A stretch of 14,700 bases of DNA from Candidatus Iainarchaeum sp. (GCA_028700905.1 JAQVRT010000013.1:1-14700); one strand, 5' to 3'. Numbered from the stretch's first letter, positions 1 through 14,700 are shown. The notes: generated by a model from the letters alone, not told the origin. Translations and numbers: made by a program.

Positions 1-179
1 CTTTAAGTGTAAACAAGTTTTTAGAATTTAATGAATTTAAAATATTAGACGGAAAAGGTAATGTTTCTTTTAAAGAAGCCGAAGAAAAAGCTATACAAGA
101 ATATAATAAATTTAATAAAAAACAAAAAATAGAATCTGATTTTGACAAGTTTTCTAAAAAATTATTAAAAAATAACTAA
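1..179 (+). CDS. 3' fragment of a RhuM-family-like protein (gene begins upstream of the window)
   Basis: An open frame phased on position 3 runs from the window edge to TAA at 177-179. It is absent from the ORF track because it has no start. The translation LSVNKFLEFNEFKILDGKGNVSFKEAEEKAIQEYNKFNKKQKIESDFDKFSKKLLKNN matches, from memory, the conserved C-terminal tail of RhuM-family proteins (ILxxxGxVSxxxAxxKAxxEYxKF....SDFDK). Confidence 0.45.
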   Translation, partial: LSVNKFLEFNEFKILDGKGNVSFKEAEEKAIQEYNKFNKKQKIESDFDKFSKKLLKNN

Positions 180-228
180 ATTAAGGGTGTATGAGGATTA
201 TTAATTAATTTAAATAATTAATTTTATT

Positions 229-330
229 ATGGATGAAAAAATATTTAACAAAGGGTATAAGTATAAACCAATAAAGACAAAAAGATTATTACTTGTAAAA
301 CCAGATATAAAATATAAAGAAGAACTTTAT
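229..330 (+). repeat. 102-nt direct repeat, copy 1 (first 34 codons of GNAT paralog A)
   Basis: Base-for-base identical to 2410-2511 (checked by eye). Identity begins exactly at the ATG and ends abruptly after codon 34. Confidence 0.9.
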
Positions 331-783
331 AATCTCTATATAAATAAAAAAATTTGGGTTTATAATGGTGGAAGTAATAATAATTATTCGCCTAATAGTG
401 TACTTTTAGAAATTAAAAAGAAAAGAAAATTATGGTTACAAAAAAAAATGGTTTCTTTTTTTATAATTTATAAAAATAAATTTGTGGGTACAATTAGTTT
501 AAATAATATTAGTCCTGATTTTAAAAATGCACAAGTTGGATTTATATTACTTCCAGATTATTGGGGTAAAGGACTTATGTCAGAAGCATTGTCTGAGTTT
601 ATGAAATTTATTTTTAAAAATACTAATCTTTTTAGAATATCTGCTTTTGTATGTGCAAAAAATAAACCTTCTATTAAAGTTTTAGAAAAAAATGAATTTA
701 AAAAAGAAGGACTTTTAAAAAAATCAGCTATCTATAATGGTAAAGTATATGATAATTATCTTTATGCTTTACTAAAAAAATAA
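229..783 (+). CDS. GNAT N-acetyltransferase, RimJ/RimL-like (paralog A)
   Basis: 184-aa ATG-initiated ORF. It has the RimJ/RimL-type pattern: N-terminal TKRLLL, DYWGKGLMSEAL (acetyl-CoA motif A region) and NKPSIKVLEKNEFKKEGLLKK near the C-terminus. It is a paralog of 2410-2961. Confidence 0.8.
   Translation: MDEKIFNKGYKYKPIKTKRLLLVKPDIKYKEELYNLYINKKIWVYNGGSNNNYSPNSVLLEIKKKRKLWLQKKMVSFFIIYKNKFVGTISLNNISPDFKNAQVGFILLPDYWGKGLMSEALSEFMKFIFKNTNLFRISAFVCAKNKPSIKVLEKNEFKKEGLLKKSAIYNGKVYDNYLYALLKK
670..777 (+). repeat. 108-nt direct repeat, copy 1 (3' end of GNAT paralog A)
   Basis: Matches 2851-2958 with 4 mismatches (positions 694, 711, 744, 772). The offset is 2181 nt, the same as for the 5' repeat. 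Confidence 0.9.
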
Positions 784-824
784 CTTGTGTTTTTAAACAT
801 AACTATCTAAAATAATAATTAAAC

Positions 825-1268
825 ATGTATTCTTATAATATAAAAAAAATTAACTTAAGAGAGATAAGATCTGATTTTATAGAATTCTTTCCATATATCT
901 TAAAAGATAAATCTTTTGAAAAAATTATTAAAGAATATCAATATATTGCTTATGCTGAAAATAAACTTGGAAAAGTTGTCTCTTGTGTGCTTTTTAAAGA
1001 ATATCTAGAGTTTCCAAAAGTTTGGCAACTTGGAAGAATTTCTACAAATAAAAAATACTTTAAAAAAGGAATTGCAAGTTATCTCTTATTAAAAATAATT
1101 GATTTTATAAAAAATAAAAAAGGTGTTAAGATACTTGTTTATGTTTCTGAAGAAAATAAAGTTGCACAAAGCTTTTATCTTAAAAATAAATTTAAAAAAG
1201 AAGCAAAGATAGATAAAATGAAGCTTGGTAGAGAGCCTTTATTTATTTTTACAAGGGAAGTTTTTTAA
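825..1268 (+). CDS. small GNAT-family acetyltransferase
   Basis: 147-aa ORF. WQLGRISTNKKYFKKGIASYLLLKIIDFIK fits the GNAT beta4-alpha3 motif A (Q/R-x-x-G-x-G/A), followed by SFYLKNKFKKE (the typical FY.k.GF motif). Confidence 0.7.
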   Translation: MYSYNIKKINLREIRSDFIEFFPYILKDKSFEKIIKEYQYIAYAENKLGKVVSCVLFKEYLEFPKVWQLGRISTNKKYFKKGIASYLLLKIIDFIKNKKGVKILVYVSEENKVAQSFYLKNKFKKEAKIDKMKLGREPLFIFTREVF

Positions 1269-1329
1269 AGGAGATGTAAGTAATATATATCTATAATTTA
1301 TAATAAATATAAAAAGAAAGGTTGATTTT

Positions 1330-2406
1330 ATGAAGAAAATATATTTAATAATTTTTTTATTTCTATTTATTTTTAGTTCAAATCTATTTGCAGATGGTTG
1401 TTTTATTCCCTTTGATTCGTCAAAAGATATAATAGAACCAAACCAAACAGGTATAATAATTTATAATGATATGCAAGAACAACTAATTTTAGGAGTAAAT
1501 TATAAGGGTGATAGTAATGATTTTGTTTGGTTAATACCTGTTCCTTCATATCCTGAAATAGATGTTTATAATAATATACTATTTTATGAATTAAGTTATA
1601 TTACAAGACCTGATATAATTACTGGCGGTAGTTTTTTTATAATTGGAGGTAGTAGTGAATTTAATTCTGAAGATTTAGTAATTATTCATGAACAAAAAAC
1701 TTTAGATACATATGATTTTACAATATTATCTTCTAATGATTCTTCAAGTATGATAGATTGGTTAAATAATAATAGTTATAATATTTCTAATGATTCTGAA
1801 AAAATAATCTCTGAATATATAGAAAAAGAATATTATTTTATAGCAATAAAAATAAATAATGAAAAAGAAATTTTTGAAGGAAATTTACAACCAATATCTA
1901 TAACTTTTAAAACAGACCAAATAATCTATCCTTTAAAAATATCTTCAATAAATAAAAGTAAAAGTGAAATTTTACTTTATATTTTTTCAGATAGTAAAAC
2001 TAAAATTGAAAATAATAATAAATTTAAATTAGAATTTTCAAAATTAGTTGATCTTGATCCTAATAAATTTGTAATTGATTATAGTTTTTATTTAGATGAT
2101 TATAGAAATAATGATTTTAACTTATCATATCTTAAAAAATATGGTGGAGAAATTTATACTATTGATACTTTAATAAAAGATAAAATGTTTTTAACAAAAT
2201 ATAGAGCTGTTTTAGATTATACTGAGATGGTAGATGATTTAATAATTGTTCCAGATAATAACAATGATGAATTTATTAAAAAAGATTATAAAGTTTATTA
2301 TATTATTATGGGTATTTTTGGTGATTTAGTATTTTTATCTCCAATTTTAGTAGGTTTATTCTTTTTATTTAGATTTTTGTATAGATTATTTAGAAAGAAG
2401 AATTAA
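1330..2406 (+). CDS. exported, C-terminally membrane-anchored protein, DUF2330-like
   Basis: 358 aa. It has an N-terminal signal peptide (MKKIYLIIFLFLFIFSSNLFA) followed by DGC. EPNQTGIIIYN...LILGVNYKGDSNDFVWLIPVPSYPEI resembles the DUF2330 N-terminal signature as I recall it. It ends in a C-terminal TM helix plus basic tail (ILVGLFFLFRFLYRLFRKKN). There are many N-x-S/T sequons. An AGGT Shine-Dalgarno-like site lies about 8 nt upstream. Confidence 0.5.
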   Translation: MKKIYLIIFLFLFIFSSNLFADGCFIPFDSSKDIIEPNQTGIIIYNDMQEQLILGVNYKGDSNDFVWLIPVPSYPEIDVYNNILFYELSYITRPDIITGGSFFIIGGSSEFNSEDLVIIHEQKTLDTYDFTILSSNDSSSMIDWLNNNSYNISNDSEKIISEYIEKEYYFIAIKINNEKEIFEGNLQPISITFKTDQIIYPLKISSINKSKSEILLYIFSDSKTKIENNNKFKLEFSKLVDLDPNKFVIDYSFYLDDYRNNDFNLSYLKKYGGEIYTIDTLIKDKMFLTKYRAVLDYTEMVDDLIIVPDNNNDEFIKKDYKVYYIIMGIFGDLVFLSPILVGLFFLFRFLYRLFRKKN

Positions 2407-2409
2407 ACT

Positions 2410-2511
2410 ATGGATGAAAAAATATTTAACAAAGGGTATAAGTATAAACCAATAAAGACAAAAAGATTATTACTTGTAAAACCAGATATAAAATATAAAG
2501 AAGAACTTTAT
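2410..2511 (+). repeat. 102-nt direct repeat, copy 2
   Basis: Identical to 229-330. Confidence 0.9.
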
Positions 2512-2961
2512 CAGCTATATGAAGATAAAAATCTCTGGATATATAATGGTTCTGGAGATAATAAAAACTCCAAAAAAATTGTAGAAAAACAAATTTTAAG
2601 AAAAATAGATGCTTGGAAAAAAAGAAAAGAAGCATCTTTTTTCATAACTTATGAAAATAAATTAATAGGCTCTATTGGTATTTTTACAATTATTAAAGAT
2701 TTTAAAAGATGTGATTTAGGTTTTATGCTTCATTCTTCTTATTGGAATAAAGGATTTATGTCTGAAGCTATAAAAGCATATATTCATTTTTTATTTAAAA
2801 ATACCTGTATTAAAAGAATAGCAGCTGAAGTTTGTACTAAAAATATAGGCTCTATTAAAGTTTTAGAAAAAAATAAATTTAAAAAAGAAGGGCTTTTAAA
2901 AAAATCAGCTATCTATAATGGTAAGGTATATGATAATTATCTTTATGCTTTATTAAAATAA
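2410..2961 (+). CDS. GNAT N-acetyltransferase, RimJ/RimL-like (paralog B)
   Basis: 183 aa, starting 3 nt after the stop of 1330-2406. It has the same architecture as 229-783 (SYWNKGFMSEAI, NIGSIKVLEKNKFKKEGLLKK). The ends are identical to paralog A and the core has diverged. Confidence 0.8.
   Translation: MDEKIFNKGYKYKPIKTKRLLLVKPDIKYKEELYQLYEDKNLWIYNGSGDNKNSKKIVEKQILRKIDAWKKRKEASFFITYENKLIGSIGIFTIIKDFKRCDLGFMLHSSYWNKGFMSEAIKAYIHFLFKNTCIKRIAAEVCTKNIGSIKVLEKNKFKKEGLLKKSAIYNGKVYDNYLYALLK
2851..2958 (+). repeat. 108-nt direct repeat, copy 2
   Basis: Matches 670-777 with 4 mismatches. Confidence 0.9.
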
Positions 2962-3060
2962 AATTCTATTATTCTCTTTCTCGGCCATTTACCCTTTTTA
3001 GAAACCTATTTATATTTTTAAAATAATAATATATATACTTATTATTTAAAAAAGAAAAAC

Positions 3061-4989
3061 ATGAATAAATTTAAAGTAGTTTCAAAATATTCTCCTGCAG
3101 GAGATCAAGGAAAAGCAATTGAACAGCTATCAGCTTCTTTAAAAAAAGGAACTAAACTACAAACCCTTAAAGGAATAACTGCAAGTGGTAAAACATTTAC
3201 TGTTGCAAAGATCATTGAACAACATCAAAAACCAACTCTTGTCTTAGCACATAACAAAACCTTAGCTGCTCAACTTTACAGAGAGTTTAAAGAATTATTT
3301 CCAAACAACAAAGTTGAATATTTTGTATCTTATTATGATTATTACCAACCAGAAAGTTATGTTCCTCAAAGAGATCTATATATAGAAAAAAACACAAAGA
3401 TTAATGAAAAGATAGAAGAGTTAAGGCTCTCTGCTACAGCATCAATTGCTTCAAGAGAAGACACTATTGTTGTTGCTTCTGTTTCTTGTATCTATTCTTT
3501 AGGAAATCCAGAAAAATTTAAAGAAATGGGTTTTGAGATTAATCTTGGACAAGAGATTTCAAGACAAGAAATTTTAGAAAATTTAGTAAATATACAATAT
3601 GAAAGAAATGACTTAGAACTTTCACAAGGAAAATTCAGAGTTAAAGGAGATGTTATTGATTTAATCTTAGGATATTCACAAAATATCATAAGAATAGAGT
3701 TATTTGGTAAAAAAATAGATAGAATAACAGAGATTGATAAAATAACTGGTGAAGTTTTATCAAAGATTAACTCTCTTTATATCTTTCCTGCAAAACACTT
3801 TGTTATTGATGAAGTTTCAAAACAAAGAGCTCTAGAGTCTATTGAAAAAGAACTAAATGAAGTCCTACCTTCTATGGGTGCTTTAGAAGCACAAAGACTT
3901 AAACAAAGAACAATGTATGACTTAGAGATGATAAGAGAAGCTGGTTATTGTTCAGGTATTGAAAATTATTCAAGACATTTTGATGGAAGAAAACCTGGTG
4001 AAAGGGCATACACCTTAATTGATTATTTTCCAAAAGATTTTCTTTTAGTTATTGATGAAAGTCATCAAACTCTACCGCAGTTAAGAGCAATGTATGCAGG
4101 GGACTTTTCAAGAAAGAAAAACTTAATTGATTATGGTTTCCGTCTTCCTTCAGCATATGATAACAGACCTTTAAAGTTTGTAGAGTTTGAAAAGAATTTC
4201 ATGAATAAAGTTATTTTTGTATCAGCAACTCCTGGAGATTATGAACTTTCAAAATCAAAATTAATCTCAGAGCTTGTTATCAGGCCAACAGGCTTAGTTG
4301 ATCCTCCAATAGAGATTCATAAATCTGAAGGACAGATAAACCATTTAATAAAAAACATAAATGAAACTATTAAAAAAGGATTTAGAGTCTTAGTTACAAC
4401 TTTAACTAAAAAACTTGCAGAAGAGTTATCAGAATATTTTGCTGAACAAAACATAAAAACAAGATATCTTCATTCAGAGATTAATACTTTAGAAAGATCA
4501 GAGATTATAAGAGAATTACGTTTAGGAAAGTTTGATCTTCTTGTAGGAATTAATCTTTTAAGAGAGGGTCTTGATATTCCTGAGATTGGTTTAATTGGTA
4601 TCTTAGATGCTGATAAAGAGGGTTTTTTAAGAGATCAGAGAAGCCTAATACAGATTATTGGTAGAGCTGCAAGAAACAAAGACTCTAAAGTTATTCTTTA
4701 TGCTGATAGAATTACAGATTCTATTAAAAAAGCAGTACAAGAGACTGAAAGAAGAAGAACATTACAGCTTGAGTATAATAAAAAGCATAACATAACACCT
4801 AAAACAATTATTAAACCTATTGAAGAAAAGCACACAGAGATTAAAGATGTTAAATCTATACCAAAGAAAGATGTTTCTAGAATGATTATAGAGCTTGAAA
4901 AAGAAATGAGAAAAGCTTCTGATAATTTAGATTTTGAAGCAGCTATTACTTTAAGGGATAAGATTAATGTCTTAAAGACAAGAAAATAG
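3061..4989 (+). CDS. uvrB: excinuclease ABC subunit B (UvrB)
   Basis: 642 aa. It has the N-terminal F.V.S.Y.PAGDQ..AI..L signature, Walker [18 protein letters not shown], the DESH box (VIDESHQT), helicase motifs V/VI ([19 protein letters not shown]) and a C-terminal UVR domain ([17 protein letters not shown]). Confidence 0.97.
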
Positions 4990-5056
4990 TTTTTATTCTT
5001 TTAAAAATATTTTTTAATAAATATATTTTGATAAAAAATATATAAGGTGAACTAAT

Positions 5057-5282
5057 ATGAGTAAAATAACAACTATTCAATTAAATAAAAAAATTGTTAC
5101 TAATCTTCAAAATTAAGACTCATCCTAGACAAACTTATAATGAGGTTATAAGTAACTTAATTGATTATAAATTAAAAACAAGTAAAGAAAATAAGTATAC
5201 TGATTTTTTACATAAGATTCAGCAAGAAAAAATGAAGGAATTATGGGGTAATAAAGAAGATGAGGTTTGGGGAAATGTTTAA
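5057..5282 (+). pseudogene. frameshifted VapB-type (ribbon-like, PF02697-style) antitoxin gene
   Basis: ATG at 5057 follows an AGGTGA site (5045-5050) and encodes MSKITTIQLNKKIVTNLQN before a stop at 5114-5116. The +1 frame continues KIKTHPRQTYNEVISNLIDYKL... to 5282. Removing one A from the run in caaaatt (5108-5114) fuses them into about 74 aa. The fused protein has the pattern TIqL...v..L..iK.HP..tYnEVIsnLI, typical of archaeal VapB-like antitoxins. Confidence 0.55.
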
Positions 5283-5534
5283 TACACAAACATTGTTATT
5301 GTAAAGGTTCAGTTTACTGATACTCTGAAAAAATGATTGATAAATATTTGCTTACTTTATATATTAATAAAAGAAAACAAGTATATACTGATATTTTAAA
5401 TAAACTTAATAAATTTTTTTAGTATACTATTTTAATTAATACTTTTTATATATTTTCTTAAATAAATTTAATTCCCTTTATTTTTAAGCTTATACTCTTA
5501 TGGTTTCAAAATACAGTAACTCTTCTTTTTTTAA

Positions 5535-5552
5535 GTTTCACTTTTATGAAAC
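5535..5552. promoter_or_regulatory. inverted repeat GTTTCA-N6-TGAAAC followed by a T-run, upstream of the membrane wHTH gene
   Basis: GTTTCA (5535-5540) and TGAAAC (5547-5552) are perfect complements. A third GTTTCA half-site lies at 5503-5508 and a T-run at 5555-5562. The repeat is 36 nt upstream of the ATG at 5589. It could be an operator or a weak terminator. Short palindromes are common in AT-rich DNA. Confidence 0.2.
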
Positions 5553-5588
5553 ATCTTTTTTTAAAGGTTTTTATCATTATTTTTAATT

Positions 5589-6044
5589 ATGGAATCAAAA
5601 TATTCATTTATTATTTCAGTAATTTCATTTATTTTTATTATAATCTTTTTTATATTCCTTGAAAAAGATTATTTAAGTGGAAAAGATTGTACTTGTAATA
5701 ATGTTATTTCTCAGAATACTTTTTTTATCTTTTTAATATTAATTATAATTTTTTCAATTTCTTTATTTTATTATCTTCATTCTTTATCTTTAAATAAAAA
5801 AAATAAAATAATTTTTTCAAACCAAAAAACAATTTTTTCAATCTTAACTTTAGAGGAAAAATCTTTCCTAACAAATATCATTACAGAAAAAGGAAAAGTT
5901 GAACAATTAGTTTTAGCAGAAAAATATGGTAAAATTAAAGCTCATAGGTTAATTAAAAAACTTAAAGAGAAAAATATTGTGCTTGTAAAAAAAGAAAATA
6001 ATAAAAATATAATTTTACTAAATAAAGAACTTGAATTAATTTAA
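5589..6044 (+). CDS. membrane-anchored winged-helix (MarR/TrmB-like) DNA-binding protein
   Basis: 151 aa. Two predicted TM helices (about residues 6-24 and 44-64) flank a short loop carrying C-T-C. Then come NKKNK (positive-inside) and a C-terminal wHTH-like segment, LTLEEKSFLTNIITEKGKVEQLVLAEKYGKIKAHRLIKKLKEKNIVLV. Confidence 0.55.
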   Translation: MESKYSFIISVISFIFIIIFFIFLEKDYLSGKDCTCNNVISQNTFFIFLILIIIFSISLFYYLHSLSLNKKNKIIFSNQKTIFSILTLEEKSFLTNIITEKGKVEQLVLAEKYGKIKAHRLIKKLKEKNIVLVKKENNKNIILLNKELELI

Positions 6045-6082
6045 TAATTATAAAAATAAATTTAACCTTAGGTGATCTATAT

Positions 6083-7339
6083 ATGCAAACAAAAAAAATA
6101 GTTTTAAAAAATATTTTTTTATTAATTTTTTTATTTTTATTTTTTTCAACATCAATAAGTGCTCTAGATAATAATTTAGACATTAATGTTTTTGTAAGTA
6201 ATACTTGTCCTCATTGTGCAGAATTAAAAGAATTCTTAAAATCAATTGAAAATAATTATGATTATTTAAATTTAAATTTTTATGAAGTTTCTTCAAGTGA
6301 AAATCAAGAACTTTTTTATAATTTAACACAAGCTCATGGTTTTCAACCTCAAGCAGTTCCTACAACTTTTATAGGTGATCAATATTTTGTAGGGTATAGT
6401 TCTCAAATGAATTCAGAAATCATTAATTTAATTGAAGATGCAAAGATTGAAGCAATTGATGTTAATGAAAATACAGATAATAATTCTTCTCAAGAAACAA
6501 TAGAAAGCTCCTCTCAAACCTTTAATATACCATTGATTGGTAAAGTAGATTCAAGTGCTGTATCTTTACCTCTTTTAACAATAATTCTTGGTTTTTTAGA
6601 TGGTTTTAATCCATGTGCTTTCTTTGTTTTATTATTTTTATTATCAATGCTTGTTTATGCAAAAAATAAAAAAAGAATGTTAATTATAGGGCTTACTTTT
6701 ATTTTCTTTTCTGGTTTAATTTATTTTTTATTTATGTCTGCTTGGCTTAATTTCTTTAAAGTTACTCAAAATATTTCAATAGTTACAACTATTGCAGGAA
6801 TAATTGCTTTAGTAATTGCAATTATTAATATTAAAGACTTTTTTGCTTTTAAAAAAGGAGTTACTTTATCTGTTTCAGATGATCATAGAAAAAATTTAAT
6901 TGAAAGAATGAGAAATCTTCTTAAAGCAGAATCAATGACCTCTATGATGATTGGAACAATTGTTCTTGCAATTACAGCTAACATTTATGAATTATTATGT
7001 ACTGCTGGGTTCCCTATGGTTTTTACAAAGATTTTAGTTTTAAACCAATTAAGTAATGTAAGTTATTATTCTTATTTATTATTCTATAACTTAATGTATG
7101 TTCTACCATTATTAGTTATAGTTTTAATTTTTACATACACTTTAGGTGCAAGAAAACTTTCTCAATCTCAAGGAGAAGCCTTAAAACTACTTTCAGGTAT
7201 GATGATGTTATCTTTAGGAGGAATGCTTGTTTTTTCTCCAGGTCTTTTAAATAATATTTTCTCTGCTATTGGTGTAATATTTTTAGCTTTGATTTTAACA
7301 GGTATTATTATTTTTATAAAAAATAAAATTAAAAAGTGA
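6083..7339 (+). CDS. exported thioredoxin/glutaredoxin-fold domain (CPHC) fused to a DsbD/CcdA-like thiol:disulfide transfer membrane domain
   Basis: 418 aa with AGGTGA 7 nt upstream. It has a signal peptide ending ISA, a C42-P-H-C45 motif (TGT at 6206-6208) in a Trx-like context and an S/N-rich linker. About 6 TM helices follow, with membrane cysteines in GFLDGFNPCAFFVLLFLL and YELLCTAGFPMVF, as in the DsbD/CcdA superfamily. Confidence 0.6.
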   Translation: MQTKKIVLKNIFLLIFLFLFFSTSISALDNNLDINVFVSNTCPHCAELKEFLKSIENNYDYLNLNFYEVSSSENQELFYNLTQAHGFQPQAVPTTFIGDQYFVGYSSQMNSEIINLIEDAKIEAIDVNENTDNNSSQETIESSSQTFNIPLIGKVDSSAVSLPLLTIILGFLDGFNPCAFFVLLFLLSMLVYAKNKKRMLIIGLTFIFFSGLIYFLFMSAWLNFFKVTQNISIVTTIAGIIALVIAIINIKDFFAFKKGVTLSVSDDHRKNLIERMRNLLKAESMTSMMIGTIVLAITANIYELLCTAGFPMVFTKILVLNQLSNVSYYSYLLFYNLMYVLPLLVIVLIFTYTLGARKLSQSQGEALKLLSGMMMLSLGGMLVFSPGLLNNIFSAIGVIFLALILTGIIIFIKNKIKK

Positions 7340-7348
7340 GTTTAAGAT

Positions 7349-7756
7349 ATGAAATATAAAGAATATAATCTTCCTGATAATCTTTTATATAATAAAGATT
7401 CAAGTTGGATTAAAATAGATAAAGATATTGCTACATTAGGAGTTATTGAACCTATTGCAAAAACATTAAAAGAATTTTTATTTATTAAATTTTCTGATTT
7501 AAAAACTATTAAAAAAAAAGAAATATATGCTTCTCTTGAAACTTTAAAATGGTCTGGACATTTAACTTCTCCATTAAGTGGAGAAATTATAGAGATTAAT
7601 CAAGATTTATATGACTCTCCAGAAAAAATAAATAAAGAACCTTATGCTTCTTGGATTATAAAAATAAAATTCTCTGATCTTAAAGAAATTAAAGAATTAT
7701 TTAAGGCAGAAGAAATAATTGAATGGCTTGAAAAAACAATTAATAAAGGTGATTAA
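7349..7756 (+). CDS. gcvH: glycine cleavage system H-like lipoyl carrier protein
   Basis: 135 aa. SLETLKWSGHLTSPLSGEIIEINQDLYDSPEKINKEPYASWIIKIKFSD aligns with the canonical vESvKa..dlysPvsGev...N..l..sPelvN.dPY..gW..kik. The lipoyl-lysine is retained (K67, AAA at 7547-7549). Confidence 0.85.
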   Translation: MKYKEYNLPDNLLYNKDSSWIKIDKDIATLGVIEPIAKTLKEFLFIKFSDLKTIKKKEIYASLETLKWSGHLTSPLSGEIIEINQDLYDSPEKINKEPYASWIIKIKFSDLKEIKELFKAEEIIEWLEKTINKGD

Positions 7757-7759
7757 GAT

Positions 7760-8092
7760 ATGTGTGCTTTAGAAGAAGAAAAAAAATTTAATGATTTGTT
7801 TATTTATCTTAAAAAAAATAGTTCTCAACATATAAATGAATTTCAAAAATTTATGGCAACTGTTGAAGAAGATGGAAAACTTTCTTCAAAAATAAAAGAA
7901 GCAGTTGCTTTAGGAATAGCTATTAAATCTCAATGTAAGGCTTGTATTTTTTTACATACAAAAAAAGCATTAAACAAAGGATATACTGAAGAAGAAATCT
8001 TAGAGATTGCATGGGTTGCAGTTTTAATGGGTGGAGGACCTTCTTTAATGTACATGACTTATGTAAAAGAAGCTTTAGAGGAATATAAATGA
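7760..8092 (+). CDS. carboxymuconolactone decarboxylase (CMD)/AhpD-like family protein with CxxC...H motif
   Basis: 110 aa with AGGTGA 7 nt upstream, inside the gcvH 3' end. KIKEAVALGIAIKSQCKACIFLHTKKALNKGYTEEEILEIAWVAVLMGGGP matches the CMD core pattern (C-x-x-C-x-x-x-H, then G.s.eEi.E). The cysteines are C59 and C62, with TGT at 7934-7936. Confidence 0.8.
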   Translation: MCALEEEKKFNDLFIYLKKNSSQHINEFQKFMATVEEDGKLSSKIKEAVALGIAIKSQCKACIFLHTKKALNKGYTEEEILEIAWVAVLMGGGPSLMYMTYVKEALEEYK

Positions 8093-8850
8093 AAGAATGG
8101 AGATTTATTCCTCTTGAAAATAAAGAAGACTCTTATATGAAAATGGCAACAGAAGAAGCTATCATGTCTTCTGTTAGAGAAAAATCCTCTCTTCCAACAC
8201 TTAGGTTTTATTCTTGGAAAAATCCAGCTGTTTCTTTAGGTTTCTTTCAAGATGCTAAAAAAGAGTTAAATCTTGAAGAATGCAAAAAAAATAATGTTGA
8301 AATTTTTAGAAGAATAACAGGAGGAGGAGCTGTCTATAAGTCTCCTCTTTATGAAATAAACTATAGCTTAATAATAAGAGAAGACGATTCAATTATTCCA
8401 AAAGATGTAGAAAAATCATATGCTTTAATCTGTGATGGTATAATTGTTGGACTTAAAAAACTTGGTTTTCAAACAACTTTTAAACCAATAAACGATATTT
8501 TGCTTAATAATAAAAAAGTTTCAGGAAATGCTCAAACAAGAGTTGATAATGTTATTTTACATCATGGAACAATTCTTTTAAAACCTGAAAGTGAAGAGAT
8601 GTTTAAGTACCTTAAGATAGATGATTCTAAGCTTCTTGAAAAAAAAGTAAAATCTGTAAAAGATCTTGTCTGTGGGCTTTATGATTATAAAGTGTTTACA
8701 AAAGAAGAAATAATTGATTCTATTTGTAAAGGTTTTAAAGAAGTTTTTAATATTACTCTTGTAAAATCTAATTTAACTGAAAAAGAAAAATTAATGGCAA
8801 AAGAGCTTTATTTTAAATATTGTGATGAAAAATTTATTTTTTGGAAATAA
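8089..8850 (+). CDS. lplA: lipoate-protein ligase A, catalytic domain only
   Basis: 253 aa. Its ATG overlaps the upstream stop (ATGA at 8089-8092). LplA/LipB-family motifs are present: LRFYSWKNPAVSLGFFQ, RRITGGGAVY and KKVSGNAQTR...HHGTILL (catalytic Lys in KVSGNAQ). The roughly 90-aa C-terminal accessory domain of long LplAs is absent. Confidence 0.85.
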   Translation: MKEWRFIPLENKEDSYMKMATEEAIMSSVREKSSLPTLRFYSWKNPAVSLGFFQDAKKELNLEECKKNNVEIFRRITGGGAVYKSPLYEINYSLIIREDDSIIPKDVEKSYALICDGIIVGLKKLGFQTTFKPINDILLNNKKVSGNAQTRVDNVILHHGTILLKPESEEMFKYLKIDDSKLLEKKVKSVKDLVCGLYDYKVFTKEEIIDSICKGFKEVFNITLVKSNLTEKEKLMAKELYFKYCDEKFIFWK

Positions 8851-8863
8851 TCTTTTTTGTATT

Positions 8864-9568
8864 TTACTCTCTTACAAACCTATATTCCTTATCAAGCTTA
8901 TAACCTTTTTCAGGAGTAAAATAAACTTCAAAACCAATTTTGTCTAAAACTTTTAAAACATTAAAAACAGTTTCTTTATTTTTTATATTTCCTTGCATGT
9001 TTGATAATAAATGCACCATTTTTCTCGTAAAATTATCTCTGTTTTTTACACTTTTATTTTCAATTTCTGGGAGTATTTTTTTCATAAAGGCATGATTTAT
9101 TTTAACAGTGGTATACCCTAAGACTTTTTTCTCAGGACTTACAACAGCCATAACATCATAACCATGTCTTGTTTTAGGATATTTAAACATTGAATCAATA
9201 AGTGAAAAAAGATCAGGAATTGCATTTCCATTATTATATCTTCCTTTAAGCTTTGGGTCTTGTAATTTAAAGTAAAAGATAGTTCCTTTTTTTTTATCTA
9301 AAGATTCTTTTCCAGCATTTGTTCTTTTTTGATTAATATTTTTAAAAATAGCATCAAACTTTTTAGAGTCAATAACTGTAAAAGAATTTAGTCTATCTCC
9401 TGTAATGTTTACAGTTTTTTCTCCAGGAGCTTTATAGAAAGATATTTTATTTAATCTATTGACATCAATATTTTCAAGAGATTTAATTTCACTTGAAAAT
9501 TTAGGTTTTCCAATTTTAGGTAAGCCCTTAACTTTTGGAGTTATTCTTGGACTATTTTTTGGCTTCAT
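8864..9568 (-). CDS. hypothetical protein, paralog 1 of a tandem pair (no recognisable domain)
   Basis: 234 aa. GTGAGG lies 4-5 nt upstream of the ATG on the minus strand. The start overlaps the upstream paralog by 17 nt. The N-terminus is basic and Pro-rich (MKPKNSPRITPKVKGLPKIGKPKF). It shares the motifs GYTTVKIN and GFEVYFTPEKGYKLDKEYRFVR with 9552-10253. It has no Cys and no TM segment. Confidence 0.7.
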   Translation of the reverse strand: MKPKNSPRITPKVKGLPKIGKPKFSSEIKSLENIDVNRLNKISFYKAPGEKTVNITGDRLNSFTVIDSKKFDAIFKNINQKRTNAGKESLDKKKGTIFYFKLQDPKLKGRYNNGNAIPDLFSLIDSMFKYPKTRHGYDVMAVVSPEKKVLGYTTVKINHAFMKKILPEIENKSVKNRDNFTRKMVHLLSNMQGNIKNKETVFNVLKVLDKIGFEVYFTPEKGYKLDKEYRFVRE

Positions 9569-10253
9569 TTTTCCTCACATAATTAAAGTCTTTATTTAAG
9601 GCATAACCGTCTTCAGGAGTGAAATAAATTTCCATACCTAAACTTTCCATCATTTCAAAAATATATTTTTTATATTCTGCACTCTCTACGTTTCTTTTAG
9701 TTAAAAAACCATCTATTCTTTCAATAAATTGTTTGCTTGTTGCTTTAAGGGTATTAATTTTAATAGTTGTATATCCTATAGGTTTTCTTCTTTTAGGGTC
9801 AATTACAGAAATAATTTGATATTTAATTGATTTTTGTCTATCTTGCATAAAAGAAACAATGTCTGATCTTGATGGAAGTGCCATCCCAAACTCTGTTTTA
9901 GTATTTTTAGGTCTTCTTTTTATTATGTGGGTGTGTAGAAGTTGTGATTTATTTTCTAAGCTTCTTATCTTTTTTTTCAAAGATTCTTTTACTTTTTCAT
10001 TTAGTATTTTTTCAAATTTAATAGTATCTCTTCCAACGTGATCAATATGTCTTTTATATGAAACATCGTATGTACCTTTTCCTGGAACAGATAATAGTTG
10101 TATTTCTTTTTCTTTAATAGTTGGATCTTTTAAAATACTGTTAAACTTATTTCTTCCAATCCTTGATTTTGGAAATATGTTTGGTTCAGGAAGTTTTGGT
10201 TTTTTAATAAGTGTCTTTGGTTTATTATTAATAATTGAATTTGGTCTTTTCAT
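9552..10253 (-). CDS. hypothetical protein, paralog 2 of a tandem pair (no recognisable domain)
   Basis: 233 aa, ATG start with no Shine-Dalgarno site. The N-terminus is basic and Pro-rich (MKRPNSIINNKPKTLIKKPKLPEP). The shared motifs are GYTTIKIN and GMEIYFTPEDGYALNKDFNYVR. It has no Cys and no TM segment. Confidence 0.7.
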   Translation of the reverse strand: MKRPNSIINNKPKTLIKKPKLPEPNIFPKSRIGRNKFNSILKDPTIKEKEIQLLSVPGKGTYDVSYKRHIDHVGRDTIKFEKILNEKVKESLKKKIRSLENKSQLLHTHIIKRRPKNTKTEFGMALPSRSDIVSFMQDRQKSIKYQIISVIDPKRRKPIGYTTIKINTLKATSKQFIERIDGFLTKRNVESAEYKKYIFEMMESLGMEIYFTPEDGYALNKDFNYVRKNEAKK

Positions 10254-10270
10254 ATATATTATTCATTATA

Positions 10271-10290
10271 AATAGTATTAAAATACTATT
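10271..10290. promoter_or_regulatory. perfect 20-bp palindrome (AATAGTATT-AA-AATACTATT) in the promoter region of the minus-strand paralog pair
   Basis: The 9-bp arms at 10271-10279 and 10282-10290 are exact reverse complements. The palindrome starts 18 nt upstream of the ATG at 10253 and abuts a TTTATAA (TATA-like) element on the minus strand. Confidence 0.3.
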
Positions 10291-10446
10291 CTTATATTTA
10301 AAAATTAAATAAATACATAATAAATATTAGTCACTACATAAAAAGTTAAGAAAACTAATGGTTCTTTTTTTAAAGCTGTTGTTCTATATTAAATATAACA
10401 ATCTTTAATAACAGTTTTTTAATACATAACTTATTGGTGAAAATAA

Positions 10447-11043
10447 ATGCTTGGAAAATACATTGTCTTAGATATTGAAACAACAGGTCTTAATAGATCA
10501 AAAGATCAAATAACCGAGATTGCTGCTTTAAAACTTGAAGGAAACCGAATTGTTGATAAATTTGAGACATTAATAAATCCTCAAATGAAAATTCCTGCTG
10601 AAATAACACAACTTACAGGAATTACAGATGACATGGTTAAAGAAAAGCCAACAATTCAAGAAGTTTTACCTAATTTTATAGATTTTATTAAAAAAGATAT
10701 TTTAGTTGCACATAATGCTGTTTTTGATATTGGTTTTATAAATCATAATCTTAATTTACATTTAAAACAAACATTAGAAAATAAAAGTATATGTACCATG
10801 AATCTTGCAAAAAAAATTGTTTCAACAATGCCAAGCTATAGATTATCATCTTTATGTAATTATTTTGATATTAAAAACGAATATGCTCATAGAGCAATGT
10901 CAGATGTTTATGCTACAACAAAACTATTTACTAAATTTCAAGCAATAATGCATAATAATGGGCTTAAAGAAGATCAAGAAATCTTAAAATTCTATCAAGA
11001 TCCTCTTTTAAAATTAAATCTTTCTTTAACTCATTTGATTTAA
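10447..11043 (+). CDS. DEDDh 3'-5' exonuclease (DnaQ / DNA polymerase III epsilon-like)
   Basis: 198 aa with GGTGA 6 nt upstream. It carries Exo I VLDIETTGL, Exo II LVAHNAVFDIGFI and Exo III HRAMSDVYAT (the H-x4-D type). Confidence 0.85.
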   Translation: MLGKYIVLDIETTGLNRSKDQITEIAALKLEGNRIVDKFETLINPQMKIPAEITQLTGITDDMVKEKPTIQEVLPNFIDFIKKDILVAHNAVFDIGFINHNLNLHLKQTLENKSICTMNLAKKIVSTMPSYRLSSLCNYFDIKNEYAHRAMSDVYATTKLFTKFQAIMHNNGLKEDQEILKFYQDPLLKLNLSLTHLI

Positions 11044-11234
11044 TTTTTTGGATCAACTGGAGCAACAATCCACATAACAATATAAACAAGAAGCATTATT
11101 CCAAAACTTACAAATAAAAGTATAACCCATGCAAGTCTTATAAATACAGGGTCAACATTAAAATAATTTGCAAGTCCTCCTGCAACTCCACCAATTATAA
11201 CATCTTTACTATTTCTTTTATATCTTTTTTTCAT
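11040..11234 (-). CDS. PspC-domain membrane protein
   Basis: MKKRYKRNSKDVIIGGVAGGLANYFNVDPVFIRLAWVILLF is the classic PspC-domain signature, followed by a TM helix. The ORF track starts at a GTG (11243). The ATG at 11232-11234 gives the family-typical N-terminus, so I prefer it. Confidence 0.8.
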   Translation of the reverse strand: MKKRYKRNSKDVIIGGVAGGLANYFNVDPVFIRLAWVILLFVSFGIMLLVYIVMWIVAPVDPKN

Positions 11235-11343
11235 AAATTTCACATCTTTATAATTTATATATATATATTTATTCTATAAGTATATTTAAATATTGTTTTT
11301 TCTATATAATATTTATAAAATAAACAAAAAATAAAGATTATTT

Positions 11344-12279
11344 ATGGATTATACAAAAGATTTTTTATGGAAAGAAAACTTAACAGTTTCAGAATTATTA
11401 GAAGGTTATGGAAAGATAGGTTTTCAAAGTTATGAACTTAAAAGAGCATCAGACCTTTTAGTTAAAATGAAAAAAGAAGGTGCAAAAGTTTATTTCTCAT
11501 TTACTTCAAATATGGTAACTTCAGGTTTAAGAGGTTTTTTTGCACAGTTAATTGAAAAGAAAATGTGTGATGTTATAGTTACAACTGTAGGTTCAATTGA
11601 AGAAGATATTATGAAAGCTGATGGAGATAAGTTTATTTTAGGTTCATTTTCTTCAAATGATGAAGAATTATATGAAAGAGGAGAAAATAGAGTTGGTAAT
11701 ATTTTAATTACAAATGATCAATACCAAAAACTTGAAGCAAAAATTAAAAATTTACTTTTAGAAGTTTATAAAGAAAAAAAATCTTTAACAATCTCTGAAC
11801 TTTTAAGAGAGATTGGTCTTAAGTTAAATGATCCTTCATCAATACTTTATCAAGCAGCAATAAACAATGTTCCTGTCTTTTGTCCTGCAATAACAGATGG
11901 CTCTTTTGGTTTCCACTTATATTTATTTAAAGAAGAACATAAAGATTTTAATGTTGATATTATTAATGATTTTAGAAATATTATTTTTTCAACATCACAT
12001 GATGAAAAAAAAGGAATTGTTGCTCTTGGTGGTGGAGTTTCAAAACACCATATTATTCTTACAACTTTAATTAATGGTGGAGCAGATTATGCTCTTTATA
12101 TGACAACAGCCTCTCCTCGCTCAGGAAGTCTTTCAGGAGCAACAACTGATGAAGCTAAGTCTTGGGGTAAGATTAAAGATAATTCTGATGCTGTAACTGT
12201 TATTGGAGATGTTACTATAACTTTTCCAATAGCTATGGTTTCTGCTCTTGATACTTTAAAAAAAGAAGGAGTGCTTTAA
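11344..12279 (+). CDS. dys: deoxyhypusine synthase
   Basis: 311 aa. DHS signatures are present: GFQSYELKRA, SNMVTSGLRG, DVIVTTVGSIEEDI, GGGVSKHH and the catalytic-lysine context DEAKSWGKI. Confidence 0.9.
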   Translation: MDYTKDFLWKENLTVSELLEGYGKIGFQSYELKRASDLLVKMKKEGAKVYFSFTSNMVTSGLRGFFAQLIEKKMCDVIVTTVGSIEEDIMKADGDKFILGSFSSNDEELYERGENRVGNILITNDQYQKLEAKIKNLLLEVYKEKKSLTISELLREIGLKLNDPSSILYQAAINNVPVFCPAITDGSFGFHLYLFKEEHKDFNVDIINDFRNIIFSTSHDEKKGIVALGGGVSKHHIILTTLINGGADYALYMTTASPRSGSLSGATTDEAKSWGKIKDNSDAVTVIGDVTITFPIAMVSALDTLKKEGVL

Positions 12280-12282
12280 GGT

Positions 12283-12912
12283 ATGCTTAAAAAAAGTATT
12301 TCAAAAGTTAGGTCCAGTATAAAAAAAATAAATCCTTTCAAAAGAGAAAAAAGTGTTTATGAGAAACTAAATGAAAGATATAGAGATGTAAGGTATGAAT
12401 ATTTTCCAGAAAAACCTTCTTTTAAAGAATTAAATGATGCTATTAATAAAGATAAAATAGTTACTTTCTTAACTGATAAAAAAAGAACAACAATTGTTGG
12501 AGAATCTAAATATATATCTTTTTTATCTTATATTGAAAGAGATGGAATTCATTTTTCAAGAGGAACTTTTAAAACAAAAGGTAAGAATTCTTTTAGAAAT
12601 TTATATGATATTAAAAAATATGCTGATTTTTTAGTAAGATTTTCAAAAAAAAATAGAATTAAAGAAATTAGAACTGAAACTTGGCTTTTTGAAGAGTTTA
12701 AAGGTTTTGCAAAATATATAGGGGGTTTTAAATTGGAAAAAACTCCTGCAAATCTTAATAGAATTAATAAATATAGAGAAGCACTTTTAAAGAATAATGT
12801 TAAAAAAGTTGTATCTTTTAATTTTGAAAGAAATCAATTAAAGTGTTTTACAAAAGAAGGAAAAGAGATTTCTCTAAAACTAGAGCTTCCATCTTATGTT
12901 TTAAAGGTGTGA
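12283..12912 (+). CDS. hypothetical protein (no recognisable domain), embedded in the hypusine/polyamine cluster
   Basis: 209 aa. It starts 3 nt after the dys stop, with AAGGAGTG inside the dys 3' end, and ends 7 nt before the decarboxylase ATG. The N-terminus is basic (MLKKSISKVRSSIKKINPFKREK). I recognise no motifs. Confidence 0.65.
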   Translation: MLKKSISKVRSSIKKINPFKREKSVYEKLNERYRDVRYEYFPEKPSFKELNDAINKDKIVTFLTDKKRTTIVGESKYISFLSYIERDGIHFSRGTFKTKGKNSFRNLYDIKKYADFLVRFSKKNRIKEIRTETWLFEEFKGFAKYIGGFKLEKTPANLNRINKYREALLKNNVKKVVSFNFERNQLKCFTKEGKEISLKLELPSYVLKV

Positions 12913-12919
12913 TATTTAA

Positions 12920-13963
12920 ATGAAATCAAATGCAAAATTTGTTTTTTCAAAAGAAAAAATATTAAAAGAATATAAAAAAGTAGAAAAGTTATCTGATATT
13001 GTTTGTTATAGTGTTAAGTCTAATCCTTATATTACTTCAGTTTTAGAAGAAAACACCTCTTCTAATTTTTTAATACATCATAATAATGAGATTGAAAAAA
13101 TAAAAGATAAAAAAAAAATATGGTATATGCTTCATTCTCCTGATAAAGAAGAGATTAGTGTAATTTTTAAAGAAGGAATTGATAAATTTATTGTTGATAA
13201 TAAAAATGATTTAAATTTTCTTTTAGAAGAAATTAAAAATAATAATTATAAGATAACTTTACTTTTAAGAATGAGACTTAAAGAATATACTGTTGTTACT
13301 GGTAAGTTTTTTGTTTATGGTTTTTATTCAAAAGAAATTAATGATTTAATTATTTCATTAAAAGATAATCCTTTAATTGAAAAGTTAGGTGTTCATTTCC
13401 ATAGAAAAACACAAAATTTATCTGAATGGTCTTTAATTGAAGAGATTTCATCTTCTCTTAGAAAAGAAACTTTAGAAAAAATTGATTTTTTAGATATTGG
13501 AGGAGGGCTTCCTGTTTTATATAAAAACATTAATCCTAAAACAATAGAGGTTATTTATGAAAAATTAAAAGAACTTAAAATATTTTTAAATAGTTTAAAT
13601 ATTAAACTTTTAACTGAACCTGGAAGAAGTATTGCTGCACCTTCAGGAAAGTTAATTACAACTATAAAAAATATTGTTGATGATACTATTTTTATTGATG
13701 CATCTTTATTTAATTGTTCAATGGATACTTTAGTTACTCATATTAAACTTTTAGTTGATGGAGAAAGTGAAACTAATACTCTTAAACCTTATACAATTAA
13801 AGGTTTAACTCCAGCTTCAGAAGATATTTTTAGATATAGAGTATATTTTAAGGAAGGATATGTTCCAAAGATAGGAGATAAAGTTATTTTCTTAAATGCA
13901 GGTGCATATATCTATTATACAGATCTTTTTAATCTTGAAAGACCAAAAATTGAATTTATTTAG
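12920..13963 (+). CDS. group IV PLP-dependent decarboxylase (Orn/Arg/DAP/carboxynorspermidine decarboxylase family), compact form
   Basis: 347 aa. It has the PLP-lysine context CYSVKSNP, GVHFHRKTQ, LDIGGGLP, TEPGRSIAAP and the active-site Cys context NCSMDTL. AGGTG lies upstream. Substrate specificity cannot be read from the sequence by eye. Confidence 0.75.
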   Translation: MKSNAKFVFSKEKILKEYKKVEKLSDIVCYSVKSNPYITSVLEENTSSNFLIHHNNEIEKIKDKKKIWYMLHSPDKEEISVIFKEGIDKFIVDNKNDLNFLLEEIKNNNYKITLLLRMRLKEYTVVTGKFFVYGFYSKEINDLIISLKDNPLIEKLGVHFHRKTQNLSEWSLIEEISSSLRKETLEKIDFLDIGGGLPVLYKNINPKTIEVIYEKLKELKIFLNSLNIKLLTEPGRSIAAPSGKLITTIKNIVDDTIFIDASLFNCSMDTLVTHIKLLVDGESETNTLKPYTIKGLTPASEDIFRYRVYFKEGYVPKIGDKVIFLNAGAYIYYTDLFNLERPKIEFI

Positions 13964-14069
13964 AAATAAAGTAATTTAAAAACTATTTGTTTCATAAATA
14001 TATATAGTAAGTTTAATACTTTTTAAGTTGTTTACTTATTTAATAAAATTAAAAAAAGGAAAATTAAAT

Positions 14070-14700
14070 ATGACTAATTCTAATGAAAATTTTAATAGTT
14101 TAATTAAAGATAAAACTATTTTACAAGCAGTAACAAATATGGGTATTTTAAAACCAACTGAAATACAAGTGAAAGCAATACCTTTAATTTTAGAAGGAAA
14201 AAATATTATTGCAGAATCTGCAACAGGAACAGGAAAAACTGTTGCTTTCCTATCAGGTATTTTGCCAAATATTAATAAAGAAAAGAAAGTTCAAGCATTA
14301 ATTATTGTTCCAACAAGAGAACTTGCTTTACAAGTTTTTAAAGAAGTTAAAAAAATGTCTGAAGTTAAAAAATTAATTTCATGTGCAGTATATGGAGGAG
14401 AATCTGTTTCTCAACAAGCAAAAGATATTAGATTTTCTGATATTGTGATTGGGACTCCTGGAAGATTAATTGATCAAATGTCAAGAGGGAATTTAAACTT
14501 AAAGTCTGTTAAATTTTTAGTTTTAGATGAAGCTGACAGAATGTGTGATATGGGTTTTGCAGAAGATATTTCTAAAATTATTGATATAATTCCAATTTCT
14601 AGACAAACTTTAATGTTTTCTGCAACAATTACAAAAGATGTTTCAAATATTGAAAGAAAATATATTCCAAATGCAGAAAGAGTTTCTGTTGAATCAAAAG
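14070..14700 (+). CDS. DEAD-box ATP-dependent RNA helicase (5' partial, continues past window end)
   Basis: From ATG at 14070 the frame stays open to the window edge. It is absent from the ORF track because it has no stop. Motifs present are the Q motif (KPTEIQ), motif I SATGTGKT, Ia PTRELA, Ib GTPGR, II DEAD and III SAT. Confidence 0.9.
   Translation, partial: MTNSNENFNSLIKDKTILQAVTNMGILKPTEIQVKAIPLILEGKNIIAESATGTGKTVAFLSGILPNINKEKKVQALIIVPTRELALQVFKEVKKMSEVKKLISCAVYGGESVSQQAKDIRFSDIVIGTPGRLIDQMSRGNLNLKSVKFLVLDEADRMCDMGFAEDISKIIDIIPISRQTLMFSATITKDVSNIERKYIPNAERVSVESK

Follow-up and report, generated by a model that had tools for sequence, protein, structure and literature searches.

Organization of the locus

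In the window analysed here, a stretch of 14,700 nt from a DPANN archaeon, a tiny symbiont, a four-gene operon on the + strand places a lipoyl carrier and its ligase beside a membrane protein, and the question is what such a carrier serves there. The operon encodes the membrane protein (hereafter MEM; 6083-7339, 418 aa), a GcvH-like lipoyl carrier (7349-7756, 135 aa), an AhpD/CMD protein (7760-8092, 110 aa) and the catalytic (large) subunit of a lipoate-protein ligase, LplA (8089-8850, 253 aa). The genes are separated by 9, 3 and -4 nt, the last being an ATGA overlap of the CMD stop and the LplA start, and AGGTGA, GTGAG, GGTGA and GAGG motifs lie 8-15 nt 5' of the four starts. The four closely packed genes with ribosome-binding-type motifs described in an earlier note on this DNA are therefore real, and its assignment of the products to the GcvH, CMD, LplA and glutaredoxin/thioredoxin families agrees with Pfam and NCBIfam profile searches.

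No gene for GcvP, GcvT, Lpd or E1/E2 was found in the window, as had been claimed, and the same is true of the 10 kb on either side of it in the 364-kb source contig. Genes for a flavoprotein reductase, LipA, LplB and AhpC-TSA were likewise absent from the window and from 10 kb either side. We found no published description of the operon, which is conserved in many ultra-small archaea and some ultra-small bacteria.

Upstream of MEM, on the same strand, 5589..6044 encodes a putative membrane-tethered regulator with two TM helices, a short outside loop containing C34-x-C36 and a C-terminal winged-helix domain (DUF7343-like). The window copy has no significant Pfam match, and homologues in three related loci (L087, L088 and L091) carry the DUF7343 annotation. 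In 10 other DPANN loci a homologue, with C34 invariant, is the gene immediately 5' of MEM, and the protein may regulate the operon.

The membrane protein and its relation to DsbD/CcdA

MEM begins with a signal peptide (residues 1-27), followed outside the cytoplasm by a glutaredoxin-like domain and then by a linker of low complexity that leads into a seven-TM domain (residues ~160-418). Residues 34-106 give Glutaredoxin/Thioredoxin matches (Pfam Glutaredoxin, 9.2e-06 on residues 36-101) and include C42-P-H-C45 (nt 6206-6217), CPHC being a DsbA-type (oxidizing) motif; the TM domain matches no Pfam or NCBIfam family. Judged by its K/R-rich loops, MEM has an external N-terminal domain and a cytoplasmic C-terminus. 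In the AF2 model (pLDDT 81), taken with this topology, the mid-membrane cysteines C178 (FNPC, nt 6614-6616) and C306 (LLCTAGFP, nt 6998-7000) fall within two oppositely oriented, broken helices, TM1 and TM4 respectively. All of 84 archaeal and bacterial homologues keep D173, N176, P177, C178, E303, C306 and P311. The cysteines of CPHC, C178 and C306 are invariant in sets of 77 and 84 homologues, and CPHC as a motif is nearly universal. The signal peptide, exported CPHC domain and two intramembrane cysteines that had been read from the sequence are thus confirmed.

The MEM family is large (4071 clusters at 50% identity). One homologue is fused to VKOR, TlpA/Redoxin-like extra domains also occur, and the Geobacter MEM gene sits between genes for Thioredoxin_3, an exported thioredoxin and a canonical DsbD_TM protein. 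The VKOR fusion and the Geobacter neighbours place MEM in extracytoplasmic thiol-disulfide chemistry.

The earlier note called MEM similar to DsbD/CcdA, which holds for its architecture but not for family membership. Like DsbD/CcdA proteins (including CcdA-Etrx of Streptococcus pneumoniae and CcdA-ResA/TlpA), MEM is polytopic with one cysteine in each of the opposed helices TM1 and TM4, and exported Trx-fold partners are encoded close by; the disulfide relay by which those proteins connect a dithiol protein of the cytoplasm with a Trx-fold domain beyond the membrane is, for MEM, proposed from context. In contrast, MEM has seven TM helices rather than six or eight, it carries D-x-F-N-P-C and E-L-L-C-T-x-x-F-P in place of P-C-x-x-P-type motifs, its fused domain is N-terminal, glutaredoxin-like and carries CPHC, and the cytoplasmic partner to which it is linked in the genome is a lipoyl protein instead of thioredoxin. 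None of 16 MEM members matched DsbD_TM (PF02683) or DsbD_2 (PF13386) at E ≤ 1, and a PDB profile search with MEM gave glutaredoxin/thioredoxin matches only. Aligned to a CcdA profile with hhalign, MEM gave P = 0.003 (global) and 0.007 (local) at a probability of 4-5%, against P = 0.19 and 0.06 in the reversed control; the global alignment sets both MEM cysteines opposite the two CcdA cysteines. The CcdA NMR structure 5VKV was the sole PDB match with a TM-score > 0.4 (Foldseek TM 0.45/0.52, probability 0.60), but at E = 1.5, and hhalign detected in the MEM TM domain no internal repeat like the 3+3 inverted repeat of the DsbD/CcdA core. The structural evidence for kinship is only suggestive and, with no significant link by sequence or by Foldseek E-value, MEM cannot be assigned to the DsbD/CcdA superfamily. 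It is an uncharacterised family separate from CcdA, since canonical CcdA co-exists with it in the same loci (L091, L086, L022).

A lipoyl carrier probably outside glycine cleavage

The GcvH-like carrier is cytoplasmic, contains no cysteine and has the H-protein fold (PF01597 GCV_H, 1.9e-27) with its lipoyl-lysine in the hairpin. This lysine, K67 (nt 7547-7549), lies within the subfamily signature E-x-x-K-W-S-G-H and aligns with the lipoyl-lysines of GcvH from E. coli and T. maritima (3A8I, 1ZKO). K67, W68, G70 and H71 do not vary among 17 orthologues, so that the retention of the lipoyl-lysine claimed earlier is supported by structure alignment and by 17 of 17 orthologues. The protein does not qualify as a glycine-cleavage equivalog: it scores below the NCBIfam cut-offs (96.5 vs 117 for PRK01202; 77.3 vs 115.85 for TIGR00527), GcvP, GcvT and Lpd are missing from the window, its 10-kb flanks and the related locus tables, and GcvP and GcvT are absent from every related locus examined.

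LplA has the catalytic domain with conserved lysine motif expected of a lipoate-protein ligase: it matches PF21948 (LplA-B_cat, 1.7e-47, 162 bits vs a cut-off of 27), its KKVSGNAQ motif reads as the catalytic-lysine context, and against NF053750 (LplA_large) it scores 153.6 bits, under the cut-off. The protein stops with the catalytic domain and is missing the accessory C-terminal domain. LplB, which is needed for lipoyl-AMP formation in Thermoplasma, follows LplA in seven related loci (L016, L020, L043, L054, L089, L093, L096), while tblastn gave no LplB in the window, L001 or L090, so that here neither accessory domain nor LplB accompanies the catalytic subunit. As LplA is present and LipA is absent from the window and its 10-kb flanks, lipoate must be scavenged.

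Two known lipoylation systems resemble this arrangement. The GcvH-L/LplA2/SirTM/macrodomain operon of Staphylococcus and Streptococcus, which is tied to redox stress, also pairs a second, non-glycine-cleavage GcvH with its own lipoate ligase (PMC4518038; PMC12440151). The window operon differs in containing a membrane thiol protein, its GcvH signature is different, and the taxa with MEM-GcvH are archaeal and CPR; Pfam searches of the window and of its flanks showed no SirTM or macrodomain gene, and the operon is not a member of that group. In the sHdr system a single GcvH-like lipoyl protein, LbpA, also functions outside glycine cleavage and is clustered with a dedicated ligase, sLpl(AB), and the lipoyl synthase LipS1/S2 (PMC6067878; PMC10332631), and some relatives of the MEM cluster share its TusA/DsrE neighbours. 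MEM clusters, however, have no hdr-like genes, use LipA rather than LipS1/S2 as synthase and are headed by a membrane CPHC protein. LbpA is recognized by two conserved cysteines near its N- and C-termini and by hdr-like linkage (PMC6067878), and the cysteine-free carrier, with Hdr genes at none of the loci, is not an LbpA.

The AhpD-like protein is an accessory

The third gene product belongs to the AhpD/CMD family, with the CMD fold (PF02627, 1.6e-14, 54.1 bits vs a cut-off of 23) and the AhpD core domain (TIGR00778, 37.3 vs 27.8). Its active site, C59-x-x-C62-x3-H66 (nt 7934-7957), was said earlier to be kept; C59, C62 and H66 are indeed invariant in six orthologues and the CxxC..H aligns with AhpD 5DIK, the closest solved relative (2.5e-16). 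The linkage of this protein with the other genes fared less well. An AhpD-like gene occurs in five of the 21 archaeal loci scanned (L001, L090, L011, L033, L043), which represent four distinct genomes, L001 being the window's own contig, and also in L094. Since it is present in few loci and elsewhere replaced by DUF169 or an exported CPHC glutaredoxin-like protein, the CMD protein is an accessory in a variable slot and not a core step of a relay.

Bryk and colleagues are said to have described in 2002 an Lpd-DlaT(SucB)-AhpD-AhpC peroxidase chain in Mycobacterium tuberculosis, in which NADH-driven reduction of the lipoyl group feeds AhpD. The window likewise pairs a lipoyl protein with an AhpD-like CxxC..H protein. 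However, its carrier is a stand-alone GcvH-like protein and not an E2, no AhpC or Lpd is encoded nearby, the flavoprotein of its relatives is CoADR-like and not Lpd, and AhpD is dispensable in most related clusters, where the conserved partner is the membrane protein.

Conservation across relatives

Among 20 distinct archaeal loci, GcvH is the next gene after MEM in 17 (40-60% identity), and the junction often overlaps (by 4 nt in L087; also in L088, L089 and L091). In the reverse look-up, MEM, there 29-39% identical to that of the window, was immediately upstream in all four of the GcvH-subfamily members examined. This linkage is not chance, and the MEM-GcvH part of the proposed neighbourhood is therefore conserved. 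GcvH was absent from three archaeal MEM loci (L007, L026, L028) and from all 62 bacterial ones, indicating that MEM can work with other partners. MEM is linked to arsC in 11 of the 62 bacterial loci, a connection with arsenic-resistance operons that the earlier note had not considered.

Related clusters encode further components. LipA (405 bits vs a cut-off of 203; LplA and LplB are neighbours) is encoded in at least 12 loci with tight MEM-GcvH coupling. A flavoprotein disulfide reductase of the CoADR/Nox clade, whose best families include H2O-forming NADH oxidase, is found in L009, L015, L043, L089, L093 and L096. Downstream of GcvH, the loci L009, L016, L020, L041, L054 and L093 encode stand-alone exported CPHC domains whose N-termini are of the signal or lipobox type, resembling the step from DsbD/CcdA to TlpA/Etrx.

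A proposed transmembrane thiol relay

The genes present, their conserved residues, the topology of MEM and the synteny kept in relatives are shown by the analysis, and they argue for a lipoyl-protein-dependent transmembrane thiol relay in which GcvH is the cytoplasmic dithiol partner of MEM, a reading to which we give an even chance. A physical interaction of the two proteins, the direction of flow, the substrates and the reductant in the window genome are inferred. LplA would charge the cysteine-free carrier at K67 with scavenged lipoate; the dihydrolipoyl arm would exchange with the C178/C306 pair of MEM, which may then exchange with MEM's own surface CPHC domain and, in relatives, with free exported CPHC paralogues. 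What MEM transfers from one side of the membrane to the other is most likely reducing power or some other cargo carried on thiols, and the net flow of reducing equivalents would most likely be from cytoplasm to cell surface, as in DsbD/CcdA, with the lipoyl protein replacing thioredoxin as donor. In relatives the CoA-disulfide-reductase-like NAD(P)H flavoprotein of the cluster may recharge the lipoyl group, and the AhpD-like protein could be an optional adaptor or side branch, for example to a peroxidase. Electron transfer from a lipoyl group to AhpD was reportedly found in M. tuberculosis by Bryk and colleagues (2002). At an E0' of -0.29 V (PMC6067878), the lipoamide couple is sufficiently reducing for a relay of this kind.

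The lipoyl relay of the earlier note therefore survives in part: the operon, the lipoylation module with no glycine-cleavage or 2-oxoacid dehydrogenase partner within reach and the conserved GcvH-MEM coupling favour it, while MEM is not demonstrably DsbD/CcdA, AhpD is not core, and no flavoprotein or LplB is encoded within 10 kb. The oxidizing type of the CPHC motif, the MEM loci that lack GcvH, and the arsC or TusA/YeeE/DsrE genes found beside MEM in some relatives also count against it.

Among the alternatives, handling of thiophilic metalloids or metals is unlikely but a serious contender, since bacterial MEM genes occur in ars operons. On this view As(III) (or Sb, Cd, Hg) would pass from cysteine to cysteine through MEM by ligand exchange, and dihydrolipoyl-GcvH would serve as a dithiol chaperone of high affinity, or as a sacrificial sponge, handing the metalloid over to MEM for export. 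The classical target of arsenite is the dithiol lipoyl group. In eight Nitrospirota/Thermodesulfovibrionales loci, with no Acr3 within 8 kb, the gene next after MEM encodes a thioredoxin-type ArsC, a classical ELCVCD ArsR is upstream in two of these (L037, L058), and L079 has the order arsR-arsC-acr3-MEM. In addition, ArsR-like genes with the CVC site border DPANN and CPR clusters, as does, in L093, an Acr3-type SBF gene, and the top NCBIfam match of the window CMD protein is an arsenosugar-associated AhpD-like family (46 bits, sub-threshold). However, where Acr3 is encoded (L079, L086) MEM stands beside it and does not take its place, no ArsR, ArsC or Acr3 gene occurs in the window, ArsR-family CVC sensors respond to other thiol-reactive signals too, and electron transfer accounts better than metal transport for the exported CPHC paralogues, the VKOR fusion, the TlpA/Redoxin-like domains and the CcdA/Trx neighbours. 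An inward, oxidative relay is quite unlikely. Here the DsbA-like CPHC domain would oxidize surface thiols and electrons would pass through MEM to oxidized lipoyl-GcvH and the CoADR/Nox-like flavoprotein, and thence to NAD+ or O2, consistent with the near-universal CPHC motif and with the NADH oxidase families matched by the flavoprotein. DsbA has a potential of about -0.12 V, and transfer from a DsbA-like CPHC domain to lipoamide at -0.29 V would be strongly uphill; the VKOR fusion also suggests that MEM is not itself the oxidase. If this direction were nevertheless correct, the operon would substitute for DsbB/VKOR in quinone-less DPANN cells. In its favour, DPANN and Patescibacteria are described as lacking electron-transport chains (PMC7507113; Forterrea paper), and would hence lack quinone-dependent DsbB/VKOR function.

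Less probable again is a sulfane-sulfur or persulfide relay, in which MEM and lipoyl-GcvH would handle polysulfide- or thiosulfate-derived sulfur in the manner of LbpA, with TusA, YeeE and DsrE as carriers. Dihydrolipoate accepts sulfane sulfur and LbpA is a proposed sulfur carrier in sHdr oxidation (PMC6067878), and the TusA-Sulf_transp(YeeE)-DsrE-DsrE-DsrH genes between GcvH and LipA in five Pacearchaeota-type loci (L009, L016, L020, L041, L054) hint at a sulfur cargo, but the window and most other loci have no TusA/YeeE/DsrE genes, there are no Hdr-like genes, and the window GcvH lacks the two cysteines typical of LbpA. That the operon serves only lipoate salvage, MEM importing free lipoate by thiol-disulfide exchange with the cyclic disulfide and LplA loading GcvH as a store or relay, is very improbable. 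The window has LplA and no LipA, and we know of no prokaryotic lipoate transporter; against this, the coupling of MEM to GcvH is equally tight in the LipA-encoding loci, MEM adjoins GcvH and not LplA, and the widespread bacterial MEM genes have no lipoylation genes around them. Public annotation reads 'glycine cleavage system protein H', yet an ordinary H protein and ligase that are chance neighbours of an unrelated envelope thiol oxidoreductase is the least credible explanation of all, given the sub-cut-off scores, the distinct K-W-S-G-H signature, the lack of GcvP/GcvT at any locus examined and an adjacency kept across phyla in both search directions.

For the lipoyl-dependent thiol relay, it is the relatives that show how the pathway might be supplied: their flavoprotein, together with LipA/LplB, would complete a chain from NAD(P)H through the lipoyl group to the membrane.

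The lipoyl-protein operon and its gene families

The operon, from a DPANN archaeon (window G+C ~22%), is arranged as the earlier note had described, its four same-strand genes being separated by 9 nt and 3 nt and then overlapping by 4 nt, with a purine-rich GGTGA/GAGG-type motif 5' of all four ORFs. HMM searches also bore out the families that had been named from the sequence. The first gene (6083-7339, +) encodes a membrane protein, here termed MEM, with a glutaredoxin/thioredoxin-like domain at residues 34-106. It is followed by genes for a GcvH-like lipoyl carrier (7349-7756, +; GCV_H, 1.9e-27), an AhpD/CMD-family CxxC protein, CMD (7760-8092, +; CMD, 1.6e-14, with the AhpD core domain exceeding its cut-off) and the lipoate-protein ligase LplA (8089-8850, +; LplA-B_cat, 1.7e-47). 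The residues expected to be functional are retained. K67 of GcvH matched the lipoyl-lysine in H proteins of known structure and was invariant in 17 orthologues, C59-x-x-C62-x3-H66 of CMD aligned with AhpD (5DIK) and was invariant in six, and C42-P-H-C45, C178 and C306 of MEM were invariant among 77 and 84 homologues.

Genes for lipoyl synthase (LipA), the second ligase subunit LplB and the flavoprotein found in related clusters (see below) were absent from the window and from the 10 kb on either side of it, and the operon is a minimal, salvage-only form of the cluster. LplA is present as the catalytic subunit alone, while relatives have LplB immediately 3' of LplA; either LplB is encoded elsewhere or LplA of the window functions without it.

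Directly upstream, a 151-aa ORF (5589-6044, +) encodes a pair of TM helices, with a C-x-C loop between them on the outside, and a C-terminal winged-helix domain (wHTH, DUF7343-like). Homologues lie directly 5' of MEM in ten other DPANN (ultra-small archaeal) loci, including L087 (7451-7945), L088 (8398-8868, -) and L041 (7251-7784; L numbers denote individual MEM loci). The product is a plausible membrane-tethered sensor-regulator, which could sense thiol or metal.

Converging on the end of the operon are two tandem paralogous ORFs (8864-9568, -, and 9552-10253, -) with 26-30% identity and a 17-nt overlap. No family could be assigned to them, and they are also kept in an 88%-identical relative (L090). 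Elsewhere in the window, 199-780 and 2380-2961 form a diverged direct duplication (76-79% nucleotide identity), each copy with a GNAT acetyltransferase gene (229-783 in the first, 2410-2961 in the second). The two genes are near-identical at their N- and C-termini. They bracket another GNAT gene (825-1268) and one for a DUF2330 membrane protein (1330-2406). The region 11344-13963 (+) encodes deoxyhypusine synthase, which fits an archaeal origin, a 209-aa ORF of unassigned family and an Orn/Arg-decarboxylase-like protein. The run continues in the source contig (L001) to about 21257, with an arginase-family gene further downstream, and taken as a whole it looks like a hypusine/polyamine cluster.

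Topology and family of the membrane protein

According to its AlphaFold model (pLDDT 81) and K/R distribution, MEM starts with a signal sequence and an acidic Grx-like domain outside the cytoplasm, from which a disordered linker leads to seven TM helices and a cytoplasmic lysine-rich tail. In the model C178 (D-G-F-N-P-C) lies at a break in TM1, running out-to-in, and C306 (E-L-L-C-T-A-G-F-P) at a break in TM4, running in-to-out. This predicted arrangement follows the logic of DsbD/CcdA.

The earlier note had described a DsbD/CcdA-like membrane protein. The architecture stood; membership of that family could not be demonstrated. Across 16 members the TM domain had no Pfam or NCBIfam match, even at E ≤ 1, and a PDB sequence-profile search returned only Grx, Trx and DsbA matches, all on the N-terminal domain. 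As thioredoxins dominated the Foldseek matches to the full-length model, the TM domain was modelled by itself (pLDDT 73). It gave no significant E-value, and the CcdA NMR structure 5VKV was, at a non-significant E-value, the sole match with a TM-score > 0.4 (0.45/0.52). Alignment with a single CcdA by hhalign was not significant. Against a CcdA profile it gave P = 0.003-0.007 with both cysteines aligned (reversed control 0.06-0.19), the profile being shallow as the homologue search yielded only ~80%-identical sequences. An internal 3+3 repeat was not detected in MEM by hhalign. Because canonical CcdA genes occur in the same loci as MEM (L091, L086 and L022), MEM is treated as a separate, uncharacterized family with CcdA-like architecture, for which DsbD membership is not demonstrable.

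With 4071 50%-identity clusters at E ≤ 1e-3, the family is a large one, and it extends across DPANN archaea and many bacteria. One homologue, P0048 (722 aa), carries a C-terminal VKOR domain (PF07884; alignment columns about 600-753), so that one polypeptide combines the two-cysteine relay with a module that generates disulfides. Further homologues bear extra Redoxin/AhpC-TSA-like domains.

Conservation of gene linkage

Gene neighbourhoods were compared in 80 loci from a scan of species-representative genomes, plus loci from exact-protein look-ups. GcvH lies directly 3' of MEM in 17 of the 20 distinct archaeal loci having downstream DNA (the exceptions are L007, L026 and L028), and in many cases the stop codon of one overlaps the start of the next. 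The reverse look-up agreed: of the GcvH subfamily, four divergent proteins were examined and each had MEM immediately upstream, even though these MEMs are just 29-39% identical to that of the window. Two of these four contigs appear to come from CPR (ultra-small) bacteria, judged from a lipobox signal in one and a peptidase S11 neighbour in the other. None of the 62 bacterial MEM loci had GcvH, CMD or LplA nearby.

The complete order MEM-GcvH-CMD-LplA recurs in L090, which belongs to the 88%-identical Crystal Geyser relative, and in L087, from an Undinarchaeota MAG (47-59% identity). Of the four-gene relay suggested previously, the genomic coupling of MEM to GcvH is upheld by conserved synteny, and CMD proves to be accessory. 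This synteny strengthens the first reading, which is partly supported overall, beyond what sequence alone could tell.

In bacteria the surroundings of MEM differ. A 482-aa homologue in Shewanella saliphila (L064, 7084-11463) is encoded between a LTXXQ/CpxP-like gene and a CpxR/CpxA-like two-component system, and the same cpx-type context occurs in other Shewanella loci (L067, L071, L073, L076, L078 and L085), suggesting that MEM is under envelope-stress control there.

A fuller cluster in relatives

NCBIfam assignments and the locus census reveal a longer gene order in relatives. The first gene encodes either a winged-helix protein tethered to the membrane (DUF7343) or an ArsR of the CVC type; MEM and GcvH follow, and then a variable slot for CMD, a DUF169 protein or a free-standing, exported Grx-like protein with CPHC. 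Then come, optionally, TusA, a YeeE-type Sulf_transp protein, DsrE, DsrE and DsrH, and finally a flavoprotein of the CoA-disulfide-reductase/NADH-oxidase clade, LipA, LplA and LplB. CMD, as one of several occupants of the variable slot, is therefore not a core component. The exported CPHC proteins, which have signal or lipobox N-termini, are paralogous to the N-terminal domain of MEM. The DUF169 protein (L089, 11087-11866; also L008, L091 and L095), which takes the post-GcvH position held by CMD in the window, is rich in cysteine (motifs VCSCMNGHAAC and IPCGG), and a literature search gave no characterized function for DUF169.

The GcvH subfamily has no cysteine, carries an invariant K-W-S-G-H in place of the canonical K-A-A/V-S-D/E and falls short of the curated GcvH cut-offs. 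It was not assigned to LbpA or GcvH-L, as it lacks the defining features of each. The flavoprotein scores 251-311 bits on TIGR03385, which is under the cut-off; CoA-disulfide reductase/NADH oxidase was nevertheless its best assignment, and lipoamide dehydrogenase (~130 bits) and MerA (116-130 bits) were rejected. The radical-SAM gene was identified by NCBIfam as LipA (405 bits; cut-off 203) rather than LipS1/S2.

The TusA-DsrH insert between GcvH and LipA is found in Pacearchaeota-type clusters (L088, 12387-15263; L016, L020, L041 and L054), with no Hdr or Dsr genes near it. Either the lipoyl arm or LipA could be the recipient of sulfur delivered by its products.

A candidate thiol relay and its alternatives

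The operon is rated as a candidate for a thiol relay across the membrane in which a lipoyl protein is the partner. From the observed gene content, residues, topology and synteny we infer an interaction between GcvH and MEM, and with it a direction, substrates and a reductant in this genome. The lipoyl arm of the dedicated carrier would be the cytoplasmic dithiol/disulfide partner for the cysteine pair of MEM, which would exchange with the surface CPHC domain and the free CPHC paralogues, giving a putative chain NAD(P)H → flavoprotein → lipoyl-GcvH → (CMD) → MEM → surface. An outward flow of reducing equivalents is favoured by the strongly reducing potential of the lipoamide couple (-0.29 V; PMC6067878) together with a flavoprotein disulfide reductase co-encoded in six loci. 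Such a chain would parallel DsbD/CcdA-Etrx/TlpA systems and the mycobacterial Lpd-DlaT-AhpD chain. Supporting context comes from the Geobacter gene order ArsR-Thioredoxin_3-MEM-exported Trx-CcdA, the VKOR fusion and the Redoxin/AhpC-TSA-like domains. It is the most economical reading. The full proposal is held tentatively, at a little short of an even chance: an unrecognized, Pfam-less family of two-cysteine membrane proteins would have the lipoyl group of a dedicated GcvH-like carrier as its physiological partner in the cytoplasm, in a thioredoxin-independent pathway from NAD(P)H to the cell surface.

Lipoyl dithiols are the classical target of arsenite, which makes handling of thiophilic metalloids, with lipoyl-GcvH/MEM as chaperone or efflux system, a serious alternative. 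An unexpected link is that the MEM genes of bacteria recur within arsenic operons. Eight Nitrospirota/Thermodesulfovibrionales loci (L030, L034, L035, L037, L045, L058, L068 and L070) have a Trx-type ArsC gene (about 9203-9710) right 3' of MEM (about 8001-9230), two of them (L037 and L058) with an ELCVCD ArsR upstream, and L079 has the order arsR-arsC-acr3-MEM (5557-9101). ArsR-like proteins with a CVC site also flank the DPANN and CPR clusters. The arsenic-resistance contexts of bacterial MEM also include L086 (7170-10340) and the Geobacter gene order given above. The idea that MEM simply substitutes for Acr3 is weakened by the presence of Acr3 alongside it in L079 and L086.

Flow in the opposite direction, as an inward, oxidative relay, is suggested by the DsbA-type CPHC motif of MEM and by the occurrence of the cluster in lineages without quinones. 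The TusA/YeeE/DsrE inserts suggest a relay of sulfane sulfur. Import of lipoate by MEM is a further alternative; the MEM-GcvH coupling is retained in loci that have LipA, which argues against it. A role for the carrier in ordinary glycine cleavage is very unlikely; the absence of glycine-cleavage and 2-oxoacid-dehydrogenase genes noted for the window extends to the 10 kb on each side.

Significance of the proposed lipoyl coupling

Five metabolic enzyme systems, sHdr sulfur oxidation and a staphylococcal stress system are regarded as the users of lipoylation. In the conserved cluster the lipoyl carrier and the membrane thiol protein are the only constant partners of the lipoylation genes (LplA, LplB in some loci, and LipA in relatives). 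The host organisms are thought to be without classical lipoyl enzymes. No description of the cluster was found in full-text literature on DPANN/CPR with lipoate, GcvH or lipoyl synthase, or on lipoyl with DsbD/CcdA. In a prokaryote-wide survey of lipoate assembly, DPANN/CPR phyla appear solely as lacking LipS1/S2 (PMC10332631), and the complete genome of Ca. Forterrea, a Crystal Geyser Diapherotrite that the 88%-identical relative may resemble, was reported to be without an electron-transport chain, TCA cycle or vitamin synthesis (PMC5905446). In the joint reading above, which is possible if not quite probable, the GcvH-like carrier is a dedicated one that DPANN archaea and some CPR bacteria have retained although their metabolism is otherwise poor.

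As the system comprises only four to eight small genes, direct reconstitution is possible. If the proposal is true, the large MEM family, which occurs also in Nitrospirota, Geobacter and Shewanella and beside ars and cpx genes, would gain a testable function. It would be clear why lipoate ligase and lipoyl synthase persist in organisms that have neither glycine cleavage nor 2-oxoacid dehydrogenases, and the lipoate dependence of DPANN and CPR symbionts would have a concrete reason. Lipoate itself would take on an additional role, in thiol chemistry across the membrane at the episymbiotic cell surface.
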